A DNA stretch of 63,217 nucleotides, the filler included, from Salisapilia sapeloensis CBS 127946 (taxonomy: Eukaryota > Protista > Oomycota): assembly GCA_023334545.1 (NCBI GenBank). It is 6 parts of 6 records of this genome, joined end to end, with 100 filler letters (N's around TTAATTAATTAA, not from the genome) between each part and the next. Parts side by side here need not be neighbours in the genome. Positions count along the whole stretch, not along the records: positions 1 to 30,442 come from JAADVB010000222.1; 5 more parts are not named here. One strand, written 5' to 3'. Every line of letters begins with the position of its first letter. Positions within the stretch are counted from its first letter, which is position 1. A program made the position numbers and the translations under genes. This document shows positions 1-63,217 of this stretch, piece after piece. The notes beneath the pieces are model-generated. The model saw only the letters and a program-made list of their open reading frames with translations, searched no databases and was not told the origin of the DNA.

Positions 1-24
1 ACTAGCTCTGCTTCTCGACCTCGA

Positions 25-858
25 CTACTCGACGCTTTGCAAGAACTATGGGCATCGTACACTAGTCAACAAGGAGTCTATACAGCATGCGCGGAAGTGC
101 CCACTTACCTGAATACGGTTCGCCAATGCCTCCTTTGCCCATCGTAATTCAGTCTCAATTTTATCTCTCGAGAGTGTTCGCAAGACGTACTCCACCGTCT
201 CCTCCCTCTGGTTATCCAGATCTAAGTCTGTAGGCTCGATAGCTTGTTCGAATAATCCACCTTCTTCATCACACACTTCCATGTTACAATTATCTGGCAT
301 CATCGCAATTTCAGTCTCAATCAAACTACAGGAAGATAACTGTACGGAAATGACTACCGTCTTGCTGGCTCTTGCCGGCCATCTCGTTTTTTCCAATATA
401 TGACGATCTGCCACTAAAACTGTTGTCTAACTGGATGCTGCTTTGCCCCTGGTTTAGCTCTTCGACATCATCCATACTCATTTCATCCTTTAGACTACCA
501 GCCGAACGCATTGCATCCAGCGCGTCATCTTTTAGCTGGACTCCAGTGGGATACAAGTCCCACGATCCATCGACAAAGTCACCTGGAAACTGATATGTCG
601 TCCCACCGACCACATTCTGCATGCGAGGCAATTGCAGCATCCATGTATCCGTCGACCAAGCAGAAATAATCTCTCCCATGTCGCTACAAAACCTCTCCAT
701 CTCCTGTCGAACGTCCTGCACGACACGCTTCCGTGTTCTCCATCCTCGAAATACTGCCTATTCATGTAATTTTTATTGATAAAGCTAGCATAATCCGCTC
801 GCAATCAAGGCAAAAGTACCTGAATCTTCACGACATAACGTATCCGTTCGTAGCCCAT
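25..858 (-). CDS. IQ-motif protein, IQCC-like (spliced, probably 4 exons)
   Basis: Hand splicing: ATG at 858 gives MGYERIRYVVKIQ, then GTACTT..AATAG intron, then AVFRGWRTRKRVVQDVRQEME (IQ motif IQxxxRGxxxR). The C-terminus RDKIETELRWAKEALANRIQ, intron GTAAGT..CATAG, FLQSVE* ends at 25. It resembles the IQCC pattern of an N-terminal IQ plus a C-terminal ELLWLQQAINSRKEYL-like helix. The middle intron boundary (about 330-400) is uncertain. Confidence 0.7.
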
Positions 859-904
859 TTTTCAACGTCTTTCTAAGATGTGGCTGCATGTCTTCGTTCA
901 CAGT

Positions 905-960
905 CGACGGATTGGTAGAAATTTCAATATACGCTACATGATTGGATAAATATCATTTCT
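905..960. promoter_or_regulatory. Candidate bidirectional promoter (two inverted CCAAT boxes and an Inr-like element)
   Basis: 158-bp gap between divergent start codons (858 minus, 1017 plus). It contains GATTGG at 910-915 and 940-945 and TCATTTC at 953-959, which matches the oomycete Inr consensus YCAYTYY. Confidence 0.4.
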
Positions 961-1016
961 GAAGCTGATCTACTCGCTCATGGAACTTTCTTACATCAGT
1001 TTACATCGCAATCGTC

Positions 1017-2828
1017 ATGAGCTATTCGACATGGAGCCTCGTGACCATGTCCATCACGGTACTCATGGCAGTCGAAGCTACTTTGTATCGCAAGGAAATT
1101 GCAGCGAAAATCCAGCAATGGCGACGGCGAGTGCTCATGTTCCAGAGCATGAGCCGTCGATATGAAAATCGTCGCTTGGAACGCCTTAACTCTAGTAGCA
1201 CGGATACTCGCCACTCGGAGTGGATGTGGAGTCCATCCGTGCCGGAGATGGATGACCTCACGAGTGAAAGTTCAGGAGACGCTGATTCGACACCGGATGG
1301 ACTTGTGGCGTCTCAAAAGAAGCTCGTGCTCGTCATGGTCGGATTACCGGCTCGTGGCAAGAGCTTCGTCGTCCACAAGATGATCAGGTACATTGAATGG
1401 CTTGGCTATCCGACCAAGATCTTTAACGTCGGGAACTATCGTCGGAATCACGGCAAAACAGGCGAAGGCGCCAACTTCTTTTCAGCTGATAACGAAGATG
1501 CCAAGAAGATGAGAGAAGAGATGGCGATGGCTGTACTAGACGATCTACTCAATTGGTTGGATGAAGAAGGCCACGTAGCTGTCTTTGATGCAACGAATAC
1601 GACGAAAGAACGAAGGTCGAATGCTTTTATTATCGAATAAGACAAGTACTTATCGTGTATGTGACAGAGGACACATCTTGCAAAAGGTGAAAAAGCATCA
1701 TAACGTGAGCGTCATGTTCGTCGAAAGCATTTGCGATCGTCAAGACTTGTTAGAAGCCAATTATCGACGGTATTGTAACTTGAAACATTCTTCTAGCAAG
1801 CAACTAGACTGAATATATAAACGATAGGAAATGCTCGAATGACGATTATTCTGGCAAAGACCCGGAACAAGCGCTTAAAGACTTTCGAAAGAGGGTGGAG
1901 GAATACAGCAAAGTCTATCAGACGGTGGAAGACAGTGAAGACGACAACAAAGCTTGCTACGTCAAAGTCTACAACGTACCCACATCATCTGCACCACCAC
2001 AAAATGATCCTAACAGACGTATCTGTAGGCTGGTGAAAAGATCCAAGCGCGATTCTGTCAAGGATTCCTACCATCCCACATCGTCTCCCTTCTCGAGGTA
2101 CCGTATACATAGTTTTCACCACCACTCTATATTAATGCTATTCGACACAGAACATCCATCTCTTCCCTCGTCGCATCTGGCTCGTGCAGGCCGGTCCCAG
2201 CACTACAGCACTACGCGGTATCCTCGGTCTCGACACAGAGTTGTCGCCGGAAGGTCATCGAGTGGCAGTTGCCATCGCTGACTTTATCGAAGGGCAAACG
2301 TTGCAACGTCCGATGGAAGTTTGGACGGGTGCCATGAAAGCTCCTGTCGAAACTGCTCAATACTTGCCTCTTGATAATATGAAACGCTACGTGTCCACGA
2401 CTCTGCTAAACGAACTAGGCGGAGGAGACTTTGAAGGGTTGACGTATGATGAAATCGAACAGTTCTATCCGAAGCATTTTAAAGCACGACAGGAGAACAA
2501 GCTGCACTATCGATACCCTGGTGTCGGTGGTGAAAGCTACGTCGATGTCATTAGTCGCGTTCGTTCGCTCATCATTGAATTTGAACGAAAGAAACGCGAC
2601 GTACTGGTCATCTGCAACGCTTCCATCCTGCGCTGCCTCTACGGATACTTTTCGGGGTGCGATGCGTCCAAAGTACCGTACTTGGAAGCGTACACGAACA
2701 CTGTGATTGAGCTCAGCCCGCATCGTGACGGTTGTGACATCAAGAAATACCCACTAGACGCCGACAATTTGCCGGATATCCGGAGCCCAATTAGCAAAGC
2801 CCCTCAAGGTTTCAGCGCGGAAGATTGA
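1017..2828 (+). CDS. PFKFB: 6-phosphofructo-2-kinase/fructose-2,6-bisphosphatase family protein with N-terminal hydrophobic anchor and degenerate phosphatase domain
   Basis: Kinase motifs GLPARGKS (P-loop), FNVGNYRR and VFDATNTTKERR. PGM-like C-terminal domain with LNELGGG, YRYPG..GESY.DV..R and VLVIC. Several introns, e.g. 2098-2150 GTACCG..ACACAG. Confidence 0.92.
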
Positions 2829-2923
2829 CACAGCGACTACTTTCGAATACAGCTCCAATAAAATTGATTTGAAACATATTCTGGTTCGATATATAAATAG
2901 TTTCCACTTGGCCATTGACAACG

Positions 2924-5086
2924 ATGGGTTCGGAGGAAAATATACAAGTAGCTGTTCGAGTTCGACCACTAGCCGATGGCAAGGGATCTGGATCGCTTGC
3001 TTATGATGGAGAGAATGTACTGGTATCGAATAACCAAACGCAGGCAACGGCAGCATGCTTTCCATGCAAGACATATCTATCTGGAACTGTGTCACAAGAG
3101 GAAGTTTTTCAAGCGACTAGGTGTGGAGACATGGTCGAGTCTGCTTTGGACGGGTTTCCAGTGACGATATTTGCATACGGGAATACTGGAGCTGGAAAGA
3201 GTCATACTATCTTTGGACAGGAAGATAAGTTTAATGGTAAGAAGAAAAGTGTTCAGTCGACAGACGGACTGCTGCCTCGAATTGTTACGCGTATGATGGA
3301 AACGATTGAAACTCGAAAGCAAGAGCGAACGTACAAGATTCGCGTTACGTCTGTAGAAGTTTATAATGAGCAAGTGAAAGATGTATTTGATACCAAGCGC
3401 GAAACCGTTGCTGTACGATATTGCCGGCAGAATGGGTACTACCTAGAGAATGCAACCGTTGTTGAGTGCGAATCTACTGTAGAGCTTGTACGAGTGGTGA
3501 AGTTGGCTGCTGCACAGCGGACGAAGTGTAGCCACCTTCTAAACGCACGTTCAAACCGTAGCCACTGCATCATCACAATCTACATAGACTCCATTCCAGT
3601 GGACACTTCCAACGGTCAGCTACGCCGATATGGAAAACTCACAGTTGTGGATTTAGCTGGCAGCGAGCGTGCGAGCGAGTCTGGTGTAGCTGGACAGCAA
3701 CTCCGCGAAGCTGGACATATCAATAGGAGCCTCCACTCTCTAAACCAAGTAATTCAGGCCATGAACTCTCGTGATCGATCTCGTCACATACCTGTTCGAG
3801 ATTCTAAGTTGACAATGGTATTCTGCTAGGATATAGTTTCTGGCGAAGAATTCACTGATAAGACATGAATGTAGCTTCTTGCTGATGGACTCGGTGGGAA
3901 TAGCAAAACACTGATGATAGCTTGCGTCCATTCAGCTGCTGAGTTCGCTCATGAAGCTGCTAGAACATTGCAATTTGCCATGGGTGTTGCAAAAATCAAG
4001 AACAAGCCAACAGCAGTGCTGAACCCTCATGTAAGGTCTTGTCCGTCTCAAAAGGAAGTAAATCATTAATTATTGTATCCGCGTGGCGTAGGAAAAACTT
4101 GTCGCCGCACTTAAAGCACAAATTCGAGAACTACAAGAGGAAAATCGCATACTACGTATGCGTTCAGTAACACCAGGATGTAAGTTATTAAATGGATGGA
4201 TTCATGACGTCCGTATCTGAGCGTTAAGCATAACGATTGTAGATTTCACAGATAATCCAGTTGAAGGCGAAAGCGAATATCGACCACATCGCATAGAGCG
4301 AGGAGAAGCGAACCAACTAGCTGAGCGCAGGTCAGAACATCCTGGTGATTCTCTATCCAATCCATACGGACCTCGCCGTGTGCTAACATCCGACACAAAT
4401 GTCCGCGACAGTCTCAGAATGCTAAAGTATATATATTTATTTGCATATTTACCATATTTTTCATCATTTTTTATAGGAAAAAGAAGATTGCTCGACAGCT
4501 ACAGCACCGACCCAGCAACAACTTGAATGCGTACGATAGTAAACATCCAATTCTGCGTCCTTTGCAAAGACAACCGCTGGCTCCCGTGAAGCGACACCAT
4601 CAGAGCACGCGAAATGTTACCACAAATCAAATGACCATAAGCCGAACAGTGCAAGGCCCTGTTCAAGCTCATTCGTCCACTGATTTTGCACCTGCAGTGT
4701 CAAGTATTACATCGCAGCAACCACACATACAAGGTCACCACCCTTCAAGATCAGTGGAAACTTGGGCAGAACCTCGCAACTGTGAGACTCAGCCGGAAGA
4801 AGATCCTTTACGAAAGTTACTAGCCAGTTTAGTATCAGACCCGAGCGAGAACAATACGACGTATCATCCACCAGCGCCAGTACGTTTGTTTTCGGTAGAC
4901 ACTCTAGCTACCAGCTCATGTTTTTGTCTATAGGTACCGTCAACGAAACTAGAGTATGTATCTTCCTTTATACCCAAAGATACTACTTACCCTTCACTAC
5001 CATGTATTTTTAATAGAAGCGAGAATAATGAAGACAAGGAAGATGATCTAGCGCGCCAACTCTTCTTACAGCTCTGTAGCCTCTAA
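2924..5086 (+). CDS. Kinesin motor protein, KIF12/kinesin-16-like (multi-exon)
   Basis: NIQVAVRVRP, P-loop FAYGNTGAGKS, switch I NARSNRSH, switch II DLAGSER, and spliced LLADGLGGNSKTLMIACV. A coiled coil follows (EKLVAALKAQIRELQEEN). The stop is placed at 5084-5086 after DDLARQLFLQLCSL. The subfamily call is tentative. Confidence 0.9.
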
Positions 5087-5212
5087 TACATAATACTACG
5101 ATTACGAAAACAATTTGAAAAAACATCGTTTTCTGAGTATGGAATTGTCCAATGAGATGTGATATAGCACCAATATACTACATGAGGAAGAAATATTTTA
5201 TTATCTACCGCG

Positions 5213-6426
5213 ATGGAAGAACCGCAGAATCAGCAGCGGAGTGAGACACCCTTGTTCTGGTGCCACGAATGCTCCGAATATGTTGATAGGGTCATTGACG
5301 TCGACACGCAAGAAGTGTCCTGTCGACAATGCACGAGCTGCTTTGTCGAGGAAGTCGAGTCGGTATGGAAGACAATACCACGACATGCTATTAATACCGC
5401 CCATGACTTTGGTATAACTCATGTAATGCATTACTAGGATGATCCACCGGAACAATTTTGGGAAGACAATGGTGATTCTATTGGTGCGCAGAGTGACACC
5501 CACCGGTCCGCTCGCACGGATGCACTCGGCTCAGTACGTTCTTGCGCCCATATCGTTCAAACGCAACATCTCACAGGATGCTATTCATAGTTTTATAATC
5601 ACATGATGGACGGCCGAGCTCCACAAACGGAGAACCATCGGATGCGTGCAGAAGATCGTAGCGGAGAAAGCGAAGCAAATGGACACGAGCACGGTGAGCC
5701 ACCTGCCGGCATCCAAGAGTACGTATTTATTGCTACTATGCTCTTACTTAGTCTCATGGACGAACTATAGATTCCTTCGTATGATCACACAGGAAATGGG
5801 TGGACAGACTGGACAAGGCGGTGGACGCACCACACGCCGTATGATGACTCGAAATGGCCAGCCGATCGAAGTGTACTTTAGTGAAGGTGAAGTAGGCGGA
5901 GCATCAGGCCTCTTTGGCGCTTTGAATGGCATGATGCCATCAGGTATGGCCAGCGATGCCGGAGACTACGTCTTTGGCAACTTGTCCAGTGTCATCAATC
6001 AACTCATGCAGAACGATCCCAACAGAGTACATATGAGAGTCTATATACATGTCGGTACCCATGCTAAATGCCATCAACCGCTTTTCAATAGCATGGAACA
6101 CCACCAGCTGCAGCCGACGCTATTGAAAAGCTGCCGAAAGTCGAGATTTCGCAAAGCCAAGTGGATATTGGTGCCGACTGCCCCGTATGTAAAGAGTTGT
6201 TTAGTCTAAAGGAAGAAGTGCGAGGTATGCCGTGCGAACACAACTTCCATCCCGATTGCATCCTCCCGTGGCTCAAACTAGTACGTTACTTGTTTTTATA
6301 CTTTATAGCACATCTCTAACGCTTACGTCTACACAGCACAATTCGTGTCCCGTGTGTCGATATGAACTGCCAACTGAAGATGAGGACTATGAAAGCCGCA
6401 GACGGTCGCAAACGTCGGCAGAGTAG
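5213..6426 (+). CDS. RING-H2 E3 ubiquitin ligase, RNF126/RNF115-like
   Basis: N-terminal zinc ribbon FWCHEC..CRQCTSCFVEE. Spliced C-terminal RING-H2 [39 protein letters not shown]. Confidence 0.9.
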
Positions 6427-6703
6427 ATTGGCTAATTGTTTCTCAACTCGCTCTTTACGTACTGTACGAAGGACCTACGTGTCTGCATCCGACAGCTTAT
6501 GAAGGAGCGAATGACAAGGCGCTCGGCCATTGCATCTTTTCCATGCCTTGAATTCATTTTTTGCCAAAGATAAATGCAGCTGTATCGTATATGACGATCG
6601 CAAGTTGAAACTCCTGTCTAGAAGTGACCATCAATATCAAGCGACGCCAGTAGCTTCGTTCCATTCGCCTCTCTTGTTCCTCTCTCTTGTGCTATAAACG
6701 TTC

Positions 6704-7811
6704 ATGAAATCAGCTTTTGGAAGGAAAGAAGCAGACTTGATAGAGGCCATAGGTACCTATGAGGTAGGCTCTTGCTTTGCTTGTGAAATGATTCATGGAT
6801 CGGCATATACGTATATGATTGTTTAGCTTCTTGTCGCGATTGCAAGGTCCAAGAATCCAGACTTTGACTTTATAGATGAAGATCAGGTGCAAGATGGTCT
6901 TCGAGGTACTCGTACATGTATGTACACGATATGACTATGGCTCAACGACAATATCTTGTAGAGTGTCAACTGTGTTTATGCCGGATCAAAAGGGTAGAAT
7001 TGGAGGAGATGATCCATACGAAGCGATGTAAAGGAATTTTAAAAGGAATCGATAGCGAATGTGAAGATTTGGCAAATGAAATTAAAGGAGAGCTGCATCA
7101 AGTGATTGAAGCAGCTTTCAATTGCTCTTCGGTACAATCTGTGTCGTTGGGATTGCTGCCTTACATATGACGCTCAAATGACCTAGACTTATTCTGCCAA
7201 CCGTCGAGCACAAGCACTGATGGAACTTGTGATTCTCATGCTGGTCGCCGAGGTACGTTCTCTACAGCTACGACCACCTTGGTAAGTTCACCTAACATTC
7301 CACTTAGCGAGAACAAGAGGCTCGTCATGCGTATACGGAAGCAGTTGCTATCATTCAAAGCTCGGAATCCATTGATATGGACACCCACCAGATTGTAAAT
7401 CAATTCTATTCGTCTCGCTTGACTCCTTCGAACATCTAGCCTGATATGTCTGTAGATGCACAGAGTGGATGAAAGACTGAAAGTGTCTAACAGTAACCTG
7501 GATGCTTGCATCGTTGCCAAATGTCCGTCTACCGAGCAGACCCAATGCATACAAGAAGTATACATCCGTGAGGCTGGAAGTGTAGACAAGGACCTGACCA
7601 AGTCTCAACTCAGCAATCTTATTGCCAGCTTCAACGTTCGTCCTACGCTCTCCGATGACGAGCTACATAAGATATGGACACAGGTATATCCCCACTTCAC
7701 TCGATCAAGTAGAAACCCTCTATACTCCTGTGCATGTAGATGACCAACTCAGATCCTATCGCTACCAACGTTTCGTACAGCAAGATACTCGAATGGTGTT
7801 CCTACACTTAA
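6704..7811 (+). CDS. Hypothetical multi-exon protein with degenerate EF-hand-like C-terminus
   Basis: Hand splicing from ATG 6704 (MKSAFGRKEADLIEAIGTYE) through several GT-AG introns links the short ORFs at 6916 and 7456. It ends LTKSQLSNLIASFNVRPTLSDDELHKIWTQ/MTNSDPIATNVSYSKILEWCSYT*. Confidence 0.55.
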
Positions 7812-7913
7812 AGCAATGCATGTTTACAAAAGATGCTGCTCAAGAGCGCTTTTGATTCTCCTTATCTTGTATGCCGCTACTGTTGTCCTATTAATGCATT
7901 CTTCTTTCGCTCT

Positions 7914-10050
7914 TTATGTGCACTGGGCTAGCGCTCGGTTCGCAAAGTACACCACGTCATTATCCGCATCTTGCGCGAGCGCCTGCAAACAAGGCTTCAC
8001 CTGTCCTTCCACTGCAGATGCATCAACCTTGGGCGTCACGGCCTCGAGTGTCTTGGCCACGTTAAAACGAACGTTCGGGACAGGATCCTGCTGTGCCAGA
8101 TCAACGGCAAGCGGGATCAGGTGCTCCTGAATCGTCTCTGGGTTCATGGCTTCGCACAGCACGGCAACGGCATGCAACGCCGTCAGTCGGTGCAAGTAGT
8201 TCTCATCACCTCGCATGGTCGCGATGCGTGGTAGGATGTGCGCCTTGGCCCACTCGACGCCAAATGTCTCTGTCAGTCTCTTCAAATTAACAGTCGCAGC
8301 TTCGCGAATCGAGTAGACACTGTCGTTCAGCCAGGACATGCAAAGCTCGAGCAGCTGCTCTTCAAAGTAGCTCTGTCCGAGTTGCGCTGCGAGCACAGGA
8401 ATGTATTCGATGATAGCGAGACGGACGCGCCACTGTCGGTCTTCCGCGAGTTGGCTGATGGCTGGCATCAACGATTGCGAGAGGAGTTCAATGCCGACGA
8501 CGTTATTGCCTTCCTTGAGATTCGAAATCACGTTTAGACGCACCTCGGAGTTCTGGTCATTCAATAGTTGTAGGAAAAGAGGAAGAAGGTGTTCTATCGT
8601 AAGATCTCTGCCTAGACTAGGAGCTAGCTTCATCACACCAGCCGCGAGGGCAGAGCGAACGTGATCAGACAAGTCTCTCGACAACGTCTGCAAGCACGGA
8701 ACGACGCGATCGACAACTTGTTGTGGTGGAAACAACTTGCAAAAGCCAGTTACCTGTCCGACATGCATAAGTATTGACATATAACGAGATAGGAAGAGGG
8801 AGGATGTACTTTAGACGTTGCAGCAGTACGCACTTCAGCTTCCGAGTCTTCTAGCAACGCGACAAAGCAGTCTCCGAGCGACGCGTTGATCGTATCGTTA
8901 TTAATCGCGTCACAAAGGTCTGGGAAGCGATTCGCGACGGACCATCGGACACGCCAGGAACTATCTCGAGCAGTATCGAAGAGCACGGAAAGCACTTGAG
9001 ACGTTAGCACATCTGCCGGAATCTGTTTCACGAGTGCAACGGCGTTATCGACCGTATGGATACGAACAGAGTCTTGCTGGTCTTTGGCGAGAGATAAGAA
9101 AAGCGGAAGCATCTCATTCGTCGCGACTTCTCCCGACATCTTTCGCATCGTATGAGAAACGTTCACGAGATTGATACAAGATACAAGGACGTACCGTAGC
9201 GACAAAGACGCCAAAGGCACTAGAAGCAGCCTTACGGACCATCGGTGTATCGTCACGACATAGCTGCGTAAAGAGCTGACGAAGCTCCGTCTGGAGCTCT
9301 GTCGAGAGAGAAGCATAGCCGATGTGGAAGAGGTTGCAGGACGCGATGCGAGATGTGAACCTGTCGACAGAAAACTTAGCATAGTAGACAAGCATACAGT
9401 CTACAGGGCAGCATACCAATCGCGCGTGACGAGACGTCGGAGTGTCGGGACAAAGTGCTGGGCGATGCTGTCTGCGTCCATGGACTCGACCACTTTGCAG
9501 ATAGAACTCACAGCCTACATTTACATTAGCGTATGGTACTGATAAAACGTGATAGAGGGGGTACCATGTCTCGGACGGACGCTTCATCGACAGTAGCGAG
9601 AGACTCGAGTGGTCGTAGAAGCTGGTGGGCGTTAGCTGGACCACCAACGACATCTACAAATCCTCCGAGCTCTTCTGCCATAGCTAGTAGGACTTCATCC
9701 TCATCATCCAAAGAGTCTACGACATGCACATTTAATCCCATTCTCGAACGAGTACGAAGAGGACGAACCATTGAGGAATGGCAAAAGCTCTGATTGTGTT
9801 CGCTCCGGTCCAAGTACTGAGGCTATCAAGGATGATTAATACACATGAGTTTGCCTATCACCTACGAGTCTACTACCGATGATGTGGATTTTTTTAATCG
9901 AATTCAATCGGAGTTGGACGTCCTCATGCTTGAGTTCGTCCACTAGAATCGCGACAGGATACATGCTCTCATCTATATATCCACACCAACATTATTGCCC
10001 AAGCCGTATATAGTATATGGTTCATCTGCACCTGTCGTCGCGGTAGCCAT
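7914..10050 (-). CDS. PPP2R1A: Protein phosphatase 2A scaffold subunit A (PR65, HEAT repeats)
   Basis: Spliced N-terminus [36 protein letters not shown] repeats, [24 protein letters not shown] and D.DVVYFA end. Confidence 0.97.
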
Positions 10051-10628
10051 GATATCTTTCTATCTTTAGGAAGAAGGGAGACGCAAGTGGATAGTCTATC
10101 CAGTCAAGCACCGCCACAATAAGCATATCAACACCACCTGCGATTAATAAAGCCATAGATGTACGTACGTGTATGCTCAGTCGATCGGTAGCAAGCGTTT
10201 TCGAATAACTGCAGTCGATACTCGTCGAGCCACTTCGTTGGTCGCGAGGGGAATTTAGATGTGTGACTACGAAGTCAGTCACAAATGATGCTTAGGACGG
10301 AAGAAAGTCGTCGGAAAAGTCCAGCGATGACGCGAGTACTAAAGGGCAAACGACTGCTTGGAACGTACACTAGTAGGAAACGGCAGAAGGATAGGCTAGT
10401 TGACGAGAGCCGTTATCATTTACGACCTCCAGTTCTTCCCGGACATGTGCCCTTTTTCGTACATGGCATGTGTCCCAAAAGCAAATGCACGAGATGTGTA
10501 TAGGTTGAATCGAGCTATATAGTTCTGCTATCCTACATGCAAAAATGCAAAAGTAGTCGTAAAGTTTAATCGTCCTGGCTGGAGTCAAGTCGGATGGTAC
10601 GTCCATGCACCCTTGTCTCACTAGAAGA

Positions 10629-12572
10629 CTAGCTGCCCAATCGACTTCGACGTCTCTCGAGCTGCAATTGCTCAATATGACCAGAAGTCACGCCTTGCGA
10701 GACCATTCGAATGGTGCAGTATAAGACACTTGCCCACTCCAGTCGCTCTTCCTGTGAGCTAGCCTGGAGCACCAACTTATCTGTCGGTGATCGAGCTACA
10801 ACGATGCACTGGTCTCGATTCGGCACTTCCAATAAGTTCACGTAGCATCCATACAGCGAAAACGACTTGAGATGCTTGAGTTTATCCTGTCCAGCTTCTT
10901 TATAATAGTGGATCTGCCCGTGCTCAATGACAACGACACGTCGTTTCCAATTCTCAAGTCCCGATCGAGACTTTTTCACTAGCACACCCTTCTTATACGG
11001 CGGCAATAGGAACTCTAGTTGCAATGGGAACTCGGCACCCTTGAGCAACGCTCGAGCATCCATACAAGGCATCCTCAGAATACTCTGGCCGGCGATGCTG
11101 ATGACCTGGCTGCCTGGAACGATACCTGTAAGTGACTTTCCCTCCGGTTCCCTCGAACTAGTAACCACGAGTGCTTCCGTCCGTCTCTCCAGCGTCAATC
11201 GAATCTCCTCTGGCTTCTGGTACACGACCGAGATGCGAGCGAGTGGAAGCTCCTCTGCTTGACGCACGACGAGGTGGAGTCCAGGCACAGTCTTCTGCGT
11301 ACTCGACCACCCGAGCGCAGTCTGGGCTTCTTGTAACGCTTCGATCCATCGACGCATATCGTCTTCACTAAACGCCGTCAAGTGCATTTCAAATTTTCCG
11401 TCCTTGGACGTCACGACAAAGTAGTTCTTACGTCCATCAGCCGTCTGGGCCATCCCAGGCGTCACGACAGATTCTTTCAACGGCATCGAGCCTTTCAATT
11501 CCTTCGCATCTGGCGTATAGTACCTCAGCTCTCCCTTCTCGACACGGAAAAATCGTGTCTTCCAGCTTTTATTCACATGTCCTCGCTTCCGTAGACATCC
11601 TTCCATGTGAATGTACGAAGTCGGATCATCGTACCGACGCCATTCATGCGGAACATCCAGGTCCTGGACGTAGAACTTGACTGTCTTGCGCAGGGGATCC
11701 CATGGAGCAGCCGGTGCGACACCTACTTGCTGTAGCTTTTTAATCCATTCGTCTCGAGCTTCGAGTGTCGGAGCTTGGACCATGGTCTTCCGTTGCCACG
11801 TGCCGATCATGAACAAGTTCTTCCGGTCCATCGTATCGTTCTGGATAGAGATTGTAGCTCGTGCGTCTAATCCGACATTCATCGAGCCCTTTAGCTTGGT
11901 CAGCTCCGCGTCGACAAAGTAGGACAAGACGCCATCGTCACGTAGCACAAAGTATCGCCAGTACCACGTCTTCACTCGTTGACCACACTTTTGCAACCAA
12001 CCTTGCATGACGACACCCATAGCTCCAGGATTAACTGTTTCAATGGCAGTACCGGCGGGAATCTCTTCGTCCATGACAGTTGGATCGTCCTCTGGATTAC
12101 CATCCTTTGGGTCCTGTAGACTCGGACCGAGAACACTCATCCATGAAAAACGAGCATTGTCCGTAGAATTCGAGCTTTCGATCGGTTCATCCACGTCTAT
12201 ATCTATGTCTATGTCTCGTGGAGTAGATGCGTTATTCATGCCTCGCGGCTCACTCGCAGTGTCTGAGCTCGACGTCGGTCGCGATGGCATATTCGAAGAT
12301 TCTAGTGCACGTACTTCCGTCGGATTGAGCCCAAAGACCGGGTTGCTAGGACTTAAGCAGCTCTGATAAAGCTCTGTGCTGCTTTGCGTTAAACTGGATC
12401 GATTACCGTCGATCTCTCGTCGCTGACGCACTGCGTCGTCCCGGTTCTGATTCGCAATGATAAACGTTGGGTCCGCCGTTGTGTGGCGACGATCAATCTG
12501 CACTTCGTCGCGGTTTTGTTCTTCAGCTGGAGCAAATTCCCGTGTGAAGAAGCGCTTGAACGCAAAGCCCAT
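10629..12572 (-). CDS. Triple-PH-domain protein with PDZ-like domain (single exon, 647 aa)
   Basis: Three PH signatures (QGWLQKCGQRVKTWYWRYFVL; EGCLRKRGHVNKSWKTRFF; KKGVLVKKSRSGLENWKRR), each closed by a W-containing helix. A PDZ-like segment (IVPGSQVISIAGQSI..LQLEF) lies between PH2 and PH3. Confidence 0.85.
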   Translation of the reverse strand: MGFAFKRFFTREFAPAEEQNRDEVQIDRRHTTADPTFIIANQNRDDAVRQRREIDGNRSSLTQSSTELYQSCLSPSNPVFGLNPTEVRALESSNMPSRPTSSSDTASEPRGMNNASTPRDIDIDIDVDEPIESSNSTDNARFSWMSVLGPSLQDPKDGNPEDDPTVMDEEIPAGTAIETVNPGAMGVVMQGWLQKCGQRVKTWYWRYFVLRDDGVLSYFVDAELTKLKGSMNVGLDARATISIQNDTMDRKNLFMIGTWQRKTMVQAPTLEARDEWIKKLQQVGVAPAAPWDPLRKTVKFYVQDLDVPHEWRRYDDPTSYIHMEGCLRKRGHVNKSWKTRFFRVEKGELRYYTPDAKELKGSMPLKESVVTPGMAQTADGRKNYFVVTSKDGKFEMHLTAFSEDDMRRWIEALQEAQTALGWSSTQKTVPGLHLVVRQAEELPLARISVVYQKPEEIRLTLERRTEALVVTSSREPEGKSLTGIVPGSQVISIAGQSILRMPCMDARALLKGAEFPLQLEFLLPPYKKGVLVKKSRSGLENWKRRVVVIEHGQIHYYKEAGQDKLKHLKSFSLYGCYVNLLEVPNRDQCIVVARSPTDKLVLQASSQEERLEWASVLYCTIRMVSQGVTSGHIEQLQLERRRSRLGS

Positions 12573-12939
12573 GGCGTCGTCGCTCGGACCGGTACTCGCA
12601 GTAATGCTCTCGATCGATTGCCACTTTTTCTACGCGATAATAGACATGGGCCACTTGCACCTGCTCTCCGTGTCGATACGTACGGACTTTACTGACGTGC
12701 TGGCTTTCGTTCTCACAAATTAATACTACCATAAACTTTTCTTTTCTTATGCTGTATACTGAAAGCAAGTCTACATACTAACGCCACCGACCATTATCTT
12801 CAAAGAAAAGAAAATGAGTAGCGATATGCAGATACTCGTGTCTCACCTCCCATGAAAAGGATATGCAGATACAACACCATGTCGTTACAAAGTAAAGTAG
12901 ATATTGCAAGTAGAGTAAAAATCAAAAAAGTTAGCTGTA

Positions 12940-15900
12940 TCACTGGAACAGCTCGGCCGGGTACAGTGGCGGTTCCAAGTTCTCTTCCGCTAAGAACTTG
13001 AGTGGGAAGTAGACGACGTGTCCTCGAATATTGCTCAGCTCCTCCTGCTTCTCCGAGATCTTCTCATTATCGCGCAAGTGGTGCATCATGGCGTTGTTCA
13101 GCGAATCCATCTTCTGCGTCATCGACGGGCGTTTTTCGCCGCCCTTATTCTTCCCACGACGCTCTTCCTGCGGTACACCCTTCATCTCACTATTCTCCGT
13201 CAACACTTCACCTCCTTCAATCGGTTCACTCGCAGCCGGGTGGCGCCCAACCTCTTCTGTCGGGCCTCCAAACCCATCTTCCTGGCGTGCGTTACCAGTA
13301 ACTTGGCCACTTCCTTGCTGCGGCTCCTCGGCATTGTCCGCAATCTCCGTGTGCTTGACCTCATTCTCCGGATCCACTTCCGTCGCGATCTGGTCAAAGC
13401 TTAAAACGCGATCGGACGGGAGACAAGCAAAGACCGACTCGTAGATCTGACAATTTGACATCGCATGATCCTGCAACGACAGCCACGTCTCCTTATCCAC
13501 TGGATCCGTGTACTTTTGATACAAGTCCGTGCCAGGGTCGACGCCAAAGTGTTCCGCAAACAGACGCATACGGAACGAATGGGCAAACTTACCCACCTGC
13601 GCTTTTCCATCGGCAATACGTGCATCCGCCATCTCATGATCATCCACCACGACTGCAATCTCCGAGTCGCGATCACCATTCTGAGAACGCTCATTGATAT
13701 TTGCTGACCCGATGATCACGTGCTGATCGTCGACGATCATGAGCTTACTGTGGATGTAAATCTCCTCCGTCTCGGGCTTATCATTCCGAACCGTGTAGTT
13801 ACGTAGACCGAAGAAGGCAATGTACTCGAACGGATCGACATCTAGCTCCTTGAACAACGTCGCGTAGATCGAGTTCTCTCCTCGACAGATACTACGATAC
13901 TGCCAGTACATGACACCACGCAGACTCGCGGCGTCACTATCCTCCGGTTCGCCTGGGAACGCAGGCATGAGCGGCATCATGACCATGACACGGAACTGCT
14001 CGTCATTCGCTGCTGCCCTCTTAATACGCTCCACAAGAGCGTTTGCAATACGGTTCGACACGCCGTTATCTCCTTCCAGTCCAGAGATAAAGAACTGGTT
14101 CTCAATGTAGACAAAGTGTTTCGCGGAGCCGATGAGACGGATGTATGCGTTTTGGATACTGTGCTCCGTCGACGTACCTGCACTCCACCACGTGACACTA
14201 CGTAGGATTTGCGTCGACACAGCCACACCGCGCTTCTTCTTCAACGCCTCGTCTTCGACACTGTAGTCCTCCGTCTCACCATCGTGATTTGCACTCGCGC
14301 CGCGCATCGGCTGTGGCTTGCGCTTAAAGACGTTGGCGACCTTGCCCCACTTGCTCTTTTTGCCATTATTCTCCTCCGTCTTCTCCTCTCCTCCATTCTG
14401 CGTCTGCTCTTTCTGGAGACGAGCATGCAAGTCGGCATGAGACACCTCCGATCGGTCCTTGGACGCATTCTTGGAGCCTTGGAAGCCCTGGATGACACGA
14501 GCTGCGCGCATGGCATTCTGCAGACGGTTGTTCAGCATATCCTGTGGGTTACGACTTGGGTCTCGCGTGCGTTCATAGTCCTTGCGCGGCACCAAGTGGT
14601 GCTGACTCTCCGTCTTCTTGCGCGTCGACACACTGTAGTTCCATCGCTGGATAAAGTGGCGAGCAACGTCTCGCGCCGGCTGGCCTTCTAGACGACAGTG
14701 GACGTCATGCCACGGCATCCGCGGCACCGTCTCTCGATCAATCATGTCCTTCTCTGGCTGATTCAGCTCGATAAAGTCCTTGACACGTGGATTCGAGTAG
14801 TCTTTCCCGACAAACACCTTGTCGTCGCCAGGTTCATCAAACAGCGCGTGCTTTCCAGTATCCCAACGACCGAAACAAATGTCCAGACCACCAACGAAAC
14901 CAATCTTCTGGTCACACACGACAATCTTTTCATGATGCGAGTACATTCCGAGGTTCTTGACGATAAAGTCCGGGTCACGAAGTACATGGACGTTCGGATG
15001 TAGACGCTGGAGAACCATCTTGGAAAAATAAGAGTTGAGCGTCAAGGCCATCGCAATCTCCTTGTACATAAGCACGTATACTTGCACTCCTTCCTCTGCT
15101 TTCTTCTGCAAGAGCTGGTCGAGACGAGATTCCGGGTATTTCTCCGGTGGACGCTTCAGGTAGATCGTCGGACAGACCCACCAACCAGCGATAAACACTT
15201 CCTTCTTCGCCGCAGAGATCTCGTCGTAGATAGCTTCGTACGTGCCACTGCCGTCGGCAAACCAACGCGCGTACGAAGGTACTTCCGTCGGGTTACGAGT
15301 GATCGAGTACGAGTCGTCGCGATGGGATTGGACCCACGCAGACTTGGAAGACGCATCGCGAATGGCATTGGCCCACTTGACAATCGCTTGCTTCGTCTTG
15401 GCTTCGAGCTGCATGACGTATGTCGCGTTCGAGAGCACGAGCATCGACTTGGAGCCTACCTCCTTCATACCTCGCTTCACTTCCAAGCTGTTGTCAAAGA
15501 GCATCACTTCCATCGGCTCCGTATCGGCAATCGAATCGTACACGGCGATACTAGAAAATTTGAGCGCCACCCACCTCGTACGCTTCGGCTTCAAGTGCAC
15601 ACGCTTGACAACACATGTGCAGTTGAAGCACTCATTATCACAGCTGACGGCACCTCGGTTCACTTGGACATTCTCCTTGTTACCCTTGAGCCACGATCGG
15701 ACCTTCATCCATCCTTCACGAATTGACGTGACACCGTCCTCGTCGTCAAACGTACTGTTGCTCACTTGGAACAACGAGACAACGTACGAAGACGAGAGCA
15801 GACCAGGCATCTGGACGACCTTTTCCAAGTAGCTTTGGACGAGCATGACCATCTCGGAAGACGTCGATGCGTCGGCACTTGCGAGGAAAAACTTGCGCAT

Positions 15901-16497
15901 ACCAGGCAGGTCATCGTCCGACGTAATGGCATAGTCCGACGAATGTGCGTGGTGCAGCATTTGCCTCGCATTCGACTTGCCATGACGAATCTTGTACCGA
16001 CTCTTGATGTAAAACCACAGTCCATACAGCGCAGACTTGGAGATCTCGACTTTCCACTTGTAGCTGCGATACGAGACCTAGTACACATGTGGATAAGTAT
16101 CTCTGGTATAAATAGGAGTGCATGTGTATGCGCATACCTCGACGTCGTATTCGACGTAACGTGTAGGCCAAGCCTCTTCGGACCGGGCGTCGACCACTCG
16201 TAAGTGCGGGGGCTCCTCAAACAAGTTCATGTCTCCATCTTCATCTTGATGGAAGTTGCTTCTCGGCCCGTCAATATTCTCTACTTCCCTTCGGACATTC
16301 CGTGCCGACTCGCGTTGCGCGAATTCTGAGTTATAGTTATTCGGCGATGACATGGCGGAGCCGTCGTCGGACATGGCACGATAGTGGTGGTCAGTATCTC
16401 CATTCGCATTCGAATTTTGCGCCGTGTTAGGTGCAGGCGGTGGCTGCGTTTGCCCCGAGGCGTCTCCAGACGGACTTGACGACGAACCGTTCGGCAT
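12940..16497 (-). CDS. PLD: Phospholipase D, PX-PH class (one intron about 16078-16137)
   Basis: Two intact HKD motifs (HHEKIVVCD and IHSKLMIVDD), IGSANINERS, PRMPWHDVH, IYIENQFF-like motif, N-terminal PX and PH regions. ORFs 16078-16497 and 12940-15960 are joined. Confidence 0.96.
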
Positions 16498-16844
16498 CGA
16501 AGAAGCGAATTACGAAATGATCGAAATATTTTATCGCCCAATTTTCCATGTGTCGTCTCATGCAATTTTTGAAGTTAATGGTTGACGATAGTGTCGAAGG
16601 AATTCGAAGAAATATTGAAAGATGAGCTAAGGTAAGAGATGGATGATGTAGACGACTTGCACGTATATTCAACGAGCCATTGCGTTCAAAACTCAGTACA
16701 AGTACCCAGCTCCATTTGACGATGTGACACGACCGATGTCGAATGAACGCGACGCTTCAGGGTGGTGTCTCCACCGAAATCACGACCTTCGAGCAACCTG
16801 AAACGGACAAGAAAAGAAAAGAAGAACGGAATAAGAAAATAATC

Positions 16845-19204
16845 ATGGCCGGCGACGAACCGAGGTTAAGAGGGATCTTTGCCGTCGAGGATGAAGAGAC
16901 ACCAGAGTGGAAGCATGCGATTGAGTCCGAAGGACAAGGGAGTGTCCCCAAGTTCGCCACCAAGGCAGAGTGTGAAGAGTTTATCCAGAAGAATTGCTGG
17001 CGAGGATCGAATCCAGACTTTCCCAACCTCCAGCACATCTTCTCTATGCTCGTAGATGAACAACAGGTCGCTTATCTAGACACTTTTATATCATCATGAC
17101 AAGACCTTAGGAGAAAAGTATAGATTGAAGAGATCCTTATGCCAAAGATTCAAGAGTATAATGAGCGATATCCGCCACAACGACCAAAGGACATTGATCC
17201 GAACAATCGATTCGTCAGTGGAGAAGGCAAAGGTGTCTGTGAAGGTCTAGACTTTCGCCTCAACCTTCCTTTCCACAAAGAGGTACACTCGACAAGATTC
17301 CAATCGTCATACGCTTCTCCTACCTTACGCTCTACACAAACTAGATGACGCCAGAGTCCACTTACAATACGCTTAAGTACCTCTTCCATCACATGCGATG
17401 TGGTATTTACGTCATGATCCGTCAGAAACGTGTCGTTCTCTTCGTACCGTTTGCCAATCGAGATTACGAGAACAATTGGGGGCAAAACATTCGCTTCGAC
17501 TCGGCTGATGGACGGATGGATACGTACTATCGAGAGAAACGAAACTATTATCGTCGAGAAAACATTATTGACGACCCACAAAAGTGGTGGGCGAATGGGA
17601 ACATCATCTGTAATGAGCACTGTCGATACCGAAACAAGGAGCATGAGACGCAGTATTGGGGCGACCAGTTCCTCACACAGCTCAAGGACATGCTCGAGGA
17701 CGCTTGCAAGCATCGTGACATTCCAGACTGTGAGTTTTTTATCAACAAGCGTGACTACCCGCAGCTCAAGAACAATCGGACGGAACCCTACGGCTTCCTC
17801 TTCGACAAAGACGACAAGAACCCAGACGAGGACATTCCTCTCCAGCGACACTTGTACGACACTTATGCGCCTATCATGAGCTTCTACGTCAGTAAACGGT
17901 ACGTCGCCCTCGTTCCACCTATCCATACGTCTCTCACATCTGTCCGTAGCTTTGCAGACGTGCCCTTCCCGTGCTCAGAAGACTGGGAAGCTGCCACCGG
18001 TCTTGTCTTCCCTCAGTCCTTCCGCCATACGCACTGCGACGCGTGCCCTTGCAACAACCCTCGCAAGTGTGAGAACGACTGGAAATGCTTTTGCCAACTG
18101 CGTCCGAATCAGCGCAAGCGCCATGGGATCGAAGAAGCTCGCGACTTGTTCACTGCGACGAACTTCCAGAAGTTCGCTAAGCCGTGGGAAGAGAAAGTGG
18201 ACACGGCGTTCTTCCGAGGTAGCGCAACTGGTGGTGGGACGACGATCGAGACGAATCAACGACTGCACTTGGCTCAGTTGTCGAATATCTGGAAGCACGA
18301 TCAGAATTATAATGGACAAGGATCTGACGATCATGAAGGCGTCCCGTTCTTGAATGCAGAAGTGACGACGTGGAATCTACGTGATAAGAAACTCGCCGAG
18401 ACACCGATGACGTTCGTGCGGACGGAAAAGTTCATGTTCACTGCTGGTCGACAGCATTTTATTCCTATCTACCAACAGTCTTCTTTCAAGTACATTCTGT
18501 ACGTCGAAGGTCATTGTGCTGCGAATCGATATGCTTTTCTCATGCGTCTCGGAAGTGTCATCTTGAAAGTCGAATCGAGGTGCGTCGCGGATGAAATGTG
18601 GTACTTCCCACTCCTTCAACCGTTCGAGGATCATGTACCGATTAAAAGCGACTTGTCCGACCTCGCGGAAAAGATCCAGTGGTGCCGAGACAATGACGAC
18701 AAGTGCCGACAGATCGCACAACGTGCGAATGACCTGTACGAACAGTTCGTGTCGAGAGATGCGATTCGAGACTACATGGAACTCATTTGCCATGGCGTCG
18801 CCCAGCGCTTCCGTCCGGCACCGGAGTGGTATACGCGTCCGAAGAAGCTCCGGACGGACGATCAACCGCACTTCCCGGAAGTCGCGTCCGGATGCAGGTG
18901 TCGTCGTTGCGACGAGACTAAGGACGACGATCGACAGAAGAAGTTGTCCGGAGAGCTAAACTCCGGTAGAAGAGGACGTGGTCCAGACAGGAGTGAGCCT
19001 CGTCGCGGCGTAAAGCGAGACCGATCGAGACCTCGTCCGGCCCGTCGCAGTCGATCTCCCGACCGCAGACGCCAACGCAGTCGATCTCCAGATCGTAAGC
19101 GTCGTCGTAGCAGGTCTCGCGATCGTGGACGTGATCGAGACCAAGGAAAGGAATGGTGTCGTCGTTGCCGTCGATCCAAAGCGGCTTGTAGCTGTCATCA
19201 TTAG
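16845..19204 (+). CDS. Glycosyltransferase family 90 (CAP10-type) protein with C-terminal RS-rich and Cys-rich tail
   Basis: GT90 motifs: WEEKVDTAFFRGSATG, FKYILYVEGHCAANRYAFLMRLGSVILKV, WYFPLLQPFEDHVPIKSDLSDLAEKIQWCRDND.KCRQIA. Three exons spliced from ATG 16845. The tail contains RSRSPDRRRQRSRSPDRKRRRSRSRDR. Confidence 0.85.
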
Positions 19205-19308
19205 GTAGATGCAAATCCATGAAGATGCTGACTGATTGATGCAAATCTTGTCTTGATACCGTTGCGTTTAGTATTTATAGCTCTTCATTCTAATCAAAGT
19301 GGCTCAAG

Positions 19309-19614
19309 ATGGAACCACAGGATGTACCGAAGTCTGTCCAGAGCAAAGGACGAGACTCGAAACCTAAAGTCCAGCGACAGCTCCATGCCAAGCTAGTAGA
19401 ATCTAGGATGTTGCAAGTGCTAGAGCGTCAGTTACAGCAAGAGAGTGGAGATACTTCGAATCAGTTGGAGCATGAAGAAGAGCTAGTGAATGACTCGCAG
19501 ATGATTGCTATTGAACAACCACAGGAAGGAGAGGGTGGACAGCATAAAACTGGATGTGGTGTCGTTCGTATGGTCCGATCACTGCATCGAGACCAACAGA
19601 ATGTCGCCAAGTAA
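19309..19614 (+). CDS. Possible small hydrophilic hypothetical protein (101 aa)
   Basis: Open ATG ORF filling the 465-bp gap between the GT90 and Vps36 stops; Q/E-rich; no recognisable motif. Confidence 0.3.
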   Translation: MEPQDVPKSVQSKGRDSKPKVQRQLHAKLVESRMLQVLERQLQQESGDTSNQLEHEEELVNDSQMIAIEQPQEGEGGQHKTGCGVVRMVRSLHRDQQNVAK

Positions 19615-19668
19615 TGGAAACAACGAAGAAATATACATGATAGCAAACGCCACTCTTTCTTTTTATTC

Positions 19669-21039
19669 TCATGAGACACTAAAGTCTACGAACTTGTTCA
19701 CATAAAAGTTCATCCCTTCAAACGTATCGTCTCGACATAATTGCTCCATCTTCTCCGCAACCTACTCCATGTCTTGTCAGCTCTGCATCATACAACTATC
19801 CACAAGATAAGTCTACCTTGAGGTACTCCCATGCTAATGGGAAGGACACATGCAGCTCCGTGGACACATCCGTCGCCGTAATATACCCTCCAGAAGACGC
19901 CTGCGCCATCTTGGCCAGTCGTTCCGCCACTCGATCCTCCCGATGTGAATCTACCCATCGTAGAAACCGCTCATTATTATCGTTTATGCAATATGTACGG
20001 ATGTGTCCTACCTGATTGGAGCACTGTCGGTCCACCTTCAAACTTTCGGAGGTGATAGCCAAGCTGCAGTGTCTTTTGCATCATACAAGCTCGGTACAAG
20101 TCATCTGGAGACACGAGCTCTACACCTCTAGCTCGATTGAATATGCAGTAAATGTCCGACAAGGTCATGATACCACCATGCTTGGGCATATGGGGCTCGA
20201 GAAACTCTGCTAATTGTCGTGCTAACTGATCAAAGTACGCGTTTCCAGCATTCTTCCGCGTGACGGGACTCGTGATACCCATATCCAACATCAACGAGTT
20301 CAACTGCTTCGTATCTTCCGATTCCGAGCGTTTGAATCCACCTTCCGTCGTCTTTTCATTCGACGTTTTCTGCGTATCGACATACCGTTCAATCAATCCG
20401 ACCACATCTTTCGCTTTTTCCATCAGGTTCGACAAGTCTGTAAACGCCGTGGCGGCGAGATCCTTGGACTCTTGCTGTGCCAACTTCTGTCGTTCCAAAA
20501 TCCCTTTGATTCCAGCATCCGACGGATCAAATCCGCGTTTCACCTCTCGTTTATCTGCAAATGAGCTCTTCTGAACATCCTTCCACGCCCGTCGTTCTAG
20601 CGTCGTTAACAATCGACCATGGAAGTCGTCATGGCCTCGATCTTTGAACGACAGTTTGAGGAATACACCTTCACCGGTGGATGTTTTCAAGTCCAGACGT
20701 AGTTTGGGCGATCGAGAGAGAAAACCAGGCTCCTTTGTCACTTTCCTCACGGTGTCCAGAGGTAAGAAGAGCGCAATGTGCGAATCATCCTTCTCTTCGA
20801 TGTAGAATAACCGGTGGGTGGTGATCGAGCATCGACCGCGTTTGTACTCAGTCTTGTCAGTGTGATCATACAGACTGATCCCGAACTCAGTGTACACTTC
20901 TACTTCTCCCTTACGCAGTGCTGGTCGTCCAACGGACGTCAATGGAAGAGCTACAAGGTACTCGTGAGCACAAGTACGAGTTTATATCGAATACACGAGG
21001 AGGCATACGTTGGAGCAAGTCGAGTGCTTTGGGGTGCAT
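19669..21039 (-). CDS. VPS36: ESCRT-II subunit Vps36/EAP45 (GLUE domain plus winged helices)
   Basis: GLUE-like N-terminus, GIKGI, AFTDLSNLMEKAKDVV, DMGITSPVT, YFDQLARQLAEF, GGIMTLSDIYCIFNRARGVELVSPDD, and spliced end LCRDDTFEGMNFYVNKF. The start may be the in-frame upstream ATG at 21117. Confidence 0.95.
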
Positions 21040-21224
21040 TGAAGAAGTATTATTGTCGTCTACTTTTCGAACACGAGCCTTCATAGACGACGATGCTGGT
21101 GCGTGATGAGACTCCATGGCGTGCACTCGTGCGACCGAACGAGGCCTTAATGGAAGAATGTAATATCGGAAGAGAGTTCACATACAAATCTCAAGTTTAA
21201 TAAATCTTGAACCGTCGGATGACG

Positions 21225-22499
21225 ATGCAGCTAACTCAGCTCTTCCTCCGCTACTACCCTCCGACGATACGGCTGCAGTATGTGACACGGGATGAGGTAG
21301 TCCGCTTCAAGAACATAAGCCTATATCACGTATCATCCGACTCCAACGCACGCACTGTATCCAAGTCGTTGATCGCACAGGAACGACTGCTTCATGAAGG
21401 TCTCGTGGATACTGTATCTCGCGTCGTCCAGCGTCTTATTGACGAGCATCAGCGAGGATTGAGTGCTACTGCCACTCCTTTCCAGCACCATACCACCCAT
21501 CGACCACACATAAGTCCTATTACGAACTTTGCATGCCATAAAACCGGTCGGATCGTGGCGACGAGCAGCTATGACAAAACCATCAAGATCATCCATCCGT
21601 TCGACAAGAAATCCAGTCCAGTTACTTTATCCGGTCATTCAGACGTTGTGTACAGCATTGATTTTCATACTTCTCCATCGCCTCGGGTACTCTCAGGTTC
21701 ATTCGATCGAACATGTCGTCTATGGGACGTCCAGAGCAAATCTTGTCTCGCCACGTACTCTGGTCATGACGCTGAAATAGTTGCAACGAAATTTGATTCC
21801 TCCGGCCAGCACTTTGGTAGCTGTTCTATGGACTATACATCTCGAGTATGGGATGCATTGACTGAAACTTGCATTGGCACATTGGAAGGCCACGAAGCTG
21901 AAGTCTCCTGTCTCGCTTTCCATCCTGACGACAGCCATATCGTTGCCACCGGCAGCTGTGATGCAACTGTAAGGCTCTGGGATACCCGCTATGATTCCTC
22001 TTGCTTTCGCGTCCTGGACGAACATGATAATGACATCGTGACGGTCGAATTCGATCCAATAGCCCAGCTCATCGCATCCGCTGGTGCTGATGGGTACTGC
22101 CGACTATGGGACGTTCGAACTGGCAAATGTCTCTTTTGTCTTGATGACCACACGGGCGAAATCTCTGACGCCAAAATGAACGGCACAGGAGCTCTCATCG
22201 CTACTTGTGGCGACGACGGATGTGCCTATGTGTACGATACGCTCACAGGCACACGTCGTCATCGGCTCTACAGCCACGATGGCAACGTCACGAGCATTCG
22301 ATTCAATCCTCAGGGCAACTTACTCCTGGGAACAGGTAGCGATGGCACTAGTCGAGTATGGAACGTCTTCACCGGAGACCTCATCGAGACCTTGTGCGGA
22401 CATGAAGCAGAAGTCTATGCCGGAACCTTTACGTACGATAGTACGAGCGTGTTAACTGCTTCTAAAGATAATTCGATACGAGTATACTCGAAAGCATGA
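21225..22499 (+). CDS. DAW1: Dynein assembly factor with WD repeats 1 (ODA16/WDR69)-like
   Basis: N-terminal LFLRYYPPTIRLQY matches the ODA16-type LLRYYPPGI.LEY motif, followed by about 8 WD40 repeats (GH..WD). Single exon. Confidence 0.8.
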   Translation: MQLTQLFLRYYPPTIRLQYVTRDEVVRFKNISLYHVSSDSNARTVSKSLIAQERLLHEGLVDTVSRVVQRLIDEHQRGLSATATPFQHHTTHRPHISPITNFACHKTGRIVATSSYDKTIKIIHPFDKKSSPVTLSGHSDVVYSIDFHTSPSPRVLSGSFDRTCRLWDVQSKSCLATYSGHDAEIVATKFDSSGQHFGSCSMDYTSRVWDALTETCIGTLEGHEAEVSCLAFHPDDSHIVATGSCDATVRLWDTRYDSSCFRVLDEHDNDIVTVEFDPIAQLIASAGADGYCRLWDVRTGKCLFCLDDHTGEISDAKMNGTGALIATCGDDGCAYVYDTLTGTRRHRLYSHDGNVTSIRFNPQGNLLLGTGSDGTSRVWNVFTGDLIETLCGHEAEVYAGTFTYDSTSVLTASKDNSIRVYSKA

Positions 22500-22573
22500 T
22501 GATAAAAGGAAAAAGAAGTATTGGATGAGAAACTTTGCTACTTGTTTGTGAAGATAGATATCGAAGGGTAAGT

Positions 22574-23295
22574 CTAGCAGCATCCTTTCTTCACAGGTGG
22601 CGATCGAGCATTCAAATTGACATTCTCCCGCTTCTGTGGACCACCCTCTTCTTCCACTCGTGACTTGACTTCTCGTGCGACTTGGACAAAGCCACTTTCG
22701 ACGTTGACATTCGTCTTGGCACTCGTTTCGAAGAACTGGACACCGTACTCGTCGGCCAATGCCTGCCCTTCCTCCGTACTTACGACCTTGTCGTCCGTCA
22801 TATCACACTTGTTCCCGATCAAGATCTTGTTCACATGCACGTCTGCGTGCTGTTGGATCTGTCCGACCCAATTGCGAATGCTCTGGAAGGACGCACGGTC
22901 CGTCACGTCGTAGACGAGCAAGATGCCTTGAGCCCCACGAAAGTAGGACGTCGTAATCGTCCGGAATCGCTCTTGTCCGGCAGTATCCCATATCTACGTA
23001 TTCAGACACGAGTGAATTTATATGCATGAAGCAAAGGAACAAGCTTGACTACCTGTAGTTTCACTTTTTTACTATCGAGCTCAATGTTCTTGATCTTAAA
23101 ATCAATCCCAATCGTCGTAATGAACGTCGGTGAGAACGAGTCATTCGCATAACGTAGCAACAAGCATGTTTTGCCCACACCTAGATACCATTGCATCAAG
23201 ACAAGATCGTCCAAGAATCAAATACACCACGAACCGCTATCTCCAATCATCAGGAGCTTAATCTGCATATCGAACGGATTGTCCTGTCGAGACAT
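22574..23295 (-). CDS. RAB8: Rab8/Sec4/RabE-family small GTPase
   Basis: [57 protein letters not shown]-terminal CC prenylation motif; spliced. Confidence 0.96.
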
Positions 23296-23753
23296 ATTAT
23301 ATCGACTTGCTGTTGAAACCTCTTGCTAGACCACGACGTGAATAAACCAGCTCCTTTAAGTCAAGAAAAAGGCACCAGCTTTCAGCTCAGACGGACTTAC
23401 GTTAGCAAATACAACGTCCGACGATAGGTTCCAGTCGCCCAGGTGACGCAAGGGGAGGAAAGAGCTAGTGAAGAACAAGTCGCGAGTTGAAACTCACAGC
23501 AAAAGCGTCGACCAGCGCGTTCTCTCACTTCGATCGTCGCGTAGGCTAATTTTAGCCGGGCAAAAGCAGGGGCACTCTGTAGAAACACGAGCTCGTACGG
23601 CCGCACAACAACCTTTCAAGGTACGACGCGTCGATCTGCTGACAGGACCGACCTGCGAGGACTATGAACACGCGAGCATCCGGATGCAGCCGTATGTGCT
23701 TACTTACAGATTCCAACGCTAGCTTGTCTGTTTGCATTTAACAATTTACCGTC

Positions 23754-26104
23754 ATGGGCGCAATAGCAAAGGAACGAGCGGACAAGCCAGCGATCGAGGA
23801 ATTTCGACTTGGACCGGTCATCGGTCGAGGCAATTTCTCGCATATTGTCCAAGCGACGCATAGTATCACGGATGAAGTGTTTGCTTTGAAAGTCGTGGAG
23901 AAAGATCGAGTGAAACGCATGTGTGTCCGACATCCGAACATTTTGAATGAAATTCACATGGAAAAGCAAGTGCTAAATCGTCTACGGCATCCTAACATCA
24001 TTCGTCTCTATCAGACTTTCCAAGTATCTTGTGTTCTTTCATCATTTTCCTTCCAGATCGATATTTATATACGCCTTTAGGATGATGTGCGACTCTTCTT
24101 CTTACTCGAGTACTATGAAGGAGGCGAACTGTTGGATCAGTTGATAGACCAAGGCAGACAATTAGGTCTGCATGAAGACTTGGCCAAGTTCTATTTGGTC
24201 GACTTGGTCAATGCCATCGCGCACATGCATGCCAATGGCGTCGTCCATCGAGATCTAAAGCCAGAGAACGTCGTGCTCAGCAAAGAGGACGGTCACGCCC
24301 GTGTCATTGACTTTGGAACGGCGAAAGATCTCTTAGACACATCACACAACGGACCGAACTTTGTAGGTACACCAGAGTACATGCCTCCAGAGACAATCGA
24401 TAACCAACCGGCAACGGAAGCGACGGACTTGTGGGCACTTGGAAGTATCATCTACCAGCTCTTTACTGGCGAAACGCCATTTGCAGGTGGCAGTCCGTAT
24501 CTCACGTTCCTTAAAACACAGTCTGGATCGTACCATATTCCTCAATTCGTTCCATCGGAAGCAAAAGACTTGATTACAAAGCTATTGACACCAGATCCAA
24601 CGAAACGATTGACTATCTTTGATGTTAAGTGTACGTATCCTATATCTTCTAAAGGAATAGCTGTCTTATAAGATTCTATAGCACACGCCTTCTTCCATAA
24701 TGTCGACTTTGACAAGCACATGACACAGCCCAAACCGGACGTTCGATTTCCAAGTGACAAGATGCTCGTTGAGATAAAGAATTTAAAAGAGTTGGAGGAC
24801 AAACGGGAGGAGACAAAACCACTGACTACCTTTAATGACTCTGTACAAGAGTATATTACCAATCTGAATGAAACCGAACGAGAGAGGATGATGCATCTAC
24901 TTAATCGACAGCAGCTCTTGCATTTGCCAGGTACTACTCTCATCCATCTCTTCTAAGACAAGATATTTACAGTTATATAGGCATCTACCCTCGATTCTTC
25001 CCTTCTCCTAGCCAAGGACGCTGCCGATACGCAGCTCGCCGAGGCTACGTCGGCTACTCCCACGCACTCCAGAACGGATGGGAAGAATCTCCGTCCTTTA
25101 TGATCGTACACAGCCTCATAGACACTTTAAAGAAAGTTTTTCGTTTCTCATGCTCGATATAGGTACCTGGACCTTCCATGGGTCAACAGGATGAGTGGGA
25201 TGACCAAGTCGCTGCCTTTCGATGCAATGTACAAGTGATCAACGAGAAACGTCCTGCGTTTGTATTGATCACAGGTGACTTTTTCCATCCGTCGTCACCG
25301 GATGCAATCTCTAGTGACCAAATCAGTGCTTTGCAGACAATACTGAATGAGATCCAACCCGAGACCAAGCTGGTACGTATCATCTAGATCTGTATCTCGT
25401 GACTATTCTTGACAGTATGTGTAGGTCTTCATCCCAGGCTCCAACCTTATCGACAGTCCAGAAAGCAGTAGTGTAGAGACGTACGTGAACCACTTTGGAG
25501 ACGACTACTACAGCTTCTGGGTGGCTGGTGTCAAGTTCATCGTCTTGAATTCTTTCTTAATTCGGCATGAAGAAAAGATGCCTGAGCAGTCTAAACAGCA
25601 GCATGGTACGTCCAATCCTCCTTATCGGATGGCAATTAAACTGATGGATCGTTGTAGAATGGTTTCGAAAGGAAGTGGAGAATGGGGAACTGACGAGTCG
25701 AGCTACTGTCGTGTGCTCCTACCATTCACTCACCTCTTTATCTAACAACACATCCGAACTTCCATCAAACGTAAGATAACGAGCAAAAGTTACTATATCT
25801 CATCTCACGTGTACTTGAAACGTAGATTTCTACCAAGTACTTGGACGTCTGCTTACGTTCGAAAGTGTGTCTGATCATCTCTGGTGACGGAGATAATCAA
25901 GTCTCTTCACTACCACTCCAAGACGCTTGCACTGAAAAAGAATGTCAACTCGTTCGTTGCTCTACACTACAACAATTCCAAGTCTCAGGTCAACAAGTTG
26001 ATCTCGTCGAGTCAAATGTCAAAGCCGTAGAAAGCAACAAGGATATGCCAGAAGACAGTCTCCTCGCTCCTGAACTTGTCAATCTTCAGTTGAACGAAGC
26101 TTAA
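23754..26104 (+). CDS. PDK1-like AGC Ser/Thr kinase fused to a CPPED1-like metallophosphoesterase domain (multi-exon)
   Basis: Kinase: GRGNFS, ALKVVEK, HRDLKPEN, DFGTAK, FVGTPEYMPPE, DLWALG. C-terminal part: FVLITGDFFH, FGDDYYSFWVAGVKFIVLNS, YHSPLYL, LIISG, which follows the CPPED1 motif order. Confidence 0.85.
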
Positions 26105-26237
26105 AGCTCCATCCATCAAGAAACTTGATACACATGCATCGTACCATTAGATCACTACAGAAAAAGAAAAAGAAATTTAAAAAGAAAAGAAAATCAATTG
26201 GAAATCTCGATTGGTATTTCCATTCCAACACCAAGAA

Positions 26238-27221
26238 TTAGATCAAATTGGCTCGCTCGTCGTCCCATTCTTCATACGAATCACGCGTCATTTTCATCGA
26301 CACACGCTGGATCTGAGCCGCTTGACTCGCCTTCGCGTACTTGTCGCGGCAATGAGTATCATGACGCTTGCGTTGGAATGCCACCATCGCTAGCATGAGC
26401 GTCAGCAATCCAAAACCAGCGACGATACCAAGCAGTAGATCCTGTGGAAGATCGTCATTTCCACGCTCACTCGACACAGTCTTTGTTCCAGGCTTGTGCA
26501 GCAGTACATTTACGCCTTTCATACGGGCGTTACTGGCCGATTCGAATGTCGTTGCCACCTTCTCTTCCAATTCGCCCAGCAATTTCATGGCTTCCGTCGT
26601 TGTCACCGATTCCGAGATGATACCGACGACATCGAGTGTCATGCCACACTTGCTGCCTTCATCTTGCTGCAACTGTGGATCCAATACGATCTGTAGATTG
26701 CCAGTAGATAGCGTAGATGGTAGTATCGTGTCCATCAAATTCGCCGATGCAAGCGTCAGTGGTGCACATACACCCTGACTACTGGATAGCTTTAAGAGGT
26801 TGGAGCCTTCTGACTTGTCCGACGCAAGATCCACTGAGTAAAACTTGTCGCCAGTAGCTACCGCCGCGTAGGATAGAGCGATCGAGGCAATCCAGTCCTC
26901 TACAGAATGTCCCAAAGATCGAGATACCGACTCCTGTAGCTTCTCGAACTGAATGATCGAGGACGAGATACCAGGCATATCTCCGACGGCCTTCACCTGA
27001 AGAATACATTCATTCAGTTGAGCACTTGGCGCCGTCGTGACTTCAATCTGACCGGAGAATCCATCCGCTGTGGCTTGTTGCTGCACTTGGAGAGTCTGAG
27101 ATAGTGTGCCTGGTAGAGCAGAACAGTCTTGCTCTGCATTGTAGAGCAGCTGACCTTCAAAGGTGGCAGAAGCCGCCGAGATGAGGGAAAAGATCGCAGT
27201 CGCTGTAACTGCCCAAGTCAT
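26238..27221 (-). CDS. Type I membrane protein (signal peptide, duplicated ectodomain, TM, dileucine tail)
   Basis: Signal peptide MTWAVTATAIFSLISAASA, TM LLLGIVAGFGLLTLMLAMVAF followed by QRKRH, C-terminal ERANLI. Confidence 0.8.
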   Translation of the reverse strand: MTWAVTATAIFSLISAASATFEGQLLYNAEQDCSALPGTLSQTLQVQQQATADGFSGQIEVTTAPSAQLNECILQVKAVGDMPGISSSIIQFEKLQESVSRSLGHSVEDWIASIALSYAAVATGDKFYSVDLASDKSEGSNLLKLSSSQGVCAPLTLASANLMDTILPSTLSTGNLQIVLDPQLQQDEGSKCGMTLDVVGIISESVTTTEAMKLLGELEEKVATTFESASNARMKGVNVLLHKPGTKTVSSERGNDDLPQDLLLGIVAGFGLLTLMLAMVAFQRKRHDTHCRDKYAKASQAAQIQRVSMKMTRDSYEEWDDERANLI

Positions 27222-27539
27222 TGTAGACGATTGAGTAAAGTCAGGAATGGAGTCTGTGGGGATAGAGCAAACTAAAGAAGCTTGGTAGGAGCTTTATATC
27301 GAGGTAATACGAAAGTAAATCGATGCAAAAGGTGCTTCTTCCCTCGCTTCTCGCTTTTCTTTTGATGCTTCCGAATCAGCTACTTGAAGTTGGAGAAAAG
27401 ATATTTTACGCTTCATACAAAAGACAAGTATAAGGAATATAAATAGTGCAATAGTACAAACTAAATTAACACCAGAATTAATTAAATTGTTTATTATTCC
27501 CTTTTCTGAGATTGATTCCAGTTTCTTGATCGAATTTGC

Positions 27540-27869
27540 GATCATAGCTATTTCAAGTGGAGTCTCAAGATCAGAATAGGATATAATCTACACGAGTTTC
27601 AACTGATCAGGGCCACGCACTACCACCAGTATCTGGAACAGAATTATCTCGTAACTCGAAGCGACCGGTCGAAGTTCTTCTTGGAAAGATAAATACTGGC
27701 TGACTAGAGCGAGCTACCTATACATAACTTGGGCAATAGAGCAATTTCTGTTTGCTTGTATCTCTTTGACAGTCCCACCCATTGTAACAGATCCACTTTC
27801 CCACGAGGGTGAACCCTTAGGGATTCCAAAGGAGCACATAACTGAAATATACTTCGTTGTCACAAAAAA
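27540..27869 (+). mobile_element. 3' fragment of the L1/Tx1-like LINE family
   Basis: Translates TTTSIWNRIIS*LEATGRSSSWKDKYWLTRASYLYITWAIEQ, homologous to the ORF2 end at 52678-52980. It ends CCCTTAGGGATTCCAAAGG...TGTCACAAAAAA like the other copies. Confidence 0.85.
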
Positions 27870-28535
27870 TCAATCAATCAACTGATTACGTTTTTTCTTG
27901 AGAGAAATAAACGAAAGCATAAGCTTCAACAAAGATGCAGTTGATACTATAGTGCATGCAGTAACCACTTTGAAATATATCTTCGCAATTAACGCGTTAC
28001 GTACATGCAGGCTAGTGGACAAGCCATCGCAAAATAGCTCGATGTCGTATACGGGCTTCAAACGGAATCCCAGATCATCTTGGATTCCTCACTAGATGAT
28101 AAGCTAGAACGGGTATCTGCGAGGACCAAGGCATTGCTGGGGTGGTCATCACTAGCAAATTTCTATTGAACTGAAATCGAGCCAGAAAACACAAACCTTT
28201 AATGCGCCTTCGCGTTGCGTGTGCGATATGCATGTCACCATATACGAGTTCCTGACCGTCCAACACGACCTCTTCAGAGATGAAGCGGACATTGCGAGAC
28301 TGATCTCGAGTCGTCAACAAGTTGATAGCATAAAATAACTCTTGTATATTTATCTGCGGGTGTTAAGATCATAGTAGACGTACTTGCTTGCTCCTTAATC
28401 TACTCGTGAGTGTCTAGATTCCATCCTCTGGCCTTTCGCTTTCTAGCTTGAGGTGTGTTCCTACAAACTTCAAGTGGAGATACTTAAAAAGACGGATGGG
28501 TTTTTCAGCGAGCTCTCATGAGGCAAGGAAGGACA

Positions 28536-28941
28536 TGTAGAGCCTCTGGACCATCCCATTAGACACTTTGGAATGCGCTCTATCTATCCATGCCAAAATT
28601 CGAAATTCGAAAAATTTAAGGTTTTGGTGGTCGACTCGAGATCGCTACCTCGTTGTCCGCATGCTCCGGTGTTCGCTCGATCCGCGACTTTCGAGGTCAT
28701 ACAAGAAGCTAGTGAGTCCAGAATTCGCAATACTTTCCTTACAGTTAGCACTGTTGGTTTGAGTGACTAGCTTTTTAAATGCCTCAGAGCAGCCCAGCCG
28801 CCAACACAACATCCTCGAGCGCAAAACCCAAGACAGCGAGCTTGAGTCGACGACCATACTTGTTTTTCAAAATTCCAATTTTGGCACTTATGGAAAGAGC
28901 ATGCTCGAAAGTGTCTAGTGGGCCGGTCTAGAGTGTCTACA
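28536..28941. mobile_element. Degenerate foldback/MITE-like element with about 110-bp terminal inverted repeats
   Basis: The left arm (28536-28646: TGTAGAGCCTCTGGACCATCCCATTAGACACTTT..TGCCAAAATT..GTCGACTCGAGATCGCT) aligns to the reverse complement of the right arm (28835-28941). No clear target-site duplication. Confidence 0.7.
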
Positions 28942-29299
28942 AGTCGTTCCTTCGTCTCTAAAAGGGTCGAAGTATGTATACGACTGTTCAAGGTACATCG
29001 AGTAGTGGAAGCCTCGATCGCTGTCCGAGATTACCATGCGTGTGCAGTCACGGTCTCGAGATCATCGATAGTCCATAACTCTAGCAACGACGGAGACACG
29101 CAATATAAATTGATAGTTCCTAGATGACTACTAAAACGCGAATACAGGTCTGAATGACAACGCTGCACTTCTCCAAATATAATTTGGCTCGCTAAGTAGG
29201 ACTATGCAATACACATGTCGTAATGTATTTCACGAAGGTCGCATTCGTTCAGCGGATTATTTAGTATGATGAAAACAAACACGCAAGCACTATAGTAAA

Positions 29300-29725
29300 A
29301 ATCACTACCCAAGTCTTTTGCAGTACGTCCTACTCGTGCATCATTGTCAACTTTTACATTCATATACACATATGTCGTCCGTTCCTTTGTCATACTTTGG
29401 CGAGGAATAACGTCGAGTGTATCGTGATTTCTCGTCGAAAGTCCTTCGGGTTGAAGTTGAATTCGATTTACTTGCAACACTTAGCTCTTTGCCATTTTAC
29501 TGGGATAGAGTACAGTGCGAGTCGCAAATATCGCTTACTTATTCCGTCCACCACTGTACTACGCTTGTTCCGAAATAATAGCGAAGAGCTCAATAGCGCA
29601 AATAAAGTGAAGAGCTCACCAAGTCTTTCGCGCGCTTTTTCAAATGTGCACATTTAGAGCACCAGGCGTTGCTTGTAGTCTTCTCGGAGATGGTTTCCTC
29701 CTGATTGCGTGCAAGACGAAGACAT
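29300..29725 (-). repeat. Dispersed degenerate repeat, copy 1
   Basis: Reverse complement aligns with 42130-42505 and 52383-52650 (shared ATGTGCACATTTGAAAAAGCGCGC, GAGCTCTTCGCTATTATTTCGGAAC, CGATATTTG.GAC.CGCACTGTAC). Confidence 0.85.
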
Positions 29726-30442
29726 AAATGTACCAAAAAGAAGCAAGGCCGTGTTCGTTGAAAGTACAATGGAGGATTATGCGAGACAAATTGTGCAATA
29801 TAGGAGCGAGCCTGTGCGAACTGTGATCGGTATTATGCCTCTTGAATCGGCCTGATTGAAATCGACGGAGGTGGATAGTATCGAAGGGTGTATCTATGCA
29901 GGCCTAGTTCGGTCCAAGAACGTCATCTCTATGTTGCAGTTTTCACATAGATCGTGCTACAGCGAGCATGACAATGGAAATCTCACTTATAACAGAGGAC
30001 GGACATCGAGAGGCAAATTAGACCAAGAGTATGAAGCGACGTGTCCATTGGCACTACTGATCACTTGCCTTTGTACTCCTCGTTTCGCGGGAAAGTTACA
30101 TGAAAGTGCTTTGCTGGGTTTCCAATGGCAAGCGGCAAAGTAAACGTTGCAACTCTCAACGACTGCAGAGTTTGCCGATTTAATTATCATGAATAGACTG
30201 ACAAGAGACAAAAATGCAATGCTGGGGAATCGATATCAACGTGAACACGGCTTTAGTCGAAAGGATCAGACGAATAGATTTTAAAGATCACGGAAACCTG
30301 CTATCGGATAGTAGACAGTTGTAAACATGTTTCCATTTAGTAGCTTTGATGAACGCTTTGGCACAGTGGTGTTTGCATGGGAGGAACGAAGTGTCGCTCT
30401 GTATCTCGATTCAATCGCTTGGATGCTCAAACGACGCATAGA

Positions 30443-30542
30443 NNNNNNNNNNNNNNNNNNNNNNNNNNNNNNNNNNNNNNNNNNNNTTAATTAATTAANN
30501 NNNNNNNNNNNNNNNNNNNNNNNNNNNNNNNNNNNNNNNNNN
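30443..30542. other. Assembly gap with six-frame-stop linker
   Basis: N-run, TTAATTAATTAA, N-run; 100 nt in total. Confidence 0.99.
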
Positions 30543-31443
30543 GAAATACGAAAGTAAAGAGTTTATGAGAAGCGATCCTGCGCAGCAAATGTAGATTCAG
30601 CCACAGTTTAGGTACTTGGAAACTACACGAGAAGTACCTGGATGAAATGGAGATGATATCGCATTGGATGATCAATCGCGCTGCAGGTACGACATACCTG
30701 ACGTCAGCCCCCAATTCAGAAGCAGTAGACTTCCCGTAGCTTTCCAACTGGGTTGAAAGGAGCATCTTCTGTTAACCTTGGTAGCAATTGCTTCAAGTAC
30801 ATTCAAAATAAAAGCCTGCGCCCATACAAGCTTGCCAGCTCATCACCTCTGATTTGATGAATCAGTAGTGTAATGAAAGTTGCCAGGCACATCGAACCGC
30901 ACAAGCTAAAGACATATCTTCGAGTGATGAAGTGTTCCGTGCAAAAGTGAAGCGGTTTCATCGAAAAGTACCATATAGATGGAAGTGAGCTTGACTGCAT
31001 CGAGTTATAGCTAGTGTGCAAGGTGATGCGCTTGAAGTTACGGTGAAGAACAGAATACAAGAGCAGAGTGGAATCAGAAGAGGTCAGCTGCGGTCAATGA
31101 TAGAAGGATACGTAGGAGGCGGAAACCGTGCGCTGGGCACTCATGGCTGCATGCGGCTTTGCCATCCGTCGAGGCACGGAAGAGGATGAAGACATAAATG
31201 AAATCAAGCCCATGAAAATACCCGTTCATTTTGTGTCTTATACATTCCACGCTCCAAGCTTTCGATGAGCCTTAGCTCAAGCTTTAGTATAGGTCCTCTC
31301 GTAGCATCGTTCTCTTCGGTGACATAGTACTGACGTAGGTACACTCTGATTGCAAGGGCGGCTACTGAACACAGCACCATTTTCTATCTTGATTCCCAAG
31401 TCTTAAGAGACAGCAGGGTCAAGTCTTTGGAAGAGGAGTGACC

Positions 31444-34440
31444 ATGTATTTTCGAGATCCGAATAAGAAGCTATGGGAGTATGCAAAGAAAGGAGATGAA
31501 AAAGGCGTTCGCAATATGATTAGAAAAGGTGGAGTTGTGAACTGGATCAATGAAGCGGACAAGTCGTCCACACCATTGCTAAAAGCTGTGGAAAGAGGCA
31601 AGTTAGAAGTTGTCAAGCTGCTGTTGGAAAAAGGAGCGGAGGTGAGCGCGAGGAATGCCCAGCAAGACACTTCACTGCATGTGGCGGTTATGCTGGAAAA
31701 TAAGGATATGTCAGAGTTGTTATTGGACAACAAAGCTGATGTGAACGCGGCGGGTGCTAAGAATAATACTCCACTTCACAATGCTATTATGATCGGAAAC
31801 GTGGATGTCGCAAGGCTGTTGTTAGACAAAGCAGCAAATGTAGACGCAAGGAATGCTAAGATGGAGACTCCACTTCATATTGCTGCCCGAGGAACGGAGA
31901 TCAAGGCAGCAGATGTATTGGTACGATATGGGGCGAATGTAAACGCGAGGATTGATAACAGTGAGATTTATTTCGAGAGTGATACTGAACGAGAGATAGT
32001 GAACACTGTGAGATCACGAATCGGTGAGAATGCAAGAATATATTGTCGGCTCAGGTATTATTGTACGCCACTGCAAGATGCTGTGTACTTTGCCCGTGCC
32101 GAATTTGCTCTCTTACTCCTCGAAAATGGGGCCGATGTCTCAATATCGAACAAACTTCGTCAAACAGTTTTACATAGTGCTGTTGATGCTGCACATTATG
32201 AAGCTTTTAATCTGTTGGTGGAATATGGAGCAGATATCCATGCTTTGGACGTGGAAGACAAATCGCCACTTTACTACGCCATCTTTCAAGGCATCAAAAC
32301 GGGTAAGGATGAGGTGGCTTTATACCTTTTAGCCCATGGCGCCTCAATTCAGTATAAAAACGATGTTGGTCAAACGCTTTTATGCGAAGCAATTAAGTCC
32401 CAATCGGAATCGAATGCTCATGCATTATTAAAGCATGGAGCGAATCCAAATGAAACTGTGGAGTATAAACCTGTAACACGCTATGCCTCCGAAAGCTCAA
32501 TCGCCGACAATTTGGTACCTGTTGTAACTTCGTTTACAAATTTGGAAAATGCGATAGACAGTCAAGATGGAGAGATTGTGCAAGGCTATTTACGTCAGTC
32601 AATAGTTAACAGATCAGAGGACGATATGAAAGAAAAATACAAAGAGGTTAAAAGTGCTACATGTCCTCTCAATGACTCCAAATGGAAAAGCACACTCGAA
32701 TCCGTCCTGAATGATCACAAAGTCGAAATGTTATACTTTGCATTTGTGACGGATGACACAGACAAGAGAGACGCCATCATCGGTTGGATCGACAAAGACA
32801 AGAAGTGGATTCAGAACGCAAAATTTTCAGATGGATCGACATTGATGCAGCGTGCTGTCAAATTTCAGAATATGGCTGCACTGGGGCACATGATATGCTA
32901 CGGAATTGAACCCTACGAAGCTTGCAATCACAACCTGTTGGTCTCGGAAACAGCAGAAAACGAGAAGCTCAAGGAGAAAACACGAGACAAGATTTTGGAG
33001 ACCATGAAAACTGAATACACAAAATATGCTCGGACTTTAATTGGAAGTGAAGACGTTACAAATCTCAGCCATGACGAGTTGATCAAGTTGGCACTCTTCT
33101 ACTCAACATGTATGACTGAAGTCATTCTTGTCATGAATTTTGCTGTTTGCTATATAAAGGGAAAGAAACTTATACAGCTTATTCCGGAAGGTTTAGAGAT
33201 GAGTACTCGTCGCCGCTTTGTCTACGAAAACAACGACCGAAAGCTGTTCACCAATCTCATAGCAAAATTGGAAAAGCAAAAGTTACTTGATTATGAAAAC
33301 CTGCTTAATTTTCAGGCAGAAATGACTAAAGTGAACACGGAGAATTCAGATTGGGTATGCCGCATGAAAGCTACAATTAAGAAGCTCGACATAGGTCTAA
33401 GTGCCACTAAAAGAGATATCCAGACATTCCGGGACAACTTTAATGCACTGGTCGCAGCTCTGAACGAAAAGGAAGAACGGGAAGTTCGGAATAAGAAGAT
33501 CCGACTGGCAATATCTTTTACTTGCATCTCCCTTGTTCTGGTCGGAGGTCCTATAATTAAAGAGCTGTTAGAGGCCGTAGTGTTCGTGAATGATCCGACA
33601 CATGTACTCACGGCCATGCAAGACATTGGAGAGGGGGTCGTAAAAGATTTCCTTATTAATGAAGGGATAAAACACGTGCTTGAAGAGGCTTGTATTCGTC
33701 CCGATGATTTTGTGGCGAATTTGCGAAGCGCTGAAATCAAATTAAATACTGAAAGTGAGTTTTGCTTTTCTAAAGCAATACCCGATGAGGATGATGTACA
33801 CAGTGGCAATACGAGCAGCATTTGTTCAAGCACAGCCGAAGAGCAATCCGAGAGCATGAATAAAAAAGATGATAAAGATAACTCTTCTACCAAAGATTGC
33901 CAATCGAAAGTTAAGGACTTAACATCGGAAAACAAAGCGTCTAACCATGAAGACATGGAGATTGATCTGGAAGTGAACCCATTATCTACACCTGATGCTG
34001 ATAATACTATGCCAGAAGAACGAGTCACAAGAGAAGAAATGAAAGACGAGAGCGATGATTATGGAAGTACTGATACACACGCAGTGACCGTGTTGCCTAC
34101 CTTTGTAGATGCATCAAAAATTACCAAAAAAAATTACCGATCGCATCCATTCCACGAAGCTGTGCTTAAGAGCGCAGGTGACAAGAAACAATTTGCCGAA
34201 TATGCAGAATCGATTGTAGCAGACGGTTTCAGCATAAATGATACAATGCGGGTCACAGTGCGCGAAGACCTTTCTGAAGATTGGGAAGAGAAGGAGTGCT
34301 CGGCAGCGATTTTCGCGTCCTATCTGGGATACAGAAATGTCGTCAATTGGTTTTTTGAGCAAGATGACTTTCAAAAAATTGAGGCAACTTTTACGACTAA
34401 TTGCCGTTTAGATCAGGTCGCTGACGTGTTTCAAAAGTAG
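31444..34440 (+). CDS. Ankyrin-repeat protein with coiled coil, hydrophobic hairpin and C-terminal ankyrin-like module (about 998 aa, single exon)
   Basis: About 9 ankyrin repeats (TPLLKAV, TSLHVAV, TPLHNAI, TPLHIAA, TPLQDAV, SPLYYA). Then a helical region, a coiled coil (MKATIKKLDIGLSATKRDIQTFRDNFNALVAALNEKEERE), a hydrophobic segment IRLAISFTCISLVLVGGPIIKELLEAVV, an acidic linker and an HPFHEAV..SAAIFASYLG module. Confidence 0.9.
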   Translation: MYFRDPNKKLWEYAKKGDEKGVRNMIRKGGVVNWINEADKSSTPLLKAVERGKLEVVKLLLEKGAEVSARNAQQDTSLHVAVMLENKDMSELLLDNKADVNAAGAKNNTPLHNAIMIGNVDVARLLLDKAANVDARNAKMETPLHIAARGTEIKAADVLVRYGANVNARIDNSEIYFESDTEREIVNTVRSRIGENARIYCRLRYYCTPLQDAVYFARAEFALLLLENGADVSISNKLRQTVLHSAVDAAHYEAFNLLVEYGADIHALDVEDKSPLYYAIFQGIKTGKDEVALYLLAHGASIQYKNDVGQTLLCEAIKSQSESNAHALLKHGANPNETVEYKPVTRYASESSIADNLVPVVTSFTNLENAIDSQDGEIVQGYLRQSIVNRSEDDMKEKYKEVKSATCPLNDSKWKSTLESVLNDHKVEMLYFAFVTDDTDKRDAIIGWIDKDKKWIQNAKFSDGSTLMQRAVKFQNMAALGHMICYGIEPYEACNHNLLVSETAENEKLKEKTRDKILETMKTEYTKYARTLIGSEDVTNLSHDELIKLALFYSTCMTEVILVMNFAVCYIKGKKLIQLIPEGLEMSTRRRFVYENNDRKLFTNLIAKLEKQKLLDYENLLNFQAEMTKVNTENSDWVCRMKATIKKLDIGLSATKRDIQTFRDNFNALVAALNEKEEREVRNKKIRLAISFTCISLVLVGGPIIKELLEAVVFVNDPTHVLTAMQDIGEGVVKDFLINEGIKHVLEEACIRPDDFVANLRSAEIKLNTESEFCFSKAIPDEDDVHSGNTSSICSSTAEEQSESMNKKDDKDNSSTKDCQSKVKDLTSENKASNHEDMEIDLEVNPLSTPDADNTMPEERVTREEMKDESDDYGSTDTHAVTVLPTFVDASKITKKNYRSHPFHEAVLKSAGDKKQFAEYAESIVADGFSINDTMRVTVREDLSEDWEEKECSAAIFASYLGYRNVVNWFFEQDDFQKIEATFTTNCRLDQVADVFQK

Positions 34441-34625
34441 TCGATGGATACTGTGAACGATGTAAATGAAATAAACTTTGTAGTATGTTGCGTTATGTCT
34501 ATTTTGAACTAACGTAGCGGTCAATACTATGCAACGTATGAAAGAGGTAAACCATGAATCCTTTTTATCGTAGTGATGCAATAGAGTTGTATTTCTCCTC
34601 TTTTGTTACCAAGCTGTGTCATGTA

Positions 34626-36192
34626 CTACCAAGTGTACCGATTATTTGTCGTGGAGTCTCTAGCTTCTGAATGTTCATCGACGACAAGCATGTCGGAGTC
34701 ACCTTCAGCTTTTGACTCTTCATCTTCATCGACAAACATACCTGAATCACCCCTGGTAACCAACGACACTCGCAAAGAAATAGTGCAGTCTAGGGTCGAT
34801 GCTAGCACCCTCTGTTCCATCCATTCCTCCATTAGACTTAATGGAACAGTAAAATCCGTTTCCTTCGCTTTTGTCAAATATTCTTCAGGTGTTATATTCA
34901 CCTGGGCTAACTTCTCATCACTCACTTCTCGAGCGTCGTAGACTTGTACATTGATAGTGTCATAGTGGTTGTCCTCGATCTCGAAAGTAAACGTATCGAT
35001 TAAATCCTTTCCATCCCAACTTGGATCAGAAGTGAGATGATCGATAACACTACTCACATAAGCGACCCTTTCCACTTCAATTCTCACGTAGGCTCGAGAA
35101 GAAGGAAGATTGGAAGCACGGAACAGCTTCACTTCCAAATCAAACGGCTTTAATTCGACGTTGGAAGTTGACGATTGATAGTCAGATTCTCTAAATAACG
35201 AAGCCGCCTCAATCGTAGAATCAATACTCCTGTCACATTCCACAACTCTAATTGGGTTGGCAAGAACGTTCTCGCTTGACCATGAACCTTCCACCGATGC
35301 GATGGAGATCGTATGCTTGAGCTTGGCTTCGCTTGGATTGCTATGCGAAATTCGCGCGACTTGGATTTTACCCTTTAGCTGTCTTGTTTCCAGTTCGTCG
35401 AGTATCTTTATTACTCGTGAAAGGCCAAGCCGTTTGCAAGCGTATGGGTCGCACATTCCCTTAATCAACTCCCACACGTCATCGATAATATTCGCAGGAC
35501 GTGGTGGTAGTTCATGGGCGAGGATTAATTTGCAAATGTCGTGCTCCATCAATTCATTCCAAGGAACCTCCTGAGCAATCACTTCGTAAAAGCACATGCC
35601 AAGGGAAAAGATGTCGGACTCTAGTGGAACGTTATCAGCGACGCCTTTTTCAGACAGAAGCGCTGGCGGTTTCCAGCGCACACTGTTTCCAGACGGCTGG
35701 CGGCTGATGGATATCGCCTCATTCTTTATGTGGCTGTATCCAAAGTCCGAGATCTTGACTGTCTCGTCGTCGCCCACGAGAATGTTACTTCCCTTTAAAT
35801 CACCATGGACAACGCCGTTGCTGTGGAGGTGATTGAGTCCATTCGCAGCACCACGAAATAGCCTGAATATCATTCCCTTTTTTCCAGCTTTACTAAAGTA
35901 CTCCGAAAAATTTCCGTTGGAAGCGTATTCACAGACAAAGAAGAGCGGCTTCCGTACATCGCAGACACCCAGCAACTTCAATACGTTTTCGTGATGATGA
36001 ATCTTTCGCCACTTGTATGCCTCCTTCAGAAGAGACCGTTGCGTTAGCTTGCTATCTTGGAACAGTTGCTTGATCACCACGCTTGAATCTTTAAAATTCC
36101 AGTTGCCTTTGTACACCTCTCCATAGGATCCTGCTCCGAGGAAACCACCGCGTTTTTCTATCATCACATCTTCTCGAGGAATGTACCAGCTA
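34626..36192 (-). CDS. TKL-group protein kinase with C-terminal C2 domain (5' end lost in gap)
   Basis: WYIPREDV, GAGSYGEV, VVIK, HGDLKGSNILV, DFG, DIFSLG. C2-like: LEVKLFRASNLP..AYVRIE..DPSWD..FTF..INVQVYD..DEKLAQVNI. Confidence 0.88.
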
Positions 36193-36292
36193 NNNNNNNN
36201 NNNNNNNNNNNNNNNNNNNNNNNNNNNNNNNNNNNNTTAATTAATTAANNNNNNNNNNNNNNNNNNNNNNNNNNNNNNNNNNNNNNNNNNNN
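36193..36292. other. Assembly gap with six-frame-stop linker
   Basis: N-run, TTAATTAATTAA, N-run. Confidence 0.99.
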
Positions 36293-36895
36293 AACCTCGC
36301 CAATGTCGATGGTTTGACGCACGGGGTCGGTGGTGCGCTCGGCGATGTAGGCAACCTCGCCAATGTCGGTGGTTTGACGCACGGAGTCGGCGGTGCACTC
36401 GGAGATGTGAACAACTTAGCGAATGTCGGTGGTTTGACTCACGGAGTGGGCGGCGCGCTTGGAGGTGTAGGCAACTTGGCTAACGTCGGCGGTCTGACGC
36501 ATGGAATCGGTGGTGCACTTGGAGGTCTCAACAACTTGGTTGATGGTCATGGTGCCTACGAAGCCAATGCCGATGCGGACACAAATGCTGATGCAGACGG
36601 TGTTGCATACCTTGCGACTGATAACGCACACCACGGTGCTGATGTCGATGCCGGTGCGAACGTCGGTGCCGATGCAAATGTCGGTGCTGGTATCGATGCT
36701 GGTGCGAATGTCGATGCCGATGCAAATGTCGGTGCTGATGTCGGTGCCGGTGCGAACGTCGATGCCGATGCTGGTGTCAACGTTGATGCCAATGCTGACG
36801 TTGATGCAAATGTCGATGCCACCGTCGACGCAGAAGTTTCCAACCATCAAGAGGCCAATCTGGAGGCGGCGAAGAGCGCGGACTGTGACGAGTAG
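36293..36895 (+). CDS. Low-complexity tandem-repeat protein, 5' truncated
   Basis: Four 60-bp/20-aa repeats NLANVGGLTHGVGGALGDVG (36293-36532), then Ala/Asp/Val/Asn/Gly repeats (DAGANVGADANVGA..), ending ADCDE*. Confidence 0.8.
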   Translation, partial: NLANVDGLTHGVGGALGDVGNLANVGGLTHGVGGALGDVNNLANVGGLTHGVGGALGGVGNLANVGGLTHGIGGALGGLNNLVDGHGAYEANADADTNADADGVAYLATDNAHHGADVDAGANVGADANVGAGIDAGANVDADANVGADVGAGANVDADAGVNVDANADVDANVDATVDAEVSNHQEANLEAAKSADCDE

Positions 36896-38103
36896 AGGGC
36901 CATCAGAGCCTCTGCTTTATTTCACACAAATGAAAATGTTCTAGACGTGCAATAGATGATGAGTACACAAGCAGAGATACTAAGCCAAAGGCCGATATGG
37001 AGGTGAAGAGCTTTGCTTGTGACGAGCAAGAACGAAAGAAGATCTTGCACATCGTGTATTGAAAATAAAAAAGTTTGTCTCTTAAGTGATCGTCTGGTTT
37101 ATCTTTATCTACTCGAACGCCCAGATAACATTCCCACGCTCACACATACGCACAGACGTCCATTGGCGGAATGGAAACTTCGAACGCCAAATATTATTGT
37201 AAATTATCCGTAGCTTCGGCGAGATGTGGGTAGTTTGTTGAGCCTGTCCAGTCAAGGAGCAGGCAACATAGCCCTTCCTTTTGGATACTCTGTTCATAAC
37301 AGCTAGATTGGACTAGAATGCTACGGACCTAGAATTCGTAACTCTGAAACGGGCAGTAGTCTGTCTACCTATATATCCCATGAAGTATTTAACGGTAGGA
37401 TTCGTGCTTTCCAATCAACCTGTAGATGCAAAAGGGCAATAGTAGTACAGACTTAACGCTTATGCTGCCAACAGACTTACATTTCATGCCCTCGATACAG
37501 AGATGCTAGTTGTATAATTAACGACGGTAAGGACAAAGTCAAAGGATAATACAACATGTAGGCTATAGTGCAGTATAAATGTTAAAGGAGCTTGCTTGTC
37601 AATCACTTTGCCAGCCGAGCTATAATTAATCCGAGCTTGATACAAGTACGATTTGAAGGATGATCACAACCAATACCCTGAAATTCGATTGAGATAAACA
37701 TAATATTTTCTATGATTGATGCTACGGATAACATTTCTAGCCGATGATACACAAAATTGCTATGTACCTCGAGACTTCATTTGCATTTAGCTTGTCAGCA
37801 ACAACACTCACACAACACTACCACATGCAACTTCTACTCATGCCGAATACTGATACTATACATTCCATTTACTCTAGCACTTTCATGTACAAAACGAAAC
37901 CAATAAGAGATACACACAAGGACGTCTCGAATAAGATGTTCATCATCTGCGTCCGTCATTGATATTCCATTCTTTTCATTTTCATCCAATTAAAGATCTC
38001 AATTCTACCTTTTTTCCACCAATCTAACCCAAGAAAACCCGGACCAACAAAATCACAAGCTAAGCTCCTCTTCCAAAGCACAAGTGACGAGAACGCGAGT
38101 ACC

Positions 38104-38241
38104 ATGTTTATGCTCAAGAAGAAGAAGCAGCCTGCCGATACGGCCAAGCAGATGAAGGTCGTCGCATGGGAGCTTACGAAAGTGGCCGGTTTCTTCGTCG
38201 CCTTCCGCGCCGCTTCGGTCTACATGAACCGCGAGGCATAA
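38104..38241 (+). CDS. 45-aa micro-protein, Tom5-like mitochondrial import receptor subunit candidate
   Basis: accATG context; MFMLKKKKQPADTAKQMKVVAWELTKVAGFFVAFRAASVYMNREA*. Codons are GC3-rich like the neighbouring cytochrome c1 gene. It falls below the 60-aa cutoff of the ORF track. Confidence 0.6.
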   Translation: MFMLKKKKQPADTAKQMKVVAWELTKVAGFFVAFRAASVYMNREA

Positions 38242-38369
38242 TTCGCATGCGAACGCCTAATTTCTAGATAAACAGCTCGTCGATATGTCCTAAACGACAG
38301 TCCACGACCATTCGAATCCCACACCTTTTTCCTCAAAATATGAAAGCTCTATTAGTTCCTTTTACAAAG

Positions 38370-39539
38370 CTATTCCATCGCTTCATCCTCCTGTTCGCCA
38401 CTACCAAACGCTTCCAATGCCGTCGTACACTTTTCCATCAACACATTCAGTGCCTCCGGTAGTAGCTCTTCTGGCTTAAGCATCCCAACGGCCTCAATGC
38501 TAAAGATAAAGTGGTCTCGCTTCCGTCCAAGCGCGATTTTCGCATCCCAACCAGGCTCACGAATGCACTCGCGACACATTGTACACGCCCGCGCGTCCTT
38601 GACGACCGCTTGCTTCGAGCTACCGATATCTTCAATGTCGAATACGCCCATTGGACACTTTTCCACCAATGTCTGTGCGTCTGTGCCTTCAACGGGTTCC
38701 TTGAATTCAATATGAGGAAGTAGACGGTAGGAAGCCGTGGCAACAGGTGAGAACTTGGCGTGGTCTTTACCGACACCCTTACGGCAATGAGCCTCCAAGG
38801 CAATAGTCTGTCCTGGTCGGAGCTTGGCGAGGAGAATGTCCTCGTGTACCGGCCGAATGGATCCAAAGCGTTCGACTTGGTTCCCTTGCGGTACCCATTC
38901 GAGATCACTTGAATAAACTATAGTCGTGTGAGCAAAGAAAAGAAAAAGAGAATCAGAAAAAGTGGGTACCGGAAGCGTGGATGGCCTTGGTCGGGTCTTT
39001 CGGATGTTCAGGGTCATACCGGCATGTGACATCCAGTTTGAATACGATCGTGTTCTCATCTGTTGCTTCGGCATCTTCTCCTTCTATTATATAGATTAAG
39101 TCCATTGATATAATCTGTATAAAATGAATAAACAAAGGTACCTGGGAAGGCTTCAAATTCCCTTGGATCGACATTTAATGGAATGAGACCGAGTCGATGG
39201 GCAAAGACCTCGTCCTGGATAATACTCGAATTGTTCCAAATGTATACATTTTCAATGGCCATGGTCGGAATCTCCGATAATAGAATACGTCGAAGCGCAT
39301 TGGCAATCGACGCATCGACACCAGTCAAGTCAAAGACGATTTCATCGTCCGACAGACTCTGAATCTGGACCTGCATTTTGTTTTTAAAATTCTCGACAAA
39401 GTCATAGCTCGCATCCAAATCTCGGTCTGGCTGTAGCACTCTTGTTAATACCTCTCTAGTAGATACAATTGATACCAATGGAGATACATACAAGATGAGG
39501 CTGGTCCAGTCCAACTCGCACCACGTCCGACTTCGCCAT
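38370..39539 (-). CDS. POLR1C: RNA polymerase I/III shared subunit AC40
   Basis: Spliced MAKSDVVRVGLDQPHL/PDRD.., FDLTGVDASIANALRRILLSEIPTMAIE, DEVFAHRLGLIP, LLAKLRPGQ, KGVGKDHAKFSPVATASYRLLP, CP..VFDIED, CTMCREC. Confidence 0.96.
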
Positions 39540-40006
39540 CTCAAGTCGAAAAACCCTTTACAAAATGTGACTGGTTTAGCGTCCAAGCCTCGGTCCATAC
39601 AAACATCAAGACACCACCAGCCGCCACAATTTATCCGCCACACTTGCATAAAGTATACCACCAAAATGTACCTATCTTGAACCACTCTCTTTCGCTTTCT
39701 TTCCTTCTCTTACTTCCGAACGCCATCCACCATCTCTTCTACTCAGTTTCACTATACTACACCGAATATCCTATATCCACCCCTTTCTTTCTTGCATAAA
39801 CTCTTAGTATAGACATTTGCTTTATTAAAGTGGTAGATAGACGAGTACGTCTACTACCATTTCTCTTTTTCTTTCATGCAGGTGCCTTGTGCCTATACAA
39901 ATACCAAGATAGATAAAAAGAAAAGATAATGAAGGATGAGTCCGACGTTGTTGTAAAAAGGAGCTTTCGCCTGTTTTATCCAAGCAAACAATCAATTGTC
40001 CTTCTT

Positions 40007-40928
40007 CTACTTGGTGTACGTAATCTTGCGCGTTTTCAATGGCGCCCACTTGACACGCTTGTAGTATCCGGTCAACAAGATCGTCACGGCGAGTGCAGAC
40101 AGGACCTTGAAACCCATCTTCTTACGGTCATCATGCTCCGGCTCGGCGGCCCATGCCAAGAACACAGACACATCCTTGGCCATCTGAGAGGTCGTCGCCG
40201 GCGTGCCGTCCTCATACTCCAACTGACCGTCGTTTAGCTGTCGGTCCATGGCAATGGCACCACCAGAAAAGTACGGGTTGTAGTAGAGACCTGGCAGGAG
40301 CTCCTTGCCCTCTGGCGGGTCGACGTATCCGGTCAAGAGCGCGAAAATGTAGTCCGGACCTCCGTGTCGAGACTTGGTGATAAGCGAGAGATCAGGCGGG
40401 ACGGCACCATTGTTCGCCATCGCCGCTTCTTCCTCGTTTGCGTACGGTCCAGGCAAGTGATCTGAAAGTTTCGCCGGACGCTCAAACATCTCTCCTTCAT
40501 CGTTAGGTCCATCCTCGACCTCAATTTCTTCCGCAATCGCCTTCATCTGCTCTTCCGTGTGGGTCACACCGACCAAGTTACGGAAGCAAATGCGCTCAAG
40601 GCTGTGGCAAGTCGCGCAGACTTCACGATACACCTGGTAGCCTCGACGGACACTGGCGTAGTCAAAGGACGAAAGCGGACCTTGGTGGTCAAAGCCGTAG
40701 GAAAGTGGCTCGATCTGGTCTTCATTAAAGGACGTGACGCCCGTCAAGACGGACGCGCCAACGGCTGCACCAGCGCCAACCTAGTGACATATTCCATGAG
40801 TATTCTGGTGGTCCAATACATTATTCCACACATTTGGTCGTGATACGACGGTAATGGATTATATATATCCAAAGGAAAGTCAAGTGTACCTTGGCAGCGT
40901 GCTTAAAAAGCTGAGGCACGCGGTTCAT
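40007..40928 (-). CDS. CYC1: Cytochrome c1, mitochondrial complex III (one intron about 40782-40889)
   Basis: FDYASVRRGYQVYREVCATCHS (CxxCH), PPDLSLI, YYNPYF.GGAIAM, QMAKDV..FL.WAAEPEHDDRKKMG, C-terminal TM. Exon 1 encodes MNRVPQLFKHAAK. Confidence 0.98.
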
Positions 40929-42129
40929 GGTCGATGGATCCGAGGGAGGTGGAACGTACCGTCCGAAAAATGGTTTTTAGGCTGAGCGGTTCACGGCCGC
41001 CCATTTCAGTGTCTCTTAGAAGATAATAGGTTGGGTATATACGGAACTGGACAACATGGACATGTTGGAAACGAGATGCATTTCTATATCTCTTGATCGG
41101 CTCATTTGTATGTGTCTATAGATAGATATTGGAGTCTGGTGGACGTAATGATCGAGACGTTGGGGTGGGTGGGAATGTATGTTTGTTTATCGTCGTGACC
41201 GTGGAATGGATAGGAGAGATGTTTGGAATGTTGAAAAACCACCGGGATGGGATCAGACCGACGGGATAAATGTATGTGGAAGATGGGTGGTATTTTGTGA
41301 TGGTTGTTGCAATTGTAATGCGATGGAGGTGAGGTTTTAAGAGCTCTTTTTTGGTAGGATGAATAAAGTTGTGCGCCGTAATTGATGTTGATTAGTCTAG
41401 AGGGACTACTGACGATGCTACTTTTGTTTATTTGTATTTGCACGTACATCTCGTGTAAATTCTCCAAAGTTTTAGATCGAAAACAATAGCCTAGGAAACA
41501 CGGAGGGCTCTCGGATCTTTGTTGGAAAGTCTCGTGCATTGGCGAACGCAAGAGTCCGTAAGTTGCTGGTGCTTTGGTTGTCATGGACCTCTACACACTC
41601 TTCTTGACAGCACAGATGAATAAATGCAAAATAAAGTTGTAAAAAGGTGACTTCAATCAGGAAATTTGACAGGAGATGATATAAAGTGGTCGAAACACGC
41701 AAAAATGAGAACAAAAAGATGATAAAGCAGGGACATAGCTATCAAAGCGGTAGCCCCCACCGAAGTTGGTGGGTGTCTATCGGGTGAATAGCCTTCATTA
41801 ACCACCAATTAGCATACTTTGTGCTTAGCAGTGAAAATGATGAGTGCTGAGTTGATGGACTAGGCGTTACCCTCGGAAGAGTCGAACGTGATGGTGCCTA
41901 TCCTTTGCCCGCATGTATTGATTAAACCAAAGAAAGCAATAAAGCCGTGTTTACACTGAATGACGCTTCACTAAAATTGTGGATTCGCTTCTCATAATTT
42001 TATTCGTGATAATTGAATCGACAAACCTTGCGCTCGTTGAGAATTGCCGACTTTGCTTTGCCACTTGTCATTAAAAACCTGGAGTAGCACTTCTATACAG
42101 CTTTCCTGCCAAACTAGGAGTGCAAGAGC

Positions 42130-42505
42130 AAGTGATTGTTCCTCTTTGATGCAATCATGAGGAAACCATCTTGGATAAGATTTTAAGTCACGCCTGGTGC
42201 TCGACATGTGCACATTTGAAAAAGCGCGCAAAACAGTCGCTCGACTTGGTGAGCTCTTCGCTATTATTTCGGAACGAGCGGAGCACAGTGGTGGATGAAA
42301 TAGTTGGTCGATATTTGAGACGCACACTGTACTGCGTCCCACTGAAATGGAGAAGAGGTCACTATCGCAAGTAAATCGAATACAACTTCAACCTGAACGG
42401 CTTTGAGGATATGCTCGACACTATTCCATTCCAAAGCATGACAGAGGAATGGAAAGGTAAATAACGAGGTAAGAATAGGACGAACTGCTAAAGACTCAGG
42501 CATTG
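42130..42505 (+). repeat. Dispersed degenerate repeat, copy 2
   Basis: Aligns to 29300-29725 (inverted) and 52383-52650. Confidence 0.85.
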
Positions 42506-43050
42506 GTTCCTGTTACAGTGTTTGCATGCTTGACTCAATTTGCATTGAAAGTCTTGAATATTACCCAACTATACGCTCAAGGAACACAGTTTTACTAATC
42601 CCCTAGTGCTTGTGGTTATGTGCTCCTCATCAAAGACAAACAAGGACTGTTTCGATTTACAGCTAAAAAAGGAGACTTTGACCTCGTCTTCGCTTACCAC
42701 TGTCTTTAACCACTTGCATTTGACTTATTTTATCATCTGCATGGTACATCGACCGCAAGACTTCCGAGATGTAGCTCCGGATACATATCATTACAGCGAG
42801 AACCATATCTTGGATGGTCATGGCTGCATAGAACTTTACTATTTATCGACCCATGGCAGAAAGTCGGCTCCCTAGGAACGCCCTATTCCCTTTTACGTCG
42901 TTCGTATTATTATAAACATATTCGTTTCTTTTCAAGATTTTTATGGCATCGCGCTGCTTTATCAATCGGCCCATCTGAAAGTAGATTCTATTTGGTTGTA
43001 CTTAAAGGAATACCATTCTTCTCTGTTGAATCAATCCAGCGTAATTCTTA

Positions 43051-43078
43051 CTTCTCACTTCTCACTTCTCACTTCTCA
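43051..43078 (+). repeat. (CTTCTCA)4 heptamer tandem repeat
   Basis: Four perfect copies, ending about 65 nt upstream of the ankyrin pseudogene ATG. Confidence 0.9.
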
Positions 43079-43143
43079 TTTCGACTTTCCAAGCCCAAGT
43101 TACCATAAACTACAAATCTACTTCTTACCAAAAGGATTGGACA

Positions 43144-44160
43144 TGTCAACGCTTACGAGTACGAACGAAAAGTCGTGGGAGTACGCAAAAGCTGGGGATC
43201 AAGTAGGCGTTCGCAAAACAATTCAAGAAGGTGGTGGCGTGGACTAGAATGACGAAGAAATCAGCTTTAGAGGTCGCCATTGATAGTGGCGGCGGCCGGA
43301 GGTCGTACCAAAGTCATCGAGGTTTTATTAAATCATAAAGCGGACGTACATAAGAAGAGTAGAAAAGGTCGTATTCTACTTCATTTTGCTACCGACAGAG
43401 GACGAGTGGAGGGGATGAATGTTCGGATAGAAATGAGCGGATGTTCATAAGCAGGATATAAATGGAAATTTTACACTTCATTGGACTACCAAAAGTGGAA
43501 AAGTACAGGCCATGAGTGTGCTACTGCAAAGTGATACAGACGATAATAAGCACAATGAAGATGGTCGTACTCCACTTCATATCGCTCTTGCAAAGGGTGA
43601 TTGGGACACCATGAAGCTTCTGGTCGATTGGGGGTGAATCTGGATGTAAGAGATAAAGATGGACGTAAGTTTAGTTCACTTGTATCAAGGTCATGTACAG
43701 TCATGTGAAAGCCTTCCGCGAGCCACATATAAAACTAAAGAAGACATCATCCAAGGCTTCTTGGGTCGATCGGTCGTTTAAAAGCCAGTGGGCGAAGTGA
43801 TTTCAAGTTCCGAACGCGTGAAAAACGAGATGGAGATTCTTATTGAGGGCGAGTGGAAACGTACGCTTGCTTTTGTCCTGCATCATCACAAGATCGAGAT
43901 GCTGCATTTTGCTTTTCAGACAGACGATACAGATGCGAGCGATGACATCATTAACTGGATTAGCAGCAAGAAATGGGTTGAAGCAGCCACGTATTTGCAT
44001 AGCTCGACTTCAATGCAACATGATGGAATATTCGAAGATATGACAGCAGTAGAATGCATGCTATGACACGACTTTTACATTTACACAAGCACCAACGACG
44101 GATAGTCGAAGTCGAAAGTAGCCGACATCGAAAAGCTAGAGAAGAAAACATGACATACAA
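43144..44160 (+). pseudogene. Decayed paralogue of the 31444-34440 ankyrin gene
   Basis: NEKSWEYAKAGDQVGVRKTIQEGGGVD* vs NKKLWEYAKKGDEKGVRNMIRKGGVVNW. GEWKRTLAFVLHHHKIEMLHFAFQTDDTDASDDIINWISSKKW vs SKWKSTLESVLNDHKVEMLYFAFVTDDTDKRDAIIGWIDKDKKW. In-frame stop at 43245-43247 plus frameshifts. Confidence 0.88.
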
Positions 44161-44822
44161 CTATGGACGTCCTGAACCCCGAGAATATAGAGCGCGCTAA
44201 GAATATGGTTTTGAGCTAGGACGTTTAGGCAGGACGGAGCTAATCAATCTACTTTGCACCCATTTTCCCAGTGTCCCTGTATCGCGTTCGTCTTATTTTA
44301 TACTTTTACCATTAAAATCAGTAGAAGCGTCAACACCATCGGTTCCAAGAGGCTTGGATGTACCAGTTTGTCGATGCTTCGTCCATGAAGACCACGGCCA
44401 CCAGCTATTTGGCAAGACAGTTTTAATTTTCAAACTACAGAAACATGGGTGGCAAGTTTTTTATGATGTTAAATGCCCACTCTGATACGTGCTAATCGCT
44501 TACTGTCCTAATTGACCAACCGTCCTCGAGCATGCTTCCCATGAATGCGAACTGGTGCATAAAGGTCTGTCGATCTTCGTGTGCTCAATTTAGCGACTGC
44601 CATCATTAGCTGCAGATTTGATCTCTATACTCTGTCTTTGTGGGAAACCAAAAGGGTATATTGTTAATCTTTGCTGGTACGATTTTGCATCAGCGGCCAA
44701 CAGTTGTCTGCTTTACCATACATTGGCTCTGCAGTGGTCCATGAGGAGATCTGAAGGGTGTCTACTTATATTCACCATATCCGAGTTTGTACAACTAACT
44801 TGTCAGAATACTCTTCGTGCCA

Positions 44823-44922
44823 NNNNNNNNNNNNNNNNNNNNNNNNNNNNNNNNNNNNNNNNNNNNTTAATTAATTAANNNNNNNNNNNNNNNNNNNNNN
44901 NNNNNNNNNNNNNNNNNNNNNN
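44823..44922. other. Assembly gap with six-frame-stop linker
   Basis: N-run, TTAATTAATTAA, N-run. Confidence 0.99.
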
Positions 44923-44923
44923 G

Positions 44924-47900
44924 GTCGACGACAAGGTGAAAGCTCGGTACCGCCGGGGAAGCCAATGGTTTCCAGGCAAGATATCGAGGTGCCGCTCGGA
45001 TGGAACCTACGACGTTGCATATGACGACGGTGATAAGGAGCAGCGGCTACCGGCTAGTATGATTGAATTGGCGGTGCTGAAAAGTAGTCCGAAGACGAAT
45101 TTCGCTTCTGGAGGCGCCGAAAGTAAAGCAACTGAGTTAGATGATAGTGAAGATGAAGAAGCGAGGTGTAAGGTAGTGGTACTAAATGAAGGCGATAGAG
45201 TAGAAGCCGACTACAAGAGGATGGGGAGGTACAAGACAGCTCGCGTGTTAAAAAAGCGTCTAAAGGGTTTGTACGACGTAGAGTATGATAGTGGTAAGGT
45301 AGAGAAGCGGGTTTCAGTAAAGCATATACGTCCTATCAAGAAACGTTACCACGAAGACTCTGATGAAGGAAGCAATCGGAGTCAGAGTATCTCTAAGAAA
45401 CAAGGAAAACCAGTAAAAACAACTGGAAAGGATTTTGTTGGCCGCCAAGTTATTTGCTGCTGGCATCGCCCTAGTAGACTTTCGAATCCCAAGGTGACCT
45501 CACATTGGGAGAGTGGAACAGTAGTGACAGAACACTTGGATGGCACATATACAGTTCGATATGATAGCGGAGTTGTTGAAGAGGAAGCTCCATTAGAGTC
45601 GATTAAAATCAAAAGCGACGGTCATTCATCATCAGGCAGCTCGGATGAAAGCTGTTCAAATAACCAAGCGGCATCCAAGTATAAAGCGAAATCAAAAATG
45701 GACGAGTGGGTACATTTACTCGAAGAGCTGGCATTAACAATGTTTGAAGAGAAAGAGTTGATGAAAAAGCCACGGATAAGTGGTGCCACGAATACTCATA
45801 GTGACGCAAGTTCAGAAGACTCGTACTCAGACTCGAGCACAGACTCTGACTCACCGAAAAAGCCTTTTGTAGCAATGATTTTGAAAAGAGCAAACAAGCT
45901 ATTTGGAGTAGAAATGGTAAAAAAATGGAGAAGAGGCTTTGATCAAAAGGATCCGAAGTGTAGTGGGTTCATTTCGAAAAGAAAGCTGCTGAATCTAGTA
46001 AATGAGTGGAGCGGTATGAGGAAAGTGAACACGGACAAACCTAGCGCAAATGAAACATGCATTAAGAAAGGTGGCATCGATACAGCTCTATCTTCTTGGC
46101 TTGACATGAATCCTTGGCTGCAAGCAAACGACAAGTATCCGTTCGGCTCTGTTTTAGTGTCCTACGCCTTTGCACGACATGTTGAGTGCAAGCAGCTAAT
46201 ACAAGAACGTGTGATCAACGTTTTACAAGGTAGGTTTCCATCCAACGACGAATACAAACATCAAGTAGATGTTTGGGAACGGAAACTTGGTGTCCGAGTA
46301 TTTGCTGCACTCCAAGAAGCATTCCGACACGTCGCTTTGTCAAATCTTTCACCGCAGCGCATAAGAGTGGATGACGTTGGGAAGGCGTTAAAAGAAATCA
46401 TTGGAAAAGCAGCTCCGAACAAGCCGTTAGAATTGTATATGCAGGAACATCGGTTGTATGGTCATCACACACTCCTGCTACCAGAGTTTCTATGCTGCTA
46501 CTACGAATTGTATGGCTCCATTCAGCCACCTCTGCAGCCTATGGAGCCGACAGAGCTTAAGTCCATCACATTCTTATCGACTTGTCTCTTTTCCAACGGC
46601 GACCACATCTGCCGTCGTCACGGCGACCTCGTTCGTCGCCTATGCGTCGGGAGAACAGAAGCTCAGATCGAACTTATTATTCGTTTTCGAGAAGCCTTCG
46701 AAGCATTCACCGAGGCAGAGGTTAATGATTGCCGCCGCGAGGAAGCTATCTCTACACAAAAGCTGAAAATGTTTGTATCCAAAGTGGTGCCAGATCCAAA
46801 CACATTGGAAGATGCTAGGAAGTCCTTACAGAAAAGGTCATCGGAAGTTACGTTGGTCGAGTTATATGCATCATTTGGATTTGTTATCGATGATGTTGCT
46901 GCGGCGCCAACAATTCGAAATGCCATCAGTAAGCTGCGACTTCGACATGATCTGGCGGATGTCCGTAGCGTGATTGCAATTGTGCGCAATATTTGCCTCA
47001 AGATTGTTCGCTTTCCAAACAACCCGGACTACTGGAGGATTCGTGTAAACAATGTCGCTTTTCATCAAAAGGTTGGTCGCTATGATGGTGCGACTGATTT
47101 GTTAGAGGCAGCGGGGTTTGTCGAGTATCGCACAACACATTATGAACTGCGCGGTATTCGAATGAACGATGGAAAGCGTTTAAGTTCGTTGACCAGAGTA
47201 GCCTTGAACACCTTGCGTGAAAAGTGCGTAGAGCTTGATGAAGAGCTATCGCTGCTAGATGGGTCAGAAAGCGTGAGCTCGATACTTCAGCGTGTGGCCG
47301 AGTCACGTATATATGAAAGTCCGCTTTCGCTACAGGAGTGCAAGCAAGTACTTGTGCATCTATCTACTTACGTGGCAAACGTGCTGAATAATGTGAAAGA
47401 TTCACGTTGCTGGCGAATACGCCAGGATAATCCAGTCTATCAAAGGCAAATTGGCTACCTTCCGCACGCGACAGATCTCATGGCTTCTATCGGGTTTGAT
47501 GCTCATACTTCGTCACAAGGCATAGTCTTTGTACTACGAGGCACAAAGCCTTTAGCACAGTCTTCGACATCCCACTTATCTTCGGAAGTCAACTCGAACC
47601 TTTCAAATTTTGCTTTTTCAAAAGTAAGTGAAAGGATGGAATGGTTTCTCTGGAGAAAGAAACAAGAGCTTGATCATATCCTAGAAAATGAAGTTGAGTA
47701 TTTGGTTCCATTGGTACGTGACGCCGTTTCGACGGAAGCATATCATGCGGGAGATAACAATGATCCTAAAACGACTGAAAGTCCTGCGTTACTATCACTG
47801 AGAAGCATGGTCATGAAGCGATACCCGTACGGAAAGAATGCTTTAGAGTTATTCAGTAAGAGCAAGATCCAGCAACAGCAAGTAGAGCAACTCAAGAGTG

Positions 47901-49132
47901 CTTTTGCTGGCTTAGATGGAGATAAGGATGACGTGATTAGCATGAAAAACATACAAGAGAGAACAGAAACAAGTCAGTCGAGTGCATGGAAAATATGGGG
48001 CAGTACTAAAATGGATTTTAGCGATTTTTGTACTGCTCTAGGGCCCCTTCTCGACCATCCACTTGACTCTGATTCCGACTATTCAGTGCTGAGCACTGGT
48101 ATTTCCTTATGTGAACTTGTCTCGATTGCTATCGGAAAGATACGAATTAGTACGCAGCAGAATATAGCGTTGGAAGCAGTTCACACGCTCTTGGAACATT
48201 TGATCAAGTTAAGTACAGAGCCAGGGAATACAAGTCTGTGGAAAATCAAAGCGAGCTCGCGTTTGAGCCACGGCCTCCTGCAACTCGATGGTGGAGCTGA
48301 GCTTATATTGCTAGCAGGCTTCGAAAGCATCGATATTGACAGGACGAACAAGACTGGCAATGCTTCTGAAGCTGTTCTCTTTGAAATGCATCCGAAGAAA
48401 TTAAAATTCAAGACTACGAGAGAGTCTACAGCGCCTTCTATACCAATGCTTGGCACTACATTGGAAAATCGAATCCATACTGTCATCGGAGTGGTCAGTG
48501 GTCATTGCCGAGGCATGCAGTTCCCAGAGGTGAGCAATGTAAGTGCTGTTAGTCGTGCGGTCGGGAGCGCAGAGGACGCATCAAGATGGACGAAACTGGT
48601 CAAACTTGCCTTACTCTGCATTCAGAATATTCTGGAGAATCGATCGGATGACAGGTACCGCCACCTGAACTCCAACACCGCGACTTTTCAAAGCGTAGTT
48701 GCATCAGTCAATGGAGGCGTTGCGCTTCTTACGTACATTGGGTTTCGAAAGACGGATAGAGGCAGCTATGCATTACCACTCGACGTTTCAGAGGCTATGC
48801 TCAGCGCCCGTGCACTCGAACTTGAAGTCGGATTGATACTTTTGAAATCAAAGGTTTATGGAGTGATCGACAAAGAGGTCCGTGTGGTGCCGGTGGAGGA
48901 GTCGAAGATAGTAGAGAATGCGGAGGATGCTGCGTACTTCAAGCGAGCGGCCATTGCTGCCGAAATGGCCATGGCTCGCGCCAAGCGCGAGAATACGTTT
49001 CTACGAAAGAAGTTATCCGGGACAGGCTCGAACCGGAATCGTTCCAGCAGATCTTGCGTCGAGCAAGATACACTCGGAGCGTTTCGACCGGCCGTGCGAT
49101 CGGACGACAGCACTGACGCCGAGGACACGTAA
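44924..49132 (+). CDS. Large protein with at least 3 Tudor/Agenet-like domains, EF-hands and four PUB domains (5' truncated)
   Basis: Tudor-like: WFPGKISRCRSDGTYDVAYDDGD, YDVEYDSG, YTVRYDSG. EF-hand-like: FDQKDPKCSGFIS, LDGDKDDVISMKNI. Four PUB-like units end in (G)A..LL..(A/I)GF. Confidence 0.88.
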   Translation, partial: VDDKVKARYRRGSQWFPGKISRCRSDGTYDVAYDDGDKEQRLPASMIELAVLKSSPKTNFASGGAESKATELDDSEDEEARCKVVVLNEGDRVEADYKRMGRYKTARVLKKRLKGLYDVEYDSGKVEKRVSVKHIRPIKKRYHEDSDEGSNRSQSISKKQGKPVKTTGKDFVGRQVICCWHRPSRLSNPKVTSHWESGTVVTEHLDGTYTVRYDSGVVEEEAPLESIKIKSDGHSSSGSSDESCSNNQAASKYKAKSKMDEWVHLLEELALTMFEEKELMKKPRISGATNTHSDASSEDSYSDSSTDSDSPKKPFVAMILKRANKLFGVEMVKKWRRGFDQKDPKCSGFISKRKLLNLVNEWSGMRKVNTDKPSANETCIKKGGIDTALSSWLDMNPWLQANDKYPFGSVLVSYAFARHVECKQLIQERVINVLQGRFPSNDEYKHQVDVWERKLGVRVFAALQEAFRHVALSNLSPQRIRVDDVGKALKEIIGKAAPNKPLELYMQEHRLYGHHTLLLPEFLCCYYELYGSIQPPLQPMEPTELKSITFLSTCLFSNGDHICRRHGDLVRRLCVGRTEAQIELIIRFREAFEAFTEAEVNDCRREEAISTQKLKMFVSKVVPDPNTLEDARKSLQKRSSEVTLVELYASFGFVIDDVAAAPTIRNAISKLRLRHDLADVRSVIAIVRNICLKIVRFPNNPDYWRIRVNNVAFHQKVGRYDGATDLLEAAGFVEYRTTHYELRGIRMNDGKRLSSLTRVALNTLREKCVELDEELSLLDGSESVSSILQRVAESRIYESPLSLQECKQVLVHLSTYVANVLNNVKDSRCWRIRQDNPVYQRQIGYLPHATDLMASIGFDAHTSSQGIVFVLRGTKPLAQSSTSHLSSEVNSNLSNFAFSKVSERMEWFLWRKKQELDHILENEVEYLVPLVRDAVSTEAYHAGDNNDPKTTESPALLSLRSMVMKRYPYGKNALELFSKSKIQQQQVEQLKSAFAGLDGDKDDVISMKNIQERTETSQSSAWKIWGSTKMDFSDFCTALGPLLDHPLDSDSDYSVLSTGISLCELVSIAIGKIRISTQQNIALEAVHTLLEHLIKLSTEPGNTSLWKIKASSRLSHGLLQLDGGAELILLAGFESIDIDRTNKTGNASEAVLFEMHPKKLKFKTTRESTAPSIPMLGTTLENRIHTVIGVVSGHCRGMQFPEVSNVSAVSRAVGSAEDASRWTKLVKLALLCIQNILENRSDDRYRHLNSNTATFQSVVASVNGGVALLTYIGFRKTDRGSYALPLDVSEAMLSARALELEVGLILLKSKVYGVIDKEVRVVPVEESKIVENAEDAAYFKRAAIAAEMAMARAKRENTFLRKKLSGTGSNRNRSSRSCVEQDTLGAFRPAVRSDDSTDAEDT

Positions 49133-49318
49133 AAGGCGCGATGGATTTTGAGTGTCCGCTCCTTCCGTCGTCAGCACCCCGAGCCCTCTTTCGACCCTAA
49201 TCGTCGAACGTGCTACCAGAAGCAAAGCCGTCTTCGTGCATGTCGCGCGAAGGTTTCATCCTTTTAACCTATTACTTACCAAGTCAAAGCCAGCGCATTT
49301 CAATCGAACCTTCACAGC

Positions 49319-52282
49319 ATGGGCACGGTCGGGCAGGTGGCGGCCGTCGCGCCGCGGTCTCCTGCGCGCCGGAACACCGTCTTCGACGCGTACCCGTTGC
49401 GTCCAGGCGGAGCTCACGAGTTCCCGCCGCTAGGACGAACGGTCTCCAATAGAAGACTTGACTCGGCCGAGGAATGGCAGAATGACCAGAGCGAAGACGA
49501 CGAGAGCAGCGACGATGAGTGGCATCGGAGCAATGCGAATGGAGACTCAACAGAGAAATCTTCTTCCATGAGAGATGTTTCCGACTCGGTATGCTTTTAT
49601 CCAGCTTTAAATAGTACTCGCTTGCGGTAGATATGTACTCATGTTCTTGGTAGAACCTATCCCCACGGAGACGCATGTTGTTTTCCAATTCAGGCAAGTT
49701 CCAAGGCGAGATCTACGAGGCTAAGGCGCGATCGAAAGTCTTTAGTGTCTTGAAGCACCGTGGCAAAGTCGCATCGAAACCAGTGAATAACCCAGTCGTG
49801 AAGAACGCGTCGAAAGCAGCCACGTTCACCGCGGAAGACATCGTGCTCACTGGCACACTGCGAAAGGAAGGCTCGTGGCGACGCAACTGGAAGACGAGGT
49901 TCTTTATTTTACGACAAGACGTTCCGTCGCTCTGCTACTTTACGTCGGAAGAAAAGCTGGAGCTGCTGGGTGAGATCGCCATCACCTCCGAGACACTTGT
50001 GCTGGACCAGAGTTCCGGCGGGAAGCCTCCTTTCCGTTTTCAACTGCGCACAGAGTCCAAGCGACTGCTATTGGAAGCAGAGTCAAAGGACTTGCAGCAG
50101 CAGTGGATAAATGCGTGTCAAGATCTGATCGATCGCATTCGGTCAGTGAAATTCACAGGATCCATGACCAATCTATCATCGTCTCAATGTCGATTCACCA
50201 TGCCTGAGCGACCGCAAACAAGTACTCCCGTGAGCAAAAAGTCGACTCCGAAGCGTTCTTCCATGATTACAACAGGGTCGAAAAAGCCAGATTTGTCAAC
50301 CATCCCTGGCAGTGGTCCCGTGGAGCTTCCGGATGACATTGACAAGGAGAATAGATTTTTAGCTCAGAACAAGGATTTGGATACGCAGACGTTGCAGGCT
50401 TTGGAAAACAGTGCCTATAGCTCTGCGGAAGAATCAGAAGACCCGAGCGAAGGGTCGACTGGTCTCCAAGTCCCTCCGTTCTCGTCCATGGATAATGTCC
50501 TGTCAGATGTGGCGATCATCAACACTCAACTTGCAGAAGGTGTTCGTCGACGGTCTGAAACCCAGAGGCTGCTGGATCAGGAGCACACAGAGCCTTATGA
50601 CATGACTATTTTCGTGGCGTTTGGTAAGAAGAACAGGTTTGCGCGAGGCGAAGGCTCAAAGGATAAAGCTGGGTGCTTTGTGACAGTCGAGGGGTACTCG
50701 CAAGAGCTCAAGGCTTTTGTGACACTAGGCAATACAGAAGTTATCCGTCTGTCTGCTGCCGCCAACGCTGCTGCGAGTGCCGTCTCGGAAGACGACAACT
50801 ACGTCGCTTTTCCAGCGACGCCTGGGGAGATCCCACCAGGTTGCTTCCCTTTCACTGTCGTACTGACAAGTGCTCTGGACAAGTATGACCAACTCCGCAT
50901 GACTCTGCACAAATGTCCTTTGAACCAGGGCGTAACCGGAAACCTCACGACCATTGGCATTGGCAGATGTGTGTTGACGGAGAACGTCCTGTCGTCCGAG
51001 CCGACGGTCTTAACCATAATGGAACGAGGCGGCGTGAATCCGAATCGGAGCTCTGTCGATCGGAGTCAAAAGCCTTCGAACGGCGCCTTGATGCTCAAGG
51101 TCGACAAGACAGGTGTCCAGTTGATCGTGCAAGTGCTACCTTCGATCTCGTCTCAAGAAGCTCTTCCAACGACCGGCGTCGACATGGCTGTGTCTAAGTA
51201 CCTTCTCCCGACTGCATCTCAAGTGAGAAGGAGACGGGCGTCGAGTACCCACGAGGAGGCACGTAGTAGCCACGCCAAAACGTTGCTGGATAATGGCAGC
51301 TTCCTCACAGACGACGACTCGTCTCCAGTCTCTAACTTGAGGTTCGTGGCCACAGCGGAGGTCTTGCGCACACCTCGCAGCACGTTTTCCTTTCCACTAG
51401 CCTACCTAGACTTCCTCGAAGCTCGCGCATTGGAACGCATTCGGCGGATTCAAAAGGAGGTGGCGACGTCTGGAAAGAATGTACGCCACGAGGCTAGCGT
51501 CTTGAACGAGTTTGAGCTCGAGTGTTTACGTAAGAAGCAGCAAGAGTACGTAAAGCAGCGGCAGTTCTTGGTCAATCAAGAGAAGAGGCTCTTAGACGAA
51601 GGGCTGGACGGACGGAATTTTATCGCGGCACAGCAGCTGGATCTGAACCCGAATAAAGACAAGCATGAGGACGAATTGATGGCGCCATTCAAGCGCAGTA
51701 CGTTTCGGAATAGAGAGATGTGGCAGATGCTGCCGACGAATATGCAGAACCAGTACCTATGTGCGCCTCACCCGGACTGGAGAGGAAGTAGCTACAAGGA
51801 TATGGGCGATGCGGAGCACATGTCAGACAACTTTGTCTGGCACACCATGACCATGGGGTGTCCTGCTGCACACACGAAAGGGTTTGCGAACGGGGGGTAT
51901 CGGAAGCTAGAGCAGACATTGCAAGCTAGTCGGCAGCAACGGACTAGTCCGTCGGATGAAGAGTCGTATAGTCTGAGAGAAGGGAGGTCTTCTGCGTCGT
52001 CTGGGTCGTCTACAAACGCAGCGGATCGCGGTCGACGCAGCGGTGGCACCAAGCCGCGCGTGTCGAACACGAGCACCTCGATCGAGGAGATGCTGACGGC
52101 TCTAAAGACCAGACTGGAGATGTCCGATCGACTGGAGATTATCTCCAGCCAGATCCTGTCTTCTGCCATTGCGTGTATCCTGTCATCACTGGATCTCGCG
52201 TCTCTCGGTAGTGGACGTCATGCGCTGCAGTTTGAGTACGCGACCAAGCTAGGGTACTTGGTCCACTACGAGTCGCTGCTGA
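49319..52282 (+). CDS. PH-domain inositol polyphosphate 4-phosphatase (INPP4)-like protein, 3' truncated
   Basis: PH: GTLRKEGSWRRNWKTRFFIL..QQWINA. C2-like middle. INPP4-type motifs PFKRS..LPTNMQNQ, MGCPAAHTKGFANGGYRKL, LGYLVHYESLL. The catalytic CX5R motif would lie in the gap. Confidence 0.8.
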
Positions 52283-52382
52283 NNNNNNNNNNNNNNNNNN
52301 NNNNNNNNNNNNNNNNNNNNNNNNNNTTAATTAATTAANNNNNNNNNNNNNNNNNNNNNNNNNNNNNNNNNNNNNNNNNNNN
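52283..52382. other. Assembly gap with six-frame-stop linker
   Basis: N-run, TTAATTAATTAA, N-run. Confidence 0.99.
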
Positions 52383-52650
52383 ACCAAACGAGGAGTACAA
52401 GAGCAAGTGATCTTTCGTCTCTGATGCAATCGGGATGAAATACGCTTCGACAAGACTTCAAGGCACGACTGGTGCTCGAGATGTGCAAATTTGAAAAAGC
52501 GCGCGAAAGAGTCACTCGACTTGCTAAACTCTTCGCTTTACTTGCGCTATTGAGCTCTTCCCTTTTATTTCAGAACAGGCATAGTACAGTGATGAACGAA
52601 ATAATTGGTCGATATTTGTGACTCGCACTGTACGGCGTCCCACGGAAATG
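52383..52650 (+). repeat. Dispersed degenerate repeat, copy 3 (abuts the LINE 3' end)
   Basis: Aligns to the copies at 29.3-29.7 kb and 42.1-42.5 kb. Confidence 0.85.
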
Positions 52651-52654
52651 GCGA

Positions 52655-55600
52655 TTTTTTGTGTGACAGAGGTTTATTTAAATTATATGCCTCCTTGGAA
52701 TCCCTAAGGATTCGCCCCTATGGGGAGGTTGGTTTGGTTCATTTTGTTGCGGTATCGGTGTGTTGTGTCCAAATGATAATTGACATATAGCCCACGTTAT
52801 ATCCCGATAGCTGGCTGCTGCTAACCAATCTTGAACGCTCCAACGAGGACTCCTACCTGTCGCTTCAAGTTGGTAGAGCATTCGATTCCAGATACTGGAA
52901 GTCGCGCGCTGTCCCGCCCAGTCTGACATGTTGTAAACTTGATTATTTCGTTGGCTCCAACATTGTGCGGCAATGGTCATACAGCCTGCCTGCTAGATCT
53001 TATCAAGAGCTTGATCATGCTCTTCTGTATGAAATTCTGCATATTCCTTCATACGCTCGAGTAGGGACTTTAGTTGCTCCGGGCTTAGACGTTGCCAAAT
53101 AAGCAGACAAGCTTTCTCTGGGTCTTCTTCCAGAAGTCGTTCCAGTCCCCACACCACGCACCAGTACCTCCAGACCGGTCGAATTACGCCACATGTCCAG
53201 AACAGGTGATACCTTGATTCCTGCTCCCGCTTGTACACATCGTATTTACAGGTACGTGGAGTCGCTTCCCCTTGGTAGTGCAGCTTCAACTGGTAAGTGG
53301 ACGGTCTGCACCAAAACCGGTGCTGATAGCTTGTTAATCTTCTTGGCTGATGTCAGATCTGACGAATAGTTTGCTCTCGCAGTTGTTACAGCATTGAGTT
53401 GGAACCGCTCGGGCTTCTATTTTTCCATCATGATATCAAAAGCTGCGATTTGCGTTGTATGCAAAAATGCAAACAACTCCAGTGCATACGACTCCTTTTG
53501 ACTCCGGTGTTTTCCAGCAAGTGCCGGTGAACCCAAAGTTTCTTGGAGACCGGACTCTACAGTGACATCCAGAGCGATCGTTGTTTGGTCGTCTTCTGTT
53601 AACCAATTCCCGCAATCTCTATTCCACACCACTATGTACGACTTTGAAGGGTTGCTGCTTATCCCAGGCCGACTTTGGAGCTTCCTGTCGGCTGCTTGAA
53701 ATCATTCGGGTCCGTACCACCTTGCCGGTGATTGCTGCCAGAGTTCTTCAGTCGTCCACATTTTGGAGTCCTCAGTGTGGTTCTGGAGCACTGCCGACGG
53801 CGTTTGAATGACAGTTAGAGCCACCCATCGTCCCAGTCTTACCGCGCTGATATGTTTCGGAGGGTCGTTATGCGGGATCCTGATCGCATAATTTCCATCT
53901 CCATGGTGTTGTATTTCCAGTTCTGCCAACGTACATGGTCGAAGTGCTACGTAATCTTTGCGCGTGAGGGTTTTACCTGTTGGTGTGCATATCCTTGGAT
54001 CCTCCACCCACGAGCATCGGTTCCAGTTGCTGCTTACCGCTTGGTTACTGGACAGATGCTGTAGTGGCTCCAACCAACGGATATGCAACACGTGTCCTGT
54101 GCAGTCTGATACTACATATGCTGGTAATTTCCATTGGACTCCTTCCTTGCTTTCCGGTCACTCCACCTCACCGGGGAGAATTCAGTGCGAGAATTGTTCC
54201 AAGAGCAACTTTCCACATTCGTACGGGTTCAGCTTGCTTGTCATACGTGTGTTGCGATGACTCGGTCATGGTCTCGGCGTGATCTGGAGCGTCTGTACAA
54301 AGGTAGGTACGTGGACACCACTGAGATCTCTCCAGCATCTCTGATAGATGTCTTCTGGTGCCGTTCCTTATCTCATGGCTTCTCGTGCCGACTGCGTTTG
54401 CATGGCCGCGTCAATGTGACTCAATCCCGCCCCTCCTCGCTATTTAGGCATGAAGAGGATGGAAAGTGGCAGTTGGTGACGACCTGGGCTGATTTTCGGT
54501 GTCAGGTTCCATAAAAATTCTTTTGAATGTTCAGCAGTTGTATCCGATGTGCCCTGGACGGTCTGACCCATTTCACTGTATAGAGGATGCTGGGTAGAAA
54601 GATGCTATTCAGTAAAGCGATTCGACCTGGTATACGGTTAGTTGCCTTCCCTGCACAACATAATCGTCGGCGCACATGTTCAATCCGTTTTCCCCAATTT
54701 GCTTCTTCCGTGCCTTTCAGACCGATTTGAATGCCCAGATACCTGGTCGTTTCATTCGGGTCCAATCTTGGGATTCCATGAAACTGAGATCCCACTACTG
54801 CAGTGTCGAGCGGGATATGCACACTCTTCTTGGGTTGAATTTTCAATCCCGCTAAAGTTGCAAATCTACGCAAGTGTTGAAGCCCTTTAGGTAGATCGTC
54901 GCCTCTCTCTAGGAAGATGGCTGTACCATCCACGAAGGAGGACACTTTATGGTCCTCTGTGCAGGTTGTCGACGCTCTGATACCAGTCACCTCTGGGTCT
55001 GTTGACAGCGCTTCTCCTAACATTTCGACCACAAGCAAGAAAATCAGTGGCACCAATGGGCAACCCTGTTTTATACCTGAAGTGATGGTTATGCTATTCG
55101 AGAGATGCTTATTGACCTTAAACACTGCAGGCGTACATTGGTGCATTGTCTCAACGACCTGCTCGAATTGTTTTGGTAAGCCTACTTGGTGAACCGCAGC
55201 CAATAAGAAGGTCCGGTCCACTGAGTCGTAGGCCTTCCGAAAATCAAGCAAGGTAACACTAGAACTCTTCTCCATCGTCCGCTTAGGATCTCGATATTTC
55301 TTCGTCAGCACCCGCTGCATTAGGATGAGTGAGCGGCTAATCTGTCGGCCCCGGACGAATCATTGATGGCGCGGATGCACCAGTGAGTTCAGCACACTTT
55401 GAAGTTGTTCAGCTTAGATTATTGCGTAAGCCTTATATACAGATTGTAGAAGCGAGATGGGCCGGCAATCGAGGGGATTGGGTGAATCCCCATTTTCCTG
55501 AGCGGCAAGATCATCGCTTCTTGGAGTCGAGTTGGCAGCTTTGCCTCATGTGTCCACTGATGAAAGTGGACCAGCAGTACTGGCGCCAATTGTTCCGCAT

Positions 55601-58600
55601 AATCTTGATAAAAGTTGTTTGCGATTCCGTCCGTGCTTGCCGCCTTGTGCTTGGATAAATGTTTGATCGCATACCGAACTTCCTCCAGATCGATCGGTCG
55701 TATTAGACGCTCCTGTTCTGTGCTACTTAGCCGTTGAGTCGAAGGCCCAACCCACTGCCCAACGCCTCTTGTACTTCTTCTTGCGTTAGGCTGTGTGGTC
55801 GATGATTTAAAATGGGAGATCAGGCTGTCGCCATCAGTTTGGCTATTTGCTGACTTTCCATTGCCGTCCTACCCTGTAAGCGTATGTCCGTTTCTTTCTG
55901 GTTCGCTTCCCACGCCGATACTCACTGGTAGAAGTGCCGGACATAATTCGGATGTTGTGTGAGATAGTCACCAAATCGAGCTTGAGCAATAGCTCTGCGT
56001 GTCGTTTCTTGCTGATGAAGGTGCTCCTACCAGCTAGAAATTTTTGCATGATAAATTGCTCGTCTCTGCCGTCGACGTCGCACCCGCCGACGTGCTGCTT
56101 TACTATCGTGCCGCTGAATGGCATAAAGGTCTTTTTTCGTGATTTCCCACAATTGCGGATGCTCATCACCCAAGGTTCGTTCTGCCCAAAGCGTGAGCGC
56201 ATCTTGAAGACGCCTCTTGATTGTGTCTGGGTTAGCACTTGGGATGGGATAGACGGCTGGTTGCGGGCCTGTAGACCTACAATACGGCTCCATGATAGCA
56301 ATGTGGAGGATTACCATCGTATGATCCGTCATCACTGCCGAAGACATGTTATCGAGGCTACGAACTTCTCATTCCGGGGGCACTTTATAATAGAATCTAT
56401 CAAGTCTGCTAACACTCTTCTGGCGCCAATCGGTGAAGCGTTTGAGCGGATCTCTCCAGTCCTGTTCAGCCACATCGGTTTCCAGGAAGATGGCATCCGC
56501 AAGTTTGTGCTTGACTGTCAGCTGTTGAAGAGCTTGACTTTCGGGGGTCTGTCCAGCACGTCGCTTCGGTCGCAGTCGATCCACTGCTGGATTGAGCACA
56601 CTGAAGTCGCCTCCAAATATGCATGCTTCTGTGTGTGGTAATGACTCGCTCAAAGTTTGATACACCATTTCTTGTAATGGTCCTCGCTGTGACCCATAGG
56701 TGTTCACGATCAAAAAGGAGTTACAGCGAACCGCCAGAACATGTCCCGGGATGGTGAGGGACGGTTCAGGAGCTACGGTCGCGTCAAAGGTTGGAGCGAC
56801 TAGGATGCCTACACCAGCGACATATCGCGACCTCCCGGACCAGAACGCTAGCGTCATACTGGAAGCTGCCATTCCCCCAATATGTTTCCAATGGCTTCCC
56901 ACTGCTTGTCGCTCGTCTTCCGAGAGACAGTGAGTTTCTTGCAAAAGGAGTATATGCGGGCGTTGTGCCTTGGCTAAGGATTTCCAAGCTTCCATCCATT
57001 TATGCCGATGCTTTATGGTAAAGCCTCGGACATTCTGGGTAGCAATAGTCATTTTTGTTTCAAATGGTCGGGACGGCTTCCATGAGGGCCCACTGTCTTC
57101 ATAGAAGTCTGCATTAAGGTGAAGGTATTGGGCAAAGAGGTCTTCGAGACCTCTGCCCTGGCCACGTGTGGAGATCATGACGGTTATTGGGAGCTTGGAA
57201 TGCCTGATGCCGAGGCAGCAAACCGCGTCCTTAACCATAGATCTAATCCACTCCACTGCCTACTCGATATTGCCAAGTTTACGGCATCCTGTAACTCAGA
57301 GGTTGCCGCGTATAGATGGTGCATCTGCACTAGTGTTCTCCATGGTTCTCTATAGAGGTTAATATCACTCGCATACATGCGATTAAAATCTTGTTCATAG
57401 TTTCCAATGGTAATCAACCAGAACGCCAATTCCTCCGGTTTAATGTTTCCGCATCACTTGAGAATGCCTCCATTAGGCAGCTCGTAGGCCGCGGGAGTAC
57501 GACAGAGCTGAGGAAGAATCCCAAAGACCATAGGCTGTTCCTGTTCCAGAATGAGCTATGTTTCCGTGGATTTCATCTTCTTTTTCAGTGCTGGATCCGC
57601 GTTGGTTTTATTGCACAGACAGAGAATATCCCCAAACAAGAATTGGGTCATCAATCTGCTGCTATACAATTGCTGTGCTGTGCTGAGGCGATTGAGGGCA
57701 TTTGAAGGTAGCAGAAACGATCAGAGAAAGTGGGAAAGTTGCAGGCTCTCCCTACAACAGATACGCTACAAAGCCCCCACCGGTGCTGAGAACTTTGGGA
57801 AGGGTTCCAGTGAGTCAGACTTCCATAGCTTTTGATGCTCATTCCAGTATGCGACCATATCCTCCCACGAATCTACTCTGAGCGATTTCTTCTCTAATCG
57901 CGGTGCGAGTCCCAGCCGTCCCTCTTGGAAATGCCGGCCAATATTGACTAGTGGGTCCGGCGGGTCACTTATTTGCGAGAGAGTAAATTCACTGTCCTCT
58001 TGACTAGCGGTAGTGGACTGAGTGACCGCCTCCATTGTCATGAGGCTATGCGATATAATATCCAGTTTATATTGTCGTAACTTATGCCGTGGTACATCAA
58101 GTGGTGGCTGAGTGGACTTTCTTGCGGATCGTTTAGATCCGTTTTGAGTATCCATTCCATATCTTCCGGGGATAGTATTTCGAAAAGCGGATGAGATGAT
58201 ACATCTATGTTTTGATGGTCAAATCTGTCCATCGCCTCATCATCGTCGTCTTCGTCCTCGTGCTCCTCCTCTTCGTTCTCATCCATGTCTATTTCAATAT
58301 CCTGATCGTGCCACTCCATTGATGTGGTGTCCACAACTTGATCCTTCTGCTGCGCCTTTCGTGGCTCCCAAATTGTGCTGGTGAAGTGGTTCGTCTGGAA
58401 GACGAGTACTAGCGGTGGGGCTTGGCTGAGGCTCTGGCCTACCGAGAAAGCTAACTCCAATTCTTCCAGCCAATGGTCCATGGCTATGATTTTCTCTTTC
58501 GCCAATCCAATCACCGTCCCATTGATCTTTACCGTGGCCAGGTAAAACTTTTCAAAGTAGAGCTGGGGAAGGTCAGACGATGCATTGATCACATAGATCG

Positions 58601-59457
58601 GTCGGTAGAGCAGTTTCGTGGCGATTAACAGCGTGTCGATATTGCCCCAGGAGTAAAGGGACAACGGAAGTGCGTTTTTTCGCTGACGTGGCAAGCTGTG
58701 AAACATATTGGTTGAAACAACGAAGCGAATCTTCAGCCGATGTGACTATAACTGGGAACTTTTGGGTTTCGAGCAGAATAGGTCGCTTTGAGTCCGGAAA
58801 TTCAAGCTCTTGATGATAATGGAAGCCAGCTATGATGCCACATTGGAGAAGCCGGAGCCGCTCTTCCATGATTACCTCATTGTCTGCCATAACATCTTCC
58901 CAGTTGTAAAGTCCCTGCAAGATGGCCATGTACTGGCAATTGCCATTACTAAGTGTTACAGTTTGGCGCATACCAGTTGCTACCAGCACCTCCTCAAGCG
59001 TACTGGTCTCCGATAACAGGGTGCTTAGCTGGGCTGGACCTTTGCCGTGATAATCTGAAGTTGTAACGGGAAGTTGCATGCATGTATCCCAAGCTGGGGT
59101 AACATTCCGGATCTTCAAGTGGGTCCTTGTATTGGAGCATGTGATGCATATACAAAGGTACGAGGAACATGAATGGCCGTTAGACCTTTCCATACTAAGC
59201 TGAAGATTAAGGAGATTGTATTAGGATTTAGTAGGTATATAGAAACTCAAAGTCTAGTAGTCTGATTAAAGCTAAATACAATCAGTTCTCATTTTGCTTT
59301 CTAAAGCACAAGTGTCTTCCACACCTTCCGTACTTTTAGTATCAGAGCTTCATACTCCGCGTTTTACGCTTCCCTAACGTTGAAAGGGCTATCGTTGTGA
59401 CTTCCGTCACACCCCAGGGGCCGCACCCGCAGCCGCTGTTGCTGCTGTGTCCGCCAT
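52655..59457 (-). mobile_element. Near-full-length but inactivated non-LTR retrotransposon (L1/Tx1-like, APE-RT) with OTU-domain ORF1
   Basis: ORF2 from ATG 57052: APE endonuclease (TQNVRG, LLLQETH, IFGGDF, SRLDRFY) and RT (LLDFRKAYDSVD, GIKQGCPL.PLIF, FVDG in place of YADD, YLGI). It ends with a C-terminal ES..HLFW.C motif, AATAAA and a short A-tail at 52655-52660. Many stops and frameshifts. ORF1 remnants lie at about 57060-59457. Confidence 0.93.
59062..59411 (+). mobile_element. Solo LTR candidate inserted in LINE ORF1
   Basis: Begins TGTAACGGG and ends CCGTCACA. AT-rich centre with AAGTGTCTTCC. It interrupts ORF1 upstream of the OTU domain. No matching 5-bp TSD (GAAGT vs CCCCA). Confidence 0.6.
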
Positions 59458-59489
59458 GGTCGGTGAAAGAACTGCAAAGTGCTACCAGG

Positions 59490-59726
59490 TGTCACGGGAC
59501 TCTTGCTACCCATGACTGACTTACACGTGCGTTGTGGGGAAGACGCTTTAAGACTAGAAGTGATGTTGATTTGGTAATTTAGATCTTCTTGCAGATCCTT
59601 TCGGACTACAAGTACTACATATACCTTGTATGAGAGAAATGGCAGGTCATTTAAACACGTACCAACTAAGAACCAAAGTAAAGGTAAAGTAGTGCTAGCC
59701 TAAAGTAACGGTAGAAGTCTGTTACA
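59490..59726 (-). mobile_element. Second solo LTR candidate (opposite orientation)
   Basis: On the minus strand it begins TGTAAC and ends GTGACA, and shares AAGCGTCTTCC with the first LTR. No clean TSD. Confidence 0.55.
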
Positions 59727-59729
59727 GGT

Positions 59730-60636
59730 TATCCACAAAGGCAAGTGAATAGGAGTATATGACAACATCACTATCGCTCTGGATGCCTCCCTAAGTTCAG
59801 GACTGCAACAGGTGCTGGGACTACCCGCCTTAGCGCCCACATCGCAACACAAGCAAAAATCATGCCAGAAGGAGCTTCAACAATACTTCCACCAACCGTA
59901 TCTAACAGCGCTGGCACTGATCAAAGAGAGATTGCAAATGATGGCTGCAAACTCATCTGTATTAGCGGCGATGCAAACGCAAACGATCCAGGAAGTACGG
60001 AATCAATCCATGGATACCACACCGTACCAAGCGTGGTTCTGGTACCGACCGGCGTACAATCGACTCAGCCTCCATTACCGGGATGAATCCAGTCCGCGAC
60101 TGTGTCTGTATGATGCATTCAGCAGTCAGACCGAATCTCTGGATAACATCATTAGGATTACTCGGTGGCCAGCAACCTATGGCAACGATGAGCAAAGATT
60201 TGGGACCTGGATCGACTGATCGTGAGCTCTCCTATCGACGAGTTTCGATTGGTTAGTCGCCTCTCAGAAGCCACCCCAAACGACAGATACCCTCCTTCAC
60301 CACGTCGTACAGTACGCAGGAGTATTTACCGATAACCACCTTGCTAATATAACGGAGATCTGGAAGCTCGGATGCACCATCGTAGCAGTACACTGCTGGA
60401 ACCGAAGGAATGACAATCTGTACCGTACACAAGTCTGGAATGGCACACATACGGCAGTGACCACATGGTGCAATATCCTCACTCAACTGAGAGTCATAGA
60501 ACGGAGTCCGCGATGGAATCAACAAGGCCAAATAACACCATCAAGTTACAGAGACATCACAACCGCATAGTGGGCGGGCCTTAACGGACTCCAAAGAATA
60601 AAAAGCAAGTCTATTTTACTCTTTGTCACAAAAAAA
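59730..60636 (+). mobile_element. 5'-truncated LINE copy of a related subfamily (ORF2 C-terminus)
   Basis: TIALDASLSSGLQQVLGLPAL vs TIALDVTVESGLQETLGSPAL; LHYRDESSPRLC.YD vs LHYQGEATPRTC.YD; CWNRRND..ERSPRW..SYRDIT vs CWSQRNN..GRSPRW..SYRDIT. Ends AATAAA..TGTCACAAAAAAA. Confidence 0.88.
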
Positions 60637-60792
60637 TAACGCTATATCGAAAACATATTATAATAGTGATAGTGAGTGCGAGCGGCAAATAACCTCTACG
60701 GCTGCATCACACTAAAACGTCACCGCGAACGAAACAAACTGTCCATCAATGCAAACTTATTAATTCAATTTTTATACAATAAAAACATCATG

Positions 60793-60985
60793 TTACTCCT
60801 CTTCCTTCCAGCCCACATTCGTTACGTCATCCTGTCGGAGTCGAAGTTCAGTCATCTTCAGCCATGCTAGCTGACGATCACGCTCGCGGTCTTTCAGATC
60901 GAGTTCCACTGAGCTAGTCCTCCACACACGCTCAATCATCATGTCCCATTCCTCTGAATCCGTCGAAGCACCTCGCATGATGGAA
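60793..60985 (-). CDS. 3' end of a gene, probably the C-terminus of the START-like gene across the gap
   Basis: Open frame from the gap to a stop, ending DRQLAWLKMTELRLRQDDVTNVGWKEEE*. Same strand as 61086-61382 and directly downstream of it. Confidence 0.45.
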
Positions 60986-61085
60986 NNNNNNNNNNNNNNN
61001 NNNNNNNNNNNNNNNNNNNNNNNNNNNNNTTAATTAATTAANNNNNNNNNNNNNNNNNNNNNNNNNNNNNNNNNNNNNNNNNNNN
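60986..61085. other. Assembly gap with six-frame-stop linker
   Basis: N-run, TTAATTAATTAA, N-run. Confidence 0.99.
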
Positions 61086-61382
61086 TGCTATCGTTCCGGT
61101 GCCAACGATGACACGAGGCATTTGCCAGCCAGCGCTGCCGGTATACGAATCTTTCACGACGCGCCGAGATGGATGCCGCTCTCGGTACATGGTCATATCT
61201 TTGGATGTCTTGATCGGCTTCCAGCGCCTACTATCAAGTCCGCGAGGAACGGATTGATCGTACTCTCGGAAGTTTCGAATTGCTTCATGGACGAGTATCA
61301 TCGCGATGTGCTTGCAATCAGCTTTCTTTTCCTCCGATAGGTGAAAGCCTTGATACGCATCGGCTGTCCAATGCGACGCCAT
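61086..61382 (-). CDS. Oomycete START-like (START/FYVE family) protein, copy A, 5' part
   Basis: MASHW..FHLSEEKKADCKHIAMILVHEAI..LDSRRWKPIKTSKDMTMYRER..MPRVIVGTGTIA fits the L.LS..A..LV..VD..RWK..K...VY.ER..P.LL.VGTI pattern of this family. Confidence 0.7.
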
Positions 61383-62920
61383 CGGTTACGTAGCTGCAAG
61401 TATGCTGATTTGGGAATGATCTGAAGGAGCAATGTCAATCAATCAATCAGGTGAAGACGATACAGTAGTAAACGTGTCTGACGTGCGATGTATACTGCCC
61501 TTTCTGAGCCCTTTGGCTTGCCTTCTGCTAATTTTTATGTTATGTACATTAGGCAAAGGCAAGGGTGTAGGAGCATGTTTAGAGGTTCGTGATTATCCGA
61601 CCACGATCTTGATCTGTGCTGACTTTGATAGCACCATAGCAAATGACGTCTGCAAAATGCAGAAGTCGAATGTAGATTGCTGAGGGTGATGGATTCATTC
61701 GGCGAGCAAACGACATCCCGTCATGAAGGTCACTTGATATTCTCGTGTCCTTTAATTGGAGACGTCTTTGTAAGTTGCAAGGGGATAGGAGCAAGTCCCA
61801 CTCGGACTTCTGATAACGATGAGGGCGTTGTCGGACTGTTCGAAATTACTCATCGATCGTGCGACGCTACAGCCGAAACTGGCATGTAGATACCATAGCG
61901 CGAGTACAAAGCGGTATTAGCAGTAAGACCTTCTCAAGCAAACGGACTATTCTTCTTAGCAATTGAAATAACGGTGATTTATGTTGTAATTATTAAGACA
62001 GCGAAATTATTGGACCGGACATTTAACTCAGTATTTCGACGCGATGGTGTATAGCCCAGTCGAGTATGAACACACCCTGGTCGAAAGACTTACCTAGTTT
62101 TATTGCAGTGGTAGCGACTTTCGTTTTGGTCCTTGGCATGCAGTTTGCCTTCGCAAGTCCATGCTGTAAGAGTACCGCGCACTGTGCTGTAGGGTGTCGA
62201 CAACTCGCACTTCCATCCCGTTTAATGGATGAACTATAATCAATCTTTGCATCATTTTTGGCGTCCTGTAAGCTTATACTGTCTCAGTCCAATATGCTGT
62301 AAGCGTTGAGAATGTCATGGCTTTAAGTTTCCACCAGATCCGAAAAACTGGGTTACCAGTAATCTAGTTGGAATCTCATGCTATACCCCTATTTTGTCAT
62401 TTTCCTCGACTGTATCTCCACGGGATCTCCACGGGCGACCGCAGGCGCAGAGCACAAAGTGATGGGCACGATACGACTCGGTTACTCATCTTTTAAGTTT
62501 ACCATCTTCAGTACGCACCAGCCCGATTCTCCTGCAAGCTACCGGCATCATTTCCATGTTCTTCAAAATAATTGGAATGACTTTCAATGGTTCCAAAGGT
62601 AGATGCAAACTAGGATAGTTATCTCCAGCGAGACTATCTTTATATCAAAAAGGACCAATGTTGCTTTCCCAAGTGCCCATACAACAGATACTGAGTAATA
62701 TTGCGATGGGACCTTCACGAACCTACGAAGTTTAGCTACATCGACCATTTTCTGTCCAAGATGTGCTACCGTATCTGCCATGAGGGCATCAATTTGACAG
62801 AAGCGACGGTGTTTGAAGCACGCCAGACGCGACTACCGACGTAACGCCTCCACCTATCAAACCGACGTCCATGCCTCCGAGGCATTCTCAAATTTGCAGG
62901 CCAGTACTATCGCCACAGCC

Positions 62921-63217
62921 ATGACTTCACATTGGACAGCCGATGCGTATCAAGGCTTTCACCTATCGGAGGAAAAGAAAGCTGATTGCAAGCACATCGC
63001 GATGATACTCGTCCATGAAGCAATTCGCCATCATCAAAAATATGATCGCTCGGTACCCCGGGAATTGGACGCTCAACGCTGGAAGCCGATCAAGACATCC
63101 AAAGATATGACCATGTACCGAGAGCGGCATCCATCTCGGCGCGTCGTGAAAGATTCGTATACCGGCAGCGCTGGCTGGCAAATGCCTCGTGTCATCGTTG
63201 GCACCGGAACGATAGCA
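62921..63217 (+). CDS. Oomycete START-like (START/FYVE family) protein, copy B, 5' part (runs off the window)
   Basis: Inverted near-identical paralogue of 61086-61382; MTSHWTADAYQG..VGTGTIA. Confidence 0.7.
   Translation, partial: MTSHWTADAYQGFHLSEEKKADCKHIAMILVHEAIRHHQKYDRSVPRELDAQRWKPIKTSKDMTMYRERHPSRRVVKDSYTGSAGWQMPRVIVGTGTIA

Follow-up and report, generated by a model that had tools for sequence, protein, structure and literature searches.

The window, that is, the whole stretch of 63,217 nucleotides of Salisapilia sapeloensis CBS 127946 DNA that was analysed, carried a gene of four exons on the plus strand at positions 16845–19204, and its spliced mRNA encoded a product of 729 aa. The start codon was the ATG at 16845 and the stop codon was the TAG at 19202–19204; the protein opened with MAGDEPRLRGIF. 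The preliminary description had placed the gene at 16845–19204; the frame between these ends was not continuous. The three introns were excised exactly in transcript contigs from the runs X1, X3, and X4, and the removal of intron 3 was also seen in X5 (related organism B). The gene was organized as follows.

16785..19247, plus strand: transcript extent (5' UTR from about 16785, 3' end at about 19233–19247); contigs of 2235–2295 nt from X1, X3, and X4, with 0 differences
16845..17066, plus strand: coding part of exon 1, 74 aa, acidic N-terminus and start of a family-specific N-terminal extension; contigs
17067..17123, plus strand: intron 1, 57 nt, GT..AG, with an in-frame TGA at 17097–17099 inside; contigs
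17124..17282, plus strand: exon 2, 53 aa; contigs and orthologue match
17283..17344, plus strand: intron 2, 62 nt, GT..AG; contigs
17345..17898, plus strand: exon 3, encoding the first of the two Rossmann-like halves of the GT-B fold; contigs, alignment, and orthologue structure match
17899..17949, plus strand: intron 3, 51 nt, GT..AG, in-frame, no stop codon; contigs
17950..19204, plus strand: exon 4 including the stop, with the second Rossmann-like half, Cys motifs, and tail; contigs, Pfam, alignment, and model

Since intron 3 was in frame and stop-free, the raw ORF 17345–19204 read through it as 17 extra residues. The search queries were the raw ORF 17345–19201 (reading through intron 3), separate exons, or full-length orthologues. 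An antisense ORF at 17150–17926 was dismissed as noise.

The contigs of X1, X3, and X4 were unbroken from 17949 to 19233–19247, and the C-terminal tail was kept in frame in the mature mRNA; the RNA-seq check that had been proposed for the tail was thus borne out. The 5' ends of the contigs lay at 16785–16834, and up to there the contigs were colinear with the genome. An upstream exon, named at the outset as a finding that would refute the description, was looked for: in the spliced contigs of X1, X3, and X4, which reach 16785–16834 and are no proof of the true 5' end, no upstream joint was seen, and no ATG was present between 16785 and 16845.

Catalytic domain and N-terminus

Pfam analysis placed the protein in Glyco_transf_90 (PF05686) at 77.3 bits, where the cutoff is 24 (E 1.4e-21); a weak match to DUF7718 (E 0.018) was dismissed as noise. 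The matches in a PDB profile search were POGLUT2, POGLUT1, and Rumi. The fold comparison used the AF2 model of a 67%-identical orthologue (pLDDT 80.9), not the joined protein of the window, and gave Z scores of 26.3 with POGLUT2 and 23.1 with POGLUT1 (307/356 residues aligned), 21.3 with Rumi, and about 12 with other GT-B enzymes. Foldseek matched the orthologue model to POGLUT/Rumi with E 7e-16 to 1e-13, and in the window's own exon-4 model the C-terminal half was folded. The GT-B fold was shared with the animal protein O-glucosyltransferases POGLUT1/Rumi and POGLUT2/3 (Z 23–26, 307–326 residues aligned).

In POGLUT1, Asp133 is the catalytic base, and Arg218 and Arg279 bind phosphate (PMC5543122). 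HMMER alignment to 5l0r and the family alignment showed that the catalytic Asp and both phosphate-binding Arg were conserved, in the motifs below.

17744..17764, plus strand: NKRDYPQ motif, with Asp at the position of POGLUT1 Asp133 (catalytic base); alignment with NVRD133YPQ
18026..18094, plus strand: His/Cys-rich insertion (H-x-H-C-x2-C-x-C...C...C-x-C), oomycete-specific; alignment columns 99–125
18206..18265, plus strand: FFRGSATGGG...NQR motif, with the NQR Arg aligned to the region of POGLUT1 Arg218 (phosphate binding)
18500..18571, plus strand: EGHCAANRY... motif, with Arg at the position of POGLUT1 Arg279; HCAA aligned to the sugar-binding turn 274–276

The AANR of the window's protein paired with ASFR279 of POGLUT1. 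Each of the three catalytic positions was kept, as was the sugar-binding turn, in the window's protein and in 7/7 inspected stramenopile orthologues; in the 51-sequence alignment, two of the positions were nearly invariant and the third was invariant. The His/Cys-rich insertion was missing from diatom and brown-alga orthologues.

The PF05686 match, the fold, and the intact catalytic residues support the first assignment of the gene to GT90, and its product is apparently an active, POGLUT-like enzyme of the GT-B type. With the fold, the catalytic Asp in N-x-R-D-Y-P-Q, the two phosphate-binding Arg, and the sugar-binding turn in common with POGLUT1, it is probably an inverting UDP-sugar transferase, and its acceptor is possibly a protein Ser. 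Compared with POGLUT, however, the identity was about 20%, and the window's protein had no signal peptide, KDEL end, or filamin-like domain; its own additions were about 100 aa of extra N-terminal sequence, insertions, Cys motifs, and a disordered tail rich in charge. For an enzyme of the nucleus or cytoplasm, EGF repeats would be improbable as acceptors. PF05686 was also common to the window's protein and fungal CAP10/Cxt1 (Cryptococcus capsule xylosyltransferase, GT90), a likeness known at the family level only. The fungal CAP10/Cxt1 enzymes act on glycans within the secretory pathway.

By hydropathy, the window's protein had nothing resembling a TM or signal segment; its N-terminus was acidic, and its highest Kyte-Doolittle 19-residue mean was 1.14. 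No KDEL-type end was present in this protein or in 51 orthologues. The same N-terminal motif was common to 51/51 aligned orthologues, some of which were complete transcriptome ORFs. A simple hydropathy screen, on which the absence of a leader in orthologues rests, showed no hydrophobic leader in the median orthologue and two outliers. For the window's protein, the claim that signal peptide and TM segment are lacking was thus confirmed by hydropathy.

The preliminary description had also stated that characterised GT90 enzymes are luminal, which to our knowledge is true of all the eukaryotic ones (secretory pathway; PMC5543122). With this precedent, and with a true 5' end that contigs do not prove, the protein could be an ordinary ER/Golgi GT90 whose signal peptide or anchor was overlooked together with the upstream exon or start codon that supplies it. 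Such an explanation is extremely unlikely: the contigs are colinear with the genome to 16785 and have no upstream-exon joint, an in-frame ATG upstream at 16743 would add a hydrophilic peptide only, and the N-terminal motif is the same in the 51 aligned orthologues. Moreover, neither the window's protein nor the median orthologue has a hydrophobic segment, KDEL is absent, and relatives are fused to cytoplasmic or nuclear enzymes (see below). Outside the eukaryotes, by contrast, there is a bacterial apiosyltransferase that is cytoplasmic and bears a weak similarity to Pfam GT90 (PMC6193724).

The C-terminal tail

The basic tail of RS/RD dipeptides and the Cys cluster on each side of it were found where they had first been placed.

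18890..18910, plus strand: first Cys motif, C-x-C-x2-C; C...C-x2-C is found here in nearly all family members
18911..19153, plus strand: disordered charged linker, 81 aa; pLDDT <50
18968..19153, plus strand: linker core, 44% Arg, with RS/RD/RG dipeptides and basic NLS-like runs
19157..19195, plus strand: C-terminal Cys motif, C-x2-C-x6-C-x-C; columns 610–626, model pLDDT about 73

The 62-aa core contained 27 R, 7 D, 2 E, and 8 S, and the net charge of the tail was about +28. RS/SR dipeptides in the core numbered 13 against 6.9 expected from same-composition shuffles (P ~0.002), so the RS pattern exceeds mere arginine richness. About 18 residues (29%) of the core lay within RS runs, and the tail contained two RSRSPDR units. 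Tandem Repeats Finder detected no DNA-level tandem repeat under the tail, which is therefore not a simple microsatellite expansion. The pLDDT of the tail was below 50 in the window's exon-4 model, and the orthologue model was alike.

The C-terminal Cys motif was kept in nearly all aligned oomycete orthologues and was absent from ochrophytes. Arginine-rich tails were present in peronosporalean, Pythium, and Lagenidium orthologues, most of which had PKRxR just before the last Cys motif; the window's protein lacked it. The RS character was not conserved across orthologues: the tails of other oomycetes were rich in RD/RG and those of diatoms and brown algae in K/E, and the question of whether orthologues keep the RS tail was thus answered in the negative. 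In an organism of 95–99% similarity, 7 of the 14 listed tail differences altered the protein, and several R and S were replaced.

SR proteins, in the nomenclature of Manley and Krainer, carry one or two N-terminal RRMs, and their RS domain spans 50 aa or more and has an RS content above 40%. Pfam found no RRM in the window's protein (only GT90 and the weak DUF7718 match), and its RS content of about 29% was under 40%. The tail did have the sequence features of an arginine-rich mixed-charge domain (R-MCD), being disordered and Arg-dominated with interspersed D/E/S. It resembles the R-MCD/RS domains of U1-70K, SR, and SR-related proteins as a disordered Arg-rich stretch of RS/RD/RG dipeptides; it differs from RS domains in having no RRM, an RS content below the SR-protein threshold, Cys motifs on both sides, and a lineage-dependent composition. 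The tail is a disordered, arginine-rich linker of mixed charge that evolves fast and lies between two Cys motifs. Poorly conserved in sequence, it could be functionally neutral. In human cells, domains of the R-MCD kind direct proteins to speckles or the nucleolus (10.1101/771592; PMC9324279).

If the tail were a true RS domain of the SR type and a substrate of SRPK/CLK, it would take the enzyme into nuclear speckles, with splicing factors as the glycosylation targets. The excess of RS/SR dipeptides and the two RSRSPDR units fit this explanation, and the Tgs1-like fusions described below point to snRNA/snoRNA caps, near splicing. It is nevertheless improbable, given that an RRM is absent, that RS runs make up about 29% of the core, that RD/RG or K/E take the place of RS in orthologues, and that several R and S are replaced even at 95–99% similarity; in addition, a net charge of about +28 would favour the nucleolus over speckles by PMC9324279. 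Of the original RS-domain claim, the RS/SR enrichment beyond composition stood, but a conserved SR-type domain did not.

Relatives and their fusion partners

Identity to the window's protein was 62–74% in oomycetes, about 50% in diatoms and brown algae, and 24–31% in giant viruses. The subfamily comprised 1247 clusters at E<=1e-30, and the database name of the orthologues was "CAP10 domain-containing". Literature searches on GT90 in oomycetes, diatoms, or the nucleocytoplasm, and on RPB2-glycosyltransferase fusions and Nucleocytoviricota, found no work on the subfamily. The subfamily is large, uncharacterised, and deeply conserved, its oomycete and diatom members being about 50% identical.

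At least 13 clusters (P0131 and 12 others) combined a Tgs1-like cap N2-methyltransferase (PF09445) and this GT90 subfamily in one polypeptide. These fusions scored 140–783 bits to the GT90 family profile, with methyltransferase identity down to 33%, and a quick tree grouped the Tgs1-like fusion with stramenopile orthologues. P0181, known from a single 4.3-kb contig, consisted of GT90, a CCCH finger, and a CMTR1-like cap 2'-O-methyltransferase (PDB 4n48, E 3.5e-40). The FtsJ fusion was detected by Pfam, having been missed by an FtsJ SAM-motif regex. In the giant-virus loci L009, L010, and L011, RPB2 was joined to an RNMT-like cap N7-methyltransferase, a GT90 relative, and KH, and GT7 was additionally present in L009 and its duplicate L003; the giant viral ORFs overran the locus ends and were read by translation with longer flanks.

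The eukaryotic fusions kept the catalytic residues. The RPB2-fused viral copies had lost the catalytic Asp and Arg, so the domain there may only bind something. As the fold can evidently serve non-catalytically in these copies, the window's protein might also be a catalytically dead scaffold or binding protein (pseudo-glycosyltransferase). That is very improbable, because the three catalytic positions and the sugar-binding turn are kept in the window's protein and in seven stramenopile orthologues, with two positions nearly invariant and the third invariant among the 51 aligned sequences.

Protein kinases, or GT7 by itself, were the fusion partners of many other relatives, and one relative carried an fn2 domain of extracellular type, so an RNA link is not uniform across the subfamily. 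GT7 (beta-4-galactosyltransferase-like) was a frequent further fusion partner, which suggests the addition of a second sugar. Fusion partners are a sign of association, not of substrate. Tgs1, RNMT, and CMTR1 are represented among the partners of close relatives, whereas the window's protein has no methyltransferase domain and is linked to the cap only via fusions in other organisms.

Candidate roles of the enzyme

The product is predicted, with modest confidence, to be a soluble UDP-sugar-dependent inverting transferase of the GT90 fold that works in the nucleus or cytoplasm rather than in the secretory lumen. The relatives, fused independently to three different cap methyltransferases and to KH, CCCH, and RPB2, make an RNA-linked role in the nucleus or cytoplasm plausible. 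The original proposal of a nucleocytoplasmic enzyme thus remains plausible and gains independent support from these fusions, but the tail that was to place it there is not a conserved SR-type domain. With its basic runs, the tail may bring about import into the nucleus, have an affinity for RNA or RNP condensates, or both, and the two Cys motifs may together make up a zinc-binding module that the linker interrupts. The substrate would be tied to RNA 5'-cap formation or RNP biogenesis, and could be a protein of the machinery or the RNA itself, as suggested by the Tgs1-like, CMTR1-like, and RPB2/N7-methyltransferase/KH partners of relatives in the same subfamily.

Nucleocytoplasmic glycosyltransferases include OGT and SPINDLY (GT41) and the protist Skp1 pathway (GT60, GT2/GT74, GT77, GT32, GT8), which occurs in oomycetes and diatoms. 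These enzymes, which add sugars to proteins of the nucleus or cytoplasm, are soluble and without a signal peptide, as the window's protein is predicted to be, but their CAZy families are unrelated to it; we know of none that belongs to GT90 or is fused to RNA-cap enzymes. A GT90 lineage without secretion signals contrasts with the secretory-pathway role of the eukaryotic GT90 enzymes studied. Should it be active within the cell, the few known families of nucleocytoplasmic glycosyltransferases would gain another, and a sugar modification connected with RNA caps or the capping machinery could come to light. The gene is of applied interest, since oomycete pathogens have it and animals have no close counterpart of the subfamily.

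A different intracellular role would be that of a cytosolic carbohydrate or small-molecule transferase of stramenopiles, for example in storage beta-glucan priming or branching or in metabolite glycosylation, with the tail as incidental low-complexity sequence. Oomycetes, diatoms, and brown algae, across which identity is about 50%, have laminarin-type storage glucans in common, and GT90 includes glycan-elongating enzymes such as Cxt1. The bacterial apiosyltransferase with weak Pfam GT90 similarity, the frequent GT7 partners, which suit glycan building, and the fast evolution of the tail are also in keeping with such a role. We regard it as a minority possibility, as it explains neither why relatives have repeatedly been fused to three different cap methyltransferases and to KH, CCCH, and RPB2 nor why basic tails and Cys motifs persist across the family.

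The fusions of relatives, seen at the level of sequence, hint at an undescribed RNA-linked intracellular glycosylation step. In its most specific form, the RNA-linked reading would make the subfamily the catalytic core of an undescribed glycosylation coupled to 5'-cap formation or to snRNA/snoRNA cap hypermethylation, a proposal that is tentative and rather unlikely to hold as worded. GT90, often with GT7, would put one or more sugars on the cap, on the nucleotides next to it, or on a protein that belongs to the machinery of capping or transcription. The free-standing oomycete enzyme would reach its RNP substrate via the arginine-rich tail and the Cys (zinc) module, which would stand in for the methyltransferase fusion.

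As a separate observation on the relatives, a UTP5-like WD40 gene neighboured one of the Tgs1-like fusions.

Gene structure and surroundings

The raw ORF list contained three same-strand pieces within 16743-19204, and one four-exon gene was agreed by the DNA, the orthologue comparison and the transcript contigs. The preliminary description had reported a gene at 16845-19204; this observation was confirmed, but its exon structure had to be corrected to four exons and three introns.

Exons of the GT90 gene, each supported by DNA, orthologues and transcript contigs
16845-17066, + strand, exon 1
17124-17282, + strand, exon 2
17345-17898, + strand, exon 3
17950-19204, + strand, exon 4, with the stop codon TAG at 19202-19204

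The introns were 57, 62 and 51 nt long with GT..AG borders in all, and were precisely skipped by contigs of 2235-2295 nt that were identical to the window (transcript runs X1, X3 and X4, from one study). On the 5' side, the contigs were colinear with the genome to 16785-16834; they showed no upstream exon over this reach, which does not fix the true 5' end, and no ATG was found in 16785-16845. The predicted product was 729 aa. From 17949 the contigs were continuous to 19233-19247 with no further joint, so the arginine-rich tail is in the mature mRNA and in frame, a point that the preliminary description had wished to see checked. Intron 3 (17899-17949, 51 nt) is in frame and stop-free, and the raw ORF 17345-19204 therefore reads through it. 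The contigs showed its spliced form only; if retained, it would add 17 residues in the loop preceding the FADVPFP motif. The raw ORF, individual exons or full-length orthologues were used as queries.

The neighbours, closely packed, were typical eukaryotic housekeeping genes and gave no clue to the function of the GT90 gene.

Neighbouring genes
10629-12572, - strand, protein with three PH domains
12940-15960, - strand, phospholipase D with two HKD motifs
19977-20942, - strand, Vps36/EAP45 of ESCRT-II
21207-22499, + strand, seven-blade WD40 protein

Separate short contigs (X1 record 2 and X3 record 4; window 19283-19400) started about 40-50 nt past the end of the GT90 transcript. They overlapped a small ORF (19309-19614, 101 aa) without a Pfam match and suggest that another expressed gene lies close downstream.

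Catalytic domain and cellular compartment

The protein matched Pfam Glyco_transf_90 with 77 bits (cutoff 24), and the family profile built from 51 aligned orthologues matched the solved structures of the animal protein O-glucosyltransferases POGLUT2, POGLUT1 and Rumi. The AlphaFold2 model of the Lagenidium orthologue, 67% identical to the window protein (mean pLDDT 80.9, pTM 0.78), superposed on POGLUT2 with Z 26.3 and on POGLUT1 with Z 23.1 (307 of 356 residues aligned, model residues 99-599), compared with Z of about 12 at most for other GT-B enzymes. Unlike POGLUT1, the subfamily has a specific extension of the first ~100 residues, with no counterpart there.

In the POGLUT1 structure, Asp133 is the catalytic base, Arg218 and Arg279 are phosphate ligands, and residues 274-276 form the sugar-binding turn (PMC5543122). 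Alignment placed NKRDYPQ (17744-17764) on NVRD133YPQ of POGLUT1 and the arginine of EGHCAANRY (within 18500-18571) on Arg279, with an NQR motif (within 18206-18265) at the place of Arg218. Among the 51 sequences, the Asp and the Arg279 equivalent were nearly invariant (at least 90%) and the NQR arginine was invariant. Because all three positions are kept, the window protein looks catalytically competent, and a dead enzyme is very unlikely.

Absence of a signal peptide or transmembrane segment, as originally noted, was upheld: the highest 19-residue Kyte-Doolittle mean in any exon was 1.14, the N-terminus was acidic, and a KDEL-like ending was absent here and in all 51 orthologues. Were translation to begin at the in-frame ATG further upstream (16743), the protein would gain no more than a hydrophilic peptide. 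A conserved motif near the N-terminus was common to the 51 orthologues, some of which were transcriptome ORFs marked complete. Orthologue leaders, assessed by hydropathy and by reading twelve sequences, had a low median hydropathy, with the maxima of 1.85 (19 residues) and 2.71 (N-terminal 10-residue window) coming from outliers. The enzyme is almost certainly non-luminal, and a missed signal peptide is extremely unlikely.

Arginine-rich tail and cysteine motifs

Tail elements, all on the + strand
18890-18910, C-x-C-x2-C motif after the catalytic domain
18911-19153, charged linker of 81 residues
19154-19156, Trp between the linker and the last Cys motif
19157-19195, C-x2-C-x6-C-x-C motif, the last tail element

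The 62-residue linker core contained 27 Arg, 8 Ser and 7 Asp, and its 13 RS/SR dipeptides compare with 6.9 in shuffled sequences (P ~0.002); the tail region held no DNA tandem repeat. In the exon 4 model, pLDDT was below 50 in the linker and ~73 in the final Cys motif, and this pattern was repeated in the orthologue model. The first Cys motif was nearly universal in the family; among the aligned oomycete orthologues nearly all had the last one (Phytophthora record P0006 has a different end), and ochrophytes lacked it. From their CxxC patterns, we infer that the two motifs form one putative zinc-binding module split by the linker.

Tails of peronosporalean, Pythium and Lagenidium orthologues were Arg-rich, with RD, RG and some RS, and those of Saprolegniales were far less so, Saprolegnia and Thraustotheca showing runs of RG; diatom and brown-alga tails were K/E-rich. 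The window tail had the highest RS dipeptide count of all compared and lacked the PKRxR motif that precedes the last Cys motif in most peronosporalean, Pythium and Lagenidium orthologues. Related organism B (run X5, 95-99% similar; present in runs from other studies, dated 2025) was compared with the window over 16846-19245. Among the 40 of 62 differences listed, the catalytic body had 21 synonymous and 2 replacement changes, and the tail had 7 of each, the replacements including R to N, S to N, R to K and R to H. Given the lineage variation and these replacements, the tail is constrained in composition and not in sequence.

The tail had been described as an SR-protein-like RS domain. It is basic and RS-enriched, but it falls outside the definition of an SR protein, as no RRM was present and RS runs made up only ~29% of the core; nor was its RS character conserved among the orthologues. 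It fits the arginine-rich mixed-charge class and is a lineage-specific linker of this kind inside the Cys module. In human cells, arginine-rich mixed-charge domains lead to speckle or nucleolar localisation (10.1101/771592; PMC9324279).

Family distribution, domain fusions and proposed role

A word-index search found 669 relatives, with 62-74% identity in oomycetes and ~50% across 80-90% of the length in diatoms and Ectocarpus. At E<=1e-3 the exhaustive profile search reached 8525 cluster representatives, of which 1247 passed E<=1e-30. A quick midpoint-rooted tree placed exon 4 within the oomycete clade beside Lagenidium (84% identity in the catalytic part). At 90% identity, the protein database had no entry from the window's own species, and a literature search found no paper on this subfamily.

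Protein P0131 (966 aa) joined a Tgs1-like RNA cap guanine-N2 methyltransferase (PF09445, E 2.5e-15; trimethylguanosine synthase the best and sole PDB match, E 1e-9) to this GT90 subfamily (677 bits to the family profile) in one unbroken ORF. The gene was on 10 contigs, those displayed coming from four different metagenome assemblies; they were compact and eukaryotic, with adjoining UTP5-like, RNase H2 and zf-DNL genes. Searching with its methyltransferase part gave 12 further clusters of the same architecture (methyltransferase identity down to 33%, profile scores 140-783 bits), and the three catalytic motifs were found in all complete fusions where the search patterns matched. P0181 (858 aa), known from a single 4.3-kb contig, contained GT90, a CCCH zinc finger and a methyltransferase whose best solved relative was the cap-specific 2'-O-methyltransferase CMTR1 (4n48, E 3.5e-40). 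A GT7 (beta-4-galactosyltransferase-like) domain was the sole partner in loci L001 and L002 and proteins P0125, P0136 and P0216; P0298 (727 aa) carried GT7 with a Tgs1-like PF09445 domain, so this partner is also tied to a cap methyltransferase. An fn2 domain was a partner once. In a large GT90 group of ~1050-1140 aa, 7 of the 44 members scanned had a protein kinase domain, and no inspected member had a signal-peptide-like N-terminus; P0208, P0225, P0231 and similar metagenomic proteins had GT90 N-terminal, followed in some by the kinase.

Three divergent giant-virus genomes (MAGs) each encoded a single ORF with an RPB2 fusion.

RPB2-fusion ORFs of giant viruses
L009 (= L008), 5144-14983, ~3280 aa
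L010, 5105-14911, ~3280 aa
L011, 5030-13504, at least 2825 aa, cut by the contig end

Pfam domain maps, which cover L009 (and its duplicate L003) and L011, showed a complete N-terminal RPB2, a GT90 relative and KH domains in both. L011 had an mRNA cap guanine-N7 methyltransferase after RPB2 (PF03291, E 3e-25; RNMT structures, E 8e-15), and the equivalent stretch of L003 gave a weak match below Pfam's cutoff (E 0.0085). L009 also had GT7 and Asn/Asp-rich repeats; Pfam found no GT7 in the cut ORF of L011. Over the GT90 region, L010 and L009 shared 67% identity, and their open frames were of equal size. These viral copies had other residues in place of the catalytic Asp and of the Arg279 equivalent, so their GT90 domain is probably non-catalytic. 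An RNA polymerase subunit with glycosyltransferase-like modules appears to be undescribed.

Domain fusion is an established guide to functional linkage. Cap-modifying methyltransferases of three different types, RNA-binding domains of two kinds and one RNA polymerase subunit all occur as partners, which is good evidence for a functional link of the subfamily to RNA 5'-end formation, whatever the acceptor may be. The interpretation first proposed is partly right: an RNA-linked role has gained independent support, the tail is not a conserved RS domain of SR type, and speckles and splicing factors become one possible destination among several. The mechanism that we consider most likely, with moderate confidence, is that of a soluble inverting UDP-sugar transferase directed to RNA or RNP: the basic tail and Cys module would bring the enzyme to nuclear RNA or RNP, and the acceptor would belong to the capping or snRNP/snoRNP machinery or be the RNA itself. 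The main rival is cytosolic synthesis of a glycan or metabolite, for which the tail would be incidental; it is rather unlikely.

A stand-alone Tgs1-like methyltransferase, 35% identical to the fused type, was present in Pythium insidiosum (P0286, 546 aa) and is a candidate for partnering the free-standing GT90 enzyme as a protein of its own.

Follow-up and report, generated by a model that had tools for sequence, protein, structure and literature searches.

A decayed OTU-fold cysteine isopeptidase domain as a probable built-in ORF1 module of an L1-like LINE lineage in Phytophthora and related assemblies

Introduction

Can a LINE carry an OTU-type cysteine protease in its own ORF1, or does such a domain, when found next to LINE remnants, belong to a neighboring gene? 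The question is raised by a locus of the oomycete Salisapilia sapeloensis CBS 127946 (assembly GCA_023334545.1), which lies within a stretch of 63,217 nucleotides, filler included, that was analyzed as a whole and is referred to here as the window; the remnants concerned fall in the part taken from JAADVB010000483.1 (positions 52,383 to 60,985). To our knowledge, the ORF1 proteins of LINEs are seen as RNA chaperones that lack enzymatic activity. The most satisfactory explanation of the region, and a probable one, is that it represents a decayed OTU-fold cysteine isopeptidase domain that is a built-in ORF1 module of an L1-like (APE plus RT) LINE lineage present in Phytophthora and related assemblies.

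Layout and decay of the window copy

The OTU-like remnant is encoded on the minus strand in two reading-frame pieces, which together make up a domain of about 235 residues (Table 1). The order along the remnant is Cys loop, WG loop, His loop, and acidic tract, followed by the remnants of APE and RT. In this respect the preliminary description of the locus proved accurate, as it had placed the three OTU hallmarks here in this order, joined by one frameshift and followed by an acidic tract, upstream of an APE-RT ORF2, which was indeed found on the same strand. The frameshift, put by that description near 58655, maps to an A6 run about 20 nt away.

A profile HMM made from six other elements, and containing no window sequence, was run against 271 six-frame segments of the window. 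The two OTU pieces were searched separately, each as it stands in the sequence. The N-terminal piece matched profile positions 4-119 and the C-terminal piece positions 119-237 (E values in Table 1), the two matches joining at position 119, across the frameshift, while the next best segment reached only E 1.8. Judged by this profile comparison, the match of the window to the related elements is far above chance. The nearest relatives of the window copy are only 23-30% identical to it in the OTU domain. Neither window piece gave an OTU match in Pfam, phmmer of each piece against the PDB returned nothing relevant, and a word-indexed search with the C-terminal piece yielded no match within the length range searched. 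A search with the APE of the window yielded a single weak match.

The window copy is dead, as had been proposed: there is a frameshift in the OTU domain, ORF2 has several frame breaks, the RT motif reads FVDG, and the RRM/CCHC part is missing. Both catalytic codons, those for Cys and His, are nevertheless retained, which also agrees with the earlier claim. When the window was searched with profiles, nothing corresponding to the RRM/CCHC part could be found ahead of the OTU domain, and the C-terminal ORF1 region gave no significant match. Either the copy has lost its 5' part or it belongs to a shorter type, and, because it has no RRM/CCHC part, its lineage may carry a different ORF1. No clear 3' tail or target-site duplication was seen downstream of the ORF2 stop (about 52996), in a sequence piece that ends at 52383.

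Table 1. Features of the LINE remnant, in window coordinates
Feature	Positions	Strand	Evidence or remark
OTU-like domain, N-terminal half and first part of helical insert	58675-59028	-	profile E 7e-14; alignment A1; tblastn to L004, 3e-7
Cys loop TLSNGNCQYMA	58924-58956	-	Cys codon TGC 58936-58938
Frameshift site between domain halves, A6 run	58674-58680	-	frame map and sequence
OTU-like domain, C-terminal half (WG loop and His loop)	58293-58673	-	profile E 1.4e-18; phmmer/tblastn matches to P0001, P0004, P0005
WG loop SWGNIDTLLIATKLLYRPIYVI	58587-58652	-	
His loop PLVLVFQTNHF	58383-58415	-	His codon CAC 58386-58388
Acidic tract 3' of OTU domain	58227-58307	-	sequence; acidic tract at the same place in Phytophthora copies
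Decayed ORF1 C-terminal remnant, via a further frame change	57769-58218	-	weak alignment to relatives' ORF1 C-terminal region only; common W..W..FP pattern
ORF2 APE endonuclease domain	56372-57259	-	Pfam Exo_endo_phos 1.9e-13; tblastn to L001 ORF2 1e-39
ORF2 reverse transcriptase, over three frames	54332-55868	-	Pfam RVT_1 3e-19; 40% identity to L001 ORF2 residues 577-905
Decayed RT catalytic motif FVDG	54925-54936	-	FVDD in intact relative L001
ORF2 C-terminal remnant	52996-53352	-	weak zf-RVT, Pfam E 0.019, below threshold

Recurrence of the domain inside ORF1

In six related loci (L001, L002, L003, L004, L006, and L007), ORF1 contains the same domain immediately upstream of APE(-RT); five of these loci are from NCBI assemblies, with P. 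nicotianae and P. rubi in the record names, and one is from a Logan contig. Several species are represented among them, as is a separate lineage, L002. An exhaustive phmmer search gave five matches; one of these, P0002 (a 2657-aa tandem-repeat protein, locus L005), was set aside as a repeat-summed artefact, and the family profile has no match to it.

The element L001 from P. nicotianae appears intact. Its ORF1, at L001:4071-8273, encodes 1401 aa. An RRM-like part and a CCHC knuckle come first; they are followed by the OTU domain, which lies at L001:6378-7160 and has a long helical insert, and then by an acidic tract and a conserved C-terminal domain. Its ORF2 starts about 35 nt before the end of ORF1 and is open for at least 1408 aa, with APE (residues 59-300) and RT (residues 580-804) in one open frame; the closest solved relative is human LINE-1 ORF2p (E 1e-51), with R2 at 2e-20. 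The CCHC knuckle (CX2CX4HX4C) is kept in five relatives. The AF2 model of ORF1 residues 300-600 is poor (pLDDT 52), and its confident part matches RRMs only, with the RRM of human L1 ORF1p at the top (Z 7.2). The OTU domain had earlier been set against the RNA chaperone usual for ORF1; its place in ORF1 is borne out, whereas in the intact relatives it is an addition to RRM-like and CCHC modules rather than a replacement for them.

Because the domain lies inside ORF1, directly upstream of APE(-RT), in six loci other than the window, it is part of the LINE, and its assignment to the element rather than to a neighboring host gene is supported. The contrary reading, that the OTU-like stretch derives from a neighboring host gene or a Helentron and adjoins the LINE by chance, draws on the fact that Helentrons encode OTU proteases and an APE domain and are present in oomycetes (PMC4067079), and on there being a single, decayed copy in the window. 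However, in L001 and L006 one open frame covers both the domain and the sequence flanking it on either side, and in L001 that frame also holds the CCHC knuckle and the C-terminal domain. Moreover, the order is the same in all six loci, the separate lineage included, and in each of them APE is followed by RT in the same ORF, with no Rep/helicase before APE. The conserved ORF1(OTU)-APE-RT order thus rules out a host-gene or Helentron origin as far as the data reach, leaving it extremely improbable; the preliminary description had itself named absence of the OTU region from other copies as the sign of a chance neighbor, and the region was instead present in ORF1 of all six.

Programmed frameshifting was also considered and rejected. 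Four of the seven copies are broken between the Cys and WG loops, but at differing places and in differing directions, and L001 and L006 are unbroken.

Evidence for an OTU fold

The assignment of the domain to the OTU fold is supported by the predicted structure of the L001 domain and by fold searches with it, together with the alignment of the window pieces over the whole domain. The AF2 model, predicted from an alignment that is shallow at 11 rows, has a pLDDT of 77 and a pTM of 0.77, and places Cys26 at a helix N-terminus and His220 where a strand begins. In a Foldseek search of the PDB with this model, every match among those listed, down to rank 47, is an OTU deubiquitinase; the best has E 1.9e-5 (probability 1.00), and nairovirus OTUs are among them at E 2e-5. 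VIA-align gave Z 13.1 to OTUD3, with 139 of 141 residues aligned at an rmsd of 2.7; the 50 entries listed are OTU proteases without exception, and the neighbors in the ESM Atlas are OTU clusters (score 0.91).

Methods that use sequence only, namely Pfam OTU and the family profile against the PDB, gave nothing significant for OTU. For four relatives, Pfam OTU (PF02338) matched the expected region at sub-threshold scores (E 0.0048-0.06), with 17.8 bits for P0006 (E 0.0048), 16.1 for P0003, and 14.7 for P0004 against a gathering cut-off of 23.3. The family profile against the PDB brought up OTUD7B and nairovirus OTU chains at E of about 0.3-0.6, among unrelated chains. The OTU-family identity proposed earlier therefore stands through the predicted L001 fold; of the two matches on which it had been staked, the structural one is clear, whereas the Pfam one falls below threshold.

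Compared with OTU deubiquitinases (PF02338; OTUD1/3/5, yeast Otu1/Otu2, and nairovirus vOTU), the LINE domain is alike in predicted fold: almost all of the OTU core can be aligned, at Z 9.6-13.1. Also in common are a G-N-C loop that bears the catalytic Cys and lies at the N-terminus of a helix, a W-G loop, and a His that opens a strand and precedes an aromatic residue. There are also differences: the LINE domain is too diverged in sequence for the Pfam threshold, is embedded in a retrotransposon ORF1 protein, and has about 90 additional residues, a helical insert, separating its Cys loop from its WG loop.

Catalytic residues and putative activity

Pairwise identity among copies in the OTU domain is 23-44%, and the catalytic Cys is kept in 5/6 copies and the His in 7/7. 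This retention of both residues at such divergence is among the reasons why the identity of the domain and its linkage to the LINE are considered supported, and the two together are regarded as very probable. The motifs G-N-C-Q, W-G, and P.V and the His are invariant across copies, as is the His flank H-[YF], with the one exception of the Cys of L004; this Cys-to-Ser change occurs in a decayed element that also has an in-frame stop. An active enzyme is considered somewhat more likely than not.

It is quite unlikely that the domain is instead an OTU fold of weak or no catalytic activity, retained for ubiquitin binding or scaffolding. The third catalytic residue (acidic/amide, Asp/Asn) at His+2, a feature of OTU deubiquitinases, is not conserved, being S, E, A, I, or T in the seven copies, Thr or Asn stands in place of the usual Asp at Cys-3, and the Pfam OTU scores are under threshold, all of which would suit such a module. 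However, Asp/Asn at His+2 is common rather than universal, as TYMV PRO lacks a third catalytic residue and is nonetheless active (PMC3968130). A dead module also fits poorly with the invariance of Cys and His together with their flanks, and with the confinement of the sole Cys loss to L004.

Possible functions

If the domain is an active enzyme, its main role may tentatively be taken as deubiquitination, by analogy with viral OTU proteases, which deubiquitinate and/or process polyproteins; TYMV PRO, for example, guards its own polymerase from the proteasome (PMC3968130). ORF1p coats the RNA of its own element, and the OTU domain would in this way be carried by the LINE particle. The most likely action of the domain at that site would be to strip ubiquitin or a ubiquitin-like modifier from ORF1p, ORF2p, or nearby host proteins; the particle could thereby escape degradation or restriction that depends on ubiquitin, much as the TYMV polymerase is protected by PRO. 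The preliminary description had likewise put forward, as an inference, that the enzyme may take ubiquitin off the element's RNP or off chromatin as a counter-defense, or may process its own protein. A fuller form of this proposal, and a somewhat more doubtful one, is that an old L1-like lineage, comprising the Phytophthora elements and a distant relative, fused an active deubiquitinase into its RNA-coating ORF1p. Each particle would then bear many copies of the enzyme, as a counter-defense like that of viral OTUs.

The OTU domain might also cut the long ORF1p itself, a second role that is compatible with the first, both being performed by viral OTU proteases (PMC3968130). That its main job is to divide ORF1p into an RRM-CCHC chaperone, a protease, and a C-terminal domain, in the manner of arterivirus PLP2 or tymovirus PRO, appears unlikely. 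The unusual length and modularity of the 1401-aa ORF1p would be in keeping with it, as would an [FIL]-G-G motif just past the acidic tract that is conserved in five Phytophthora-type copies, OTU-type proteases being known to cut after Gly-Gly; but the GG motif is absent from L002, which has HGR, and from the window copy.

Relation to known systems

The general idea of a transposon-borne OTU is already known. OTU cysteine proteases with conserved catalytic residues occur in accessory ORFs of Helitrons/Helentrons and at the C-terminus of the Ginger1 transposase, where roles in ubiquitin pathways or in self-cleavage have been proposed (PMC2836005, PMC4067079). Those elements are DNA transposons, whereas the carrier here is an APE plus RT non-LTR retrotransposon with the OTU inside its RNA-binding ORF1 protein.

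LINE-borne proteases of ubiquitin or ubiquitin-like type also have precedents. NeSL non-LTR elements carry a Ulp1-like domain. In Haematococcus and Symbiodinium, the N-terminus of ORF2p bears a fused Josephin or OTU domain; a 2026 preprint notes one OTU-ORF2p fusion in passing. In these cases the protease domain is part of the ORF2/pol protein or of RLE-type elements, whereas here it lies in ORF1p between the CCHC knuckle and the C-terminal domain and recurs in several Phytophthora-type elements and a distant lineage. In the literature searched, which did not extend to Repbase Reports or subscription journals, no description was found of an OTU as a built-in ORF1 module or of its recurrence across elements.

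L1-type ORF1 proteins, such as plant/protist L1 ORF1p and the human L1 ORF1p with its RRM, share the CCHC knuckle with the present family, and the RRM likeness comes through a low-confidence model. Unlike them, the ORF1 protein described here, at about 1400 aa, is far longer than usual and adds an enzyme domain, an acidic tract, and a C-terminal domain.

If the proposed reading is true, a deubiquitinase-type domain kept in ORF1p across deeply diverged elements would be a LINE-borne tool against ubiquitin-dependent control, as in RNA viruses, and ubiquitin control of retrotransposons would become directly testable. Since L001 of P. nicotianae is a natural and apparently intact element, its domain could be expressed and assayed without reconstruction.

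Linkage of the domain to the LINE

The preliminary description of this DNA held that ORF1 of an APE-type LINE carries an OTU-family cysteine protease, and a domain that has a predicted OTU fold and retains Cys and His is indeed built into the ORF1 of a LINE with APE and RT and has been kept through deep divergence. The second OTU piece of the window copy, used as the query of an exhaustive phmmer search, led to a handful of relatives, from which the genomic loci were taken. A profile of six related elements, with the window left out, was searched against 271 six-frame window segments and matched the two OTU pieces with E values of 7e-14 (profile positions 4-119) and 1.4e-18 (119-237), the best other segment reaching 1.8. 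These pieces were searched separately and placed by alignment, and they abut at one profile position, as predicted for a single frameshift in one domain. The single frameshift within the domain stands, at an A6 run about 20 nt from the position first proposed. The Cys, WG, and His loops and the acidic tract lie on the minus strand as claimed, and the RT motif of the window copy reads FVDG, versus FVDD in the intact relative (Table).

Tblastn between loci and frame maps give the same order at every locus, namely ORF1 with the OTU-like domain, APE, and (where the contig is long enough) RT. The L001 element of Phytophthora nicotianae is apparently intact from its sequence: its ORF1 and ORF2 are in different frames and share about 35 nt, and ORF2, whose single frame covers both APE and RT, has human LINE-1 ORF2p as its nearest solved relative (E 1e-51; R2 at 2e-20). 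In both L001 and L006 the domain and flanking ORF1 sequence share a single open frame, which in L001 also includes a conserved CX2CX4HX4C knuckle upstream of the OTU and a conserved C-terminal domain downstream. Judged by this organization, the OTU-like domain is part of the LINE; all six related loci keep it in ORF1 upstream of APE, and the shared order together with the single-frame ORF1 excludes a host gene that merely happens to lie alongside. A Helentron origin is also rejected, as Rep/helicase would precede APE and RT would be absent (PMC4067079), whereas the loci here have APE and then RT.

Two further loci deserve mention. L003:9127-11926 has an internal ORF1 deletion of about 380 residues, with the CCHC region and Cys loop lost and the WG and His loops kept. 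L005, the locus of predicted protein P0002 (GCA_031841145.2 CM063346.2; 2657 aa, about 19 tandem repeats), is treated as spurious: its E value of 7e-7 against the window piece arises only by repeat summing, and P0002 has no match to the family profile.

Features of the window element and of related loci
Feature	Locus	Position	Strand	Basis or remark
ORF1 piece with TLSNGNCQYMA	window	59220-58576	-	three-frame map
ORF1 piece with SWGNIDTLLIATKLLYRPIYVI, PLVLVFQTNHF, acidic tract	window	58745-58041	-	three-frame map
Further ORF1 piece, another frame	window	58218-57769	-	three-frame map
APE piece, 296 aa	window	57259-56372	-	Pfam Exo_endo_phos, 1.9e-13
RT pieces (last)	window	55359-54505	-	Pfam RVT_1, 3e-19
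zf-RVT, weak signal	window	53352-52996	-	Pfam
Cys loop	window	58924-58956	-	sequence
Cys codon	window	58936-58938	-	sequence
WG loop	window	58587-58652	-	sequence
His loop	window	58383-58415	-	sequence
His codon	window	58386-58388	-	sequence
Acidic tract	window	58227-58307	-	sequence
Frame change at A6 run, insert break	window	58674-58680	-	
Insert break	L007	~2650		P. rubi
Insert break	L002	~2555		Logan contig; ORF2 only ~27-30% identical to other loci
Insert break	L004	9935-9937		GCA_012552325.1
Flanking ORF (example)	window	59812-60219	+	
Flanking ORF (example)	window	60256-60540	-	
Element	L001	4071-12456		P. nicotianae CJ01A1, ANIX01004313.1
ORF1, 1401 aa	L001	4071-8273		
ORF2, at least 1408 aa	L001	8233 (ATG 8239) to contig end 12456		
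Related locus	L003			GCA_002215365.1
Related locus	L006			P. rubi

Identity of the domain

Sequence alone is suggestive of an OTU and stays below significance. Pfam OTU gives sub-threshold matches on the correct region in four relatives (E 0.0048-0.06), and direct family scans of the two window pieces, each searched singly, gave none. The family profile reached OTUD7B and nairovirus OTU in the PDB only at E 0.35-0.6, and the ESM Atlas neighbours of the domain are OTU clusters (0.91), no more than a lead.

As far as a predicted structure can, the fold settles the identity. An AF2 model of the domain from L001, computed with an alignment of the domain copies, has a pLDDT of 77 and a pTM of 0.77, with a helix starting at Cys26 and a strand at His220. 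Every Foldseek PDB match listed (to rank 47) is an OTU deubiquitinase (best E 1.9e-5, probability 1.00), among them nairovirus vOTUs, Cezanne, A20, Wolbachia OTU, OTUB2, and OTUD1, and the VIA-align entries listed are likewise OTU proteases (50/50, Z 9.6-13.1; top OTUD3, Z 13.1, 139/141 residues, rmsd 2.7).

Catalytic residues and conservation

Pairwise identity in the domain is 23-44% across the seven elements, except for L006 and L007 (99%). G-N-C-Q, W-G, T136, P211, V213, and His220 are invariant, with the Cys lost once, to Ser, in L004, a copy that also has an in-frame stop. Both catalytic codons survive in the window copy, as had been noted. Unlike canonical OTUs, the domain has Thr or Asn in place of Asp at Cys-3, and has no conserved Asp/Asn at His+2; its Cys and WG loops are separated by a helical insert of about 90 residues. 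TYMV PRO is active without a third catalytic residue (PMC3968130), and by analogy this absence would not preclude activity here.

Four of the seven copies are broken within the helical insert. These breaks look like independent decay; programmed frameshifting is rejected because they differ in position and direction.

Remainder of ORF1

The preliminary description set the OTU against the usual RRM/CCHC chaperone. The OTU is in ORF1, but the RNA-binding modules appear to stay beside it in the relatives; it seems to be added to the usual L1-type modules, not in their place. Five relatives share a conserved CX2CX4HX4C zinc knuckle. For L001 ORF1 residues 300-600 (L001:4968-5870) the AF2 model is poor overall (pLDDT 52), and its confidently modelled stretch (model residues 40-138) matches RRM domains only (best human L1 ORF1p RRM 2w7a, Z 7.2, 86 residues), which is suggestive of an RRM.

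A profile search of the window found no trace of this N-terminal part in the window copy. The ORFs at 59400-60985 match nothing in Pfam and do not resemble the relatives' ORF1 N-terminal region, and this interval seems to be unrelated flanking sequence. As the plus-strand AT skew also changes sign near 59400, the window copy is most likely 5'-truncated, which is frequent in LINE copies. A window lineage with a shorter ORF1 is a conceivable reading of this one dead copy.

Comparison with known systems and possible function

Ulp1-like proteases occur in NeSL elements. OTU domains are already known in mobile elements, namely Helitrons/Helentrons and Ginger1 transposases (PMC2836005, PMC4067079). 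The full-text literature searched, with Repbase Reports and most subscription journals outside its scope, holds no description of an OTU within LINE ORF1 or in oomycete LINEs; an earlier annotation in those sources is conceivable. A term search of an oomycete retrotransposon survey gave one mention each of ORF1 and proteases and none of ubiquitin (PMC5348765).

The best-supported reading is that the domain would act as a deubiquitinase or ubiquitin-like-modifier protease, in line with viral OTU proteases, especially TYMV PRO, which shields its own polymerase (PMC3968130). ORF1p would bind the element's own RNA and so concentrate the OTU domain on the LINE particle, where it would shield ORF1p/ORF2p from ubiquitin-dependent degradation or restriction, or would target host proteins in the vicinity. 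A serious alternative, or a second role, is that the domain processes the 1401-aa ORF1p itself: the five Phytophthora-type copies (L001, L003, L004, L006, and L007) have a [FIL]-G-G(-x-R) motif immediately after the acidic tract, and [FIL]-G-G-x-R could be a candidate self-cleavage site, but L002 reads HGR there and GG is absent from the window copy. Given the invariant Cys and His, a catalytically dead fold that binds ubiquitin is less probable.
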